Source: an uncultured Acidobacteriota bacterium
Lineage (GTDB): Bacteria; Acidobacteriota; Vicinamibacteria; Fen-336
Direction: 5' to 3'
DNA: 64,000 bases
Assembly (NCBI GenBank): GCA_963720545.1
Contig: OY970399.1
Coordinates: forward strand, 2,080,001-2,144,000
Every line of letters starts with the position of its first letter. Positions within the stretch are counted from its first letter, which is position 1. The notes beneath the pieces were generated by a model that worked only from the letters and a program-made list of their open reading frames with translations, was not told where the DNA came from and ran no database searches. Both the position numbers and the translations under genes were made by a program. Shown here piece after piece: positions 1-64,000 of the stretch.

Positions 1-1
1 G

Positions 2-2131
2 AAGGCGGTGGTCTCGTCGCCCGGCGAGGACGATGCGCCGAGGTTTTCGCCCGACGGGAAGTCGATTGCCTACCTCGCCGGCGGCGACCCGAAGGACATG
101 TGGTACGGCTCGAACCACCTGGCGGTGGTGCCCGCGGGCGGCGGCGAGTCGCGCGCGCTGACGGCGGCGCTCGACCGCAACCTGCTGGAGCCGCGGTGGA
201 GCCCCGACGGAGCGTCGCTCTACTTCATCATCGAAGAGGGCGGGATCCAGAGCCTCGGCAAGGTGGCAGCCGGCGGCGGTGACGGCGGCATTGAGCGCCT
301 CGTCAAGGGCGAGCGCGATGTGGTCGATTTCGTGGTGGGCCGGAAGGGCGAGATCGTGTTCGTCGAAAGCACGGCGCAGATGCCGCAGGAGATCTCGGCG
401 CTCGACGGCACGGCGGTCCGCCGCATCACCCATGAGAACGACGCGGTCCTCGCCAACATCCAGCTCGCCGAGGTGCGGCGCCTGCCCGCGAAGAGTGCCG
501 ACGGCACCGCCGTCGATGGCTTCATCTACCTGCCGCCGGGCTACAAGGCCGGCGAGAAGGTGGCGGCCATCCTGCGGCCGCACGGCGGCCCCACGGGCCA
601 GTATTCGGCGAGCTTCGACTTCTTCCACCAGGTGCTGGCGGCGGCCGGCTACGCGGTGATCGCTCCCAACCCGCGCGGCTCCACCGGCTACGGCACCGCG
701 TTCGCGCGCGCCATCTTCGCCGATTGGGGCAACAAGGATTTCGAGGACGAGATGGCCGCCGTGGACGCGGCCGTTGCCGCCGGGTACGTGGATGCCAACC
801 GGCTCGGTGTCGGCGGCTGGAGCTACGGCGGCATCATGACCGACTACATCGTCACCAAGTCGACGCGCTTCAAGGCCGCGGTTTCGGGCGCCAGCATGGC
901 GCTCATGACCTCCGGCTACGGGACCGACCACTACCAGTACGAGTGGGAAACCGAGCTGGGCTTGCCCTGGAAGAGCGAAGCGACCTGGCGCAAGGTGTCG
1001 TCGTCCTTTTTCGACGTCGAGAAGATCGTGACCCCCATCCTTTATATGGGCGGTTCCAAGGACGTGAACGTGCCGGTGCTGGCGAGCGAGCAGCTCTACC
1101 AGGCGGTGAAGCGCATCGGCAAGGTGGACACCGAGCTCGTCGTCTACCCCGGGCAGTATCACGGCATCACGACACCGTCCTACGAGAAGGACCGCCTGGA
1201 GCGCAACGTCGCCTGGTACGACAAGTACCTGCGGCCGGGCAAGGCGGCGGCTGCCGCGAAGGACGACGCGAAGAAGCCGGAGGCGACCTCGCTCCTGGGC
1301 GTGCCGCTCTTCCCTCCCGACGTCGACGCCGAAACGCGCGAACCGCTCGAGGCCAACCTGGCCGCGGCGCAGGCCGAGTTCGTGAAGAACCCGGACAGCG
1401 CCGACAACATCATCTGGCTGGGCCGCCGGCTCGCCTACCTCTACCGCTTCCGCGAGGCGATCGACGTGTACACCCGCGGCATCGCGAAGTTTCCCGAAGA
1501 CATCCGCATGTATCGCCACCGCGGCCATCGCTACGTCACGCTGCGCGAGTTCGACAAGGCGATCGCCGACCTCGACAAGGCGGCGGCGATCATCGTGAAG
1601 AAGAAGCTGCCCGATGCAATGGAGCCAGACGGCTCGCCCAATGCTCGCGGCGTGCCGACGAGCACCTCGCACTTCAACATCTACTACCACCTGGGCCTCG
1701 CCCACTACCTGAAGGGCGAATGGGCCGCCGCCGAAAAGGCGTACCGCGAGTGCATGAAGTACTCGAAGCAGGACGACAGCAAGGTGGCGACGAGCGACTG
1801 GCTCTACATGACGCTGCGGCGCGCCGGCAAGGAAGCGGAAGCGAAGCAGGTGCTGGAGCCGATCACCGCGGGCATGGACGTCATCGAGAGCACCCAGTAC
1901 CGCGACCGCCTGCTGATGTACAAGGGCGAGAAGAAGCCGGAAGACCTGCTGGGCGAGGGCGGCGGCGACGGCGTCAGCATCGCGACCTTCGGCTACGGCG
2001 TCGGCAACTGGTACCTGGTGAACGGCGAGAAGGACAAGGCACGCGACGTGTTCCGGCGCGTCGTTTCCGGGCCGCAGTGGGCGGCGTTCGGCTTCATCGC
2101 ATCCGAAGTCGAACTGGCGCGGATGAAATGA
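2..2131 (+). CDS. S9 family (prolyl oligopeptidase/acylaminoacyl) peptidase with C-terminal TPR domain; 5' truncated by window edge
   Basis: PD40-like propeller repeats (PRFSPDG, PRWSPDG), HGGP, NPRGS, nucleophile GWSYGG, catalytic Asp/His region (DVNVP...GQYHG), then ~280 aa of TPR-like helices. Confidence 0.9.
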   Translation, partial: KAVVSSPGEDDAPRFSPDGKSIAYLAGGDPKDMWYGSNHLAVVPAGGGESRALTAALDRNLLEPRWSPDGASLYFIIEEGGIQSLGKVAAGGGDGGIERLVKGERDVVDFVVGRKGEIVFVESTAQMPQEISALDGTAVRRITHENDAVLANIQLAEVRRLPAKSADGTAVDGFIYLPPGYKAGEKVAAILRPHGGPTGQYSASFDFFHQVLAAAGYAVIAPNPRGSTGYGTAFARAIFADWGNKDFEDEMAAVDAAVAAGYVDANRLGVGGWSYGGIMTDYIVTKSTRFKAAVSGASMALMTSGYGTDHYQYEWETELGLPWKSEATWRKVSSSFFDVEKIVTPILYMGGSKDVNVPVLASEQLYQAVKRIGKVDTELVVYPGQYHGITTPSYEKDRLERNVAWYDKYLRPGKAAAAAKDDAKKPEATSLLGVPLFPPDVDAETREPLEANLAAAQAEFVKNPDSADNIIWLGRRLAYLYRFREAIDVYTRGIAKFPEDIRMYRHRGHRYVTLREFDKAIADLDKAAAIIVKKKLPDAMEPDGSPNARGVPTSTSHFNIYYHLGLAHYLKGEWAAAEKAYRECMKYSKQDDSKVATSDWLYMTLRRAGKEAEAKQVLEPITAGMDVIESTQYRDRLLMYKGEKKPEDLLGEGGGDGVSIATFGYGVGNWYLVNGEKDKARDVFRRVVSGPQWAAFGFIASEVELARMK

Positions 2132-2850
2132 GCGGCCTGCGGCTGTCGGGCGCGCCTGGCTTCGCCCTTGTCCTTGCCGTTGCCCTTGGCGCGAGCGGCT
2201 GCGCGGCCGGCGTGCCGGCGCCGCTCGGCCCGCAAACGGCATCCGACGCGCGGCTCAACCCTGCCGCGCCGCTGTGGCGCCAGCAGGCACCGAAGCGCTT
2301 CTACCTGCGTTTCGAGACGTCGAAGGGCGTCTTCGTCGTGGAGGCGGAGCGCAAGTGGGCGCCGCACGGCGCCGACCGCCTCTATCACATGGCGCACACG
2401 GGGCTGCTCGACGATTCGCGCTTCTTCCGTGTGCGGCCGCGCGAGTTCGCGCAGTTCGGCATTGCCGGCGATCCGGCGGTGGCGAACGCGTGGCGCGAGG
2501 CCAAGCTGCCGGACGATCCGCGGGTGCTGAGTAACGTCCGCGGCACGCTGGCTTACGCGATGGCGGGCGCCAACACCCGCGGCACGCAGCTGTTCATCAA
2601 CGTCAAGGACCATCCCGATTACGACCGCGACGGCTTCACGCCAGTGGCGCGGGTGGTTTCGGGGATGAGCGTGGTGGACGCGCTGTACGCGGGCTACGGC
2701 GATGCCAGCGGCGGCGGCATCCGCGCTGGCGCGCAGGGGCCGATCTTCGCGGGCGGCAACGTCCAGCTCGACCGCGACTTCCCGCGCCTCGACAAGATCA
2801 TTTCCGTCCGCATCGTCGCCTCGCCCGAGGAGTCGGGGCGGCGGCGTTGA
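2128..2850 (+). CDS. Secreted/lipoprotein cyclophilin-type peptidyl-prolyl isomerase
   Basis: ATG overlaps the upstream TGA; signal/lipobox (ASGC); FETSKG, FFRV, AQFG, NVRGTLAYA, TRGTQLFIN, GMSVVD. Confidence 0.88.
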   Translation: MSGLRLSGAPGFALVLAVALGASGCAAGVPAPLGPQTASDARLNPAAPLWRQQAPKRFYLRFETSKGVFVVEAERKWAPHGADRLYHMAHTGLLDDSRFFRVRPREFAQFGIAGDPAVANAWREAKLPDDPRVLSNVRGTLAYAMAGANTRGTQLFINVKDHPDYDRDGFTPVARVVSGMSVVDALYAGYGDASGGGIRAGAQGPIFAGGNVQLDRDFPRLDKIISVRIVASPEESGRRR

Positions 2851-4172
2851 CGACAACGACGGCTGCGGCGGCCCCGCAATCGATCACGCGCATCATCGGC
2901 GCCGCGTCGCTCGGCACCATGATCGAGTGGTACGACTTCTACATCTTCGGCAGCCTGTCGGTCTTCATGACCGAGGTGTTCTATCCCAAGGGCGATCCGG
3001 TGTGGACCGAGATCGCGTTCTGGGCGACGTTCGCCACCGGCTTCATCGTGCGGCCGTTCGGCGCCGTGGTGTTCGGACGCGTCGGCGACCTCGTGGGCCG
3101 CAAGTACGCGTTCCTCGTGACCTTGCTGGTGATGGGCCTTGCCACCTTCGTCATCGGCCTGCTGCCGAGCTACGAAAAGATCGGCCTGATGGCGCCGTTC
3201 CTGCTCATCCTGCTGCGCCTGGTGCAGGGCCTGGCGCTCGGCGGCGAGTACGGCGGCGCCGCGGTGTACGTTGCCGAGCATGCCCCGGACGGCAAGCGCG
3301 GCCTGTACACGTCGTTCATCCAGACGACCGCGACGCTGGGCCTCTTCATCTCGCTGGCCGTGATCCTGGTGGTGCGCGGCTCGATGTCGGACGCCGCCTT
3401 CCGCCAGTGGGGGTGGCGGCTGCCGTTCCTCGCCTCGATCTTCCTCGTGGCCATCTCGCTCTACATCCGCCTGCGCATGAAGGAGTCGCCCCTCTTCTCG
3501 GCGCTCAAGAAGTCGGGCAAGACCTCGCTGCAGCCGCTGCGCGACGCCTTCGGCAACTGGGCAAACCTGAAGGTGGTCCTGCTGGTGCTGTTCGGCGCGC
3601 AGGCGGGCCAGGGCGTCGTCTGGTACACCGCGCAGTTCTGGGCGCTCGCGTTCCTGATGGGCAAGGAGTGCAAGGTGCCCTACACCGAGGCGTACGTCAT
3701 CCTGGCGGTGGCGCTCGCCATCGGCACGCCGTTCTTCGTGTTCTTCGGCTGGCTGTCCGATCGGATCGGCCGCAAGAAGATCATGATGGCCGGCAACCTG
3801 GTCGCGGCACTCACGTTCTATCCCATCTTCCAGGCGCTGAAGCACTACTCGAACCCGCTCAACATGCCGATGCTGATCGCGCTGGTGACGCTGCTGGTGC
3901 TCTACTCGACGATGGTGTACGGGCCGATCGCCGCGTTCCTCGTCGAGGCGTTCCCGGCGAAGATCCGCTACACGTCGCTATCGGTGCCATACCACCTCGG
4001 CAACGGCTGGTTCGGCGGCACCGTGCCGCTCATCGCCACCTGGCTGGTGGCGCGCACCGGCCACCCCTACGCGAGCCTGTGGTTCCCCATCGCCGTCGCT
4101 TCGATCACCTTCGTGGTCGGCTCCTTGCTGTTGAAGGAGAGCCACCGGGTTCGGATCTGGGACGAGGTGTAA
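2847..4172 (+). CDS. MFS transporter, metabolite:H+ symporter family
   Basis: GTMIEWYDF, GDLVGRK, RLVQGLALGGEYGGA, WGWRLPF, SDRIGRK; TTG start overlapping the upstream stop. Confidence 0.93.
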   Translation: MTTTTAAAAPQSITRIIGAASLGTMIEWYDFYIFGSLSVFMTEVFYPKGDPVWTEIAFWATFATGFIVRPFGAVVFGRVGDLVGRKYAFLVTLLVMGLATFVIGLLPSYEKIGLMAPFLLILLRLVQGLALGGEYGGAAVYVAEHAPDGKRGLYTSFIQTTATLGLFISLAVILVVRGSMSDAAFRQWGWRLPFLASIFLVAISLYIRLRMKESPLFSALKKSGKTSLQPLRDAFGNWANLKVVLLVLFGAQAGQGVVWYTAQFWALAFLMGKECKVPYTEAYVILAVALAIGTPFFVFFGWLSDRIGRKKIMMAGNLVAALTFYPIFQALKHYSNPLNMPMLIALVTLLVLYSTMVYGPIAAFLVEAFPAKIRYTSLSVPYHLGNGWFGGTVPLIATWLVARTGHPYASLWFPIAVASITFVVGSLLLKESHRVRIWDEV

Positions 4173-4202
4173 GCACCTATCGCTACACTTGAGATCGACG
4201 CT

Positions 4203-7184
4203 TCAGAACAGCCAGGGTTTGCAATTGACCTGTGCGCCCACTGTTCGCAACGTCCGACAGGTGTCGATGCCGATGCCTTCCCAGTCGTTGCGGTTGCGTT
4301 GGACGAAGTCCACGACACCGTCGGCTTTGGGTCGCAGCTCGAGCACATGCGGCGTGGGCGCGCCCTCGGACAGTAGCGCGGTCGCAACCGCGAGCCGCAC
4401 GTTGCTGTCGAACTCGGGCTCGAACAGGGCGTCGACGCCATTGCCGTAGTACCAGACGTTGTCGTGGTCCTCGTCGACCAGGCGCGGGACCGCGGTGCTG
4501 CCGAGCCCGATCGCCCGCAGCGTCCGATGGCGGACGATACGGTTGTCGCCCTCGGACGGTCGATGAAGGTAGAAGAGCCGCAGGCGGCCGGGCAGCGGCG
4601 AACCGGGCGCAACCGCTTCCCAGGTCATCGAGGGGCGGCCGATGCTGGCTTCGTCCGACAGTTCCCAGGGGCTCGGCAACCAGCGGCCGGTGGTCGCATC
4701 CTGCGAATAGAGACGCAGGAGCCCGAGCGGACCTTGCGGAAACAAGCCGAGCAGCACGCGCCGGCCGCTGCTTTCGGTGACGTTCAAAATCGCCGGACAG
4801 CTGAGGAAGCCCGGCACCAGGACGGGATCGCCCGCTGCGTCGCGCGCGACCTCGTCGCCGCCCCAGGAGCCGGGCGAGGCGCCGCGCACTTTCAGGACGA
4901 CGTTGCCGTTCGCGTTCTTGAAAGCGAGAAGCAGCGTCGAGCCGGCGGCCGTGAGCGAGAACTCGTCGACGGCCGGCACGCTCACCGGGATCGGAGTTGC
5001 TGTACTCCACAGAAAGCTTGCGGTCATGGTGGCCTCGAAGAGCCCGGCATCGGTCCGAAACACGATCAGCACGCGGGGCGCCGCGCCGCCGCTCAACCGG
5101 TGTGCAGCGATCGAGAGAATGCCGTGATTCCAGGGCTGGTCCACGGCACGCCTTGTGAGCGGTGGGCCGCAGCGTCCCTCTGGGCCCGGACAGGACAGGT
5201 CGTCGTCGGTGAAGTCCACCCACAGCCGGCGGTCGCGCTCGTCGCCATAGAACACAAAAGTCCGGTTACCCAAACGCGCCAGCGCCGGCACGCCGTCGGT
5301 CAACCCGCCGGTGCGCATCGTGTTGGTGCGGGTGAACTCGCAGCTGCCACCGCCGTCATTGGCGTAGGCGCGCACCGGCGCGTCGGAGAACACACCATCG
5401 CGGTCCCAGTCGACGCTGCCGCTCGCGTCGTCGACGTTGTAGCCGAAGACGTCGCGCAGGTCGGCCAGGTACTTCACGCCCGGGCCGTTCGCGGGCACGC
5501 CCGCTTTCTCGACCAGCGCGACGTTGTTGAGCGCGGCGCGCCCGAACCCGTCGGCGAACGTCTGGCACGGCTCGTCCGCCGGCGTGGGCAAGCCGCCGCC
5601 AAGACCGCCGCGATCGCGGCGTCTAAAGCGCAACAGGCGGCCATCCACGCGTGCCATGCCGACCGCAACGAATGGCACCACGATGCCGCCGGTCGGGCAC
5701 GACCGCCCCAGATAGGCGTAGCTCATCAGGCTCGGATAGTTGGGTTTGCAGTTCGCATCGGGCTCGGCGCGCTGCGGCCCCGAGTGGTCGATGCCCAGGG
5801 TGTGGCCGAACTCGTGCGCGGCGACCTCGGCGGAGTCGAGGGGCAGGTTGAGGGTCGCCGCGTGCAGCGGCGCCTGGCCACCGGAACCGGGGTAACCGAG
5901 CGCGTAGTGGAAGAGCCCAACGCGGTTGCGGTGCATCATCGAGCTCCAGACGTCGGCCGCGTCGGCGCGGTGGCAATCGTCGCCGTCGCACACCGGCGAG
6001 GCGACGTCGTGGCCGCCCCAATCGCCATAGGTCGCAAACACTTTTTCGGCCGCCCCGGGCGGCGGGTTCTGGCCGGTGTCGAAATGCAGGCTGACACCCG
6101 GCTCGAGGTCCGGGTTGTCGAGCGACTGGGCGTGCGCCAGGCGCAGCAGCGGATTTTTCTCGACGTCGGCGTAGATCTGCGCCATGCGCACGGCATCGTC
6201 CGGCGCCAGCAGCTGCGGCGGATCGTTGCGCGAGGACGCGCCGTAGTCGACCTCGATGAACACGTCCTTGTGGCGCGGGTTGGCGCCCCAGCGCGGCAGC
6301 AGCTGATACGGCGCGCCGAGCAGTGTGCCGAGCAATTCGGTGCCGTCCTGCAGGCCGTCGCCATCGGTGTCGCGCGGGTCGATCGACCGCGAGCACTCCC
6401 AGTTGCCGACCGCCTCGCGGTTGGTGGAGCAGGTGCCGAACTGGTTCTCGAGCTCGGAACCGAGGCCATCGCGGTCCGGGTCGTGCCCCGAGAGAGCGCG
6501 GTCGTTGCGCACCAGGCGCACCGGACGAGCCTGGTCGGGGAACGTGTTGCCGACCAGAATCACCTCGACGGGCCGGTTCGCGAGCGGTCGGCCGGTGCTC
6601 TCGTTGGCGCCGCTTTCGTAGCGCTCGCGCATCCGGCCGTCGTCGTCGAGCGTGTACAAGGTGTGGCTGCGCGGGCCGTTCGGCAGCGGCACGATCGTCA
6701 GGGTCTCGCCGGCACGGGTATTCTCGAGGCGCTTGAAGGCACCGCCGACGGGCAGGCGGAGCCAGACGACACGTCCATCACAGAAGAGATCGGCGGCGCC
6801 CTGGCCCGAGTTCCAGTTGGCGCGCAAGACGAGCCGGAACCGCCCCGCGCTCGACGCGCGGAAGCTGAAGCGGGCGTTGAGGCCGCCGGCTGAATCGTCG
6901 TCGCGCGCTACCTCTTGCACGGCGCCATTGCCGGTCTTCGGCGCCAGAAGATGCAGCACGGGGTCGGCGCCGCCGGTGAGGTTGCGCGTTTCACACGTGC
7001 GCGTCTGGCCAGCGGTGAAGTCGAGGGTCATGCTGAACACGACGCTCGCATCGAGCCGATAGGCGCTGCCGCCCCGGCTCGGGTCGCGATGATCCCGGAC
7101 CGTGCGGCCCGCGACTATGGCTGGCGCGATCAACAACAAGATACCCAGCCATGTGGCGACGATTGCCGACACCGTTCTGCGCAT
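4203..7184 (-). CDS. Large secreted metzincin-type zinc metalloprotease-like protein with Ca-binding DxDGDG motifs
   Basis: Signal peptide; PPC-like DPVLHL...ARDDDS; DRDGLG and DTDGDGLQDG; HEFGHTLGIDH with Met-turn NYPSLMSY. Confidence 0.75.
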   Translation of the reverse strand: MRRTVSAIVATWLGILLLIAPAIVAGRTVRDHRDPSRGGSAYRLDASVVFSMTLDFTAGQTRTCETRNLTGGADPVLHLLAPKTGNGAVQEVARDDDSAGGLNARFSFRASSAGRFRLVLRANWNSGQGAADLFCDGRVVWLRLPVGGAFKRLENTRAGETLTIVPLPNGPRSHTLYTLDDDGRMRERYESGANESTGRPLANRPVEVILVGNTFPDQARPVRLVRNDRALSGHDPDRDGLGSELENQFGTCSTNREAVGNWECSRSIDPRDTDGDGLQDGTELLGTLLGAPYQLLPRWGANPRHKDVFIEVDYGASSRNDPPQLLAPDDAVRMAQIYADVEKNPLLRLAHAQSLDNPDLEPGVSLHFDTGQNPPPGAAEKVFATYGDWGGHDVASPVCDGDDCHRADAADVWSSMMHRNRVGLFHYALGYPGSGGQAPLHAATLNLPLDSAEVAAHEFGHTLGIDHSGPQRAEPDANCKPNYPSLMSYAYLGRSCPTGGIVVPFVAVGMARVDGRLLRFRRRDRGGLGGGLPTPADEPCQTFADGFGRAALNNVALVEKAGVPANGPGVKYLADLRDVFGYNVDDASGSVDWDRDGVFSDAPVRAYANDGGGSCEFTRTNTMRTGGLTDGVPALARLGNRTFVFYGDERDRRLWVDFTDDDLSCPGPEGRCGPPLTRRAVDQPWNHGILSIAAHRLSGGAAPRVLIVFRTDAGLFEATMTASFLWSTATPIPVSVPAVDEFSLTAAGSTLLLAFKNANGNVVLKVRGASPGSWGGDEVARDAAGDPVLVPGFLSCPAILNVTESSGRRVLLGLFPQGPLGLLRLYSQDATTGRWLPSPWELSDEASIGRPSMTWEAVAPGSPLPGRLRLFYLHRPSEGDNRIVRHRTLRAIGLGSTAVPRLVDEDHDNVWYYGNGVDALFEPEFDSNVRLAVATALLSEGAPTPHVLELRPKADGVVDFVQRNRNDWEGIGIDTCRTLRTVGAQVNCKPWLF

Positions 7185-7252
7185 AGGGCCTGCCCCAGTG
7201 ATGGCGGACAGTCGTTGGAGGGGGCCCCGGCGTCGCCGTCAGGGACTGTAGC

Positions 7253-7924
7253 TCAGCGCGGGCGGCAGTTCCAGTTGAGCCACGGCGCCGGCGCCGACTG
7301 GTCGCCCTTGCCCTGCGCCGCCAGGCCGCGTTCGAGCCGCCAGATGGCCTCACTCGCCGTCTGCAGGTCCTTCGCTTCGGCCATCAGCCGGAACTCAGCG
7401 CCCGGAGTGTTGTACGCCTGCTGCATCGGCATCGGGGTGTCGCGCAGCCGGTAGACCGTGCCGTCCTGCTTCTTCACTTCGTAGATGTAGTAGCGCCCGG
7501 GTCCGCGCGCCGCCATCTTCTTCTGCAGCGCGCCGAGGAGCGGCACGAAGTCGACGACGTACGGGGTGGTCGGCCGGACGCTGCGCATCTGCTGGCGCGT
7601 CTCGGCGTCGGTCGGCGCGCCGCGGTCGGGCGCGCCGCATTCAAGGTCGAACCCTTTCAGCAGGTTCTCGAACGCCTGCTGCGGCGTCGTGCCCTCCACC
7701 TCGACGTTGGTCTCGAAGCGCAGCAGCCCCTTGTCGATCGCGTCGTCCACGGCCTTGTCGATGTCGGCCTGCAGCGTGCCGGGCGGCTTCGGCGACGCCG
7801 GCGATGACGGCGTCGACGGCGATGGCATTGGCGACGCCGACGGCGATGCGGACGGGGTCTGGCCGCGCACGGCGAAGGGCACCGCCGCGAGGCAGAGAGC
7901 GCAGAGGAACAGGCGAAGCTTCAT
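7253..7924 (-). CDS. Hypothetical secreted protein with Pro/Ser-rich linker
   Basis: Signal peptide MKLRLFLCALCLAAVPFAVRG, PSASPS linker, GC3-rich codons. Confidence 0.75.
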   Translation of the reverse strand: MKLRLFLCALCLAAVPFAVRGQTPSASPSASPMPSPSTPSSPASPKPPGTLQADIDKAVDDAIDKGLLRFETNVEVEGTTPQQAFENLLKGFDLECGAPDRGAPTDAETRQQMRSVRPTTPYVVDFVPLLGALQKKMAARGPGRYYIYEVKKQDGTVYRLRDTPMPMQQAYNTPGAEFRLMAEAKDLQTASEAIWRLERGLAAQGKGDQSAPAPWLNWNCRPR

Positions 7925-7963
7925 CTCGCTTCAATCCTAGTCACGGCGCATCCCGCGCGCCAG

Positions 7964-8352
7964 CGCTCGTATTCCTGAGGGCTCCTTGCGCTTGCTCAGG
8001 CCCGAAGGATCCACCTTCCGTTTTCCCGAGCAGCTCAACGCTTGCGTCGCGATCGAGGGATCTCACTGTGTCCGGACACAGTGGGTTCAACGGAGATCCC
8101 TCGGTCGCAGCGCAAGCGGTGAGCTCCTCGGGAAAACGGGTTGGTACTGCGTCTGGACGCAGTAGCGGCAGATCTTTCTGGCCATCTAGCAGTCCTTTGA
8201 CTGCTAGACGGGTGAAAAGATCCTTCGGGCCAGCGCAAGCGCAATCAGCCCTCAGGAATACGGTGCGACGGTGGATCCTTCGGGCCAGCGCGAGCGCAAG
8301 GGGCCCTCAGGAATACGGGCGGCAGCGCTAGCGCAAGGCCCCCAGGAAACCG
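7964..8352. repeat. Mosaic cluster of palindromic REP/BIME-like repeats
   Basis: Nested inverted repeats 7968-8015/8270-8317 and 8018-8064/8093-8139, extra copy 8219-8262, hairpins 8064-8083, 8145-8164, 8185-8208. Confidence 0.85.
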
Positions 8353-8354
8353 GG

Positions 8355-9752
8355 CTAGTGGGAGGCGGTGCCAGAAAGGGCCTTGACCAGGTCGCCGACG
8401 ACCGCCTTGGCGTCGCCGAAGAGCATGTAGGTGTGGTCGGCGGTGTAGAGCTCGTTGTCGATGCCGGCGAAGCCCGGGTTCATGCTGCGCTTGATGGCGA
8501 AGCAGGTGCGGGCCCGGTCGGCGTCGATGATCGGCATGCCGAAGATCGGGCTCGACTTGTCGTGGCGGGCGGCGGGGTTCACCACGTCGTTCGCGCCGAT
8601 CACCAGCACTGCGTCCGCCTGCGGCATCTCCGGGTTCATGTCGTCCATCTCGATGAGCCGGTCGTACGGGATCTCGGCTTCGGCGAGCAGCACGTTCATG
8701 TGGCCGGGCATGCGGCCCGCCACCGGGTGGATCGCGAACTTCACGTCCACGCCGCGCTTGCGCAACAGGTCGAACAGCTCACGCACGCGGTGCTGCGCCT
8801 GGGCGACGGCCATGCCGTATCCCGGCACGATCACCACCGTCTGTGCCAGTTCCATCACCTGCGCCGCGCCTTCCGGCGTCTCGGTCTTTACCGGCTTTGA
8901 TTCGACGGCGCCGCTCTTCGCCTGCACCTGGCCGAAAGCGCCGAACAGCACGTTGCTGAAGGAGCGGTTCATCGCACGGCACATGATGATGGAGAGGATG
9001 AGGCCCGACGAGCCGTCGAGGGCGCCGGCGGTCACCAGCACCTTGTTGTCGAGCACGAAGCCCATCGCCACCGCGGACAGGCCGGCGTAGGAATTGAGGA
9101 GCGACACCACCGTGGGCATGTCGGCGCCGCCGATGGGGATGACGAGCAGCACGCCGAACGCGAGCGACAGCACGATCACCGCCGGGAACAGGTACGCGTA
9201 GTCCACCGGCCGCACGATCAGCAGGAGCCCGCAGACGATGGCGATGGCGAAGAGGCCCAGGTTCATGAGGTTCTGGCCGCGGTAGGTCACCGGCCGCTGC
9301 GGGATCCACTTCACTTCCTGGAGCTTGGCGGCGGCCATCAGGCTGCCCGTGAACGTGAGGAAGCCGAGCAGCACCTCGACGACGATTGCCGTCATGCGAA
9401 ACGCCGTCAACTCCGCGTTGCCTTCGCCGAGCCACGTGTAGTACTTCGCGGTGCCGACGAGGCCCGCGGCCAGGCCGCCGAACGCGTGCGAGAGGGCGGT
9501 TCGCTGCGGCACCGCCGTGATCGGGACGCGGCTCAGCGGCACGCCCACGATTGTGCCGAGGACCAGGGCGATCGCGATCCAGTGCCAGTTGACGATGCCT
9601 GGCGTGAACATGGTGCCCACGACCGCGAGGGCCATGGCCGAGGCGCCCGCCCAGACGGCGCGCGGCGCGCTCTTCGGGTCGTTCATCCAGTAGAGCGCGA
9701 AGATGAAGAGCGCCGTGGCGAGGAGGTAGCAAGCTTCGGTCAGGAGTTGCAT
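8355..9752 (-). CDS. pntB: NAD(P) transhydrogenase subunit beta
   Basis: PIGGADMP, LNSYAG, PGYGMAVAQAQ, HPVAGRMPGHMNVLLAEA, GANDVVNP. Confidence 0.97.
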   Translation of the reverse strand: MQLLTEACYLLATALFIFALYWMNDPKSAPRAVWAGASAMALAVVGTMFTPGIVNWHWIAIALVLGTIVGVPLSRVPITAVPQRTALSHAFGGLAAGLVGTAKYYTWLGEGNAELTAFRMTAIVVEVLLGFLTFTGSLMAAAKLQEVKWIPQRPVTYRGQNLMNLGLFAIAIVCGLLLIVRPVDYAYLFPAVIVLSLAFGVLLVIPIGGADMPTVVSLLNSYAGLSAVAMGFVLDNKVLVTAGALDGSSGLILSIIMCRAMNRSFSNVLFGAFGQVQAKSGAVESKPVKTETPEGAAQVMELAQTVVIVPGYGMAVAQAQHRVRELFDLLRKRGVDVKFAIHPVAGRMPGHMNVLLAEAEIPYDRLIEMDDMNPEMPQADAVLVIGANDVVNPAARHDKSSPIFGMPIIDADRARTCFAIKRSMNPGFAGIDNELYTADHTYMLFGDAKAVVGDLVKALSGTASH

Positions 9753-9767
9753 CTGTGGCGCCGCGCC

Positions 9768-10064
9768 CTAGTTCTTCTTGAACATCTTCAGCATGCGGTT
9801 CGTGATGAGGAACCCGCTGACGATGTTGGTCATGGACGCAAACAGCGCCACGGCGCCGAGAAAGGTGATGATCGGCGGATGCGGCTGCCCAGCAATCGCG
9901 ATAGAGCCGACGATGGCGATCGCCGAGATCGCGTTGGTCAGGGACATCAGCGGCGTGTGCAGCAGCCGCGACACCCGGGTGATGACGCCGAGACCGATGA
10001 AGGTCGCAAGCATGAAGACGTACAGGACGGTGACGAACGAATCGCCGGGTGTCGCGTGGGCCAT
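9768..10064 (-). CDS. pntA: NAD(P) transhydrogenase alpha-2 (membrane) subunit
   Basis: LHTPLMSLTNAIS, NIVSGFLITNRMLKMF; 98 aa, directly upstream of pntB. Confidence 0.93.
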   Translation of the reverse strand: MAHATPGDSFVTVLYVFMLATFIGLGVITRVSRLLHTPLMSLTNAISAIAIVGSIAIAGQPHPPIITFLGAVALFASMTNIVSGFLITNRMLKMFKKN

Positions 10065-10097
10065 AGGTTGGCCTCGCAGCATATACTGCGGCGGATC

Positions 10098-11450
10098 ATG
10101 GTCAAGATCCGTCCCATCGGAATTCTCCTCACGCTGCTGGGCGCCGCGATCGCCTCGGGCTCGTGGCTTGCGGGCGCTTACACGTTGGGCCTCGTCGGCC
10201 AGGGGATGCTGGCGCTCGGTCTGGTCCTGTACGGCCTGGACCGCCGCTCGCTGACCAGCTGGATCCTCATCTCGATGGTGCTCGGCGCGCTCGTCGGCCA
10301 TCACTGGCCGGAGGTCGGACAGGGCCTGCGGCTGCTGAGCCAGATCTTCCTGCGGATGATCAAGACGATCATCGCGCCGCTCATCTTCGCGACGCTGGTG
10401 GTGGGCATCGCCGGCCACTCGAACCTGCGCCAGGTGGGCCGGATGGGGGTGAAGGCGCTCGTCTACTTCGAAGTCGTGACGACCATCGCGCTCGTCATAG
10501 GCCTCGCCGCCATCAACATCTCGAAGGCAGGGGTCGGCGTTGTGGCGCCCCCGGCGATGGAGCAGACCAACATCACCGTGGTCAAACAGACGGCGGCCGA
10601 TGTGGTGCTGCACTCGTTCCCGGAGAACATCGCGAAGGCGGTGGCCGAGGGCCACGTGCTGCAGGTGGTGGTGTTCAGCATCCTGTTCGGCATCGGCCTC
10701 GCGCAACTGCGCCCCGACAAGCGCGCGCCGCTGCTGGTGGTGATCGATGCGCTGGCCGAGACGATGTTCAAGTTCACCAACATCGTCATGATGTTTGCGC
10801 CCATCGGCGTCGGCGCCGCCATCGCCTACACCGTCGGCCACATGGGGCTCGGCATTCTCGTCAACCTCTTCAAGCTGCTCGCGACCTTGTATGTGGCACT
10901 CACCGTCTTCCTGCTGGCGGTGCTGCTGCCGGCGGCGCTGTGGGCGCGGCTGCCGCTGCGGCGCTTCATCGCCGCGATCGCCGAGCCGGTCTCGATCGCC
11001 TTCGCCACCACCAGCTCGGAGGCGGCGCTGCCGCTGGCAATGGAGCGCATGGAAAAGCTGGGCGTGCCGCGCCAGATCGTGGCGTTCGTCATGCCCACCG
11101 GCTACAGCTTCAACCTCGACGGGTCCACCCTGTACCTGGCGCTCGCCACCATCTTCGTGGCGCAGGCCGCGAACATGCCGATGACCATCACCCACCAGCT
11201 CGCCATCGTGTTCACGCTGATGCTGACGAGCAAGGGCGTCGCCGGCGTGCCGCGCGCGACGCTCGTGATCCTGCTCGGGACCGCGTCGCAATTCGGCCTG
11301 CCTGAATGGCCCATCCTTGCCATCCTCGGCATCGACGAGTTGATGGACATGGCGCGCACCTCGGTGAACGTCATCGGCAACTGCGTCGCGACTGCCGTGG
11401 TCGCTCGCTGGGAAGGCGAGTTCCCGCCCAAAGAACCCGCGGCGGCCTGA
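10098..11450 (+). CDS. Dicarboxylate/amino acid:cation symporter (DctA/GltP family)
   Basis: FLRMIKTIIAP, AFATTSSEAALP, PTGYSFNLDG, SKGVAGVP, DMARTSVN. Confidence 0.93.
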   Translation: MVKIRPIGILLTLLGAAIASGSWLAGAYTLGLVGQGMLALGLVLYGLDRRSLTSWILISMVLGALVGHHWPEVGQGLRLLSQIFLRMIKTIIAPLIFATLVVGIAGHSNLRQVGRMGVKALVYFEVVTTIALVIGLAAINISKAGVGVVAPPAMEQTNITVVKQTAADVVLHSFPENIAKAVAEGHVLQVVVFSILFGIGLAQLRPDKRAPLLVVIDALAETMFKFTNIVMMFAPIGVGAAIAYTVGHMGLGILVNLFKLLATLYVALTVFLLAVLLPAALWARLPLRRFIAAIAEPVSIAFATTSSEAALPLAMERMEKLGVPRQIVAFVMPTGYSFNLDGSTLYLALATIFVAQAANMPMTITHQLAIVFTLMLTSKGVAGVPRATLVILLGTASQFGLPEWPILAILGIDELMDMARTSVNVIGNCVATAVVARWEGEFPPKEPAAA

Positions 11451-11514
11451 GCCAACCTCCGGCGGCGCGCCCCGGTCTAAACCGCGAGCGCACCTTTTCC
11501 CCGGAGGTTTCATC

Positions 11515-12141
11515 TTGTCCAGTCTCTTGGTTTTCGCACTTCTCGCGGCCACGCCCGCGACCGCTACGCCTGCCGGCAGCTTCGTCGGCCATTGGACGCT
11601 GAACGCCGGCAAGAGCGAGGACGCGCGGCAAAAGATGCGCGACGCGCGCGGCGGTAGCGGCGGCGGCGGCAGCGGCGAACCGGCCGGCCGGCATGGCGGC
11701 GGCGGCATGGGCGGGCGCAGCGGTGGCGGCGGGCACTGGGGCGGCGGCCAGGGCGGCCCCGGCGGTGGTGGCAGCCGCGGCCAGGGCGAAGGCGCGCGGC
11801 CGGCGGCGATGGAAGCGCTGTTCGAGCCCGCGACCGAGCTGACAATCCAGGCTTCCGAGAACGGCATCGACCTCGTGCCCTCAAACCAGTCGATTCGCTC
11901 GCTGCACCCCGACGGCAAGAAGTACAAGGCCGATGCCGGCGGCACCGAGGTGACGAGCCGCTTCGACGGCACAGCACTCGTGGTGGAATCGAAGACGGCG
12001 CACGGCTCGAAACTTGTCGAGACGTTTCGTGTCGACGAGGCGCAGCACCAGCTGGTTGTCGTTGCGCGGATGGAGGGCGGCCGCGGGCCCGCGCTCAGCG
12101 TGACGCGCGTGTACGACGCGGACGCGGAGCCGCAGCCCTAG
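11515..12141 (+). CDS. Hypothetical secreted protein with Gly-rich insert
   Basis: TTG start after GGAGG; signal peptide; FVGHWTLN...SED and a Gly-rich loop. Confidence 0.75.
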   Translation: MSSLLVFALLAATPATATPAGSFVGHWTLNAGKSEDARQKMRDARGGSGGGGSGEPAGRHGGGGMGGRSGGGGHWGGGQGGPGGGGSRGQGEGARPAAMEALFEPATELTIQASENGIDLVPSNQSIRSLHPDGKKYKADAGGTEVTSRFDGTALVVESKTAHGSKLVETFRVDEAQHQLVVVARMEGGRGPALSVTRVYDADAEPQP

Positions 12142-13043
12142 ACGCCCGTGAGCGCGATGCGCGCCGCGCCCACGACACCGGCATCGGCGCCGAGGGTGGC
12201 GCGCACCACCGAGATCTCGCCGCGGAACTGCGTGGCGCGCGACAGCGAACGCCGCATCGCGGCGGCGAACAGCTCGAAGCGGTCTTCGATGATGCCGCCG
12301 GCGAGGACGATGCGCTCCGGAAGACAGGCGTGGGCGATGGTCCACGCCGCGGTCTCGGCGGCGCGCAGCGCGCGTGCCACCACTTCCTGCGCGGCCGGTT
12401 CGCCGCGCTCCGCCGCGGCGAACACTTCGCGGCTGGTGCCGAGGCCGCTGGCGCCGATGGCGGTGCCGGAAGCGAGGCTCTCGAAGCAGCCGTGCGCACC
12501 GCAGTAGCAAGGCGGCCCGTCGGGGTCGACGGGGATGTGGCCGAGCTCCGGATGCTGGCCAGCAAGGCCGCGCACCACGGCGCCGTCCACCACGCTGCCG
12601 CCGCCGATGCCGGTGCCAAACGTCAGCATCACCATGCTGCGGCAGCCGCGCCCGGCGCCAGCGAACGCTTCGCCGATGGCCGCTGCATCGGCATCGTTCT
12701 CGAGCCACACGGGGACGCCGTAGCCGGCAAGCGCCGCGACGACGTTGCGGCCGCCCCAGCCGGGCAGCGTGTAGTCGTTCTCGATCGTGCCGGCCGCGGT
12801 GTCGAGCGGGCCCGGACAACCGATGCCGATGCCGCGCACCGGTGTCGTGCTCCATCCGGCTTCCACCAGGACCGCATCGATCGCCTCACGGATGCGGCCA
12901 ATGCCAGCCTCGAAACCACGCTCGGGCTCGGTGAGCCATTCCCTGCGGCTTGCGACCCTGCCCGTGGCGCTCACGACGCCAACCGCCGTCTTGGTGCCGC
13001 CGATGTCGATGCCGATCGCGCGCTCTTCCGGTCTCTCGCTCAC
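12138..13043 (-). CDS. ROK family sugar kinase
   Basis: GIDIGGTK, ENDADAAA, GTGIGG, ELGH, CYCGAHGCFE; GTG start overlapping the upstream TGA. Confidence 0.92.
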   Translation of the reverse strand: MSERPEERAIGIDIGGTKTAVGVVSATGRVASRREWLTEPERGFEAGIGRIREAIDAVLVEAGWSTTPVRGIGIGCPGPLDTAAGTIENDYTLPGWGGRNVVAALAGYGVPVWLENDADAAAIGEAFAGAGRGCRSMVMLTFGTGIGGGSVVDGAVVRGLAGQHPELGHIPVDPDGPPCYCGAHGCFESLASGTAIGASGLGTSREVFAAAERGEPAAQEVVARALRAAETAAWTIAHACLPERIVLAGGIIEDRFELFAAAMRRSLSRATQFRGEISVVRATLGADAGVVGAARIALTGV

Positions 13044-13774
13044 AACCGGCCCGAAAGCTGGACCGCCGCCGCCATGTCGCAAAGGCAGAGCGCGTCCTGG
13101 TGCACGCGCAGGAAGGACGCCGGGAAGTCGGTGCTGATGGCGCCCTCGCACAGCCGCTTGAGCGCCGCCTGCTTGGCCTCGCCGCTGACCACGAGCAGCA
13201 CGCGCTCCGCCGCCATCAGGTCGCCCATGCCGAGCGTCATGCCGTAGGTGGCCGTGCCCCTGGCCAGGGCCACCATCGAATGGGTGCGCGAGGTCTCGCT
13301 GAGTGTGGCGACATGCGGTCGCAACTGCAGTTCCGCCGCCGGCTCGTTGAAGCCGAGATGGCCGTTGAGGCCGAGTCCGAGGACCGCCATGTCGATGGCG
13401 CCGGCGGCGTCGAGCCAGGACGAGACGCGCTGGCACTCGCGTGCCGGATCGTCGAGGTCGCCGCGAAACGCCATGAAGCGGTGCTCGTCGATGCTCAGCG
13501 GCGCCACCAGCTCACGGCGGATCTGGGTGTCGGAGCTGCCTGGATCGTCGAGGTTCAGGCCGCCCCACTCGTCGAGCTTCACGAGCCGCGCCTGTTGGAA
13601 GGCTTCACGGTGGCGTTCGAGGAGCTGGTAGGCGCGCGACGGTGTTGCGCCGCTCGCGGCGCACAGCAGCAGGCCGGGCCGCGCTTCGGCGGCGGCGACG
13701 ATCTCGGCGGCCGCACGGCGGCTCATCGCTTCGTGATCGGCCGTGACCAGGAGGCGGAAGCCGGGAGCTGCCAT
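13040..13774 (-). CDS. Glucosamine/galactosamine-6-phosphate isomerase-deaminase family (NagB/AgaI-like)
   Basis: ASGATP, KLDEWGG, LGLGLNGHLGFNEP, TLGMGD, FPASFL. Confidence 0.9.
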   Translation of the reverse strand: MAAPGFRLLVTADHEAMSRRAAAEIVAAAEARPGLLLCAASGATPSRAYQLLERHREAFQQARLVKLDEWGGLNLDDPGSSDTQIRRELVAPLSIDEHRFMAFRGDLDDPARECQRVSSWLDAAGAIDMAVLGLGLNGHLGFNEPAAELQLRPHVATLSETSRTHSMVALARGTATYGMTLGMGDLMAAERVLLVVSGEAKQAALKRLCEGAISTDFPASFLRVHQDALCLCDMAAAVQLSGRL

Positions 13775-13829
13775 CCGCAGATTCTAGGGCCAGGCCGGCT
13801 GCTAGACTCCGCCGCTGCGGAGACCACAT

Positions 13830-14771
13830 ATGCGAATCGACCGGCAGCGGATACTCGCCGCGCGCGGCGCCATCGACCCGGTGTTCCTCGACTCGCCGGT
13901 CGTCTCGAGCGGCGGCCTCGACGACCTCCTCGGCTGCCGCTGCGTGCTCAAGGTCGAGACCCTCAACCCGATCCGTTCCTTCAAGGGGCGCGGCACCGAA
14001 GCCGTGATGGAGTCGCTGCGCCCCGCACCGCAGCGGGTCGTGACCACGTCGAGCGGCAACTTCGGCCAGGGGATGGCGCGCGCCGGCGTGCGCCGCGGCA
14101 TCGCGGTCACGGTGTTCTCGTCGGTGGACGACAACCCGGGCAAGCTCGCGGCGATGCGCCGCCTGGGTGCCGACGTGCAGCTCGTCGCGCGCGGCCTTGT
14201 CGGCCGCGACCTGGCGCTCGCCGAAGCGGCGCGCACCGGAGCCACCTTCATTGAGGACGGCGCCCATGAGGAAATCGCGGCAGGTGCTGGCACCCTGGCG
14301 GTCGAGCTGCTGCAACAAACTGGCGGGCTCGACGCAATCCTCGTGCAGATCGGCGACGGCGCGCTCGTCACCGGGGTCGGGTCGTGGATCAAGGAGACGG
14401 CACCTCAGACCCGCGTCCTCGGCGTGTGCGCCGCCGGTTCGCCGGCGATGCTCGCCTCCATCGAGGCAAAGAAGCGGCTGACGCTGCCGGCGAACACGAT
14501 CGCCGACGGCATGGCGATCGACGAGCCGGTCGAGTCCGCCGCGGAAACGATCGCATCGCTCGCCGACGGCTTTGTCGTGGTGGACGACGCCGCGCTCATC
14601 TCCGCCATGGGCCTGTTGCTCCGCGACGCAGGCATCGTCGCGGAGCCTTCGGGTGCCGCCGGCATCGCCGCAATCCTCCAGGAGCCCGAACGCTTTCGCG
14701 GCCAGAGCGTCGGGGTGATCGTCACCGGCAGCAACGTGCTGCCGGAACTGCTGCGCCAGGCGACCTCGTAG
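13830..14771 (+). CDS. PLP-dependent threonine/serine dehydratase-like enzyme
   Basis: KVETLNPIRSFKGRG (PLP Lys), SSGNFG, TIADG, EPSGAAG, TGSN. Confidence 0.9.
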   Translation: MRIDRQRILAARGAIDPVFLDSPVVSSGGLDDLLGCRCVLKVETLNPIRSFKGRGTEAVMESLRPAPQRVVTTSSGNFGQGMARAGVRRGIAVTVFSSVDDNPGKLAAMRRLGADVQLVARGLVGRDLALAEAARTGATFIEDGAHEEIAAGAGTLAVELLQQTGGLDAILVQIGDGALVTGVGSWIKETAPQTRVLGVCAAGSPAMLASIEAKKRLTLPANTIADGMAIDEPVESAAETIASLADGFVVVDDAALISAMGLLLRDAGIVAEPSGAAGIAAILQEPERFRGQSVGVIVTGSNVLPELLRQATS

Positions 14772-14777
14772 CCGCGG

Positions 14778-15263
14778 CTATTTGCTGCCGGAGAATCCGA
14801 TCACCACGCCGCCCGGCGCACGCACGATGGCGATGCGCACGCCTTCCATGATGGTCTCGGGAGACATCAAGGCCGCGGCACCGGCTGCAACCGCCTTGGC
14901 GAACGCCTTGTCCACGTTGGCGACGTGCAGGTACGGGGTGCTGCTGGGCGCTTCGCCGGCGTTCAGGTTGCGGATGCCGCCGCCGCCCTTGTCGGAATAC
15001 GTGAAGAGATGATACTCACCGTTCGGCGACGGAATGCTGGGCTGAAACGTCCAGCCGAGCGCCTCCGCGCACCAGCTCTTTGTAGCACCGGCGTCCGAAC
15101 TCGCGAGCTCTGTGTGGGTGATCCAGCCATCGAGGCCCTTCGAGTCGGCAGGCATCCGCCTCGTCTTCGACGTGCGCGGCCGCGACGATGCCTTCGCCTT
15201 GCGCGCCACCTTCTTCCGCGCGGCCTTCTTCTTCGTCACCTTCTTCGTTCGTTTCTTTGCCAT
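14778..15263 (-). CDS. VOC/glyoxalase family protein with Lys/Arg-rich N-terminal tail
   Basis: AGGAGG SD before ATG; ITHTEL, LGWTF, PYLHVANVD, APGG. Confidence 0.85.
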   Translation of the reverse strand: MAKKRTKKVTKKKAARKKVARKAKASSRPRTSKTRRMPADSKGLDGWITHTELASSDAGATKSWCAEALGWTFQPSIPSPNGEYHLFTYSDKGGGGIRNLNAGEAPSSTPYLHVANVDKAFAKAVAAGAAALMSPETIMEGVRIAIVRAPGGVVIGFSGSK

Positions 15264-15465
15264 CGATCCTCCTGACCAGGTTTCATTGTGTCAGACCGGA
15301 GCTGGCGTGAGTTCCGGCGCATTCAACAAAACCGTTACTCAGACCCTTTCAAAAGAAGACGCCGCGAAGTAAAGTCTCTATCGACGGGCCGGGGGCGGTG
15401 TCGAGCGATCCTGAGCGCGAGACATTGGCTTCGGCCCGTTTTTCTTTTGCGCGCAGCAACGGAGA

Positions 15466-15646
15466 GATCCTTCGCCGCGACGGCACGGCGTCCGCGGCTC
15501 AGGAAAACGGCTGTTACTCAGGACCGAGCGTCAGCGAGGGAGCTGAGCCGATTGGCCGGATTCGATTACGTCGGCGATCTTCGCGAAGCGAAGTCGCGCG
15601 GAACTGAATTCCCGCCGCTCCGACAGGACCGAGCGTCAGCGAGGGA
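15466..15646. repeat. REP-like repeats downstream of tRNA-Ser(GCT)
   Basis: GATCCTTCG...CTCAGGAAAAC module (15466-15508) matching the 8 kb family; 23-bp direct repeat CAGGACCGAGCGTCAGCGAGGGA at 15519-15541 and 15624-15646. Confidence 0.75.
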
Positions 15647-15647
15647 C

Positions 15648-15741
<94 letters not shown>

Positions 15742-15835
15742 GCGAAAGGGTGGATTGCCAATGGGCGTGGCGCAGCTGGCAGGATACCACTTAACATCGC
15801 TGCGGCCTTTTCACGGTCCATAGGGTGGTGCAGCG

Positions 15836-17480
15836 TTGAAAGCAGCGTTTCTCCTGGTCTTTTTGCTCGCCACGGGCGTGCGCGCGAGCGATGCGCTGCT
15901 GCCGCGGATCGAGGACAAGTATCTCGACCTTTTCGAGATTCGTGACCGGCTCGCGGTGGCGCGGGCGAAGGACGCGAAGGCGTTTCCGGACGGCACCACG
16001 GTGACGTCGGCCAGAGCCGACTTCCGCAAGCTCCACGATGAAATCCAGAAGGAGCTCGAGTCGCTCGACCAGGCGGCGCTGCCGGCGGACGACCGCAAGG
16101 CGCTCGAAACGATGCAGCATGCCCTCCTCACCAACCTCTCGCCGCGCGACGACTCGGAACGCACCGAAACCGGCAAGGATGTCGAGTGCCCGTTCGATGC
16201 CGCGGCGGTCTTGAAGAAGACCGGCCTCGAAGGGCCTGCAGAACGCGACCTATGGCTGCTACGGACGCGAGGCAGGAGCGATCGCCTTCGAAGGCAACAA
16301 GTACGCGCGCCTCACCATCCTCGAGATGATGACGCGCGCCGACGATGCGGCGCGGCGCAAGGCGTTGTTCATGGCGATGGTGCCGATGTTCCGCGCGGTG
16401 AACGGCGACGACGATGCGCTGAGCCCGTACCGCTCCATGCTGCCGCTGTCGGCGGCAAAGTGGAACAAGGAAGGCTCGCCGATCGAAGCCAACCTCGAGT
16501 CGCTCGGCATCGAAAGCGCGAAGCTCGAGGGCTGGCTCGTCGCGATCCTCGAGGCGTGGCGCGAGCTGGCGCCGGTCGAGCCGGTCGAGCCGTGGGACTA
16601 CGACTACGTTCACGGTGCCGCCGGCCGCGAACTGGCGGCGCGCGTGCCGCTCGAAGAACTGCTGGCGATCAACAGCCGCGCCTATGCCGACCTCGGCGCC
16701 GATGTCGCGAAGCTGAACGTGCAGTTCGACGTCAAGCCGCGGCCCGGCAAGACGCCGGTGGCGTTCTGCGACTTCGGCGCGCGCCCGCGGCTGCGCAACG
16801 GCGCGTGGACGCCCGGGCAGCCGTCGATCTTCGCCACCTACGAGACGGGCGGCCTCGGCAACCTCAACGAGCTGATCCACGAGACCGGGCACGCCGTGCA
16901 CATCGCCGCCATCCGGACCCGCCCCGCCTATCGCGACTGGCCCGACAGCGACGCGCTCACCGAGGGGCTCGCCGACATGTTCTCGCTCGAGATCTACGAG
17001 CCTGCGTGGCAGCGCAAGTACCTGGGCGCCGAGGCGCCGCTGCGCGACAGCCTGCGCTCGAAATACTCGGGCATCGTCTTCGACGTCGCCTGGGCGCTCT
17101 TCGAGTGGCGCATGCACCGCGAGCCGAACGCCGACCCCAACGCCGTGTGGACCGGCATCGCCGCGCGCTACCTGGGGATCAAGGAACACCCCGAGTGGAG
17201 CTGGTGGGCGCGCCGCGGGCAGCTCGTCAACTCGCCGGGTTACATGATGAACTACGCGCTCGGCGCCATCCTCGTCGCCGACATCCGGGCGCGGGCGCGC
17301 GAGCTGCGCGGGCCGCTGATGGACGACCGCGACTACTACGAATGGCTCTCGGAGCGCATCTACCGCTTCGGACTGTCGCGGCCCTCGGGCGAAGTGGTGC
17401 GCGACTTCCTCGGCCGGGCGCCTTCCGCCGACGCGCTCGTCGCCGACCTGCGGCGCGGCTATCTCAAGGCGGGATCGTAG
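15836..17480 (+). CDS. Secreted gluzincin metallopeptidase (M3/M2/M32-like), split by a +1 frameshift near 16231
   Basis: Signal peptide in the first frame; HETGH...TEG in the second; removing one G from GAAGGGCCTG gives continuous GLEGLQNATYGCYGR. Confidence 0.8.
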
Positions 17481-18670
17481 TCGAACGGATCGACGCCGCG
17501 CTCGTCGGGGCGGCGGCGTGAGAGGTGCAGGCTGCCGTCGGCGGTGGCGCGGATGCGCCGGTAGCCGAGGCGCTCCAGCACGCGGCGGGTGCCACGACGG
17601 CTGGTGCCGACCGTGAACTCATCGGCCCCAACCCGCGTCAGGCCCGGCAGGAACGCGGCGAACACCGCGGTCGGGACCTTGCGGATCAATCCCGAGAATC
17701 GCAGCAGCGAAGCCGGCACGTCGCGCACGATGAAGAACCCGTCGTCGCCCTGCGCCTGGTAGCGCGGCATCAGCAGCCGACCGCTCGTCACCGCACCGAT
17801 GCGGCCGTGATGATCGCGGGCGAGTGTGTGGCCCTTGCGCACGCCCTCGAGGCTCGCGAGACCCGGCTCCATGGTGAAACCGTCCTGCGGGCGCGTCACG
17901 TGCCGGTGGCGCACCTCGACGAAGCGCGGCAATTTGGCGGTCGCCTGCGCCAGCGTTGCGCGGTGTCGCGCGAGGTGGTCCACTTCGTCCGCACGCAGCG
18001 CCCCGGTCGCGACCAGGCTGATCCAGATGGCGGCTTCGTGGCGCAGCACGGTCGCCGGGTCGTCGTTCTGGCCGCCTTCGATCGCGATGCCCGAATGCCC
18101 CAGGTCGCACAGGAAGCCGAGCAGCGTGCCGTCGAGCATCTCTTCGATGCCGAGGATCACCGGCATCGGCAGCGCCGCCGCCACGGTGTAGTTGCGGCGC
18201 ACGTCCGCGATGCACGCGAACGGCGCGCCGGGCCCGGAGGTGCTGTGCAGGTCGATGAAGGTGACGGGCTTCGGATCGGGTTCGCAGATGTAGGGCGCAA
18301 GTGCCGCGAGCAGCCCGCGCTGCGCGGCGTCCTCGTGCGCCGAGCCGTAGCCGTGGCGCAGCGCCGACAGCGTGCGCCCATGCCAGCCGCGGTTGAGGTC
18401 GCGGCTCAGGTAGCGCTGGCCGCTCTTCAGCGCCTCGGGGTTGCCCAGCAGGCCGCAGACAGTACCGCGCAGCGGCAGCTGGCGCTCGCGCAGCTGCGTG
18501 AGCACGCTGCGGATGGCGGCGACGCCGGCCGGCTCGTTGCCGTGCACGCCGCCGATGAGCACGACCGTCGGCCCAGGCTTCCCGGTCGAGTACTTCCCGA
18601 GCTGCCAGGCATCGGTCTTCGGTGCTATGCCTCTCTGGCTGCGCAGGTCGGGAAACTGCAGGACGCTCAT
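17459..18670 (-). CDS. Succinylglutamate desuccinylase/aspartoacylase family (M14-like)
   Basis: GGVHGNE, RDLNR, DLHS, IEGGQ; start chosen 9 nt after TACGCT. Confidence 0.88.
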   Translation of the reverse strand: MSVLQFPDLRSQRGIAPKTDAWQLGKYSTGKPGPTVVLIGGVHGNEPAGVAAIRSVLTQLRERQLPLRGTVCGLLGNPEALKSGQRYLSRDLNRGWHGRTLSALRHGYGSAHEDAAQRGLLAALAPYICEPDPKPVTFIDLHSTSGPGAPFACIADVRRNYTVAAALPMPVILGIEEMLDGTLLGFLCDLGHSGIAIEGGQNDDPATVLRHEAAIWISLVATGALRADEVDHLARHRATLAQATAKLPRFVEVRHRHVTRPQDGFTMEPGLASLEGVRKGHTLARDHHGRIGAVTSGRLLMPRYQAQGDDGFFIVRDVPASLLRFSGLIRKVPTAVFAAFLPGLTRVGADEFTVGTSRRGTRRVLERLGYRRIRATADGSLHLSRRRPDERGVDPFDYDPALR

Positions 18671-18766
18671 GGGAAGCGCAGCGTATCGAAAGGCCGCCGC
18701 GGTGCGAGCTTCCGCCGTCACTGTTTGATCGAAGCGGCGGGTGGACGTGAGAATGCTCACGTTCCC

Positions 18767-20593
18767 GTGGAGATTTCCGCCAGGCGCCCGTGGCAGCGGT
18801 CAGCGCTTCTCGCCCTCGTGCTGGCGCCCAAGGCGCTGGTGCTCCGCGAGCTGGCCGGTAGCCCTTCCCTGCAGCCGACCGCCGGCCTCGACGGTGCTGT
18901 ATACGTGGCCCTGGCGCAGCGAATCGCGAACGGCGACCTGCTCGCCGGCCGCGAGGTCTTCTTCGTCTCGCCGCTCTACGCCTGGTTCCTCGCGCCCTTC
19001 CTGGCGCTTGGCGATGCGACGCTCTGGTGGGCGCGACTGGCGCAGGTGCTTCTCGGCACGGCCGCCGTGGCGCTCGTCTACGCCACGGCGCGACGGCTTG
19101 CGAACCCTGGCGCCGGCATCGCCGCTGCCGCGGCGCTCGCCCTTTGCGGCGTCGCCACCTTCAATGAGGTGCTGATCCTGCAGTCGGCCCTCGACCCGTT
19201 CCTCATGGCGCTCGCCCTCTTCCTGCTGCTGAGGGCGCTGGGTGGCGCTGACGGCGCCGGTACCGCGCGGCTCGTTGTCGCGGGGACGGCGCTCGGGCTG
19301 TTCGCGCTGAACCGCCCGAACGTCCTGCTGGTTGCGGCCGCGGTCGTCGCCGCGATCGCGATCGCAGGCGGCGCGTCGAGGTACCGGCGCGCCGCGGCCT
19401 ACGCGGCCGGCGTGGCGCTCGCGATCGTGCCGGCGACGGCCCGCAACGCCTGGGTGGCGCACGACTTCGTGCCGGTGTCCGCCCATGGCGGGCTCAATTT
19501 CTACATCGGTAACAACCCTGCCGCGGACGGCACCTACAAGGCGCTCCCCGGCATCGCTCCCGACATCGCGGGACAGGCACGCGACGCCCGCGCGCTGGCC
19601 GAACGCGCGGCCGGCCGGCCGCTCCGGCCCTCCCAGGTGGATGCGCACTTCTATGAGGAAGCGTTTCAGTGGCTGCTCGGCTCCCCTGCCGCGGCGGCGA
19701 AGCTGCTGGCGACGAAGCTCGCCTACGTGCTGAGCCGGGCCGACATCGCCCTCAACTACTCCTACGCTTTCTACGCGAGCGAAGAGTCGGCGGTGCTGCG
19801 CTACCTCTTCGTCGGCGCCGCGCTCCTGGTGCCGCTGGGCGCCGTCGGCCTGTTCCTCGCCTGGCGCACTGCCGCGCCCGCGCTCACCCCCTGGTTCGTG
19901 GTCGCGCCGGCCTATGCGCTGAGCGTGGCGCTCTTCTTCGTCACCTCGCGCTACCGGCTCGCGCTGTTCGTGCCGCTCGCGATCGGCACCGGCATCGCAG
20001 TGGCGCGTCTTTGCGGCTGGCTGCGGGCCGGGAACCATCGCGCCGCGGCGCTCACGGCACTCGCCGTCGCAGGCTGCGGCGCCATCGCCTGGAACGATCA
20101 CGGGCTGGACGACGGCTGGGGCTCGGAAGCCGGCGAAAAGGCGCTGCTGCTGGTTGCCGGCGGCGAGGACGCCGCAGCGGACGCGCTGTTATTGCGGCTG
20201 CAAACGGCGCGAGTAAACCGCACGGCGCTCGCCGCACGCCTCGCCGAGGCTTACGCGCAGCGCGGCGAGACGGCGCTTGGCGCCGGCGATTTCGCGGGCG
20301 CCGAAAAGCTCCTGGGCAAGGCGGTCGGCGCCGATCCCGCGGCGGCGCCCGTTTGGGAGAAGCTCGGCGTGGCACTCGCCCGCCTCGGGCGCCTCGACGA
20401 CGCGCGCAAAGCGCTGGAGGCCGCGCGCGACCTCGACCCGGCAAGCGCCAGCGCGCACCTCAACCTGGCGGTGGTGCTGGGTCAGCTGGGCCGTATCGAC
20501 GCGGCACTGGGCGAAGCCGACGAGGCGCTGCGCCTGCGGCCGGATTACCGCGAAGCGCTGGGCCTGCGCGAGGCGTTGCGGCGGCTGCAGTAA
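18767..20593 (+). CDS. GT-C fold glycosyltransferase (GT39/ArnT-like) with C-terminal TPRs
   Basis: LDGAVY, SPLYAWFLA, multiple TM helices, GGLNFYIGNNP, FFVTSRYR, TPR tail; start uncertain. Confidence 0.82.
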   Translation: MEISARRPWQRSALLALVLAPKALVLRELAGSPSLQPTAGLDGAVYVALAQRIANGDLLAGREVFFVSPLYAWFLAPFLALGDATLWWARLAQVLLGTAAVALVYATARRLANPGAGIAAAAALALCGVATFNEVLILQSALDPFLMALALFLLLRALGGADGAGTARLVVAGTALGLFALNRPNVLLVAAAVVAAIAIAGGASRYRRAAAYAAGVALAIVPATARNAWVAHDFVPVSAHGGLNFYIGNNPAADGTYKALPGIAPDIAGQARDARALAERAAGRPLRPSQVDAHFYEEAFQWLLGSPAAAAKLLATKLAYVLSRADIALNYSYAFYASEESAVLRYLFVGAALLVPLGAVGLFLAWRTAAPALTPWFVVAPAYALSVALFFVTSRYRLALFVPLAIGTGIAVARLCGWLRAGNHRAAALTALAVAGCGAIAWNDHGLDDGWGSEAGEKALLLVAGGEDAAADALLLRLQTARVNRTALAARLAEAYAQRGETALGAGDFAGAEKLLGKAVGADPAAAPVWEKLGVALARLGRLDDARKALEAARDLDPASASAHLNLAVVLGQLGRIDAALGEADEALRLRPDYREALGLREALRRLQ

Positions 20594-21328
20594 TCAGGGG
20601 TTCAGTGTCGAGTACTGGACGCGCACCCGCTGCAGGTAGATGGAATCGAGCGGCGAGACGGTCAGCGACTGGTCGAGCTCGAAGACATACGCGCACGAGG
20701 CGTTGTCGACCACCATGTCGGGCAGGTCCATGAAACCCGACTGCGGCGCGTGCACCTCCGGATCGGTGGTGGCGGTCGCGAGCAAAGTGACGACGGGATG
20801 CCCGCCCTCGAACGCCGGCAGGCAGGTGGAGAAGAAGCGGAACACGATGAGGTCGGGATCGCCCTCGAACTTCTGGTCGACGGCCCACCACCGCAGACCC
20901 TGCAGCCGCGCACCCTTCTCGAGCTGCACCTGCAGCGAGTGGCGCGGGTCGGAGCGGTTCTGCGGCCAGTAGCGCAGCTGCAGCCCGCTCGACAGCGGCG
21001 CGCTCGTGACGATGTCGTTCGCCACCAGGTTCTGCGAGTCGTAGGTCTTGTAGCGGATGATGCGGTCGATCTTCTGGGCCGTGCTGCGGCGCGCGACAGT
21101 CTGCCGCGCGGCGGCCGACAGCTCGTCGCCCGCCATGCCGCCCGGCGGCTGCGCCACGTCGGCGCCCGGGGCAATGAAGAAGATAGCATCGTCCGACAGG
21201 CCGTAGGACTGCAGCTCGGCCGGATCGGTGACGAGGCGGTGCGCCTGTGCGGAGCGCTCCTCGGCCGCGCGGGCCGGCAAGGGTGCCAGGCCCAGGAGGG
21301 AACACGCAACGACAACCGTCAGTTTCAT
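20594..21328 (-). CDS. Hypothetical secreted protein
   Basis: Signal peptide MKLTVVVACSLLGLAPLPARA; codon usage consistent with the genome. Confidence 0.7.
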   Translation of the reverse strand: MKLTVVVACSLLGLAPLPARAAEERSAQAHRLVTDPAELQSYGLSDDAIFFIAPGADVAQPPGGMAGDELSAAARQTVARRSTAQKIDRIIRYKTYDSQNLVANDIVTSAPLSSGLQLRYWPQNRSDPRHSLQVQLEKGARLQGLRWWAVDQKFEGDPDLIVFRFFSTCLPAFEGGHPVVTLLATATTDPEVHAPQSGFMDLPDMVVDNASCAYVFELDQSLTVSPLDSIYLQRVRVQYSTLNP

Positions 21329-21420
21329 TGGTCTTTCGCCGCCTCAGTTAGGTGTTGGCGCGAAAGATACCAGAAGATGCCACCCGGCTCGATGAAAAAC
21401 TGCCGGCGGCGGTGATCGCC

Positions 21421-21630
21421 TCAGGTTCGCTTGGATGTGAGCAGCAGGCCACCGCCGACGATCACGGCGACGACACCCGCCCAGGCCGGAATGTCTACCG
21501 ACTTCTTTTCCTCGACGGCGATGTCGATGGGTCCGAGCTTGGCCTTGTGGGTTTCCTGCGTGTAGGAGAAGCCCTTGTAGACGAGGGCCAGGACACCGAG
21601 CACGAGCAGCAGCACTCCGAGCGTCTTCAT
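21421..21630 (-). CDS. Small two-TM membrane protein (DUF3185-like)
   Basis: MKTLGVLLLVLGVLALVYKGFSYTQETH...LGP...IPAWAG; GGAGGA SD. Confidence 0.8.
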   Translation of the reverse strand: MKTLGVLLLVLGVLALVYKGFSYTQETHKAKLGPIDIAVEEKKSVDIPAWAGVVAVIVGGGLLLTSKRT

Positions 21631-21716
21631 GATGTTGTCCTCCAGGACCACGAAGCGGCCCTGGAGGACACTGGACATCAAACTCTCGGCCGCCGCAAGC
21701 GGCGGCTTCGCCCCGG

Positions 21717-24521
21717 CTAGAAGTCGATGGTCGCGCTGAGCAGCAGGCGGCGCGGCGGCGCAAAGGCGTTGCCGGTGCCGAAGAACGGGTTGTCGATGAG
21801 CGGCGTGATCACCGGCTGCGGATCCGAGGTGATCGAGTTCGAGGTGTACTGCACCGAGTTCGTCTGGATGCGGGTCTTGCTGTTGAAGGCGTTCAAGAGC
21901 CGCGCCTCGAGAGTGAGGCCGGTGGTTTCGCTGAGCTTCGCGCGATACGCGGTGAGCAGGTCGAAGTTGGTCCAGGTGGGGTTGCGGTGCGCCCCCGCCG
22001 GCTCGACGTAGAAGAGCGCCGCGCCGCCCTGGCTGTCCTGGGCGCGCGCGTTCCACGGCGTGCCGCTCTGCACGCGCAGGTAGCCGCCGAGCGTCAGCCG
22101 GCTGACCGGCTCAACCGTGAGGAACGCCTTGAACACATGCGGGCGGTCGTAGCGCAGCGGGCCGTAGCGGCCGTTTTCCTGCACGTTCGTGCCCGGGCCG
22201 TCCTGGATGAACGAGGAGGTGTTGAAGATGGTGACGTTGAAGTCGTAGTCGAGGTCGAAGTTGCCCTCGAACTTGCTGTACGTGTAGCTGGTGTTGAGCG
22301 CCCAGCGATCCTTCATCCGCCGGTTCACCTCCACCGTCACGCCCTGGTACTTGCGCTTCGCGACGTCGCCCTGGCAGGAGGCGAACGCATCGCACGGCAG
22401 GTTGGCCGCGGCGTACGGGCCGGTGGCGGGCAGCACCGAGGGCACGTCCTCGATGAAGTTCTTCGTGTTGCGGTACGAATAGAAGAGGTCGGCGGCCCAG
22501 TCCTCGCCGATCGGCGTCGCGTAGCCGACCAGGTACTCGTCGTTGTAGGTCGGCTTCAGCGCCGGGTCGATGAGCTTGCCGGTGGTGCTGGCGCGGTCGA
22601 CGTTCGAGATGAGGGCGCCGGTGACGGGGTCGAAGATCGCCTCGCGCTGGAAGATGCGGCGCGGCGCGAGGGATCGGCCCGAGGACTTCTGGTCCATGTT
22701 GTAGTAGCGGCCGTAGTTCGCGTAGACCTTGTCGCCCTGGCCCTCGCGCAGGTTGAAGTTGACGCCGATGCGCGGCTGGATCTCGTCGCCGAAACCGAAG
22801 CGCAGGAAGGTGCAGCGATCGCCGTCGGTCTCGAACACCGCGGCACCGCCGGGCTGATGGCTCGGAGTATTGACGGTGCCGCAGCCGCCGCTATTGGCGA
22901 TCTCCTGGGCGTACTCGTCCTTGTTGGCGAGCACGCCGAGGTTCACGGTGAGGCGCGGACCGAGCGTCACGGTGTCCTGCGCGAAGACCGACCAGGTGCG
23001 GCCCTGGCCGAGCTGTGGTGCCTGCTCGAAGTAATAGCGGGCGCGCAGCCGCGGCAGGCCGCCGACCGTCACCCGCTGGATGTCGCCCCAGCCGTTCGTC
23101 AGCCGGAAGAAGTCTTCCTCGCCAAACTCGTAGCCGGCGCCAACCTTCACCTGGTGGCTGGTCTTGCCGAGGTCGAAGAACTGCCCGAGGCTCGCTTTCA
23201 GCTCCTGGCGCTTGTAGTTGACGCGCGCCGAGTACTCGTAGCCGCCAAAGCGCGTGTTGCCGCGCGTCGGGTCGAGGTAGTAGCCGCTCGCCGCAGGGTT
23301 GGCGACGTTGAAGGGCGTCGGCAGGTAGCCGAGGTCGGTGTTCGGGTCGCTCTGGTTGTTCTCCTTGTAGTAGACGTACTTCACGTCCACCAGGGTGCGC
23401 TGGGTCGGGAAGTACGACCAGGAGGCCGAGGCGATCTTGCTGCCGGTGTCGTCGGTGGTCGCGACGCTCGGATCCGAGGTCGCGAGCAGGCTGCTGAAGT
23501 TCACGTCGCGCGGGCGGTCGCGGAAGCTCAGGTTGATGAGGTGCTTCTGCGATGGCGTGGCGGTGAGCTTGCCGAAGTACTCCTTGCCGGTCGCCTCGCG
23601 GTCGGGCAGCACGGTGCCGAGCTGGTTCTGGCGGTCGTTCAGCACTTCCTTGAAGTAGCGCGCCGAGCCGTACCAGAAGAGCTTGTCCTTGACGAGCGGG
23701 CCGCCGAGGCCGAGCGCCGGGTTGAGCACGGTGGTGACCGTGGTGTCGCGGAACCGGTTGTCGGCGGCGTCGCTGATGAGGCCGTCGGGCATGTACTCGA
23801 AACGCGCCGCGCCGCGCAGCTCGTTGGTGCCCGACTTGGTGACGGCGTTCGCGACGAAGCCGGCCGCACGCCCGCCCTCGGCGCTGATGGCGCCGCGCTT
23901 GATGTTGAACTCGACGATGTCGAGCTCGTTCACTTCGGTAGTCAGGTTGCCGAAGCCCGGGTTCGTGATGTTGACCCCGTCGATGAGATAGACGTTGTCC
24001 TGGCGCGAGCCGCCGCCGTTCGGGCCCACGGGCGTGCGGTTGTCCGCGACCCCGGGGATGAGCTGGAACAGGCCCTTGTACGAGCGCTCCAGCGGCAGGT
24101 CCTTGATGACCTCGGCGGTGTAGTTGAAGTTGACCTCCGAGCTGCGCAGGTCGACCTCGGGTGTCGCGCCCGTGACCGTCACCTCTTCGCTCAACTGCGG
24201 GCTCAGCGTCAGGTTGATCTGCGAGTCGACGTCGACCGAGACGCGAATCTCGCGGCTGGTCTTGCCCATGCCGCTCAGCTGCGCCTCGACCTTGTAGTCG
24301 CCGGGCAGCAGGCGCTGGAAGAAGTAGTCGCCGTTGCTGCCGGTCACGGCGTCGCGCCCCGCGGGCAGCTGCGGGCCGGACACCTTCACGTTGACGCCGG
24401 GCAGGACGCCTCCCTGGGAGTCGCGGATGACGCCGGAGATGGAGCCGGTCTCGCCGCCAAACAGCGGCGCAGAGGACAGAAGGGCCACCACAAGACACGC
24501 AAGGCCCGAGAGCCTCCGCAT
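21717..24521 (-). CDS. TonB-dependent receptor, Oar-like, with N-terminal carboxypeptidase-regulatory-like domain
   Basis: ISGVIRDSQGGVLPGV, NVYLIDGVNIT, VTKSGTN, LGGPLVKDKLFW, C-terminal Phe. Confidence 0.92.
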   Translation of the reverse strand: MRRLSGLACLVVALLSSAPLFGGETGSISGVIRDSQGGVLPGVNVKVSGPQLPAGRDAVTGSNGDYFFQRLLPGDYKVEAQLSGMGKTSREIRVSVDVDSQINLTLSPQLSEEVTVTGATPEVDLRSSEVNFNYTAEVIKDLPLERSYKGLFQLIPGVADNRTPVGPNGGGSRQDNVYLIDGVNITNPGFGNLTTEVNELDIVEFNIKRGAISAEGGRAAGFVANAVTKSGTNELRGAARFEYMPDGLISDAADNRFRDTTVTTVLNPALGLGGPLVKDKLFWYGSARYFKEVLNDRQNQLGTVLPDREATGKEYFGKLTATPSQKHLINLSFRDRPRDVNFSSLLATSDPSVATTDDTGSKIASASWSYFPTQRTLVDVKYVYYKENNQSDPNTDLGYLPTPFNVANPAASGYYLDPTRGNTRFGGYEYSARVNYKRQELKASLGQFFDLGKTSHQVKVGAGYEFGEEDFFRLTNGWGDIQRVTVGGLPRLRARYYFEQAPQLGQGRTWSVFAQDTVTLGPRLTVNLGVLANKDEYAQEIANSGGCGTVNTPSHQPGGAAVFETDGDRCTFLRFGFGDEIQPRIGVNFNLREGQGDKVYANYGRYYNMDQKSSGRSLAPRRIFQREAIFDPVTGALISNVDRASTTGKLIDPALKPTYNDEYLVGYATPIGEDWAADLFYSYRNTKNFIEDVPSVLPATGPYAAANLPCDAFASCQGDVAKRKYQGVTVEVNRRMKDRWALNTSYTYSKFEGNFDLDYDFNVTIFNTSSFIQDGPGTNVQENGRYGPLRYDRPHVFKAFLTVEPVSRLTLGGYLRVQSGTPWNARAQDSQGGAALFYVEPAGAHRNPTWTNFDLLTAYRAKLSETTGLTLEARLLNAFNSKTRIQTNSVQYTSNSITSDPQPVITPLIDNPFFGTGNAFAPPRRLLLSATIDF

Positions 24522-24629
24522 GGAATCACCTCATTGAATGGGCGCGGCAGAACGGCACAGTGTGGAGAGAAAGTATTTCCCTACTCGCGCCGCGCGTCAA
24601 GATGTTCGCGGTTTTGGAGCAGTGCGGTG

Positions 24630-24717
24630 TGGCGGAGGGCGCAGGACTCGAACCCGCAAGGGCCTTGCGGCCCGGGAGCTTTCAAGGCTCCTGCCTTACC
24701 AGTTAGGCTAGCCCTCC
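24630..24717 (-). tRNA. tRNA-Ser(TGA)
   Basis: GGAGGGC/GCCCTCC acceptor, GGAGC-CTTGAAA-GCTCC anticodon arm, variable arm GGGCC-GCAA-GGCCC, GTTCGAGTC, G73-CCA. Confidence 0.95.
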
Positions 24718-25121
24718 GGCGGCTTGTCGGGGCTGAATTCTAGCTCCCACTCCCCCGAGTCGCCGGCCTTCGCCGGCACTCCCAGGTGCGGCCGCAGCCT
24801 GGCGATGATCTTCTTCGCAAGCTCGGGATCGCCGCGAAACCAGCGGTCGGGAATGTCGAGGTCGAAGACCGGGCGCTTGATTGCGGGAAAGCGCAGGCGC
24901 AGCTGGGTGACGTGCAGGTCTTCCTTCTCGTTCATCACGAAGACGCGGTCGGCCCACTCGAAGAGCTCCTTCGAGATGGGCGTCGTGGCGAACGGCGCGG
25001 TGCCGGCGGAGCGCACCTTGTAGCGCGAATCGTGGCGGTAGAGATCTTCAGCCGTCCGGCTGCGGTCGACGTTCGCGGTGCAGACGAAAAGAATGTGCTC
25101 GCGGCGGGCCGGTACGTGCAT
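24708..25121 (-). CDS. Low-molecular-weight phosphotyrosine phosphatase-like protein
   Basis: LFVCTANVDRSRTAE (CX5R), SAGT, WAD, LDIPD; start may instead be 25136. Confidence 0.85.
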   Translation of the reverse strand: MHVPARREHILFVCTANVDRSRTAEDLYRHDSRYKVRSAGTAPFATTPISKELFEWADRVFVMNEKEDLHVTQLRLRFPAIKRPVFDLDIPDRWFRGDPELAKKIIARLRPHLGVPAKAGDSGEWELEFSPDKPPEG

Positions 25122-25166
25122 GTACGTAGCCGCCATTCTATCGCGCGGGCTTTATACTCCGGGGCC

Positions 25167-27762
25167 ATGAAATCCCTGCTCCTGGCTTCTTTGGCCCTGT
25201 TCGCGGCCAGCTCGCCGTCGCTCGCCGCCAAGGACCCCGTCTACGCCCTCACCGGGGCTCGCATCGTCACCGTCTCCGGAGCGGTGCTCGAGAACGCCAC
25301 CCTGGTGATGGACCAAGGCCTCATCACGGCCGTCGGCGCCGACGCGAAGGTGCCCCTGGGTGCACGGATCCTGGACGGCAAGGGACTCACGATCACCCCC
25401 GGCTTCATCGACGGATTCGGCAAGGTGGGCCTGGCGCCGTCGCCGCCGCGCACGGCCGGCCAGGGCCAGGCGGCCGCCCCGGGGCCCGGCCCGCTGGCTC
25501 CCGCGGCGATGGTGTTCGACCGCATCCGCATCGCGGACGCCGCGAAGGCGCGCGACGCCGGCATCACCAGCGCCCTGGTCGTGCCGGAGGACGGCGTGCT
25601 CCCCGGCCAGAGCGTCTTCATCAACACCGCGGGCGAACGTCCCGAGTCGATGGTCGTCCTGCAGCCGTTCGCGCAGCACCTGCACATGGCTACGGTCGGC
25701 AGCGGGCGCTATCCCGGCTCGCTCATGGGGACGATGGCGTACGCGCGCCAGGCGCTGCTCGACGCGGCGCATTACCGCGATGAGTGGGCGGCTTACGAGC
25801 GCGCGCCGAAAGGCCGCAAGCGCCCCGCGTACGATCCGGGGCTCGCCGCCTGGCGGGCGGTCATCGACGGCAAGGAGCCGCTGGTCGTCACCGCACGGCG
25901 CGAGAACGACGTGCGGCGCGCCCTGTCGCTGCGCGACGAGTTCAAGATCCGCGTGATCGTCGCCGGCGCCATGCAGGCCGCGCACCTCAGCGACCTCGTG
26001 AAGGCGAAGAAGTTGCCGCTGCTGGTGAGCGTCAACTACGACCCGCCGATGCCCGCCGGCGCCTTCGACCAGAGCGATGTCGAGCGCGACCGCCAGACGA
26101 TCGCCGATGCCGAACAGAACCCGGCGGCGCTCCACAGGGCCGGCGTCTCGTTCGCGCTCGTGTCCGGCCACGGCCGCGACTTCGTCGCCGGCGTCCGCAA
26201 GGCGATCGACAAGGGGCTGCCGAAGGAAGCCGCGCTGCGCGCCATCACCCTGGCACCGGCGGAGGTGCTCGGTGTCTCCGACCGGCTCGGCAGCGTCGAG
26301 ACCGGCAAGATCGCAAACGTCGTGGCCTGGAGCGGCGAGCCGCTCGCGAAGGACACGAAGGCGAAGTACGTGTTCGTCGACGGACGCCTCTACGAGCCCG
26401 AGGACAGCGATGCCGCAAAGAGCGCCGACGGCAAGGCCCCCGACAAGGCTGACGACGCCAAGGGTAAGGATGAGGACAAGGACAAGGACACCGTTGCCTG
26501 GACCCCGGCAGTTCCGCCGCAGGCGCCGGCCGTCACCGCCATCACCGGCGCGACGCTCCTGACCGTGTCGGCCGCCGGCCGCATCGAGAACGGCACCATC
26601 CTGATCCGCGACGGCAGGATCGCCGCGGTCGGCAAGGACGTGGCCGTGCCGAAGGGCGCGACGGTGATCGATGCCGCGGGCCGCTTCGTCACGCCTGGGT
26701 CTGATCGACGCGCATTCGCACACCGGTGTCGAAGGCTCGGTGAACGAGTGCACCGATTCGGTCACCGCGCAGGTGCGGGTCAGCGACGTCATCGACGACC
26801 GCGACATCGACATCTACCGCCAGCTGGGCGGCGGCGTCACCACCATCAACGTGCTGCACGGCTCGTGCAACGCGATCGGCGGCCAGAACGCGACGCTCAA
26901 GCTGCGCTGGGGACGCACGCCGGAGGAGCTGGTCTTCAAGGAGGCGCCCCCGGGCATCAAGTTCGCGCTCGGCGAGAACCCGAAGCGCTCCAACTTCCGT
27001 GTCCCCGGCCGGCCGCCGCGCTACCCCGGCACGCGCATGGGCGTCGAGGCCGTGATCCGCGAGGCGTTCGAGTCGGCGCGCGCCTACAAGCAGGAATGGG
27101 ATGAGTACGAGAAACAGGCGAAGGCCGTGGCCGCCGGCAAGGACAAACCGGTGGCGCCGCGCAAGGACCTGCAGATGGAAGAGCTGAAGGCGATCCTCGA
27201 AGGCAAGGTGTTCGTCCACGCCCACTGCTACCGCGCCGACGAGATCCTGATGCTGATCCGTGTCGCCGACGAGTTCGGGTTCAAGATCCGCACCTTCCAG
27301 CACGTGCTCGAGGGCTACAAGGTGGCGAGCGAGATCGCGAAGCACGGCGCGGGCGGCTCGACCTTCTCCGACTGGTGGGCGTACAAGATGGAGGCGTTCG
27401 ACGCCATCCCCTACAACGCCGCGATCATGGCGGCGCACGGTGTCAACGTCTCGCTCAACTCCGACTCCAACGAGCTCGCGCGACGGCTCTACTGGGAGGC
27501 GGCGAAGGCGGTGAAGTACGGCGGGGTCAGCGAGGACGAGGCGCTCAAGATGATCACCATCAACCCGGCGTGGCAGCTGGGTGTGGACAAGCGCACCGGC
27601 TCGATCGAAGTCGGCAAGGACGCCGACCTCGCGATCTTCAGCGCCCATCCGTTCGCGCCGGACGCCGTGGTCGAAAAGACGCTGGTGGACGGCGCCGTCT
27701 ATTTCGACCGGGCAAAGGACCTCGCCACGAGAGCCAAGGCCGCGTCAGGAGGTGCGAAGTGA
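25167..27762 (+). CDS. Secreted two-domain amidohydrolase, +1 frameshift near 26697
   Basis: Signal peptide; two amidohydrolase modules; removing one G from CCTGGGTCTG restores TPGLIDAHSH; HAHCYR, SLNSDS. Confidence 0.85.
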
Positions 27763-29033
27763 AGGGCGCCTGGTTCCTGTTCGCATTGCTCACCGCTGCC
27801 GCCAGCCTCGCCGGCGCGGCGGACGGCACCATCGCGATCGTCGGCGGCCGCGTCCTGACCGTGTCGGGCGCGCCGCTGGAGAACGCGACCGTGGTCATCG
27901 AGAAGGGCAAGATCGCGGCGGTCGGCGCCAACCTCGCGCCGCCCGCCGGCGCGACCATCGTCGATGCGAAGGGCAAGACGGTCTACCCTGGCCTCATCGA
28001 CGCGCTCTCCGACATGGGCCTCACCGAGATCGGCAGCGTGCCGGGCTCGGTGGACACCAACGAGGTCGGCGACGTCAACCCGCATGCCAAGGCCTGGGTC
28101 GCGCTGCAGCCGCACAGCGACCTGATCCCGGTGGCGCGCGCCAACGGCGTGACCGCGGTGCTGGTGGCGCCCGATGGCGGCCTCATCTCCGGCCAGAGCG
28201 CGCTCATCCGGCTGGCGGGCTCCACTCCGGACGCGCTGACCGTGAAGCAGCCGGTGGCGATGCACATCCGCTACCCCTCGGGCGAGCGCGAGTTCAACAT
28301 CGACAACCTGTTCGACGAGCCGCAGCTGCGTACGCTCGAGGAGCGCGTCAAGGAGAAGAAGAAGAACCAGAAGGCGGCGCTCGACCGCCTGCGCAACCTG
28401 CTCGACGAGGCGAAGGCCTACGGCTCGGCCTCGGCCTCGCGCAAGCCCGACCTGCCGATGGAGGCGCTCGCTCCGGTGGCGCTCGGCAAGCTGCCGGTGA
28501 TCATCGCGGCCGACGAGGAAGACGACATCCGCGGCGCCGTCGCCTTCGCCGTCGAGCGTGGGTTCAAGCCGGTGATCGCCGGCGGGCTCGAGGCCTGGCG
28601 CTGCGTCGACCTGCTGAAGCAGAAAGACGCCGCGGTGCTGCTGGCCGTAGACCGCGTTCCCGGCCACTACGGCGACCCGTACGACTCCGTTTATGCGACG
28701 CCTGCGGCACTGCAGAAGGCGGGCGTGCCCTTCGCGATCGTCAACGCGACCGCAGCGTTCACCCGCAACCTGCCCTATGAAGCGGCGATGGCACGCGCCT
28801 ACGGGCTCGCGGCCGACGCGGCGCTGCGCGCCATCACGCTGTCGCCCGCCGAGATCCTGGGCGTCGCCGCGCGCATGGGCTCGATCGAACCGGGCAAGGA
28901 CGCGAACCTGTTCCTCGCCACGGGCGACATCATGGACCACCGCACCGAGGTCACCGCGGTCTACATCGACGGCGTCGCGCAGAGCCTCGAGACCCGCCAC
29001 ACGCGGCTCTACAAGGAGTTCAAGGACCGCTAG
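27759..29033 (+). CDS. Secreted amidohydrolase family protein
   Basis: GTG overlapping the upstream TGA with AGGAGG; VYPGLIDA, ITLSPAEILG, GSIEPGKDAN. Confidence 0.88.
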   Translation: MKGAWFLFALLTAAASLAGAADGTIAIVGGRVLTVSGAPLENATVVIEKGKIAAVGANLAPPAGATIVDAKGKTVYPGLIDALSDMGLTEIGSVPGSVDTNEVGDVNPHAKAWVALQPHSDLIPVARANGVTAVLVAPDGGLISGQSALIRLAGSTPDALTVKQPVAMHIRYPSGEREFNIDNLFDEPQLRTLEERVKEKKKNQKAALDRLRNLLDEAKAYGSASASRKPDLPMEALAPVALGKLPVIIAADEEDDIRGAVAFAVERGFKPVIAGGLEAWRCVDLLKQKDAAVLLAVDRVPGHYGDPYDSVYATPAALQKAGVPFAIVNATAAFTRNLPYEAAMARAYGLAADAALRAITLSPAEILGVAARMGSIEPGKDANLFLATGDIMDHRTEVTAVYIDGVAQSLETRHTRLYKEFKDR

Positions 29034-29042
29034 GAGCGGGCT

Positions 29043-30353
<1,311 letters not shown>

Positions 30354-30390
30354 TTACGATCCTCGGAGCGATCAAGCGAACAGGAGCACG

Positions 30391-31260
30391 ATGAAGATTC
30401 GCAAGGCGATCTTTCCGGCTGCGGGGCTCGGCACGCGCTTCCTGCCGGCCACCAAGGCGCAGCCGAAAGAGATGCTGCCGCTCGTCGACAAGCCCATCAT
30501 CCAGTACGTCGTCGAGGAGGCGGTCGCCTCCGGCATCACCAACATCATCATAGTGACCGGCCGCGGCAAAAACGCGATCGAGGACCACTTCGACGTCTCC
30601 TACGAACTCGAGAACATGCTGAAGGAGCGCAACAAGCTCGACCTGCTGAAGCAGGTGCAGGAAGTCTCGAGCATGATCAACATCTCCTACGTGCGCCAGG
30701 GCGAGACGCTGGGCCTCGGCCACGCCGTGCTGATGGCGCGGGACCTGGTCGGCGACGAGCCGTTCGCGGTGATGCTCGGCGACGACATCATCGACAGCGA
30801 CGTGCCGTGCATGAAGCAGATGATCGAGACCTTCAACGCCTACCAGAGCCCGGTGATCGCCGTGCAGCAGGTGCCGAAGGAGCAGATCTCGTCCTACGGC
30901 GTCATCAAGGGCACGGCCGAGGGCGGTTCGGGGCGCGTCTACCGCATCGAGGACCTGGTGGAGAAGCCGCGGGCCGAAGACGCGCCGTCCGACCTCGCCA
31001 TCATCGGGCGCTACATCCTGACGCCCGACATCTTCGAGGTGCTCGAGAAGACGGCGCGCGACGGGTCGGGCGAGGTGCAGCTGACGAACGGCCTGCGGGC
31101 GCTGCGCGAGACGCGCGCGCTCTACGGGCACCGTTTCGAGGGTGTGCGCCACGACGCCGGCAACAAGCTCGGCTTCCTGATCGCGACGGTGGAGTTCGCC
31201 TTGAAGCGCGACGACCTCGGCGAGCCGTTCCGCCGCTACCTGAAGGGCCTGAAGCTGTAG
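30391..31260 (+). CDS. galU: UTP--glucose-1-phosphate uridylyltransferase
   Basis: AAGLGTRFLPATKAQPKEMLP, GLGHAV, VEKP, GRYIL. Confidence 0.97.
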   Translation: MKIRKAIFPAAGLGTRFLPATKAQPKEMLPLVDKPIIQYVVEEAVASGITNIIIVTGRGKNAIEDHFDVSYELENMLKERNKLDLLKQVQEVSSMINISYVRQGETLGLGHAVLMARDLVGDEPFAVMLGDDIIDSDVPCMKQMIETFNAYQSPVIAVQQVPKEQISSYGVIKGTAEGGSGRVYRIEDLVEKPRAEDAPSDLAIIGRYILTPDIFEVLEKTARDGSGEVQLTNGLRALRETRALYGHRFEGVRHDAGNKLGFLIATVEFALKRDDLGEPFRRYLKGLKL

Positions 31261-31266
31261 GCGCCG

Positions 31267-31621
31267 CTACTTCGCCTTGGCGGCGGCGCTGCTCTTGCCC
31301 GCCGGCTTCGAATCCTTCGGTTTCGACTCCGCTTTGGCGGGAGCCGATTCGGCCTTGGCGTCAGACTTGCCTTCGAGACTTGCCTTCGGACTTGCCCTCC
31401 GACTGCGCCCCACCGGCCTCGGCCTTCGCCTCGCGCGCCTTGTCCTTGCCGGCGTAGTCGGTGACGTACCAGCCGGCGCCCTTGAACTGGATGGCGGGCG
31501 CCGAAGCCTGCTTCACCACCGCGCGGCCACAGGTCGGGCACTTCCTGAGCGGGGCGTCTGAAAACTTGCGGATCTTCTCGAACAGCCCGCATTTGGGACA
31601 GAGGTACTCGTAGAGCGGCAC
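31267..31621 (-). CDS. FmdB family zinc-ribbon protein with Lys/Ala/Ser-rich tail (apparent +1 frameshift at 31376)
   Basis: MPLYEYLCPKCG...CPTCG...FKGAGWYVTDY; the EGKS repeats continue in another frame to the TAG at 31267. Confidence 0.88.
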
Positions 31622-31652
31622 GCCTGCAATTGTAGGCCCGAACCCGGTGACG

Positions 31653-34319
31653 TCAGTGGACGGCCGCCCAGTTGGCGCCGAGGCGCGCGTCCACGCGCAG
31701 CGGCACGTCGAGCGCCATGGCGTGCTCCATCTTGTCCTTGACGAGCGCCATCGCCTGTTCGCTCTCGCCCTGCGGCACCTCGAGCAGCAGCTCGTCGTGG
31801 ATCTGCAGGATGAGGCGCGTGCGCAGCCCGCTGCGCTGCAGCTCCGCATCGACGTCGATCATTGCCTTCTTGATGAGGTCGGCGGCCGAGCCCTGCACGG
31901 GTGTGTTCATCGCCTGGCGCTCGGCCTCCATGCGGACCTGGAAGTTCTTCGAGTTGATGTCGGGCAGGCGCCGCAGGCGGCCCAGCAGGGTGCGCACCAT
32001 GCCGCTCTTGCGCGCCGCCGCCAGCGTGTCGTCGATGAAGCCGCGCACCTGCGGGTAGCGGTCGAAGTAGGCGCCGATGAAGCGCTCGGCTTCCTTTTGC
32101 GGCACGCCGATGTCCTTCGCCAGCGTGAAGGCGGTCTTGCCGTAGAGGAGCGCGTAGTTGACCATCTTCGAGATGCGGCGCTGCTCGGCGGCCGGCATGG
32201 TCGAGAACGGACCGAACACCTCGCGCGAGGTGCGGTCGTGGACGTCCTCGTCACGGTGGAAGGTGTCGATGAGGGTCTCGTCCTGCGAGAGGTGTGCCAG
32301 CACCCGCAGCTCGATCTGGCTGTAGTCGGCCGAGAGCAGCACGTGGCCGGGCTCGGCGACGAACGCCTCGCGGATGCGCTTGCCCTCGGCGGTGCGGATC
32401 GGCACGTTCTGCAGGTTCGGGTCGCTCATCGACAGGCGGCCGGTGGCGGCGACCGTCTGGTTGAAGGTCGCGTGAATGCGGCCGGTCGCCTTGTCCACCA
32501 GCAGCGGCAGCGCATCGACATAGGTGGACTTCAGCTTCTGCACCTGGCGGTAGTCGAGGATCTTGCGCGGCAGCTCGTGGCTCAGCGCCAGCTCCTCGAG
32601 CACGTCTTCCGCGGTGGACGCGGCGCGCGTCTTGGCGGTCTTCTTCGCCGAGCGCAGGCCGAGGCGGTCGAACAGGATCTCGCGCAGCTGGATGGGCGAG
32701 TTGATGTTGAACTCGCCCTTGGCAAGCGAATAGATGTCGCGCGTCAGCACCACCAGCTGGCTGTCCATGTCGCGGCTCATGGCCGCAAGGTGCGCGACGT
32801 CCACCTTGACGCCGCACGCTTCCATGCGGCACAGAATCTGCGCCAGCGGCAGTTCCATGTTGCGGTAGACGTCGCCGAGGCCCTCCGCGTCGATGCGCGG
32901 CGTGAGCACGTTCGCGAGCCGGTCGATGACCGCGGCCGCCTCGCCGGCGGCACGCGCGGCGTGCGAAGCCTCGGCGCCCTCGGGAAGCACGAGATTGTCG
33001 ATGTTGGCCGGACGCTCGCCGAGATACTCGGCGGCCAGGTCGCCGAGGCCCTGCGCACGGCGGCCGGGGGCGAGAAGATAGGCGGCGATCTGCACGTCCA
33101 CCGCGACGCCGCGCAGGCTGATGCCGCGCCGCGACAACGCCAGTGTGTCGGATTTGCTGTTGAAGCAGCGCTTGGCGATCGCCTCCTCGGCGAGAGCCGG
33201 ACCGAGGGCCGAGAGCACCGCCTCCTCCTCGAGGCCCTCGCCGAGCAGCGAATGGTCGCGAAACGGCACGTAGGCGGGCGTCCTGTCCGCGGCCTGCGCC
33301 GCCACACCGCGCAGCTTCATGCGCGAGGCGGACGCCTGGTCGCCGAGGAGAGCGAGTGTCAGCGCGGGTGCCGCGCGCAACTCCGCGGCGAGCGCGTCGA
33401 GCGCGGCGCTGTCCGAGACGAGCCGCGCGTCGACCGCCTTCACCAGGTGTTCGGGTGCGAATTCCTTCGCGAGCACCATGAACTCGAGCTCGGTGAAGAG
33501 GCTGTGCGCCAGTTCCTTGTCGGGTTCGACGCGGCGCATCAGCTCGGCGTTGAAGCTGACCGGCGCGTCGACTCGCAGCGTCACCAGTTCCTTCGAGAGG
33601 AGCGCCATGTCGCGATGCTGCTCCAGGCCCTCGCGGTAGGCCTTGCGCTTCACCGCCGCGGCGTTCTCGAGCACCGCCTCGAGGCTGCCGAACTCCTTGA
33701 TGAGGTCGCGAGCGCCCTTCTCGCCGATGCCGGGAATGCCGGGGACGTTGTCGACCGCGTCGCCCACGAGTGCCAGCACGTCCACCACGCGCGCCGGCGG
33801 GACGCCGAACTTCTCTTCCACCACCGTCTGGTCGTAGAGGGTCGCGCCGACGCCGTCGCGGCCGGGGTTCAGCACCCGAATGTCGTCGTCCACCAGCTGC
33901 AGCAGGTCCTTGTCGCCGGTGACGATCACGACCGCGAAGCCCGCGCGCACCGCCTGGCGCGCCAGTGTCGCGATGACGTCGTCGGCCTCGAACCCGGGCA
34001 GGTCGATGATCGGGATGCGAAACGCCTCGCAGACGCGGCGCACGTACGGCACCTGCACCGCGAGGTCGTCGTCCATGCGCCGGCGGTTCGCCTTGTAGTC
34101 CGCGTACTGCTCGTGGCGGAAAGTGCGCCCGGCAACGTCGAAACTGATGGCGACGTACTCCGGGTTCTCGTCGCTGAGCAGCTTGCGCAGCATGGTGGTG
34201 AAGCCGTAGGTCGCGTTGGTCGGCAGGCCGCGGCTCGTCGCCAATCCGCGGATCGCGAAGTAGGCGCGATGGAACTGGGCGCTGCCGTCAATAAGATGGA
34301 CCTTGGCTGGCGCGGGCAT
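31653..34319 (-). CDS. polA: DNA polymerase I
   Basis: 5'-3' exo (LIDG, FEADD, GDKD, GIGEK), TGRLS, NLQN, DYSQIELR, NTPVQGSAAD, QIHDE. Confidence 0.98.
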   Translation of the reverse strand: MPAPAKVHLIDGSAQFHRAYFAIRGLATSRGLPTNATYGFTTMLRKLLSDENPEYVAISFDVAGRTFRHEQYADYKANRRRMDDDLAVQVPYVRRVCEAFRIPIIDLPGFEADDVIATLARQAVRAGFAVVIVTGDKDLLQLVDDDIRVLNPGRDGVGATLYDQTVVEEKFGVPPARVVDVLALVGDAVDNVPGIPGIGEKGARDLIKEFGSLEAVLENAAAVKRKAYREGLEQHRDMALLSKELVTLRVDAPVSFNAELMRRVEPDKELAHSLFTELEFMVLAKEFAPEHLVKAVDARLVSDSAALDALAAELRAAPALTLALLGDQASASRMKLRGVAAQAADRTPAYVPFRDHSLLGEGLEEEAVLSALGPALAEEAIAKRCFNSKSDTLALSRRGISLRGVAVDVQIAAYLLAPGRRAQGLGDLAAEYLGERPANIDNLVLPEGAEASHAARAAGEAAAVIDRLANVLTPRIDAEGLGDVYRNMELPLAQILCRMEACGVKVDVAHLAAMSRDMDSQLVVLTRDIYSLAKGEFNINSPIQLREILFDRLGLRSAKKTAKTRAASTAEDVLEELALSHELPRKILDYRQVQKLKSTYVDALPLLVDKATGRIHATFNQTVAATGRLSMSDPNLQNVPIRTAEGKRIREAFVAEPGHVLLSADYSQIELRVLAHLSQDETLIDTFHRDEDVHDRTSREVFGPFSTMPAAEQRRISKMVNYALLYGKTAFTLAKDIGVPQKEAERFIGAYFDRYPQVRGFIDDTLAAARKSGMVRTLLGRLRRLPDINSKNFQVRMEAERQAMNTPVQGSAADLIKKAMIDVDAELQRSGLRTRLILQIHDELLLEVPQGESEQAMALVKDKMEHAMALDVPLRVDARLGANWAAVH

Positions 34320-34354
34320 TTGCGGGGACCTTGATCTTATAATCCACGGCGCCC

Positions 34355-35077
34355 ATGAGGGTTCTTGCCGCGGCCTCCCTGTTCCTCCTCCTAGCCCTGC
34401 GCGGCTGCACCACCTACGAGTTCGACCACGAGTTCTGGCTGCGCGTGGACGGCACCGGCGACGTCAGCGTCACCGGCCGCCCGGAGCTGTGGGCCGAGTT
34501 CAAGGGACTGCGCTCGCCGGTCGCGGACACCGGGGCGATGGGCGAGGAAGCGCGGCGCTTGTTCGAGTCGGCCGGCCTCGAAGTGCGCCGCGTGACCGTG
34601 ACGCGCCGCGGCGGCCATCCCTACATCTTCCTCAGCGCGCGCTTCCAGGACGTCAACAAGCTGAGCGGTTCGCCCGCCTTCCCCGACATTCTGGGGCTCG
34701 GCATGGCGCGCGAACCCGGCAAGCTGCGGGTCTACGGCAAGTGGCTGCGCCCCGGCGCCGCGTCGGCATCCGCCGCGCCCGCGGCCGCTGCAGCGAACGT
34801 CGCCGGACTGGTGGCGGTGCGCGTGCACTTGCCGGCGAAGGTTTTCGAGCATCGCAACGCGGTCGACGGCCTCGAGCGCGGCAACATCGTCTCGTGGCGC
34901 GAGACGGTTGCCGAGAGCCTGCAGGGACAACCACTCGAATTCGGCTTCCTCATCGGCGATCGCAGCATCCTGCTGTCGACGGTGGGCTTGTTTGCCGGCG
35001 CGATCATCCTGGGCCTGGGCCTTCTCGGCCTGGCGCTCTACATGACGGCGCGGCGAGGGCGGAAGAAAACCGGCTGA
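34355..35077 (+). CDS. Hypothetical lipoprotein/membrane-anchored protein
   Basis: N-terminal hydrophobic segment with LRGC, C-terminal TM helix; TATAAT upstream. Confidence 0.75.
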   Translation: MRVLAAASLFLLLALRGCTTYEFDHEFWLRVDGTGDVSVTGRPELWAEFKGLRSPVADTGAMGEEARRLFESAGLEVRRVTVTRRGGHPYIFLSARFQDVNKLSGSPAFPDILGLGMAREPGKLRVYGKWLRPGAASASAAPAAAAANVAGLVAVRVHLPAKVFEHRNAVDGLERGNIVSWRETVAESLQGQPLEFGFLIGDRSILLSTVGLFAGAIILGLGLLGLALYMTARRGRKKTG

Positions 35078-35092
35078 TATGATTGGAAATAA

Positions 35093-36580
<1,488 letters not shown>

Positions 36581-36596
36581 AAGAGGGAAGGCCCCG

Positions 36597-37352
36597 CTGA
36601 GCGCGGAGATCGGTCCATTCGCCGCGAGCCTGCTGCTCGGCGCCGCGGCGGCCGCCGCCAACCTGTTCGGCGGCTACGTGGTCACGCGCCGCAAGCACTG
36701 GAACGAGATTTTCCTCAAGTATTTCATCGGCCTCGGCGCCGGCTTCATGCTGGCGGCGGTGTTCCTGCGGCTCCTGCCCGAGAGCATGGCGCTGTCGCCG
36801 CATGCCCCGGCGCTGATGCTCGGCGGCTACTTCCTGGTGCACTTCTTCGAGCACACGATCGCACCGCACTTCCACTTCGGCGAGGAGACACACGGCGAGC
36901 TGATGCTGAACCCCGCGGTCGCGTGGTCGGCGCTCACCGGCCTCACCATCCACACCTTCTTCGACGGCGTCTCGATCGCCTCGGGGTTCCTGGTCTCGAT
37001 GTCGCTCGGGGTGCTGATCTTCGTGGCGGTCGCGCTGCACAAGATTCCCGAGGGCTTCACGGTCGCCTCGATTGCCCTGGCTTCGGGCCGCGGCAATCGC
37101 GGCGCCTGGACCGCCACCTGGGTGCTGGCGAGCGCCACCCTGCTGGGCGTCCTGGTGATGCACTATTTCGCCGCGGCCGTCAGCTATGCGCTGCCGCTCT
37201 CCACCGGGGTCACGTTGTACGTGGCGGCGAGCGACCTCATCCCCGAGGTGAACGAGGAGCGGGGCCTGCGCATGGCGGCGGTGGTGTTCGTCGGCGTCGC
37301 CTTGTTCGCGGTGTCGTCGCTGCTGCTCTCTGCCCTGGGCGCCTCCGCCTGA
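36597..37352 (+). CDS. ZIP family metal transporter (probable CTG start)
   Basis: HTFFDG, LHKIPEG, LYVAASDLIPE, HFHFGEETH loop; the first TM lies upstream of the first GTG (36678). Confidence 0.88.
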   Translation: MSAEIGPFAASLLLGAAAAAANLFGGYVVTRRKHWNEIFLKYFIGLGAGFMLAAVFLRLLPESMALSPHAPALMLGGYFLVHFFEHTIAPHFHFGEETHGELMLNPAVAWSALTGLTIHTFFDGVSIASGFLVSMSLGVLIFVAVALHKIPEGFTVASIALASGRGNRGAWTATWVLASATLLGVLVMHYFAAAVSYALPLSTGVTLYVAASDLIPEVNEERGLRMAAVVFVGVALFAVSSLLLSALGASA

Positions 37353-37356
37353 CTTC

Positions 37357-37385
37357 TTGCGCCCTTCCAGCAGATGTTGTAGCTT
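37357..37385 (+). promoter_or_regulatory. Putative sigma70 promoter for the TPR lipoprotein gene
   Basis: TTGCGC-N17-TAGCTT in an AT-richer intergenic segment. Confidence 0.5.
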
Positions 37386-37441
37386 TTCCACTTCGCAGCG
37401 ATAACTTCCTTTCGATTCAATCTCTTTCGGGAGTAAGACCG

Positions 37442-38467
37442 ATGAAGCACCGTGTCTCCTTGACGGGTCTCTCCTTCCTGATCGTTGCTGCCATCGGCTT
37501 CGCGGGCTGCTCCAGCATCCAGGCGCGCCAGGCCTTGAAGGATGGCAACAAGCTCTACAAGGAAGAAAACTTCCGGAAGGCCATCGAGAAATACGACCGC
37601 GCCCTCGAGCTGGAGCCGGCGAACGCCCCGGCGGCGTTCTACCGCGCGAGCTCCTACCAGGCGCTCTACCGGCCCGGCCGCACCGACATTCCCGACAACA
37701 AGTCGCGCCTCGATACGGCCATCGAGGGCTACAAGAGCGTCGTCAATTCCGCCGGCACCACCGAGGACGACAAGCAGGTGAAGGCCAACGCGCTGGCGGC
37801 GCTCACCGGCATCTACGCCGAGGACCCGTACCGCAACTACGACAGCGCCGTGGAGTACGCGAACCAGCTGGTGTCGCAAAACCCCAACGATGCCAAGTTC
37901 CTGCTGGCGATGGCCAACCTCTACGAGCGTTTCGAGCGCACCGCCGAGGCGGAATCGGTCTACAAGAAGATCCGCGAGCTGTATCCGAACGACGCCGCGC
38001 TCTGCTCGCACGTCGCCGGCTTCTACAACAAGCCGCTTTGGTCCGACCCGTCCGGGCGCAACGCCGACGGCAAGACCTCGCGCTTCGAGGACGCCATCAC
38101 CACCCTGAAGGCCTGCGCCGAGCTGGCACCGCAGGATCCGGGCGGCTTCCACAAGGTGGCGGTCTTCTACTGGGACAAGGCCTACCGCGACGCCTCGCTC
38201 GACCCCAAGCAGCGCGACGCCTACGCGGTCGCCGGCCTCGAGTACGCCGACAAGGCGCTGTCCCTCAAGCCCGACTACTTCGAGGCGGTGGTGTTCAAGA
38301 ACCTGCTCTACCGCGTGCGCGCCTCGGCCACCACCGACCCCCGTCAGCGCACGGGCTATCTCGACGAGGCCGAGAAGTACCAGAAGCTCGGCATCGAGCT
38401 GAAGAAGCAGCAGCAGGAAGCCGCCGCCCAGCAGGCGGCGCTGAAACCGGCCTCGCCCGCTTCTTAA
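37442..38467 (+). CDS. TPR-repeat lipoprotein
   Basis: GGAG SD; lipobox FAGC; multiple TPRs. Confidence 0.87.
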   Translation: MKHRVSLTGLSFLIVAAIGFAGCSSIQARQALKDGNKLYKEENFRKAIEKYDRALELEPANAPAAFYRASSYQALYRPGRTDIPDNKSRLDTAIEGYKSVVNSAGTTEDDKQVKANALAALTGIYAEDPYRNYDSAVEYANQLVSQNPNDAKFLLAMANLYERFERTAEAESVYKKIRELYPNDAALCSHVAGFYNKPLWSDPSGRNADGKTSRFEDAITTLKACAELAPQDPGGFHKVAVFYWDKAYRDASLDPKQRDAYAVAGLEYADKALSLKPDYFEAVVFKNLLYRVRASATTDPRQRTGYLDEAEKYQKLGIELKKQQQEAAAQQAALKPASPAS

Positions 38468-38471
38468 CGTC

Positions 38472-38498
38472 ATGGCACGGGCGAAGCCCGTGCCATTT
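38472..38498 (+). terminator. Intrinsic terminator-like hairpin
   Basis: ATGGCACGGGC-GAA-GCCCGTGCCAT perfect 11-bp stem directly after the stop codon, short T tail. Confidence 0.7.
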
Positions 38499-38499
38499 C

Positions 38500-38635
38500 C
38501 GTTGCCGATCTGCTTTTAGACGCTTCCCTGTTGTCGTTGCCGTTGTTTGCGGCCGTTGCCGTTCCCCAGGCGGTAGTCCGTTGCCGTTTGTCCTGCCGTT
38601 CCCCAGGCGGTAGCCCGTTTGTCGATCTGCTGTTC
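38500..38635. repeat. REP-like repeats left of the YciI gene
   Basis: GCCGTTCCCCAGGCGGTAG twice, GTTGCC iterations, GATCTGCT twice. Confidence 0.75.
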
Positions 38636-38646
38636 TCCCATTCGAC
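38620..38646 (+). promoter_or_regulatory. ECF42-type sigma promoter
   Basis: TGTCGA-N17-CGAC, 20 nt before a DGPF-motif gene. Confidence 0.65.
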
Positions 38647-38665
38647 GGGTCCATGAGGGGGAACG

Positions 38666-39070
38666 ATGCGCTACATGATCATGGTCAAGGGCAGCGCCGA
38701 CTCCGAGGCCTGCAAGATGCCCGAGCAGGCGCTCGTGGACGCCATGGTGGCCTACCACGAGGAGCTGGCGAGGGCCGGGGTGCTGCTCGACGGCTCGGGC
38801 CTGCAGCCGTCCTCCAGGGGCGCGAGGATCCGCTATGCGGGCGCCCGCCGCACGGTCATAGACGGCCCATTCGCCGAGGCCAAGGAGCTGGTGGCCGGCT
38901 ACACCCTCATCCAGGTGAAGTCGCATGAGGAAGCCATGGAATGGGCCATGCGCTTCCCCAACCCCATGGGCGAGAACGCGGATGCCGAGATCGAGATCCG
39001 GCCGTTGAACGACGTGGAAGACGTGGTGCAGGGCGAAGACGCCGAGCGGTTCAGGAAGCTCGGACTGTGA
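38666..39070 (+). CDS. YciI/DGPF family protein
   Basis: MRYMIMVK, GLQPSS, VIDGPFAEAKELVAGY, EIEIRP. Confidence 0.92.
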   Translation: MRYMIMVKGSADSEACKMPEQALVDAMVAYHEELARAGVLLDGSGLQPSSRGARIRYAGARRTVIDGPFAEAKELVAGYTLIQVKSHEEAMEWAMRFPNPMGENADAEIEIRPLNDVEDVVQGEDAERFRKLGL

Positions 39071-39079
39071 GGCCCAATC

Positions 39080-39309
39080 GTTGCCCCGAGGAGCTCAACG
39101 CGGGCCTGCGACCAGGGATCCACTGTGTCCGGACACAGTAACAGCAGATCGGGAACGGACGCGGACGCAAGCGCCCGGGGAACGGACTAACGGAAATCGA
39201 CGGATTGGATGGGGACGGGAGCCAATCCGTCGATGATGAGCAAGCGCCTGGGGAACGGACTCACGGAAATCGACGGATTGGACGCGAACGACCGCCAATC
39301 CGTCGATGA
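39080..39309. repeat. REP/BIME-like mosaic right of the YciI gene
   Basis: Module shared with the 8 kb cluster including ACTGTGTCCGGACACAGT; 73-bp tandem unit (39167, 39240), each with a 13-bp stem ATCGACGGATTGG/CCAATCCGTCGAT. Confidence 0.85.
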
Positions 39310-39795
39310 CTACTGCGAAGGCGGCTGGTTGGCGGCGGCGGCGGCGGCGTTGGCCTCGTCGTTGATGATGCCGATGCGCTCGACGCCCGCGCCCTTGGCC
39401 GAGTCCATCGCGTCCACCACGGTGCCGTACTTCACCTTGCCGTCGGCGCGCACGAACATGGTCTTGTCGGACTTGGTCTGGAAGATGTCGCGCAGCCGGC
39501 CCTCGAGCTCTTCCCTGGTCACCGGCGCCTTGTTGACGCTCAGGTTGCTGCTCGCGTCGATGTCGAGCACCACCGTCTGGTTGTTGTTCGGTGGCGGCGG
39601 CGTGGTGTCCTTGTTGTCGGCGGGCAGTGCGATGTCGAGCCCGCGCGGCGACAGCGGGGTCACCAGCATGAAGATGATGAGCAGCACCAGCATGACGTCG
39701 ATGAGCGGCGTGATGTTGATGTCCGACTTGGCGGCGCCGGCCGAGACCTTGCCGCCTTCGTGGGCGTGGACGGCCTTTTCTTTCTTGTGGGCCAT
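39310..39795 (-). CDS. exbD: ExbD/TolR family protein
   Basis: INITPLIDVMLVLLIIFM, FVRAD, YGTVVDAMD. Confidence 0.93.
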   Translation of the reverse strand: MAHKKEKAVHAHEGGKVSAGAAKSDINITPLIDVMLVLLIIFMLVTPLSPRGLDIALPADNKDTTPPPPNNNQTVVLDIDASSNLSVNKAPVTREELEGRLRDIFQTKSDKTMFVRADGKVKYGTVVDAMDSAKGAGVERIGIINDEANAAAAAANQPPSQ

Positions 39796-39798
39796 CGC

Positions 39799-40236
39799 TT
39801 AACCCTGGACCTTCTTGTCGGTGATGAGGGCGATGTCTTCGACGCCGGCCTTGTGCAGCAGGTCCATGACCTTCAGCACCTCCACGTAGTCGAGGTTGAC
39901 GTCGCACTTCAACTGCACGGTCTTCTGGTCCTCGGTCGCCTCTTCGAGGCGTGACTTGATCTGCTCGGCCAGCTCGGTCTCGGGGTTGGGGACGACCTTG
40001 CCGCCCAGGTACACCGTGTGGTTGGCGTCGTTTCGGACCGTGACCTGGATCGTCTTCTGCTCTTCCTTCTTCTCCTTCGTGTTGGCAGCCACGGGGAGCT
40101 TCACGTCGACACCCTTCTGCAGCAGGGGCGTGATGACCATGAAGATGATGAGCAGCACGATCATGATGTCCGCCATCGGTGTGACGTTGATGTCGGCGAT
40201 CGCGCCGCTCTTGTTGTCGCCAACGGCCATGGACAT
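39799..40236 (-). CDS. exbD: ExbD/TolR family protein
   Basis: INVTPMADIMIVLLIIFMV. Confidence 0.92.
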   Translation of the reverse strand: MSMAVGDNKSGAIADINVTPMADIMIVLLIIFMVITPLLQKGVDVKLPVAANTKEKKEEQKTIQVTVRNDANHTVYLGGKVVPNPETELAEQIKSRLEEATEDQKTVQLKCDVNLDYVEVLKVMDLLHKAGVEDIALITDKKVQG

Positions 40237-40334
40237 GGCAGTTACCTCTTCCTAGTCTTCTCTTGCCGCCCCGCCTTTTTGCGGGGTCCCCCAGGAGGAA
40301 CGAGGGAGCCCGCGCACGGGAGCGGCCGCTGCTG

Positions 40335-41018
40335 TTAGGCCGTCTTCTTGATGAAGTAGTCGAGCAGCTCGGAGCTGGAGTTATCCATCTCGATGCCGAA
40401 GCTCTCGACCTTGCCGGTCAGGTAGTTGTACGCCCAGACCGCGGGCACCGCCACGAACAGGCCGAATGCGGTGGTGATGAGCGCCTCGGCGATACCGGCC
40501 GAGATGGCGGCGATGCCGCCCGAACCGGTGAGCGCCATGCCCTGGAAGGCGTTGATGATGCCGAAGGTGGTGCCGAACAGGCCGACGAACGGCGCCGTCG
40601 AGCCGACGGTGGCGAGGCCGGAGAGGCCGCGCTTGAGGTCGGCGATGTTGACCGCGGTGGCGCGCTGGATGGCACGCTTGGCGGCGTCGACCGCGCTGTC
40701 CTTGTCGCGGCTCGCTTCACCGGACTCCGACTGGTACTGCCATTCCTGCAGGCCCGAGAGCAGCACCTTGGCGAGGTGCGACTGCTTCACGCCGGCGCCG
40801 CGCGACGCGTCGACCGCTTCCTTGATCTTGCCGGCCTTCAGCAGGCGGGCGACCTCGGGGGCGTACTTGCGCGACTGGGCGGTCGCCGCGCGGAACGTCC
40901 ACCAGCGCTCGAACATGACTGCGATGGAATAGATGGACATGATCAGGAGCGTAAAGACAACGCCCTTTGCGACCCACCCCATGCTGATCCACATCTCCGA
41001 AATACTGAAGTGACCCAT
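40335..41018 (-). CDS. exbB: MotA/TolQ/ExbB proton channel protein
   Basis: LATVGSTAPFVGLFGT, GIAEALITTAFGLFVAVPA. Confidence 0.93.
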   Translation of the reverse strand: MGHFSISEMWISMGWVAKGVVFTLLIMSIYSIAVMFERWWTFRAATAQSRKYAPEVARLLKAGKIKEAVDASRGAGVKQSHLAKVLLSGLQEWQYQSESGEASRDKDSAVDAAKRAIQRATAVNIADLKRGLSGLATVGSTAPFVGLFGTTFGIINAFQGMALTGSGGIAAISAGIAEALITTAFGLFVAVPAVWAYNYLTGKVESFGIEMDNSSSELLDYFIKKTA

Positions 41019-41069
41019 GCGTCCTCCTGGTCTTGTCCGTCCGTGATGAGGCTAGCTTATAAGCGTTCG

Positions 41070-41804
41070 TTAGTTGAGCTTGAAGTTCACGGTGACCGTC
41101 ATGATGACGGGAACCGGAACACCGTTCAAAAGCGTCGGCGAATACGTCCACTGCATCACCGCGTCGTGCGCCGCCTGGTCGAGGAGCGGGATGCCGCGCA
41201 GGTTCTTGCAGGTGGTGACCGTGCCCTTGGGGCTGATCACGCACTCCATGATCACGACGCCCTGCACCCGCGCCTGGCGGGCGATGTCCGGATAGACCGG
41301 CTGGGTGCGCTTGATGATCTTGGGTTCCTTGATCTGGCCGCCGACGCGGATCGGCTCCGTGACCTGCGCCGGCGCTTCGGGAAGGCCGCCGACCACACCG
41401 CCGACGACGCCGCCGGCGACGCCGCCCTCGACACCGCCCGCAACGCCGCCCTCGACGCCGAGGTCCATGCTCGCCTCGGGCTTGACCTCGGTGGGCGTCT
41501 CGACCGGCGCTACGAACTTGGGCACCTCGGTCGGCACCGGCCTCTGCTGCACCACCGGGGCCTTGGGGGCCGGCGGCGGAGGCGGAGGAGGCGGAGGCGG
41601 AGCGGCCGCGGGCTCGACGAAGAACGCCTTCACGACCGAGGTCGGGTCCGGCAGCTGTTCCTTGCTGAAGATGGGAACCACCACCAGCAGGATGAGTGCG
41701 ATCGCGTGCAGCGCCAGCGAGATGGGGAGGATGCGGCTCTGCTTGGTCTTGTGGCCGCGGACGTCCGAATCGATCAGATCTTCGAAAAGCCTTTGCTGCT
41801 GCAT
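41070..41804 (-). CDS. tonB: Energy transducer TonB
   Basis: SLALH TM, poly-Pro linker, GGVEGGV repeats, YPDIARQARVQG. Confidence 0.93.
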   Translation of the reverse strand: MQQQRLFEDLIDSDVRGHKTKQSRILPISLALHAIALILLVVVPIFSKEQLPDPTSVVKAFFVEPAAAPPPPPPPPPPAPKAPVVQQRPVPTEVPKFVAPVETPTEVKPEASMDLGVEGGVAGGVEGGVAGGVVGGVVGGLPEAPAQVTEPIRVGGQIKEPKIIKRTQPVYPDIARQARVQGVVIMECVISPKGTVTTCKNLRGIPLLDQAAHDAVMQWTYSPTLLNGVPVPVIMTVTVNFKLN

Positions 41805-41862
41805 GTTACCTGCCTCGCTTTCCGCGGAGCGCTACGCTTTCCTCGCTGTCACGAAGGCTGGG

Positions 41863-41892
41863 ATTGTAATCCCCGGTTTTTCAAGGTGTCAA
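41863..41892 (-). promoter_or_regulatory. sigma70 promoter of tonB-exbB-exbD-exbD
   Basis: TTGACA-N18-TACAAT on the minus strand. Confidence 0.75.
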
Positions 41893-41953
41893 GACCGGGA
41901 GCGCTTCCATCTCAAAGACACCGTTGGACTTCAACGGGTTCCGAAAAGGTTCC

Positions 41954-42742
41954 CTAGAAAACGCGGAAGGTGACGTTCGCGTTGGCGACGGTCTTGACCG
42001 GCCTGCCGTTCTTGATCGCCGGCGAGAAGATCCATTCCTTGACGCACGAGATCGCCTGGGCGTCGAGCGCCGGAATGGAGCGCAAGACGCGCGCCGCCAC
42101 CACGCGGCCGTCGGCGTCGATCGTGAGCTGCACCAGCACCACGCCCTCGATCTTCTTGACGAAGGCTTCCTGCGAGAAGCGCGGCTGGGTCTGCTTCAGT
42201 ATTTTGGGCGGCCGGTCGAAGTCCATCACCGGGCCGTCGCCGGTGCAGCCGACGCAGCCGTTGGGGTCGCCGCCGACGATGCCGCCCACCTGGCCCGCGT
42301 CGATACCGCCTTCGAGCCCCTGGATGTTGCCGAGGTTGCTGCCGGTCTCGCTGCCGAACTGGTCGGCGGCCGCGACCCGCTCTTCCTTCACCACTTCCTT
42401 CGGCGTTTCCTTCGGCGCCACGAACTCGGGCTTCACCTCGGGCTCTTTCGGCTTCTCGACCGGCTTCTCCGCGACCTTCTTCGGCGCCTCCTCCTTCTTG
42501 CCGAACTCCGAGCCCTTGAGCATCGAGATGGCGGCGGCCGGCGGCGGGTTGAAGATGAGGATGCGCAACGGGTCGGTGGTGTCGGGCAGCTCCTCGTGGG
42601 AGAGAAGTGGAATGATCACCAGTGCCGTCACCGCGATGGTGTGGATGGCCACCGAGCCGATGAACTTCCGCCGGTCGTGCGGCGGCTTGGCGCTGCCCGA
42701 AAGCGGCAGGTCGGTGAACAGCGGCTCTTCGGTGCGGCTCAT
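41954..42742 (-). CDS. tonB: Second energy transducer TonB
   Basis: SVAIH TM, Glu/Lys/Pro linker, TonB C-terminal domain (IEGVV...FSPAIKNG). Confidence 0.88.
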   Translation of the reverse strand: MSRTEEPLFTDLPLSGSAKPPHDRRKFIGSVAIHTIAVTALVIIPLLSHEELPDTTDPLRILIFNPPPAAAISMLKGSEFGKKEEAPKKVAEKPVEKPKEPEVKPEFVAPKETPKEVVKEERVAAADQFGSETGSNLGNIQGLEGGIDAGQVGGIVGGDPNGCVGCTGDGPVMDFDRPPKILKQTQPRFSQEAFVKKIEGVVLVQLTIDADGRVVAARVLRSIPALDAQAISCVKEWIFSPAIKNGRPVKTVANANVTFRVF

Positions 42743-42812
42743 TGTTTCGATGATACTCCGGGCCTAGTGGGCCGGAAGCGGGCTGGGCGCCGCCACGTTT
42801 TTTTGCGCCCGG

Positions 42813-43724
42813 TCAGGCCTTCTGCTTGTCCTGCCGGCTCTGCCACCAGGCGACCAGGGGCGTCGCGACGTACAGGGAAGAGTAGGTTCCCAGCACGATG
42901 CCGACCAGCATGGTGAAGGCGAAACCCCGCATCACGCTGCCGCCGAAGAGGTAGAGGCCGAGGACCACGAGGAAGGTGGTGCCGGCGGTGATGATGGTGC
43001 GCGACAGCGTCTGGTTGAGCGCGTCGTTCAGGATCTTGGGGAAGCTGTCCTTGCGGTGCTGCTTCATGTTCTCCCGCACCCGGTCGAACACCACGATGGT
43101 GTCGTTGACGCTGTAGCCGACGAGCGTCAGCAGCGCGGCGATGACGTTCAGGGTGATTTCGTAGCCGGTCAGCACCAGCACGCCCATCGTCAGCAGCACG
43201 TCGTGGAACACGCCGACGGTGGCGGCGGTGCCCCACTGCGCGCCCTTGAAGCGCACCGCGATATAGATGAGCTGCGCCGCGAGCCCCAGCACCGTCAGCG
43301 TCACCGCGGTGCGGCGCAGCTCGCCGCCCACCACCGGGCCGACGATCTCGCTCGAAGACTCGATCACCGGGTTTTGTGGGTAGGTGCGAGACAGCGCCGC
43401 CAGCACGTTCTGCGCGGGGCCGGTGATCTCGTTGTCGGCGCCGGCCTGCGCGAGGCGGATGAGCACCTGGTTCTTGGCGGGGTCGTCGTAGGTCTGCAGG
43501 ACCGCCTCGGGATCGACGCCCTTCACGGCATTGCGGATCTCGTCGATCGAGGGCGACGACTGGAAACGCGCGATCAGCTGCGTGCCGCCGGAGAATTCGA
43601 CGCCGTACCTGAGGCCGCGCGTCGCCATCAGGCCGATCGCGAGCGCCAGCGCGACCGCGCTGACGGTCAGCCAGAAGCGCGTCTTGCCGATGAAGTCGAA
43701 ATTCGGATTCTTGAGGAGTTCCAT
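42813..43724 (-). CDS. secF: Protein translocase subunit SecF
   Basis: GVEFSGGT, GYSVNDTIVVFDRVRE, TLSRTIIT. Confidence 0.97.
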   Translation of the reverse strand: MELLKNPNFDFIGKTRFWLTVSAVALALAIGLMATRGLRYGVEFSGGTQLIARFQSSPSIDEIRNAVKGVDPEAVLQTYDDPAKNQVLIRLAQAGADNEITGPAQNVLAALSRTYPQNPVIESSSEIVGPVVGGELRRTAVTLTVLGLAAQLIYIAVRFKGAQWGTAATVGVFHDVLLTMGVLVLTGYEITLNVIAALLTLVGYSVNDTIVVFDRVRENMKQHRKDSFPKILNDALNQTLSRTIITAGTTFLVVLGLYLFGGSVMRGFAFTMLVGIVLGTYSSLYVATPLVAWWQSRQDKQKA

Positions 43725-43739
43725 TATTGGCGACGTTCC

Positions 43740-45386
43740 CTAGATGCTCAGCGTGCTGCCCTGGCGCTGGCCCTGGGTCCAGTCGAACAGGAACTTGCTG
43801 ATGAAGTACGAAGCGAACACGTTGGCGACGAGACCCATGACGAGCGTGACGGCGAAGCCCTTGATGGGGCCGGTGCCGAACTGGAAGAGGAATGCGGCCG
43901 CGATCAGCGCGGTGATGTGGGTGTCGATGATCGTCAGCCAGACGCGCTCGAAGCCGTTGGCGATCGCCGCCTTCACGGTCTTGCCGTTGCGCAGCTCCTC
44001 GCGGATGCGCTCGAAGATCAGCACGTTGGTGTCGACGCCGACGCCGATCGTCAGGATGACGCCGGCGATGCCCGGCAGCGTCAGCGTGGCTCCGGTGTAG
44101 GCCATGACGCCCAGCAGGATGAGGATGTTGGCGGTCAGCGCGACGATCGCGTTCAGTCCCGCGAGCCGGTAGTAGACGAGCATGAACACCGCGAGGAACG
44201 CCATGCCGGCGAGCGAGGCGATGATGCCCGAGCGGATCGAGTCGCGCCCGAGCGACGCGCCGACGTTCAGCTGCTGCAGGTACTTGAGCGTCGCCGGCAG
44301 CGCGCCGGCGCGCAGCACCTTGGCGAGCTCGTCGGCTTCCTGGGTGGAGAAGCTGCCCTGGATGATGCCGTCGGCGCCGATGCGCGAGTTGATGGAGGGC
44401 GCGCTCGAGACCGTGCCGTCGAGGATGATGGCGAGCTGCTTGCCGATGTTGGCGCCGGTGGCGCGGCCGAACTTGTCGGCGCCGGCCGGGTTGAGGGTGA
44501 AGCCGACGGCCGGGCGGTTCTGCTGGTCCACCGTGACGCGTGCGCCGCGCAGGTCGCGGCCGGTGACCACCGCCTCGCGCTGCACCATATAGAAGATGGG
44601 TTCGCCGGCCGACACGCCCTGACCCTGCACCACCTCCATGTTGTCGGGGATGCGGCCCTGGTGCGCCGCCAGCAGCGCCTCGCGGGTGGGCGCAGAATCG
44701 GCCACCATCTTGAGCGTCAGCTGCGCGGTCGTCTTGATGATGCGCTTGGCGGCCTCGATGTCGTTGACGCCCGGCAGCTGCACCAGGATCTGGTCGCCGC
44801 CCTGACCGTGGCGGGCGATCACCGGCTCGGCCACGCCCAGCTGGTTGATGCGCCGCTCCAGCGTCTTGATCGCCTCGTCGACCGTCTGCTCCTTGACGCG
44901 GCGCACCTCGGCGTCGGTGAGCGCCACCTCGAAGCGTCCCTCGGACGGCTCGCGGATCTCCCAGCCGGTGCGGAAGTAGTCGCGCAGGATGTCGCGCGCG
45001 TCCTTGACGCGCACCGGATCGACGCCCTCGATGCGGAAGCGGGTCGGGTCGACGCGCTCCACGGTCGCGACCGTGATGCCGCGGTCGCCGATGCGGTTGC
45101 GCGAGTTCTGCACCGCGTCGTCGATGGTCGCGTTCAGGGCGTCGTCCGTCACCACCCGCAGCACCAGGTGGATGCCGCCGCGCAGGTCGAGGCCGAGATG
45201 CAGCTTGCCCGGCACGCCGTCCCTTTCATAAGGAGGCCAGAACGCGACAAAGCTCGCGATCAGGATCGCGGCATAGCAGATGGCGCGCACCCGCAGCTCG
45301 GGGCGCATGAACGCATAGGCGAGTCCGGCGACCGCGGCGGTCAGGACCAGCCACAGCACGATTGGGTTCTGGAGCGCGACAGGCAT
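43740..45386 (-). CDS. secD: Protein translocase subunit SecD
   Basis: LGLDLRGG, GVAEP, TLPGIAG, VDTNVLIFERIREE. Confidence 0.97.
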   Translation of the reverse strand: MPVALQNPIVLWLVLTAAVAGLAYAFMRPELRVRAICYAAILIASFVAFWPPYERDGVPGKLHLGLDLRGGIHLVLRVVTDDALNATIDDAVQNSRNRIGDRGITVATVERVDPTRFRIEGVDPVRVKDARDILRDYFRTGWEIREPSEGRFEVALTDAEVRRVKEQTVDEAIKTLERRINQLGVAEPVIARHGQGGDQILVQLPGVNDIEAAKRIIKTTAQLTLKMVADSAPTREALLAAHQGRIPDNMEVVQGQGVSAGEPIFYMVQREAVVTGRDLRGARVTVDQQNRPAVGFTLNPAGADKFGRATGANIGKQLAIILDGTVSSAPSINSRIGADGIIQGSFSTQEADELAKVLRAGALPATLKYLQQLNVGASLGRDSIRSGIIASLAGMAFLAVFMLVYYRLAGLNAIVALTANILILLGVMAYTGATLTLPGIAGVILTIGVGVDTNVLIFERIREELRNGKTVKAAIANGFERVWLTIIDTHITALIAAAFLFQFGTGPIKGFAVTLVMGLVANVFASYFISKFLFDWTQGQRQGSTLSI

Positions 45387-45391
45387 GGCGC

Positions 45392-45661
45392 TTACTTCTC
45401 TCCTTGGGGGCCCAGAAGCTGGGCGACGGCGGTCTTCAGGATGCGCACCCTGGTCTTTTCGTCGAGGCGCACGTCGAGCGAATCGTCGTGGATCGCGGCC
45501 ACGGTTGCGTAGATGCCAGGGTTCATGATGATGCGGTCGCCGGGCTTCAGCGCCTTCACCGTCTCTTCGAGCTTCTTCTGCCGGTTGCGCATCGGCATGA
45601 TGAGCACGAAGTAGATGATGGCGAACATGCCGAGCGGCAGCAGGAGTTGTGGATCGAACAT
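45392..45661 (-). CDS. yajC: Preprotein translocase subunit YajC
   Basis: YFVLIMP, LKPGD, GIYATV; lies between tgt and secD. Confidence 0.93.
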   Translation of the reverse strand: MFDPQLLLPLGMFAIIYFVLIMPMRNRQKKLEETVKALKPGDRIIMNPGIYATVAAIHDDSLDVRLDEKTRVRILKTAVAQLLGPQGEK

Positions 45662-45712
45662 CGTTTCGCCTGTACCTTCGTTAACCGCAGCGTGATGGGT
45701 TTTGGCGGCTTG

Positions 45713-46834
45713 TCAGTCGTTCTCGTCCGCCGCGCGGGCCGCCAGAGACTCCAGGCTTTTTTCCCTGAACTGCCTGAATTGACCCAGCCGGATACTTTGC
45801 CCGATGGCCCTCAGGGTGTCAAGGTAATGGGCCAGGTTGTGGATGGTCATGAGGATCGCGGCGCCCATCTCTCCGGCCATGTGCAGGTGGCGCAGGTAGG
45901 CGCGGCTCGCGGTGCGGCAGGTGAGGCAGGCGCAGCGCGCGTCGGGCGGCCGCGGGTCGTCGCGGTAGCGCGCGTTGCGAATCGAGATGCGCCCCGCCGA
46001 GGTGAACAGCTGGCCGTTGCGGCCGTTGCGCGTCGGCAGCACGCAGTCGAACATGTCGACGCCGCGCGCGACCGCGTCGAAGATGTCCTGCGGCGTGCCG
46101 ACGCCCATCAGGTAGCGGGGCCGCTCCTCGGGCAGCAGCGGGTCGAGGAGCGACAGCACGCGGCGCATGTCCTCCTTCGGCTCGCCCACCGACAAGCCGC
46201 CGATCGCATGGCCTGAAAAGCCGATGCCGCTCACCTGGCGGGCGCTGCGCTCGCGCAGGTCGTCGTGCACTCCGCCCTGCACGATGCCGAACAGCCACTG
46301 GTCCGGGCGCGTGTGCGCACGCGCCGAGCGCTCCGCCCAGCGTGCGGTGCGCTCGGTGGCCGACGCCACCTCCGCGCGCTCCGCCGGATACGGCGGGCAT
46401 TCGTCGAACGCCATGACGATGTCGGCGCCGAGCTGCATCTGCACGTCCATCGAGCTCTCGGGCGAGAGATGGTGGCGCGAGCCGTCGAGGTGGCTCTGGA
46501 ACCAGACGCCGGCGTCGTCGAGGGTGCGCAGTTCACGCAGGCTCATCACCTGGTAGCCGCCGCTGTCGGTGAGGAACGGCTTGCGCCACGGCGTGAAGCC
46601 GTGCAACCCACCCAGGCTGGCGACGAGCGGCGCACCCGGGCGCAGCATCAGGTGATAGGTGTTCGCGAGGATCACCTGAGCGCCGAGTTCGTGAAGGTCG
46701 CGGTGCGTTACGGCCTTCACGGCAGCGGCGGTGCCGACCGGCATGAACACCGGCGTCTCGATGTCGCCGTGCGGCGTTTTCAGGATGCCGGCGCGCGCGC
46801 GGCCGTCCCGGGCGAGCACCTCGAAGGAGAACAT
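45713..46834 (-). CDS. tgt: tRNA-guanine(34) transglycosylase
   Basis: TPVFMPVGT, NTYHL, DSGGYQ, DEC, GLSVGE, DCVLPTR, CxCxxC zinc site. Confidence 0.98.
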   Translation of the reverse strand: MFSFEVLARDGRARAGILKTPHGDIETPVFMPVGTAAAVKAVTHRDLHELGAQVILANTYHLMLRPGAPLVASLGGLHGFTPWRKPFLTDSGGYQVMSLRELRTLDDAGVWFQSHLDGSRHHLSPESSMDVQMQLGADIVMAFDECPPYPAERAEVASATERTARWAERSARAHTRPDQWLFGIVQGGVHDDLRERSARQVSGIGFSGHAIGGLSVGEPKEDMRRVLSLLDPLLPEERPRYLMGVGTPQDIFDAVARGVDMFDCVLPTRNGRNGQLFTSAGRISIRNARYRDDPRPPDARCACLTCRTASRAYLRHLHMAGEMGAAILMTIHNLAHYLDTLRAIGQSIRLGQFRQFREKSLESLAARAADEND

Positions 46835-47074
46835 CGGTGGGTGCCGGATTTTAGCCGCTCGCCCGGGCGCCACTATCAAACGTTGTATACAAGGCATTTG
46901 TCCGCGCGGCATTCGCGGCGTCCGGCGCCTGCCGCGCAGCCGCTGCGCGCCTGGCCGCGCCGATATCGATTTCAACCAGCATCCATGCGGTCCGGCGCGG
47001 ATCCAGCGCTTTTCTTCCACAGCCTAAGTTGTGTGCGCTCTTTCACCTCGGGCGGAGCGGACGCAAAAAAAGGC

Positions 47075-47103
47075 TTGACAGGGTATGGGGCGCTCCCTAC
47101 CCT
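47075..47103 (+). promoter_or_regulatory. sigma70 promoter for the micro-ORF unit
   Basis: TTGACA-N17-TACCCT preceded by an A7 tract (UP-element-like). Confidence 0.75.
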
Positions 47104-47198
47104 ACCGCTAGTATGCCAAGAGCGCAGTCACCCGATAGGTTGTTTCGGTCGGATTGTGCGGCGCCCTTGAGTTCGCGTCCGAAAGGGGGGATCTAACA

Positions 47199-47252
47199 AT
47201 GGCGGCGAAGAAGAAGGCGGCGAAGAAGAAGGCCACGAAGAAGAAGAAGTAG
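47199..47252 (+). CDS. 17-aa Lys/Ala micropeptide MAAKKKAAKKKATKKKK
   Basis: GAAAGGGGGG SD, ATG...TAG; the paralog differs mostly at synonymous sites. Confidence 0.75.
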   Translation: MAAKKKAAKKKATKKKK

Positions 47253-47388
47253 TCGTCTTTGAAGAGGCGGCGGGCTTGCCTTCAAGCCGCACCCTGGGTT
47301 AGCCCGCAGCCCGATCTTCACCGATGGCTTTGATGCCGCAGCCGTTGAGATCTTTCGTTTTTCGGATCCGAGAGGGGTGATGAAACCA

Positions 47389-47442
47389 ATGGCAGCCAAG
47401 AAGAAGGCCGCAAAGAAGAAGGCCACGAAGAAGAAGCGCTAG
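47389..47442 (+). CDS. 17-aa Lys/Ala micropeptide MAAKKKAAKKKATKKKR
   Basis: GAGAGGGGTGA SD, ATG...TAG; paralog of 47199-47252. Confidence 0.75.
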   Translation: MAAKKKAAKKKATKKKR

Positions 47443-47464
47443 TTGGCTTCAGAAACGTGAGTAC

Positions 47465-47502
47465 AGGGGGTGGGGACGTTTCTCTCGCCCCCTCATTTTT
47501 TT
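47465..47502 (+). terminator. Intrinsic terminator
   Basis: AGGGGGTGGGG/TCTCGCCCCCT stem followed by T7. Confidence 0.75.
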
Positions 47503-47508
47503 GCCGGC

Positions 47509-48345
47509 CTAGGCCGGCTGCAGGACGTAGCGCTCGACGGCGACGGCGACCCCGTCGTCGTCACTCCCCGGCAGCACCTCGAAGCCGGCGGCCAGCAGGC
47601 CCTTTTCGGCGGTTCCCATGACGAGCCCGCGGCCCGCCGCCTGCAGCATCTCGAGGTCGTTCCAGTTGTCGCCGATCGCGAGCACCTGCTCGCGCCGCAC
47701 ACCGTGGCGCGCGCACAGCGACAGCAGCGCCTCGCCCTTCGACACCCCGGGGCGCAGCACGTCGATGAACGCGCAGCCGAGGTGTGGGTACACGGTGCGC
47801 GTCGCGAACACCTCGTCGCCGAGCGCCGCGCCGATGCGTGGAAACAAGTCGGCCATCGGCAGCAGCGCGCCGCCGAACATCACCTGCACCGGATCGCCCG
47901 GATAGTCGCGCGTCAGGTCGGAAACCACGCGCACCCCGTCGCGCGAATGACCAAGGTAGCGCGCCAGCGATTCGTGCACGCTGCGCGCACCCTCGACGTA
48001 GAGGAGACCTTCGCCGCGTGCGCCCCAGTGCACCACCGGGTCGGCATCGAGGCGCCGTCCCAGCTCGATGACCCGTGCCGCGGTCGCGCGCGGCAGCGCT
48101 CGGCAGAGGATGACGGCGCCGTCTTCCACCACCAGCGCGCCGTTGTGGAGGATGAGCGGCACGTCGAGGCCGAGGGCGTCCGCCACCTGCCGCGCCGAGG
48201 GATGGCGCCGGCCGGTGACGAGGGCGATGCGCACGCCGCGGCGCGCGGCCGCGTGCAGTGCGGCGCGCGTCCTGGGCGTGATGGTCTTGGCCGTCGTGAG
48301 CAGCGTGCCGTCGATGTCGAGCGCCACCAGCGCGACCGGGTCCAT
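47509..48345 (-). CDS. Cof-type HAD-IIB hydrolase
   Basis: ALDIDGTLL, VTGR, HNGA, SKGEAL, IGDNWNDLEM. Confidence 0.93.
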   Translation of the reverse strand: MDPVALVALDIDGTLLTTAKTITPRTRAALHAAARRGVRIALVTGRRHPSARQVADALGLDVPLILHNGALVVEDGAVILCRALPRATAARVIELGRRLDADPVVHWGARGEGLLYVEGARSVHESLARYLGHSRDGVRVVSDLTRDYPGDPVQVMFGGALLPMADLFPRIGAALGDEVFATRTVYPHLGCAFIDVLRPGVSKGEALLSLCARHGVRREQVLAIGDNWNDLEMLQAAGRGLVMGTAEKGLLAAGFEVLPGSDDDGVAVAVERYVLQPA

Positions 48346-48370
48346 GCTGTCTTTCCTGTGCCGGCGCCGG

Positions 48371-50419
48371 TCAGCGGCCGTCGACGATGTCGATGCGCTC
48401 GATGACGTCGCCGGGCTCGATGCGGTCGACGACGTCCATGCCCTGCGCGACGAAGCCGAAGAGGGCGTAGGCGCCATCGAGGTGCGGCGTCGGCACGTGC
48501 GTGATGAAGAACTGGCTGCCGCCCGTGTCCTTGCCCGAGAGCGCCATGCCCACCGAGCCGCGGCGATAGGCGCGCGGGCTGAGCTCGCAGCGCAGCATGG
48601 TGCCGGCACCCGGGCTGCCGTTGCCGTCGCCGCGCGGACAGCCGCCCTGGATGACGAAGCCCGGCACCACGCGGTGCAAGGTCAGGCCGTCGTAGAAGCC
48701 GCGGCGCGCCAGTGCCATGAAGGACGCGCTGGTGAGCGGTGCGTCCACCACGTCGAGGCGGATCTCGATGGTGCCGCGGCGGGTGCGCACATAGGCGCGC
48801 GGCGTGAAGAGCGGCGCATCGCTGCGCTGCTCGTAGATGCCGAGCGCCTGGCGGTAGTCGAGGAACGGGCGCGTGACGTTCTCGGGGCCGAGGTCGATGG
48901 GCTCGTCGTCGCCGCGCGCGTGCAGCGCGGCGAGCGCGCGCGCACGCACCACGCGCAGCGGATCGGTGCGCGCGATGTCCTTGATCGCGGCCAGCGCCGC
49001 CGCGTCGTCCTGCGCCGCCAGCGCCTTGATCAGCGCGAAACGCGCGTCGGGATCGGCGTCCTGGAGCGAAGCCTTGTAAGCCGCGTCCAGTGCTTCCGTC
49101 TGGCCCTGCGCCTTCAGCTCTGCGAGCCCCTCGGCGGCCGCGGCGCGCACCGCGAAGTCGGGATCGGCAAGCCGCGACAGGAGTGCCGGCAAGGCCCCTG
49201 CGCCACGCGCGGTGCGCAGCGCCTCGAGCACCGCCGGGATGACGCGCGGCTCCTCGTCGCGCAGCATGCGGTCGAGGATCTCGGACGAGGCGCGGTCGGA
49301 GGCGATGCCGAGGGCCGCCGCGATCTGTGCCCGCACCCAGAACACGGGTTCGGGGTCGAGCCCCGACAACACCAGCGAGAACGCCTCGCCGTCGGTGCGC
49401 GCGAGCGCCGGGAATGCCGCGGAACGGATCCACGGGTCGGCATTGGCGAGATACGGAAAGACCGCGCCTTGCACCGACTTGTCGCCCGGAAGCGCCGCGA
49501 TGGCGCGCAGCGCCTCGTACTTCACCACCGGATTCTCCGACTCGAGAGCGCGCACGGCAGGCGCCACCGCCGCGGCGGCTCCGCTCAGGCCAAGGCCGCG
49601 CAGCGCGGCAACCGCGACGTTCGCGTCGGCGGCGCGCGTCAACTCCGCCAGGCGGGGGACGTCAGCCGGATCCTTGAGTGCCCCGAGGCCGCGCGCCGCG
49701 AACGCCCGGCACAACGGATCGCTCGAGCCGAGCGCCGTTCGCAGGACGGGCGCCAGCTCGGGCTTCTCGATGCGCATCGCAGTCCAGGCGGCGGCCCACC
49801 AGTCGAAGCGCGGCGCGCCGCTCGCCGCATCGATGAGCGCCGTGGCCGCGGCCGGCCCGTCCTTGAGGCGCGCCAGCGCATAGAGCATCAGCTGCGCCGC
49901 ACCCCACTCCGCGTCGGCGGGCGAGCCGTCGTCATCGGCGCCGCCGCGCACCACGATCGGCAGCGGCCGCGAGCCGGTGCTCGCCACCAGCGCCGCGGCG
50001 ATGGCCGCGGCATCGCCTGCATCGCCCAGGCGCCCAAGCGCCTCGGCGGCGCGCCCGCGCACCAGCGCATCCTGCCCGGTGGCGCCAAGCGCCGTGCGCA
50101 GCGCCGGCGCCGCCGCGGGATCGGCGACGAGCCCGAGGGCAAACGCGGCGGTGCGGCGGACCTCGGTGTCGGGATCGCCGAGCAGCTTGGCGAGCGCACC
50201 CGTGATCTCGTGCTCACCAATGCGGCCGGCGGCGAGCGCCGCGCGGCGGCGCACCGAGCGGTCGGGATCGGCGAGCAGCGCCGCAAGCGTGACGCTGCCT
50301 TCGCCGAGCGAGCGGCGATCCTCGAGGACGGCCACGCGCGCGAGCCGCGTCGAACGCGGTGCCAGGGGCGCTTGTGCCTTGGCGGCGAGCAGCAGCGCTA
50401 ACGCGAAGCCGGGCGTCAA
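48371..50419 (-). CDS. Secreted HEAT-repeat protein with C-terminal cyclophilin PPIase
   Basis: Repeated D(P/A)xxxVRxxAA; FYDGLTLHRVVPGFVIQGG, DTGGSQFFI. Confidence 0.9.
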   Translation of the reverse strand: MTPGFALALLLAAKAQAPLAPRSTRLARVAVLEDRRSLGEGSVTLAALLADPDRSVRRRAALAAGRIGEHEITGALAKLLGDPDTEVRRTAAFALGLVADPAAAPALRTALGATGQDALVRGRAAEALGRLGDAGDAAAIAAALVASTGSRPLPIVVRGGADDDGSPADAEWGAAQLMLYALARLKDGPAAATALIDAASGAPRFDWWAAAWTAMRIEKPELAPVLRTALGSSDPLCRAFAARGLGALKDPADVPRLAELTRAADANVAVAALRGLGLSGAAAAVAPAVRALESENPVVKYEALRAIAALPGDKSVQGAVFPYLANADPWIRSAAFPALARTDGEAFSLVLSGLDPEPVFWVRAQIAAALGIASDRASSEILDRMLRDEEPRVIPAVLEALRTARGAGALPALLSRLADPDFAVRAAAAEGLAELKAQGQTEALDAAYKASLQDADPDARFALIKALAAQDDAAALAAIKDIARTDPLRVVRARALAALHARGDDEPIDLGPENVTRPFLDYRQALGIYEQRSDAPLFTPRAYVRTRRGTIEIRLDVVDAPLTSASFMALARRGFYDGLTLHRVVPGFVIQGGCPRGDGNGSPGAGTMLRCELSPRAYRRGSVGMALSGKDTGGSQFFITHVPTPHLDGAYALFGFVAQGMDVVDRIEPGDVIERIDIVDGR

Positions 50420-50998
50420 CTAGTTGGCGGAGCCTCCGAGCGCGCCGCGCGCCGCGGTGATCGCCTTCTTCGTGTCGCTCTCCACGAGCTCGGGGATGTC
50501 CTGGTGCTTCATGCTCGGGCCGGCGTTGCCGGCGGAGCCGCTCGGCGACATCGAGGAGGTCTCGCCCTTGCCGCCGCCCACCGACAGGGTGCCCTCGGGC
50601 AGCGTCTTGCCGAAGCTGCCTTCGGCCACCTTCCATTGCAGCAGGAACCACTGCGCGTACGGCAGCGGCAGCAGCACCAGCTTCTTGTTCTTGCCGTCCT
50701 TCATTTCGAGGACGAAGCCCGCTTCGCGGCCGTTGTCCTTGACGGTCTTGACCGACTCGAACTTGCCCTCGATCCTGAGCTTGCAGCCGTGCTCGCCCGG
50801 CGCGCCGATCCAGGTGATCGTCTTCTTGTTGCGGTCGAGGGTGAGCGTGCCGCCGTCCGGACCGCCCTTTTCCTCGTGTGCCAGCAGCATCTGCAACACG
50901 CCGTTCTCGTCGCTCAGCCATTCGTCCGCACGCACCAAGGGCGCGGCAGCCGACAGCGAGAACAGCAGGAATACCGGTGCGGCAAGGCGTGTCTTCAT
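50420..50998 (-). CDS. Hypothetical secreted protein
   Basis: GAGGGG SD; signal peptide; GC3-rich codons. Confidence 0.75.
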   Translation of the reverse strand: MKTRLAAPVFLLFSLSAAAPLVRADEWLSDENGVLQMLLAHEEKGGPDGGTLTLDRNKKTITWIGAPGEHGCKLRIEGKFESVKTVKDNGREAGFVLEMKDGKNKKLVLLPLPYAQWFLLQWKVAEGSFGKTLPEGTLSVGGGKGETSSMSPSGSAGNAGPSMKHQDIPELVESDTKKAITAARGALGGSAN

Positions 50999-51055
50999 GA
51001 GCGTTGGTCCCCCCTCGGAAGGTGGCGCCCTTCATTGTCCCACTAGAATCAAGCC

Positions 51056-52132
51056 ATGAAAGTCGGAATCATCGGCCTCCCGCTGGTCGGGAAGAGCACT
51101 CTTTTCAGCCTGCTGACGCAGGCGCCGCCGGCGCCGCCGGGCGGCAAGCCCGAGGCCAGGATTGGCATCGCGAAGGTGCCGGACGCACGGCTCGACCGCC
51201 TCGTCGCCATGTTCAAGCCGAAGAAGAGGACCCCGGCGACCGTCGAGTACGTGGACGTGCCGGGCGTCTCCAAAGGCGAAGGCGCGACGCTCGTCGACCT
51301 GCCGGCGCTGCGCGGCGTCGACGCCTTCGTGCACGTGGTGCGCGCCTTCGAGTCGGATGTGGTGCCGCATTCGGAGTCGACGATCGACGCGCTGCGCGAC
51401 GCGAAGATGATCGAGGAGGAGCTGATCCTCGCCGACCTGCTCGCGGTGGACGCGCGGCTCGCGCGCCTCGAGCAGAGCATCAAGAAGCTGAACCGCGCCG
51501 AGGACGTCGCCGAGCGCGCGCTGTTCGCGAAACTGAAACAGGTGCTCGAGAGCGAGCAGCCGCTGCGCGCCGCAGAATTCAGCGACGACGAGCGGAAGAG
51601 GCTGCGCAACTACTCGTTCGTCTCGGAGAAGCCGGTGATCCTGGCGGTCAACCTGGGCGAGGAGCAGATCCGCGAGGCGCAGGCACTCGTCGCGAAGTCG
51701 GGCCTTGCCGCCTTTGCCGCGCGGCCGCGCTACGCGCTGTGCCCGGTGTCGGCGCCGATCGAGGGCGAAATGGCGTCGCTCTCCGCCGAGGATGCCGCGG
51801 CCTTTCGCGCCGACCTCGGCCTCGCCGAGCCCGGCCTCGACCGCGTCATCGCAACTTCCTACCAGGTGCTCGGACTCATTTCGTTCCTCACCGCCGGCGA
51901 CGACGAATGCCGCGCCTGGACCATCCGCCGCGGCACCCGTGCGCAGCAGGCGGCGGGCGAGATCCATTCCGACATCGAGCGCGGCTTCATCCGCGCCGAA
52001 GTGGTGCCGTTCGAGGACCTCATCAAAGCCGGATCGTTCGCCGCCTGCCGCGAGAACGCGACGCTGCGCCTGGAAGGCAAGGAGTACGTGATCCAGGACG
52101 GCGAGGTGGTGCACTACCGGTTCAACGTGTGA
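51056..52132 (+). CDS. ychF: Obg-like ATPase YchF
   Basis: GLPLVGKSTLF, DVPG, HSDIERGFIRAEV, LEGKEYVIQDG. Confidence 0.93.
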   Translation: MKVGIIGLPLVGKSTLFSLLTQAPPAPPGGKPEARIGIAKVPDARLDRLVAMFKPKKRTPATVEYVDVPGVSKGEGATLVDLPALRGVDAFVHVVRAFESDVVPHSESTIDALRDAKMIEEELILADLLAVDARLARLEQSIKKLNRAEDVAERALFAKLKQVLESEQPLRAAEFSDDERKRLRNYSFVSEKPVILAVNLGEEQIREAQALVAKSGLAAFAARPRYALCPVSAPIEGEMASLSAEDAAAFRADLGLAEPGLDRVIATSYQVLGLISFLTAGDDECRAWTIRRGTRAQQAAGEIHSDIERGFIRAEVVPFEDLIKAGSFAACRENATLRLEGKEYVIQDGEVVHYRFNV

Positions 52133-53082
52133 GCGCCTGCCCGCAATGCGGGCGACCGGTGGCGCTGCAGCGCGCCACCTGCCTCTACTGCGGGGCGCCG
52201 CTTGGCGATGCGGCACGGGCGCCCGCCCCGGTGGCGATGCCGCCGCTGGATGCGGCCTCCGCCGCTGGCACCGTTGCCACACCGCCGCCGGGTCCCGCGC
52301 GCGGCATCGTGCTGCTTGATTTCACCCGCGCCGGGATGGGCACGGCGCCGGCCGCGGTCGGCGCGGCACTCGGACTGACACTTCTGGAAGCCGAGCTGCT
52401 GGTGCGGCGCCAGGGGTTGCTCGTGCACCGCATCCTCGCAGAGCCGGCGGCCGAAGCCGAAGCGGCGCGGCTGGGCGCGGCCGGGCTGCGCGCCGAAGTG
52501 ATCGACGAACGGCAGGTGCTGCCGGCGCTTCAGCCGCAGTTGGCACGCGGCGGCGAGTTGCGCGGCGCAGCGCTCGTCCTCGACCTCGGCATCGGCATCG
52601 AGCAGGGCCTCGGCAGCGCGGCGCTCACGGCCGGCGATCTCGAGCTGGTGGTGCGCGGCCCGATCGCGCGCGAGTACACCGCGGTCGCGGTGCGGCGCCG
52701 CGTGCGCACGGCAACGCTCGAGCCCGGCTACCGCTTCCACCTCCACCGGCGCGGCGGGGCGTCATTGATCCCGATCGAGATCGATCCGGCCACCTTCGTC
52801 TTTCCACGCAGCGACCGGCCGTGGTCGTCGCTGCTGACGCTCGGCGGCTGGATCGCGGCTCTCGGGCTTGCAAGCGGCCGCGACGACGACTCGTTCCGCC
52901 GCGAGACTCCGGCTCTCGGCCTCGAGGAGCCGGCGCGCACCGACCTCGGCGCGCTGCTGCGCACCTCTGGCACCGCCGCGCGCCGCGACGACAACGGCCC
53001 GGCCGTCATGGACAACCTGCGCCAGTTCCGCTGGCATTCGGGCCTGCGCGCCGCCCTGGCGCGCGCACGCGCAACTCGCTAA
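52129..53082 (+). CDS. Hypothetical protein with N-terminal zinc ribbon
   Basis: GTG overlapping the ychF stop; CPQC...CLYC. Confidence 0.7.
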   Translation: MSACPQCGRPVALQRATCLYCGAPLGDAARAPAPVAMPPLDAASAAGTVATPPPGPARGIVLLDFTRAGMGTAPAAVGAALGLTLLEAELLVRRQGLLVHRILAEPAAEAEAARLGAAGLRAEVIDERQVLPALQPQLARGGELRGAALVLDLGIGIEQGLGSAALTAGDLELVVRGPIAREYTAVAVRRRVRTATLEPGYRFHLHRRGGASLIPIEIDPATFVFPRSDRPWSSLLTLGGWIAALGLASGRDDDSFRRETPALGLEEPARTDLGALLRTSGTAARRDDNGPAVMDNLRQFRWHSGLRAALARARATR

Positions 53083-53119
53083 CGAGCAAAAAGCACCCCG
53101 TGTTACCGTTCCGGCCAAG

Positions 53120-54091
53120 GTGAAACTCATCGTCCAGATACCGGCGCTGAACGAGGAGGGCACCCTGCCCGCAACCCTTGCGGCGATCCCGCGGCAGATT
53201 CCCGGCATCGACGTGGTCGAGGTGCTGGTGATCGACGACGGCTCGTCCGACCGCACCACCGCGGTCGCGCGCGAGCATGGCGCCGACCACATCGTCCGCT
53301 TCCGCCGCCGCCGCGGGCTGGCGCACGGCTTCATGGCGGGCCTCGACGCGGCGCTGCGGCTCGGCGCCGACGTCATCGTCAACACCGACGCCGACCACCA
53401 GTACCCGGGCAAGGAAATCCCGCGGCTCATCGGCCCGATCCTGAACGGCGAGGCCGACCTGGTCGTGGGCGACCGCCGCGTCTCGGAAGTGGCGCATTTC
53501 TCGTGGGGCAAGCGCCGCCTGCAGGGCTTCGGCTCGTGGGTGGTGCGCAAGGTTTCGGGCACCGAACTGCCCGACACCACCAGCGGCTTCCGCGCTTTCA
53601 CCCGCGAGGCGGCGCTGCGCATCAACATCGTCAGCGAGTTCACCTACACGCTCGAGTCGATCATCCAGGCCGGCAAGAAGCGCCTCGCGGTCGCGCACCT
53701 GCCGATCGAGTCGCAGGAGACGCGGCCGTCGCGGCTCTTCGGTTCGACCTGGGAGTACGTGAAGCGCAGCGGCGCCACCATCGTGCGCATCTACGCGATG
53801 TACGAGCCGTTCAAGGTGTTCATGATCCTCGGCTCGCTGCTGCTCGGCGCCGGCGTGCTGCTCGGCCTGCGCTACGCGTGGTTCTGGTGGCTCGGCGACA
53901 TCCGCGGCCACCTGCAGTCGGCGATCCTCTCGGTGCTGCTGCTGATCCTCGGCTTCCAGACGCTGCTCTGGGGGCTGATGGCGGACCTCGTCGCCAGCAA
54001 CCGCAAGCTGCTCGAGGACCTGCTCTACCGCACGCGGCTCGCCGAGGCCGGCGGGCTGCGCGGCGGCGAGGCGGGGCCGGGACGTGGCTGA
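53120..54091 (+). CDS. GT2 glycosyltransferase (DPM/ArnC-like, C-terminal TMs)
   Basis: IPALNEE, IDDGSSD, DADHQY, DTTSGFR. Confidence 0.92.
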   Translation: MKLIVQIPALNEEGTLPATLAAIPRQIPGIDVVEVLVIDDGSSDRTTAVAREHGADHIVRFRRRRGLAHGFMAGLDAALRLGADVIVNTDADHQYPGKEIPRLIGPILNGEADLVVGDRRVSEVAHFSWGKRRLQGFGSWVVRKVSGTELPDTTSGFRAFTREAALRINIVSEFTYTLESIIQAGKKRLAVAHLPIESQETRPSRLFGSTWEYVKRSGATIVRIYAMYEPFKVFMILGSLLLGAGVLLGLRYAWFWWLGDIRGHLQSAILSVLLLILGFQTLLWGLMADLVASNRKLLEDLLYRTRLAEAGGLRGGEAGPGRG

Positions 54092-54935
54092 GGCGGCGGA
54101 GGTCTCGGTCGTCATTCCAGCTTTCGGCGAAGAGGCGGCAGTGGGCGCGGTGATCGAACGGCTGCGCGCCGCCTTCGCCTTCCGCGAGATCCTGGTGATC
54201 GACGACGCCTCGCCCGACGCGACCGCGGAGCGCGCCGCGGCCGCCGGCGCCACCGTCCTCCGCCATCCGTACAACAAGGGCAACGGCGCCGCGGTCAAGA
54301 CCGGCATCCGTGCGGCGCAGGCGCCGTACGTGCTGCTGATGGACGCCGACGGCCAGCACGACCCCTCGGACGTCGCGAAGCTGCTCGAACCACTCGGCGA
54401 ATACGACCTCGTGATCGGCGCGCGCGCCGCGGCCGACCAGTCGCTGCTTCGCTCCCTCGGCAACCGGGTCTTCAACACGCTCGCCACCTGGCTCACCGGC
54501 CGGCGCATCCCCGACCTCACGTCGGGATTTCGCGCGGCGCGCCGCGAACGCCTCATGGAGGTGATCCACCTCCTCCCCAACCGCTTCTCCTACCCGACCA
54601 CCACCTGCCTGTCGTTCCTGAAGGCCGGCCACAACGTCACCTTCGTGCCGGTGGCGGCGCGCGCGCGCGTCGGCGCGAGCAAGATCCGGCCGTTGCGCGA
54701 CGGCGTCAAGTTCCTGCTCATCATCTTCAGGATCGTCACGCTCTACAGCCCGCTGCGCATCTTCGCGCCGCTCGCCTGCGCGTCGTTCCTGCTCGGCGGC
54801 GTTTATGGCGTGTGGAACGTGGTGCAGCACGGCAAGATCCCGATGGGCTCGGCGCTCCTCATCCAGCTCGCGGTCGTGGTCTTCCTCTTCGGCCTCATCT
54901 CGGAACAGATCGCCGCGGGCCAGGACCGGCGGTGA
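54084..54935 (+). CDS. GT2 glycosyltransferase (DPM-like)
   Basis: IDDASPD, NKGNGAA, DADGQH, DLTSGFR. Confidence 0.92.
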   Translation: MAEAAEVSVVIPAFGEEAAVGAVIERLRAAFAFREILVIDDASPDATAERAAAAGATVLRHPYNKGNGAAVKTGIRAAQAPYVLLMDADGQHDPSDVAKLLEPLGEYDLVIGARAAADQSLLRSLGNRVFNTLATWLTGRRIPDLTSGFRAARRERLMEVIHLLPNRFSYPTTTCLSFLKAGHNVTFVPVAARARVGASKIRPLRDGVKFLLIIFRIVTLYSPLRIFAPLACASFLLGGVYGVWNVVQHGKIPMGSALLIQLAVVVFLFGLISEQIAAGQDRR

Positions 54936-57454
54936 CCCGCCGTTTCCGGCTGCGGGACGGCCACATCATCACCCTGCTCGCCTTGCTGCCGGCGATTGCG
55001 CTCTCGCCCTTCTGGCTCGCGGGCCGCCTGCTCGGGCCGGGCGACGGTGCCGCGCTGCACTTTCCGCTGCGCGCCGCCGTCTGGGACGCGTATCGCCACT
55101 TCGACCTGCCGTCGTGGAACGCCGGCATCTTCTTCGGCACGCCGCTGCTCGCCGCGTACCGGCCCGGCGCCTTCTATCCGCTGATGCCGCTGCTGGCACC
55201 GTTCTATCCGTTCGACGCCTTCCAGGCGCTGGTCTTGTTGTCGCTCGGCGCCGCGGCGGTGCTCACCTTCCTCTACCTGCGGCGCCTCGGCGCGCACACC
55301 GTCGGCGCCTACGTCGCAGCACTGGCGTTTGCACTCGGCCCCTACCTCATCGGCCACCTCAGCGACACGGCCACCCTGGTTGCGGCGCCGACGCTGCCAC
55401 TGCTGCTGCTCGCGGCGGAGTCGCACATGAACAAGGCGCGGCCAGGGCGCGCGGTGGGCCTGGCCGCCGCAGTCGCGCTGCTGCTCCTCGCCGGTTCGCC
55501 CGAAGCCGCGCGCGCCGGGCTCGCACTCGTCGCCGGCCGCGTGCTCCTCGGCCATGTGCTGCGCGGGCCGCGCACGCCGCCCGTCTGGATGAGCGCCGTG
55601 GCGCTTGCCGGCGGCTTGTGCCTCGCGGCGCCGCAGCTGCTGCCGGCGCTCGCCACCGCATCGCAGTCGGGGCTGCGCACCACGGGCCTTGCGAATCCGC
55701 CTGGGGAAGACCTGCCCGGACTCTCCGGACTGGTGCTGCGCTACGTCTCGCACAGCCCGGCGCCGGCGCTGGCCCTGGCCGCGGTGCCGCTGGTCTTCAC
55801 GCAGCTGCCGTTTCGCGCACTGGCGGTGGCGCTCGCGGTCTGCCTCGGGCTGCAGTGGGGGCGCGGGCCGCTGTCGGCGCCGGGAGCCCTGCCTCTCGTC
55901 TTCGACCTGGCGCTCGCGGTGCTCGCCGGGCTCTCGATGTCGGCCGCCTGGCGCTCGCGCCACCTGCGCCTCGGCCGCCGGCTGCGCGCGCATTTCCTGG
56001 TGGCGGCGATGGCGTCGGCGGCGGCGCTCTCGTTCGCGGCGATGTTCGGCGGGCCGCTGCCGCAGACGCTCGCGGGCGCCGTCGGCGTCCTCGCCGTCGC
56101 GTTCATCCTGTGGTTCCTGCTGGCCGAGAACCGCGACCCGGTGATCGCTGGAGTGTTCCTGCTGCCGCTCACGGTTTCCTTCCTGCTGCAGCCGCACGCC
56201 CGCCAGGTCGCGGGGGCGGCACCGCTGCGCACGGAGCTGATGAACGGCACCACCACCCGCGCCGCGGTGGACGGCGCCATGGGCGCGCGCGTCGGCGAGC
56301 CGATCCTGGCGCTCGCCTTCCAGTGGCCCGGCGACGCGGCAATCGACCTCGGCTACGCCAATTTCGGCGCGCTCACCGGGCGGCGCAGCGTCAACGGCTA
56401 CGACCCGATGGTGGCGGAGCGCATCCGCCAGGCGTTCGACGGCATGGGCGCCGGCGGCGGGCTTCACCCCGATTTCCTCGCGGCCGATCCGGCGCGCCTC
56501 GGCTTCCTCGGCGTGCGCTGGGTGGAGGTGCCCGGCGCGATGCTGCGCCCCGGTGGCCCGGGCGGCGGGCCGCACGGCGAACCGCAGCCGCTCGACGTGC
56601 CGCTCGGCGACGCGCCGCGCGACTTCGCATTGCCCTTCACCGCGGCGACGGCGGTGGCGGTGGAAGCGGTGCTCGCGAACCCGGCCGCCTTCCGGCCCGC
56701 GGACGTGATCGCTCACCTGGACGCGCGGCTCGCCAGCGGCCGCGCGTTTCGCCTCAACCTCAGCGCCGCGCAGCCGGCGGCGCAGCTTTTGCTGCCCGGC
56801 CGCTACAACGTGGTCGGCGTGCGGGTCACGCGCGCCGCACCGCAGGCGCAGCTGACGATCCGCGCGCTGGGCCTCGACGATACCGTCACCCGCAAGCGCA
56901 CGCCGGTCTCGCCCGCATCCGCCTTCACCAGCGACACGGGGCTGTTTCGCAGCGCGCTCCAGACCTCGGCGGTGAGCCTCTACGAAGTGCGCTCCTGCCA
57001 GGGCCCGCGGGTGGTGGCACGCACCCGCCGCCTCGAGTCGGATGCGGCAGTGCTCGCCGCCCTGCGCGAACTCACGGCGCACGGCATCGACGTCGACGAC
57101 GAGGCGCTGGTGACCGCCGCCGATGCCGACGGCGAGGATCCCGCCGGCGGCCGCACGTCGCATGCTGCGGTGAGCCGCGATGCCGGCAGCCGCATCGACT
57201 TGTTCGCGGAAGGGCCGGGCACGCTGGTGCTGCCGCTCGCCTTCGACGCCGGCTGGCACGCGACCGTGGACGACGACTTCCGCCGCCTGTTCCGCGTCAA
57301 CCATTTCCAGTCGGCGTTGCGGCTCGGCGCCGGCACCCACCGCATCGCGCTGCGCTACCGCCCGCGCGGGCTCGGCGCGGCGCTGCCGCTGGCACTTCTT
57401 GCGGCGCTCGGCCTCGCGGCCTGGGCCGGCGCGAAAAGTACAATGAGCGCGTGA
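54932..57454 (+). CDS. YfhO-like multi-TM GT-C membrane protein
   Basis: PSWNAGIFFGTP, AFYP, APQLLP, NGYDP, AGWHATVD...GTHRIALRYRP. Confidence 0.8.
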   Translation: MTRRFRLRDGHIITLLALLPAIALSPFWLAGRLLGPGDGAALHFPLRAAVWDAYRHFDLPSWNAGIFFGTPLLAAYRPGAFYPLMPLLAPFYPFDAFQALVLLSLGAAAVLTFLYLRRLGAHTVGAYVAALAFALGPYLIGHLSDTATLVAAPTLPLLLLAAESHMNKARPGRAVGLAAAVALLLLAGSPEAARAGLALVAGRVLLGHVLRGPRTPPVWMSAVALAGGLCLAAPQLLPALATASQSGLRTTGLANPPGEDLPGLSGLVLRYVSHSPAPALALAAVPLVFTQLPFRALAVALAVCLGLQWGRGPLSAPGALPLVFDLALAVLAGLSMSAAWRSRHLRLGRRLRAHFLVAAMASAAALSFAAMFGGPLPQTLAGAVGVLAVAFILWFLLAENRDPVIAGVFLLPLTVSFLLQPHARQVAGAAPLRTELMNGTTTRAAVDGAMGARVGEPILALAFQWPGDAAIDLGYANFGALTGRRSVNGYDPMVAERIRQAFDGMGAGGGLHPDFLAADPARLGFLGVRWVEVPGAMLRPGGPGGGPHGEPQPLDVPLGDAPRDFALPFTAATAVAVEAVLANPAAFRPADVIAHLDARLASGRAFRLNLSAAQPAAQLLLPGRYNVVGVRVTRAAPQAQLTIRALGLDDTVTRKRTPVSPASAFTSDTGLFRSALQTSAVSLYEVRSCQGPRVVARTRRLESDAAVLAALRELTAHGIDVDDEALVTAADADGEDPAGGRTSHAAVSRDAGSRIDLFAEGPGTLVLPLAFDAGWHATVDDDFRRLFRVNHFQSALRLGAGTHRIALRYRPRGLGAALPLALLAALGLAAWAGAKSTMSA

Positions 57455-58155
57455 GCGTGCGCAGCCTGTCGGTATTCTTCCCGGCCTACAACGACGCCGG
57501 CACCATCGCGAGCCTCGCTCTGGTCGCGCACATGGCGGCGCGCGAGCTGACCCCCGACTACGAGGTGATAGTCATCGACGACGGCAGCCCCGACCACACC
57601 GGCGCGGTGCTCGACGAGATGGCGCTGCATTTCCCCTGGCTCAAGGTGGTCCACCACGGCGCCAACCGCGGCTACGGCGGCGCGCTGCGCTCCGGCTTCG
57701 AGCACGCTTCGAAGGAGCTGGTCTTCTACACCGACGGTGACGCGCAGTACGATCCGCGCGAGATCGCGGTGCTGTGGCGCGCGCTGCGCGACGACGTCGA
57801 CTTCGTCAACGGCTACAAGATCGGCCGCTCCGATCCGCTGCACCGCGTCGTCATCGGCCGGCTCTACCACTGGTTCGTGAAGCTGATGTTCGGCCTGCGC
57901 ATGCGGGACGTCGACTGCGACTTCCGTCTGATGCGCCGCAGCATCTTCGCCAAGGTGCGGCTGACACGCTCCTCCGGCGTGATCTGCGTCGAGCTCATGA
58001 AGAAGGTGCAGGACGGCGGCTTCCGCATCGCCGAGGTGCCGGTGCACCACTACCACCGCAGCTACGGCCGTTCGCAGTTCTTCAACTTCCCGCGCGTGTT
58101 TCGCACCCTCCTCGACCTCGCGAAGCTGTGGGTCGAGCTGGTGGTGCGCAGGTGA
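57451..58155 (+). CDS. GT2 glycosyltransferase (DPM-like)
   Basis: FPAYND, IDDGSPD, NRGYGGA, DGDAQY, DVDCDFR. Confidence 0.92.
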   Translation: MSVRSLSVFFPAYNDAGTIASLALVAHMAARELTPDYEVIVIDDGSPDHTGAVLDEMALHFPWLKVVHHGANRGYGGALRSGFEHASKELVFYTDGDAQYDPREIAVLWRALRDDVDFVNGYKIGRSDPLHRVVIGRLYHWFVKLMFGLRMRDVDCDFRLMRRSIFAKVRLTRSSGVICVELMKKVQDGGFRIAEVPVHHYHRSYGRSQFFNFPRVFRTLLDLAKLWVELVVRR

Positions 58156-59144
58156 GCGGCCACCGCGACGCCTACCGCGGCAAGACGGCGCTGGTCACCG
58201 GCGGCCTCGGCTTCATCGGCTCCAACCTGTGTCGCACGCTCGCCGACCTCGGCGCCGACGTGCTCGCGGTCGACAGCCTGCTTCCCGACTACGGCGGCAA
58301 CCTCTTCAACCTCGACGGCTACGAGGGCCGGGTGCGGGTCAACTACGCCGACGTCCGCGGCCACGCGATGGAGCACCTGGTGCGCGGCGCCGACTACCTC
58401 TTCAACCTGGCGGGCCAGGTGAGCCACATCGACTCGATGACCGACCCGTTCACCGACCTCGAGATCAACTGCCGCAGCCAGCTGTGGATCCTCGAGGCGG
58501 TACGCAAGCAGAACCCCGAGGTGAAGATCGTCTACGCGGGCACGCGCCAGGTGTACGGCAAGCCGCAGCACCTGCCGGTCAGCGAGGCGCATCCCCTGAA
58601 CCCGACCGACGTCAACGGCATCAACAAGATCTCGGGCGAGCTCTACCATCTCGTCTACCACTCGGTGTACGGCCTGCGGGCGTGCTCGCTGCGGCTCACC
58701 AACACCTACGGCCCGCGCCAGCTCATCCGCCATCCGCGCCAGGGCTTCATCGGCTGGTTCTTCCGCAAGGCGGTGCTCGGCGAGACCATCGAGCTCTTCG
58801 GCGACGGCACCCAGGTGCGCGACTTCGACTACGTGGACGACGTGGTGGACGCGTTCCTGCGCGCCGGCGCCGCGGACGCCGCCGACGGCCAGGTCTTCAA
58901 CCTGGGCGGCGGCGCCACCAGTTCGCTGGGCGCGCTCGCCAACCTGCTCGTGGAACTCGCCGGGCGCGGCCAGGTCGAGCTGCGGCCGTTCCCGGAAGAC
59001 CGCAAGCGCATCGACATCGGCGACTTCACCTCGGATGCCGGGAAGATCAAGGGCATGCTGGGGTGGGAGTCGCAGACGCCGCTGCGCAGCGGCGTCGAGA
59101 CGACGCTGCGCTACTACCTGGCCCACAAGGAGCGCTACTTGTGA
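58152..59144 (+). CDS. NAD-dependent epimerase/dehydratase (extended SDR)
   Basis: TGGLGFIG, FNLAG, RLTNTYGP, GDGTQVRDF. Confidence 0.92.
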   Translation: MSGHRDAYRGKTALVTGGLGFIGSNLCRTLADLGADVLAVDSLLPDYGGNLFNLDGYEGRVRVNYADVRGHAMEHLVRGADYLFNLAGQVSHIDSMTDPFTDLEINCRSQLWILEAVRKQNPEVKIVYAGTRQVYGKPQHLPVSEAHPLNPTDVNGINKISGELYHLVYHSVYGLRACSLRLTNTYGPRQLIRHPRQGFIGWFFRKAVLGETIELFGDGTQVRDFDYVDDVVDAFLRAGAADAADGQVFNLGGGATSSLGALANLLVELAGRGQVELRPFPEDRKRIDIGDFTSDAGKIKGMLGWESQTPLRSGVETTLRYYLAHKERYL

Positions 59145-60259
59145 GCGGCACCTTCGCCATTCCGTTCGTCGACCTGCACCCGCAGGTGGCGTCGCTGCGG
59201 CCAGCGATCGACGCCGCGATCGCACGCGTGCTCGATTCGGGCTGGTTCATCCTCGGCCCCGAGGTTGCGGCTTTCGAGAAGGAGCTGGCGGCGGCGCTCG
59301 GCGCCAGCCACGCGGTAGCGGTGGCAAACGGCACCGACGCGATCCAGCTGGCGCTCGAGGCGAAGGGCATCGGGCCGGGCGACGAGGTCATCACCTCGAC
59401 ACTGACCGCCGCCTTCACCGGCCTCGCGATCCTGCGCACCGGTGCCACGCCGGTGTTCGCCGACGTCGACGCGGCGACCCTCAACCTCGACACCGGGTCG
59501 GTCGCCGATCGCATCACCGCCGCAACCAAGGCCCTGGTACCGGTGCACCTTTACGGCCATCCCGTGGAGCTCGACCCGGTGCTCTCGCTCGTGGCGCAGT
59601 ACGGTCTGGTCGTGGTCGAGGATGCGTGCCAGGCGCACGGCGCCCGCTACGAGGGCCAAACCGTCGGCACCATCGCGAGCCTCGGCGCCTTGTCCTTCTA
59701 TCCGACCAAGAACCTCGGCGCGTTCGGCGACGGCGGCGCGGTGCTGGCCGCCGATGCGGACGACGCGGCGCGGCTGCGACAACTGCGAAATGGCGGACAG
59801 AAAGACCGCTACAGCCACGACCTTTCCGGCATCAACAGCCGCCTCGACGAGATGCAGGCGGCGATCCTGCGCGCCAAGCTCGGACACCTCGACGCCTGGA
59901 ACGAACGGCGGCGGCAGCTGGCGGCGCTCTACAACGAGGAGCTGCGCGGCGCTTCGGTGGTGCTGCAACACGAGCAGCCATACGCGCGCGCCGTGAACCA
60001 TCTCTACGTCATCCGGCACAAGCGCCGCGACGCTCTGGTGACGGCGCTCGCCGCCGAAGGCATCCAGGCGCTCATCCACTATCCGGTCCCGCTGCACCTG
60101 CAAGGCGCTTTCCGCCACCTTGGCGGCAAGCCTGGCGACAGCCCGGTGGCTGAGCAAGCCTGCGGCGAGATCCTGTCGCTGCCGCTCTATCCGGAGCTTG
60201 GCGACGCGCAGGTACGCCAGGTCGCGGCCGCGGTCAAACGCCTGGCCGAACGGGTGTGA
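59141..60259 (+). CDS. DegT/DnrJ/EryC1/StrS aminotransferase
   Basis: NGTDA, PVHLYG, EDACQAHG, SFYPTKNLG, NSRLDE. Confidence 0.95.
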   Translation: MSGTFAIPFVDLHPQVASLRPAIDAAIARVLDSGWFILGPEVAAFEKELAAALGASHAVAVANGTDAIQLALEAKGIGPGDEVITSTLTAAFTGLAILRTGATPVFADVDAATLNLDTGSVADRITAATKALVPVHLYGHPVELDPVLSLVAQYGLVVVEDACQAHGARYEGQTVGTIASLGALSFYPTKNLGAFGDGGAVLAADADDAARLRQLRNGGQKDRYSHDLSGINSRLDEMQAAILRAKLGHLDAWNERRRQLAALYNEELRGASVVLQHEQPYARAVNHLYVIRHKRRDALVTALAAEGIQALIHYPVPLHLQGAFRHLGGKPGDSPVAEQACGEILSLPLYPELGDAQVRQVAAAVKRLAERV

Positions 60260-62862
60260 ACCTCGTCGACCCGGCCGCCGCGATCCTCGCCGCGCTGGTC
60301 CTGTTCCTCGCTCCCGGCATCCTGTTCCTCGCCTGGCTCGAGCCCGCCGACAAGGCGGACATGGAACCGTGCGAACGCCTGTTCCTCGCCGCCGCCGCCG
60401 GCGCCTGCGCCGCGGCGTGGAGCGCGCTGCTGTTCGCGGAGCTAGGGATTTTTTCGCTGCCGCGCTGCGCGGCTGCCGTCGGCGCCGCCTGCCTTGCCGG
60501 CGCCTTGCTGGCAAGGCGCCTGCTCAGTTCGCCGTGGCGTGGGGCGCGCGCGTCGCGCGTGTCGGCGCTCGCGATAGCGCTGCTGGCGCTCGCCTTCGGC
60601 CTGCAGGCGCGGCCGTCGGAATACCTTTTCGGCGGCCGCGATCCCGGCACCTACATCGCCGCGATGGGCCAGATAGCGAGGACCGGCGCCATCGCGTACG
60701 TGGACCCGGTGGTGCTCGCCATCCCCGCGCAGGACCGCAGCCTCTTCTTCCGCGGCCCCGGCAGCGGGGAGTTCTCGTCGGCGCGCTTCATGGGGTTTCC
60801 GCTGCAGAGCCCGGAGACGGCGCGGGTCTTTCCGGAGTTCTTCCACCTGTTCCCGGCGTTCGGCGCTTATCTCTTCCAGGCGATGGGGGTGCGCGGCGCG
60901 CTCGCGACCCCGGCGGTCTTCGGCATCCTCGGCACGCTCGCGTTCTTCTTCGCGCTGCGGCGCATCTTCGACGCCGCGGTGGCGGCGCTCGCCACCGCGC
61001 TGCTCGCTCTCTCCGTCATCGAGGTGTGGTTCGCGCGCTACCCGGTGTCGGAAACGCTGTCGCAGTTCCTGATCTTCCTCGGCCTCTTGTGCGTGGCGCG
61101 CTGGGAAGAGCGGGGCGCGGCGCCGTTCGGCTTCCTCGCCGGTGCCTCGCTCGGCCTGTCGCTGCTGGTGCGCATCGACAGCGTCCTGATCGTGCTGCCG
61201 CTCGCCTTGTACGTCGTGATCCGCAAGGCGCACCGCGACCTCGACGGGCGCACCAGCCTCTCGCTGCTGCTGCCGTTCGCGGCGCTGGCGCTGCACGCAG
61301 CCCTTCACGGCATGCTGTTCTCGCGCAAGTACGTCCTCAACATCGCCTCGCGCCCCTACTGGCAGCTGCCGCTCTTCGTGTGGTTGGTGCTCGGAGCCCT
61401 GGGCGCCGCTGGCGCGTGGGCGGCGTTTCGTTTCGGCCCGCAGCTGGTGCGCCTTCTCGAAGAGCATGGCCGCGCGCTGCGCCGCACGGCGAGCGTGGTG
61501 TTCGGCGTACTCGCGCTGTACGCCTATGCGGTCCGGCCGCAGTTGTCCGCGTGGGCGCTGGCCGACGGCAACCCGTGGCCGCAACCGATCACGATGCTGC
61601 CGCCGCTGGCGCTTTGGTTCCTCGGCGGCCTCGGCTTCCACCGCCTCGCGGCGCACGACGCGCAGTCTTTCTACCGGCTCGGCTGGTTCCTCTCGCCGCT
61701 GGTGCTGGCGCTCGCCACCTGCGGGCTGCTGCTGCTCTGTCACCGCTTCGCCAGGCGGCAGCTGCTGTTCACGCTGCTCTCGGTGTCTTTTGCGCTCTTC
61801 TACTTCTACAAGATGCGCATCTGGAACGACTACTACTTCGCGCTGCGGCGCTTCGTGCCGGTGATCGCACCGGCGGCGTGCGCCTTCGCGGCCTACGCGC
61901 TCCTGAGCCTCTACCGCGAGCGCCGCCACTGGCGCATCCCGGCGGCGGTGCTCGCCGCGCTGTCGCTGTGGCTGGTGGGCCGGGAGATGGCGCCGATCGC
62001 GCGCTTCGTGGACTGGCGCAACTCGGTGCGCTTCACCGACGAGGTCGCGCGGCGCTTTTCGAAGGACGACGTCGTGGTGTTCGAGCAGCGTGCCAGCATC
62101 CACCTGCTGTCGCTGCCGCTCTGGGCGATCCACGGCATGAACGTCCTCGAGCTGGCGCGCTTCAACCCGGATCCTGCGCAGCTCGACCACCTGATCGCGG
62201 CGTGGCGCGGCGGCTCCACCTACCGCAACATCTACTTCGTGAAGACCTATCGCACCAGCCTCTGCGGCGTGTTCCTGCAGGATGCCGGCACCTATTCCTT
62301 CGGCACGCTCGAGTGGGAGCGCGCCGAGGGGCGCAAGCCGCAAAAGGCCGAGCCGCGCGCGTTGCGCTTCACCGTGCAGCGGGTGGTGGCGCCGGGCGAG
62401 CTCAACGTGCCCGCCCTCGACAGCATCGACATCGGCGGCTCCGACGATTTCCAGGTGTCGGGCTTCTTCAACAAGGAGCTGGCCGAGGGCAGCCGCTCCT
62501 ACCGCTGGACCGGCGCCTGCGCCACCGTGTACGCGCCGGGGATGCGCGCCGGCGGCACGGTCACGATCACCGCCACCGGCGACAAGCGGCCGCCGGCGCG
62601 CGCGGCGCGGGTTTACGTGTCGGTGGGCGGCAAGCCGCTCGGCGACTTCGCTGCCGCCCCCGGCTGGGGCGAGCACAGCTTCACCGTGCCACAGGATCTC
62701 GGCGCGGGCGCGCCGCTCCTGCGGCTCGACGTGCGCGACCCGCGCGGACGCGACGGCACCTTCCGTCCCGAGAACGTGCTCGCGGGTTCGCAGGACGATC
62801 GCGACCTCGGCATCGCCGTGGACCGCATCCGCTTCACGGCTGCTACCATCGGCCAAAAATGA
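60256..62862 (+). CDS. GT-C fold membrane glycosyltransferase (GT39/83-like) with periplasmic C-terminal domain
   Basis: GGRDPGTY, FHLFP, WFARYPVSE, many TMs, RRFVP, YRWTG. Confidence 0.8.
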   Translation: MNLVDPAAAILAALVLFLAPGILFLAWLEPADKADMEPCERLFLAAAAGACAAAWSALLFAELGIFSLPRCAAAVGAACLAGALLARRLLSSPWRGARASRVSALAIALLALAFGLQARPSEYLFGGRDPGTYIAAMGQIARTGAIAYVDPVVLAIPAQDRSLFFRGPGSGEFSSARFMGFPLQSPETARVFPEFFHLFPAFGAYLFQAMGVRGALATPAVFGILGTLAFFFALRRIFDAAVAALATALLALSVIEVWFARYPVSETLSQFLIFLGLLCVARWEERGAAPFGFLAGASLGLSLLVRIDSVLIVLPLALYVVIRKAHRDLDGRTSLSLLLPFAALALHAALHGMLFSRKYVLNIASRPYWQLPLFVWLVLGALGAAGAWAAFRFGPQLVRLLEEHGRALRRTASVVFGVLALYAYAVRPQLSAWALADGNPWPQPITMLPPLALWFLGGLGFHRLAAHDAQSFYRLGWFLSPLVLALATCGLLLLCHRFARRQLLFTLLSVSFALFYFYKMRIWNDYYFALRRFVPVIAPAACAFAAYALLSLYRERRHWRIPAAVLAALSLWLVGREMAPIARFVDWRNSVRFTDEVARRFSKDDVVVFEQRASIHLLSLPLWAIHGMNVLELARFNPDPAQLDHLIAAWRGGSTYRNIYFVKTYRTSLCGVFLQDAGTYSFGTLEWERAEGRKPQKAEPRALRFTVQRVVAPGELNVPALDSIDIGGSDDFQVSGFFNKELAEGSRSYRWTGACATVYAPGMRAGGTVTITATGDKRPPARAARVYVSVGGKPLGDFAAAPGWGEHSFTVPQDLGAGAPLLRLDVRDPRGRDGTFRPENVLAGSQDDRDLGIAVDRIRFTAATIGQK

Positions 62863-64000
62863 AGGTGCTGATGGTGACGTCGTCCTATCCGAAATTCCGC
62901 GGCGACGTCACCGCGCCGTTCATCGAGAGCATCGCGCTCGGTGCGGTGGCGCGCGGCCATGCGGTGGACATGGTGCTGCCGTTCCACCCCGACCTGCGGC
63001 GCGAGGCCGACGACCCGGTGCGCTTCTTCCCCTACAAGTACGCGCCGACCCGCGGCCTCAACATCTGGGGCTACGCGCAGAGCCTCGAAGCCGACGTAAA
63101 GCTGAAGAAGAGCGTCTACCTGCTGGCGCCGGTGGTGGCGCGGGCGCTGCGCAAGACGGTCGGCGCGCGACTGAGCGCAGAACGCTACGACGTGGTGCAC
63201 CACCACTGGGTCATCCCGAACGCCGGGCTCGTCGCCGACCTGGTCGAAGCGCGCGGCGTGCCGCAGATCGTGAGCCTGCACGGCAGCGACGTTGCGATCG
63301 CCGAGCGCTTCGCGCCGGCGCGCGCGCTCGCGAAGTCGGCGCTGCGCAGCGCCGGTGCCATAACCGGCTGCAGTGGCGACCTGACGCGCCGCGCCATCGC
63401 CCTCGGCGCGCCCGCCAACCGCAGCCGCACCATTCCATACGGCGTCGACACCGAGGCGTTCTCGCCCGAGCGCGGCGCCGCGGCCGCGTGGAAGGAACGT
63501 TTGCGGCTGCCCCGCGCCACGTTGCTGGTGCTGGCCGTCGGCCGCCTGGTCGAGAAGAAAGGCTTCCGCCACCTCGTCGATGCCGCCGCGCGCACCCGCG
63601 GCATCTACGTCGCGATCGCCGGCGACGGCGACCTGCGCGGAGCATTGCAGCGCCAGATCGACGCGACCGGAGCGCCGGTGAAACTGCTCGGCGCGCTGCA
63701 GCGCGAAACCCTCGCCGGGGCGATGGCGAGCGCCGACGTCGTGGCGGTGCCATCGGTCGTCGATCGCTCCGGCAATGTGGACGGCCTGCCGAACACGCTG
63801 CTCGAGGCCCTGGCCTGCGGACGCGCCGTGATCGCGTCGCGGGTCGCGGGCATCCCCGACACCGTGGACGACGGCCGCACCGCCCTCCTGGTCGAGCCGG
63901 GCGATCCACTGGCGCTTTCCGTGGCGCTCGCCCGGCTGCGCGACCATCCCGAGGAACGCCGCGTGCTTGGCTCCGCCGCACGCTCGCTCGCCACGTCGAA
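62859..64000 (+). CDS. GT4 glycosyltransferase (3' truncated)
   Basis: MKVLMVTSSYP, SLHGSD, IPYGVD, GRLVEKKG, DGLPNTLLEALACG. Confidence 0.92.
   Translation, partial: MKVLMVTSSYPKFRGDVTAPFIESIALGAVARGHAVDMVLPFHPDLRREADDPVRFFPYKYAPTRGLNIWGYAQSLEADVKLKKSVYLLAPVVARALRKTVGARLSAERYDVVHHHWVIPNAGLVADLVEARGVPQIVSLHGSDVAIAERFAPARALAKSALRSAGAITGCSGDLTRRAIALGAPANRSRTIPYGVDTEAFSPERGAAAAWKERLRLPRATLLVLAVGRLVEKKGFRHLVDAAARTRGIYVAIAGDGDLRGALQRQIDATGAPVKLLGALQRETLAGAMASADVVAVPSVVDRSGNVDGLPNTLLEALACGRAVIASRVAGIPDTVDDGRTALLVEPGDPLALSVALARLRDHPEERRVLGSAARSLATS

What the first reader, a model, noticed from the sequence alone, without database searches (positions are those of the whole stretch)
47040..47502. Stand-alone operon encoding two tandem 17-aa polycationic Lys/Ala micropeptides
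Seen: the gap between tgt and the HAD gene holds a complete plus-strand unit. It has an A-tract plus TTGACA-N17-TACCCT, ORF1 MAAKKKAAKKKATKKKK (47199-47252), a ~136-nt spacer, ORF2 MAAKKKAAKKKATKKKR (47389-47442), and a hairpin plus T7. The RBS context is duplicated too (TCCGAAAGGGGGGAT..CAATG vs TCCGAGAGGGGTGAT..CAATG). The copies differ at four Ala third positions (GCG GCG/GCA GCC; GCG GCG/GCC GCA) and one K>R codon, as expected under purifying selection on the peptide. They are too short for gene callers and are absent from the ORF track. Known: Lys/Ala-rich tails bind and condense DNA (histone H1 C-tail, chlamydial Hc1/Hc2, AlgP, mycobacterial HupB tail), and tiny basic proteins decorate ribosomes (eL41, bTHX). 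Inference: these are abundant minimal nucleoid-condensing, polyamine-like or ribosome-binding peptides. An attenuator role is unlikely because no gene follows on this strand.
Basis: partly seen in the sequence, partly recalled or inferred. Interest (0 to 1): 0.85.

Follow-up and report, generated by a model that had tools for sequence, protein, structure and literature searches.

The report
Conserved tandem oligolysine micro-protein genes
Two tiny, unannotated genes for 17-residue lysine/alanine peptides are real and kept at one chromosomal spot across a whole order of soil Acidobacteria, behind a folded RNA leader and an unusually long ribosome-binding site, but what the peptides bind has not been shown.

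Summary
It is not chance. The promoter/5' motif occurs once in 57 of 59 genomes of the family. A leader model hits 73 of 78 genomes of the order and 0 of 100 in the other families of the class. All 35 loci inspected carry a 13-20-aa Lys/Ala ORF at the same distance. The 89-nt leader has two helices with compensatory changes. The ribosome-binding site GAAAGGGGGGAT is unique in the genome and complementary to the 16S 3' tail. RNA-library contigs from four studies cover the unit and bridge both ORFs. Related micro-genes occur in Verrucomicrobiota, with the same 12-mer, and elsewhere in Acidobacteriota. None is in protein collections, Pfam, NCBIfam or Rfam. Peptide length varies from 13 to 31 aa among orthologues. 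This favours a charge-driven polyanion binder, like a minimal histone-H1 tail, over a fixed ribosomal-protein pocket; the target is inferred only. This scan has already found the same kind on other DNA (Vicinamibacteria, Gemmatimonadales and others). Verdict: a real, unannotated micro-protein gene pair, a new variant of a known kind, with function open.

The parts
47015..47028 (.). Conserved upstream box TTCCACAGCCTAAG, 46-47 nt before the -35 hexamer
   Evidence: Present at the same spacing in family and sister-family loci. A second copy lies upstream of another TTGAC promoter in the genome. Its role is unknown; it may belong to the divergent promoter.
47065..47080 (+). A7 tract (47065-47071) and -35 hexamer TTGACA (47075-47080)
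   Evidence: TTGACA is part of the pattern found once in 57 of 59 family genomes. The A-run was seen in all 5 aligned genomes.
47098..47115 (+). -10-like TACCCT (47098-47103), ACCGC, and the conserved TAGTATG block; inferred transcription start near 47110
   Evidence: The block TACSCTACSSCTAGTATG is conserved in 57 of 59 genomes and unique in this genome. One RNA-library contig begins at 47110; a contig cannot prove a start.
47110..47180 (+). Folded 5' leader: P1 stem with conserved apical loop, and a P2-type hairpin abutting the ribosome-binding site
   Evidence: Of 14 modelled pairs, 10 show compensatory changes and 0 of 500 shuffles reach that. Covariance model R1 scores this genome 76 bits, against about 90-110 for relatives. 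The leader here is the most diverged of the family.
47181..47192 (+). Extended Shine-Dalgarno GAAAGGGGGGAT of ORF1
   Evidence: It occurs once in the genome. GAAAGGGGG can form 9 pairs, one of them G-U, with the 16S tail CCUCCUUUC read. It is invariant or nearly so in all loci.
47199..47252 (+). ORF1, 17 aa, MAAKKKAAKKKATKKKK (10 Lys)
   Evidence: Orthologous ORFs of 13-20 aa are present in 35 of 35 loci.
47253..47369 (+). Intercistronic spacer with GC-rich inverted repeat 47266-47276 / 47301-47311
   Evidence: RNA-library contigs X1 record 1 and X6 record 25 run across it.
47370..47381 (+). Shine-Dalgarno GAGAGGGGTGAT of ORF2
   Evidence: The same GAGAGGGG-type context precedes the second ORF in relatives.
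47389..47442 (+). ORF2, 17 aa, MAAKKKAAKKKATKKKR (9 Lys, 1 Arg)
   Evidence: A second Lys/Ala ORF is present in 15 of 35 loci; 2 more loci are cut by contig ends.
47465..47502 (+). Intrinsic terminator: 11-pair hairpin 47465-47493 and T7 at 47496-47502
   Evidence: The convergent HAD gene ends at 47509.

Best explanation
The unit is a free-standing, strongly expressed, bicistronic micro-gene. A sigma-70-type promoter with an A-tract and a consensus -35 starts an RNA near 47110. An 89-nt folded leader ends in a hairpin that abuts an unusually long Shine-Dalgarno sequence. Two 17-codon ORFs are translated into peptides of net charge about +10, and a terminator ends the RNA. The peptides act through charge, not through a folded shape. 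They most likely bind nucleic acid, with the chromosome first, as a minimal free version of the Lys/Ala tails of histone-H1-like bacterial proteins. The folded leader probably sets or feeds back on their synthesis. Shown here: the anatomy, conservation of the ORFs as ORFs, leader covariation, uniqueness of the ribosome-binding site, and presence in RNA libraries. Inferred: translation itself, high abundance, the binding target and any autoregulation.
For: The promoter/5' motif occurs once per genome in 57 of 59 family genomes, with 0 reversed-pattern controls. An ORF of 13-20 aa lies 116-124 nt after TTGACA in 35 of 35 loci. Leader model R1 hits 73 of 78 genomes of the order, and sister-family loci carry 14-21-aa Lys/Ala ORFs in 10 of 10 fetched. 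Coding signs: in 21 unique 17-codon orthologues the mean column entropy is 0.42 at codon position 3, against 0.18 and 0.11 at positions 1 and 2, and the variation sits in Ala/Pro codons. The ATG-to-post-stop-box distance is a multiple of 3 in 20 of 24 unique stretches. Verrucomicrobial relatives encode the same kind of peptide with mixed AAA/AAG codons. Leader: 10 of 14 pairs are compensatory, 0 of 500 shuffles reach that, and slid controls score lower. Ribosome-binding site: the 12-mer occurs once in the genome, and GGGGGG-N4-9-ATG occurs 14 times against 502 for GGAGG. RNA-library contigs from four studies cover the unit: 47110-47397 (1 difference, 1 gap), 47133-47445 (4 differences, 2 gaps), 47234-47438 (0 differences) and 47393-47571 (0 differences). 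Two of them bridge ORF1 and ORF2. For charge rather than shape: orthologues behind the same leader (92 bits) range from 13 to 31 aa through repeat gain. The relatives form a length series up to 107 aa. The 38-43-aa versions give weak sub-threshold matches to Hc2 (PF07382), 14-17 bits against a cut-off of 40.
Against: No protein-level evidence exists. Contigs in RNA libraries do not prove transcription, strand, ends or level. Lys codons are invariant AAG within the order, and the flanks (leader, post-stop box, terminator) are as conserved as the ORF, so part of the constraint acts on the RNA. Non-synonymous codon differences (474) outnumber synonymous ones (341) among same-length pairs, so the exact sequence is not under strong purifying selection. 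The genome already has five HU/IHF-family genes and polyamine-type enzyme domains. Gene neighbours (tgt, a HAD phosphatase) give no functional clue. Nothing here separates DNA from RNA, ribosomes or polyphosphate as the target.
Confidence: 0.45

Rival explanations
1. The peptides are tiny ribosome-bound proteins, in the manner of bTHX, bS22, bL37 or eL41, or looser rRNA-surface counter-ions. The folded leader would then be an autoregulatory operator like those of ribosomal-protein operons.
For: The size, the charge and the invisibility to annotation match that class (recalled knowledge). A strong promoter with an A-tract and a GC-rich stretch between -10 and start, a very strong ribosome-binding site and a structured leader all fit a growth-linked, abundant product.
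Against: Length varies from 13 to 31 aa among orthologues with the same leader, and the sequence is low-complexity repeat. This fits poorly with a defined rRNA pocket. The 20-21-aa forms have no NCBIfam or Pfam match. The locus is not in a ribosomal-protein operon. The promoter does not resemble the promoter candidates upstream of this genome's 16S gene.
Confidence: 0.17
2. The RNA is the main actor: a regulatory or ribosome-titrating RNA whose G-rich and C-rich boxes matter. Translation of the micro-ORF would serve only to control the RNA's folding or stability.
For: The leader, the 5' end block, a post-stop box GCCCCGGGG and terminator arms that read like a Shine-Dalgarno sequence and its complement are conserved in relatives at the nucleotide level. 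The ribosome-binding site is complementary to the whole 16S tail. RNAalifold pairs the Shine-Dalgarno G-run with the post-stop C-run.
Against: Start, stop and frame are kept in 35 of 35 loci. Third positions of Ala/Pro codons wobble. The peptide type is kept across phyla while codons and leaders differ. The proposed Shine-Dalgarno-sequestering helix has no covariation, and its partner differs among 16 folded transcripts. There is no Rfam family.
Confidence: 0.1
3. The peptides bind another cellular polyanion, above all polyphosphate granules, as reported for the H1-like protein AlgP of Pseudomonas.
For: The composition is the same as AlgP-type tails. The AlgP-polyphosphate link is in PMC9239181 (search listing and abstract start only). 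The hosts are soil bacteria.
Against: There is no genomic link to ppk or other polyphosphate genes at the locus. Nothing was tested.
Confidence: 0.08
4. The ORFs are leader peptides of an attenuator that senses lysyl-tRNA and controls a neighbouring gene.
For: Each ORF is a short run of one codon (AAG) behind a structured leader.
Against: Nothing follows on this strand: a terminator is followed by the 3' end of a convergent HAD gene. The same holds in most relatives. Single-ORF relatives end in a terminator too.
Confidence: 0.02

Closest known systems
Histone-H1-like Lys/Ala-repeat proteins of bacteria (chlamydial Hc2/HctB PF07382 and Hc1, Pseudomonas AlgP, the C-terminal tail of mycobacterial HupB); names recalled, Pfam tested
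   Same: They share the Lys/Ala(/Pro/Thr) pentad composition, the extreme positive charge and length change by repeat gain and loss. The 38-43-aa verrucomicrobial relatives give weak HC2 matches.
   Different: These peptides are only 13-20 aa, with no other domain. No match reaches the Pfam cut-off. They have a dedicated promoter, folded leader and extended ribosome-binding site, and they are often in tandem.
Tiny polybasic ribosomal proteins (bTHX, bS22, bL37, eL41); recalled
   Same: They are similar in size, very basic, and routinely missed by gene callers.
   Different: Those have fixed length and a conserved, non-repetitive sequence. These vary from 13 to 31 aa among orthologues, have no NCBIfam hit, and lie outside any ribosomal-protein operon.
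Oligolysine micro-genes already noted by this scan on other DNA (e1-2202126 in Vicinamibacteria; e1-3616436, e1-7896742, e1-2085034, e1-2078797)
   Same: They are the same kind of free-standing, unannotated Lys/Ala micro-ORF with its own promoter and terminator. The Vicinamibacteria note probably describes the same conserved locus in another genome.
   Different: This report adds the order-wide covariance model of the leader and the complementarity of the ribosome-binding site to the 16S tail. It also adds the same 12-mer in Verrucomicrobiota and the RNA-library contigs. Those notes were unchecked leads, not evidence.
Polyamines and protamines (functional analogues; established knowledge)
   Same: They are small, flexible polycations that neutralise and compact nucleic acids.
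   Different: These peptides are made on ribosomes from a dedicated gene. The genome also carries polyamine-type enzyme domains.

Membership tests
Hc2 / HctB histone H1-like nucleoprotein (PF07382) | Match to the Pfam model at or above its gathering score of 40 bits | tested here: not met
   The 20-21-aa forms have 0 families at E up to 10. The 38-43-aa verrucomicrobial relatives score 14-17 bits.
Hc2 / HctB histone H1-like nucleoprotein (PF07382) | Lys/Ala-rich pentamer repeats with length polymorphism | tested here: met
   KKKAA / KKKAT units are present. Orthologues range from 13 to 31 aa, including (KKKAT)x5 in L117.
Hc2 / HctB histone H1-like nucleoprotein (PF07382) | DNA binding and condensation | not testable with these tools
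   This needs synthetic peptide and gel-shift or condensation assays.
Tiny basic ribosomal proteins (bTHX, bS22, bL37) | Recognised by NCBIfam or Pfam models; conserved sequence and length | tested here: not met
   There are 0 NCBIfam and 0 Pfam families. Length and sequence vary among orthologues.
Tiny basic ribosomal proteins (bTHX, bS22, bL37) | Stoichiometric presence in purified ribosomes | not testable with these tools
   This needs a ribosome preparation from a cultured relative.
Leader-peptide transcription attenuator | A regulated gene downstream on the same strand, with alternative terminator and antiterminator | tested here: not met
   The terminator at 47465-47502 is followed by a convergent HAD gene. 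The same holds in relatives.
Any described RNA family (Rfam 15) | Match at the gathering score | tested here: not met
   The best match in 46500-48000 on both strands is 23.5 bits against 50, E 0.16, to an unrelated snoRNA model.
Order-wide Lys/Ala micro-gene locus (defined here by model R1) | Leader with P1 and P2, then GAAAGGGGGGAT, then a 13-31-aa Lys/Ala ORF, single copy per genome | tested here: met
   G000 scores 76 bits, E 3e-15, at 2127108-2127217, which is window 47108-47217.

The most novel reading that the evidence does not exclude
A hairpin followed by GAAAGGGGGGAU, complementary to the entire 3' tail of 16S rRNA, is a dedicated translation-initiation module. It is shared by Vicinamibacteria, another acidobacterial family and Chthoniobacterales (Verrucomicrobiota), and in the genomes checked it is used only for oligolysine genes. 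It would drive, and through the folded leader feed back on, mass production of ribosomally made 'peptide polyamines'. These would be a widespread, so far unseen class of very short and possibly very abundant gene products that set the charge balance of the nucleoid and ribosomes in slow-growing soil bacteria.
Probability: 0.13. Interest if true: 0.85.

Novelty: new variant of a known kind. Interest (0 to 1): 0.6.

Why it matters
If the peptides are made as the anatomy suggests, an entire order of abundant soil Acidobacteria keeps a single-copy, strongly promoted gene for a 13-20-residue polycation. Look-alikes occur in Verrucomicrobiota and other Acidobacteriota. No annotation pipeline, protein database or family library holds this gene. 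It would extend the known range of bacterial nucleic-acid-coating proteins down to peptide size. It would add a new folded leader and an unusual, 16S-tail-wide ribosome-binding site to the list of translation control elements. It would also show that standard proteomics (trypsin digestion, length cut-offs) is blind to a possibly abundant cell component. Synthetic peptides and the cultured relatives of this group make it directly testable.

Tried and rejected
- **Rfam:** nothing near a gathering score in 46500-48000.
- **Consensus promoter scan:** 0 sites. The promoter is called from conservation instead.
- **Protein tools:** they refuse peptides under 20 aa. I used natural 20-aa orthologues and the natural 21-aa GTG-start reading of ORF2; these gave no family and no exact entry.
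- **A conserved helix hiding the Shine-Dalgarno sequence:** RNAalifold pairs its G-run with the C-run after the stop. Both sides are invariant. In 16 folded transcripts the partner is sometimes the leader, the ORF, the post-stop box or the far terminator. In this genome the minimum-energy fold pairs it with 47340-47370, z-score only -1.9. Not accepted.
- **R1 hits on verrucomicrobial loci:** 27-36 bits. These loci were selected by a pattern that overlaps the model's 3' third, so the hits are circular and were not used as evidence of homology.
- **Read laying:** the four runs gave no cover over most of the tgt and HAD flanks. This is not evidence of anything. Many 40-nt pieces are Lys/Ala sequences of other organisms.
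- **Idea that the peptide replaces missing polyamines or HU:** the genome has two PF02784 hits, two weak PF01564 hits and five PF00216 hits. Rejected.
- **Similarity to this genome's rRNA promoter candidates:** none.
- **Literature:** five searches found no description of such micro-genes. Only listings and abstract starts were seen, and subscription journals are not covered.
- **Earlier-findings look-ups:** by place and by the window's own sequence they returned nothing.

Full report
**Observation.**
- An A7 tract lies at 47065-47071, TTGACA at 47075-47080, a 17-nt spacer follows, and TACCCT is at 47098-47103.
- ORF1 (47199-47252) encodes MAAKKKAAKKKATKKKK. A 136-nt spacer follows. ORF2 (47389-47442) encodes MAAKKKAAKKKATKKKR.
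- An 11-pair hairpin at 47465-47493 is followed by T7.
- The two ORFs differ at four Ala third positions and by one AAG>CGC codon.
- The neighbours are a TGT gene and a HAD hydrolase gene, both on the minus strand, so nothing follows the unit on its own strand.
- The simple promoter scan called nothing here, because TACCCT matches the -10 consensus at only three positions.

**Conservation.**
- A degenerate pattern for the peptide hits only these two places in the 4.09-Mb genome, and found tandem 16-17-aa ORFs in 4 other genera.
- The block TTGACA-N17-TACSCTACSSCTAGTATG is unique in this genome. With up to 2 mismatches it occurs exactly once in 57 of 59 genomes of the family (24 of 25 genera), with no hit for the reversed control.
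- In all 35 loci inspected, a 13-20-aa Lys/Ala ORF with the ribosome-binding site GAA(A/G)GGGGGGAT starts 116-124 nt after TTGACA.
- A second Lys/Ala ORF follows in 15 of the 35 loci. Two loci are cut by contig ends, and 18 have one ORF only.
- In 8 of those 15 the second peptide is a different type (MKKAKKAAPKK...). The near-identity of the two copies in this genome may therefore be recent conversion rather than long purifying selection.
- A covariance model of the leader hits 73 of 78 genomes of the order: 56 of 58, 1 of 1 and 15 of 18 by family. It hits 0 of 100 genomes of the 16 other families sampled in the class.
- Ten sister-family loci all carry a 14-21-aa Lys/Ala ORF.
- The HAD gene lies convergent downstream in 29 of the 34 further family loci and in all 10 sister-family loci. 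TGT lies upstream, often behind one more gene.
- Public records carrying the element are titled Vicinamibacteria or Acidobacteriota.

**Coding evidence.**
- Start, stop and ribosome-binding site are kept everywhere.
- One search used 111 ORF instances, 50 of them unique. It excluded ORFs outside 8-21 aa and loci without the order's 5' block.
- Among the 21 unique 17-codon orthologues in that set, mean column entropy is 0.42 at codon position 3, against 0.18 and 0.11 at positions 1 and 2. The variation is concentrated in Ala/Pro codons.
- The distance from ATG to a conserved post-stop box is a multiple of three in 20 of 24 unique stretches.
- Verrucomicrobial relatives keep the peptide type with mixed AAA/AAG codons.
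- Against strict sequence constraint: among same-length pairs there are 474 non-synonymous and 341 synonymous codon differences. Lys codons are invariant AAG within the order. What is conserved is composition and charge, not the exact sequence.

**Leader.** Single-sequence folds of 32 leaders agree on two features. The first is a long P1 stem capped by a conserved loop (..ACCC..GUUGA). The second is a P2 hairpin (GUCCA-N4-UGGAC) that ends 1-2 nt before the ribosome-binding site.
- On alignment A3 my 14-pair structure has 85.7% of cells paired and 10 pairs with compensatory changes.
- None of 500 shuffles reaches any of the five measures, and all slid controls are lower.
- This genome's leader is the most diverged in the family (76 bits).

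**Ribosome-binding site.**
- The 16S gene ends GGATCACCTCCTTTCT. GAAAGGGGG can therefore pair with CCUCCUUUC over 9 positions, one of them G-U. This is inferred and assumes the mature tail keeps UUUC.
- G6 sites are rare before ATG in this genome: 14, against 502 for GGAGG.
- The 12-mer occurs once in this genome.

**Expression.**
- Of 24 runs listed as holding part of the stretch, 20 are on record as RNA, from 11 studies. I laid four.
- RNA-library contigs cover 47110-47397 (1 difference, 1 gap), 47133-47445 (4 differences, 2 gaps), 47234-47438 (0 differences) and 47393-47571 (0 differences). They come from four studies, and two bridge ORF1 and ORF2.
- One contig begins at 47110, seven bases after TACCCT.
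- Contigs cannot prove transcription, strand, ends or level.

- Thirty loci are Acidobacteriota/Vicinamibacteria, with ORFs of 13-31 aa.
- Forty-three are Verrucomicrobiota, mostly Chthoniobacterales, with ORFs of 19-89 aa.
- One is from Kiritimatiellae (107 aa), one from Myxococcota (71 aa, Lys/Ala only at the start) and one from an unnamed bacterium (32 aa). Four are unrelated or cut.
- All verrucomicrobial hits also have GAAA before the G-run, which was not part of the pattern. The 12 whose upstream sequence I read also have a hairpin just upstream, mostly CCGC-N4-GCGG.
- In five verrucomicrobial genomes the 12-mer occurs six times, five of them at the Lys/Ala gene.
- A peptide pattern over 301 Acidobacteriota genomes hit 40 genomes. 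Of the 30 loci fetched, 14 hold free-standing 12-39-aa Lys/Ala ORFs with their own promoter-like and terminator-like flanks, mostly behind ordinary GGAGG sites.
- One locus in another family encodes the same peptide as ORF1 behind the same 12-mer.

**Annotation status.**
- Two 20-aa orthologues and ten 23-43-aa relatives are not in a collection of about 15 billion proteins.
- The 20-21-aa forms have no Pfam or NCBIfam family.
- The 38-43-aa forms give only 14-17 bits to HC2, against a cut-off of 40.
- Five literature searches found no description (listings and abstract starts only).
- This scan has noted the same kind before on other DNA. I treated those notes as leads.

**Mechanism.** I read the unit as a strongly expressed micro-gene whose products work by charge.
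- The length series from 13 to 31 aa behind one and the same leader, and up to about 100 aa in other phyla, argues against a fixed binding pocket of the kind used by tiny ribosomal proteins.
- It argues for non-specific polyanion binding, as in histone-H1-like tails.
- DNA is my first choice of target; rRNA and polyphosphate remain open.
- The conserved leader and the hairpin abutting an extended ribosome-binding site suggest translational control, possibly feedback. No specific switch could be established: a helix hiding the ribosome-binding site is predicted but has no covariation and no constant partner.
- The genome has HU-family and polyamine-type genes, so the peptide does not replace a missing system.

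**Verdict.** This is a real, conserved, unannotated micro-protein gene pair. It is a new variant of the Lys/Ala polycation kind, already met several times by this scan, with function still inferred.

Noticed in passing
window 46994-47028; also G000:C1:2353213: The box TTCCACAGSCTAAG lies just after a terminator-like hairpin (46994-47010) and a fixed 46-47 nt before the -35 of the micro-gene across the order. A second near-copy, sharing the preceding GATCCAGC..TTTCTT, lies upstream of another TTGACT promoter in this genome. It could be a regulator site or the -10/5' end of a divergent minus-strand promoter.
   Followed up: partly
L003-L036, about 3-60 nt after the ORF1 stop: Most relatives have a conserved post-stop box GCCCCGGGG. 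It is followed by a terminator whose 5' arm reads like a Shine-Dalgarno sequence (GGGGGGGTGA) and whose 3' arm reads like the 16S tail (GATCACCYCCCC). This genome lacks both after ORF1. No explanation was found.
   Followed up: partly
L117:466-558, L125:466-555, L211 and L212: Repeat expansion occurs inside orthologues. Behind a normal order-type leader there are (KKKAT)x5 forms of 31 and 30 aa. In another acidobacterial family the same gene is 35 aa in one genome and 105 aa in another.
   Followed up: partly
L216 (G397:C113), another family of the phylum: This locus encodes exactly the ORF1 peptide (MAAKKKAAKKKATKKKK) behind the same 12-mer GAAAGGGGGGAT. Its leader and promoter are AT-rich and otherwise unlike, and AAA codons are mixed in.
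   Followed up: no
L072 (G025:C2:2833400-2834500): In the single genome of the second family, the order-type 5' block and P1 are followed by about 190 nt of other sequence. A single 21-aa Lys/Ala ORF then follows behind the ORF2-type site GAGAGGGGGGAT, as if ORF1 had been lost.
   Followed up: no
L196-L200 (five verrucomicrobial genomes): The verrucomicrobial Lys/Ala gene sits next to the same neighbours in all five. By eye, from their N-termini only, these look like coaBC, an inositol-monophosphatase-family gene and ispF. The names were not tested.
   Followed up: no
G000:C1:898931-899470 (L202:332-871) and G000:C1:3511728-3511934 (L203:229-435): The same genome encodes a 179-aa protein with an acidic N-terminal half and a Lys/Ala-rich C-terminal half of about 100 aa. 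It also encodes a 68-aa basic protein ending in a short Lys/Ala tail. Neither has a Pfam family.
   Followed up: partly
window 46841-47014, minus strand: The roughly 170-nt stretch between the TGT start and the upstream box is GC-rich, with several 10-14-nt inverted repeats. It has no Rfam match.
   Followed up: no
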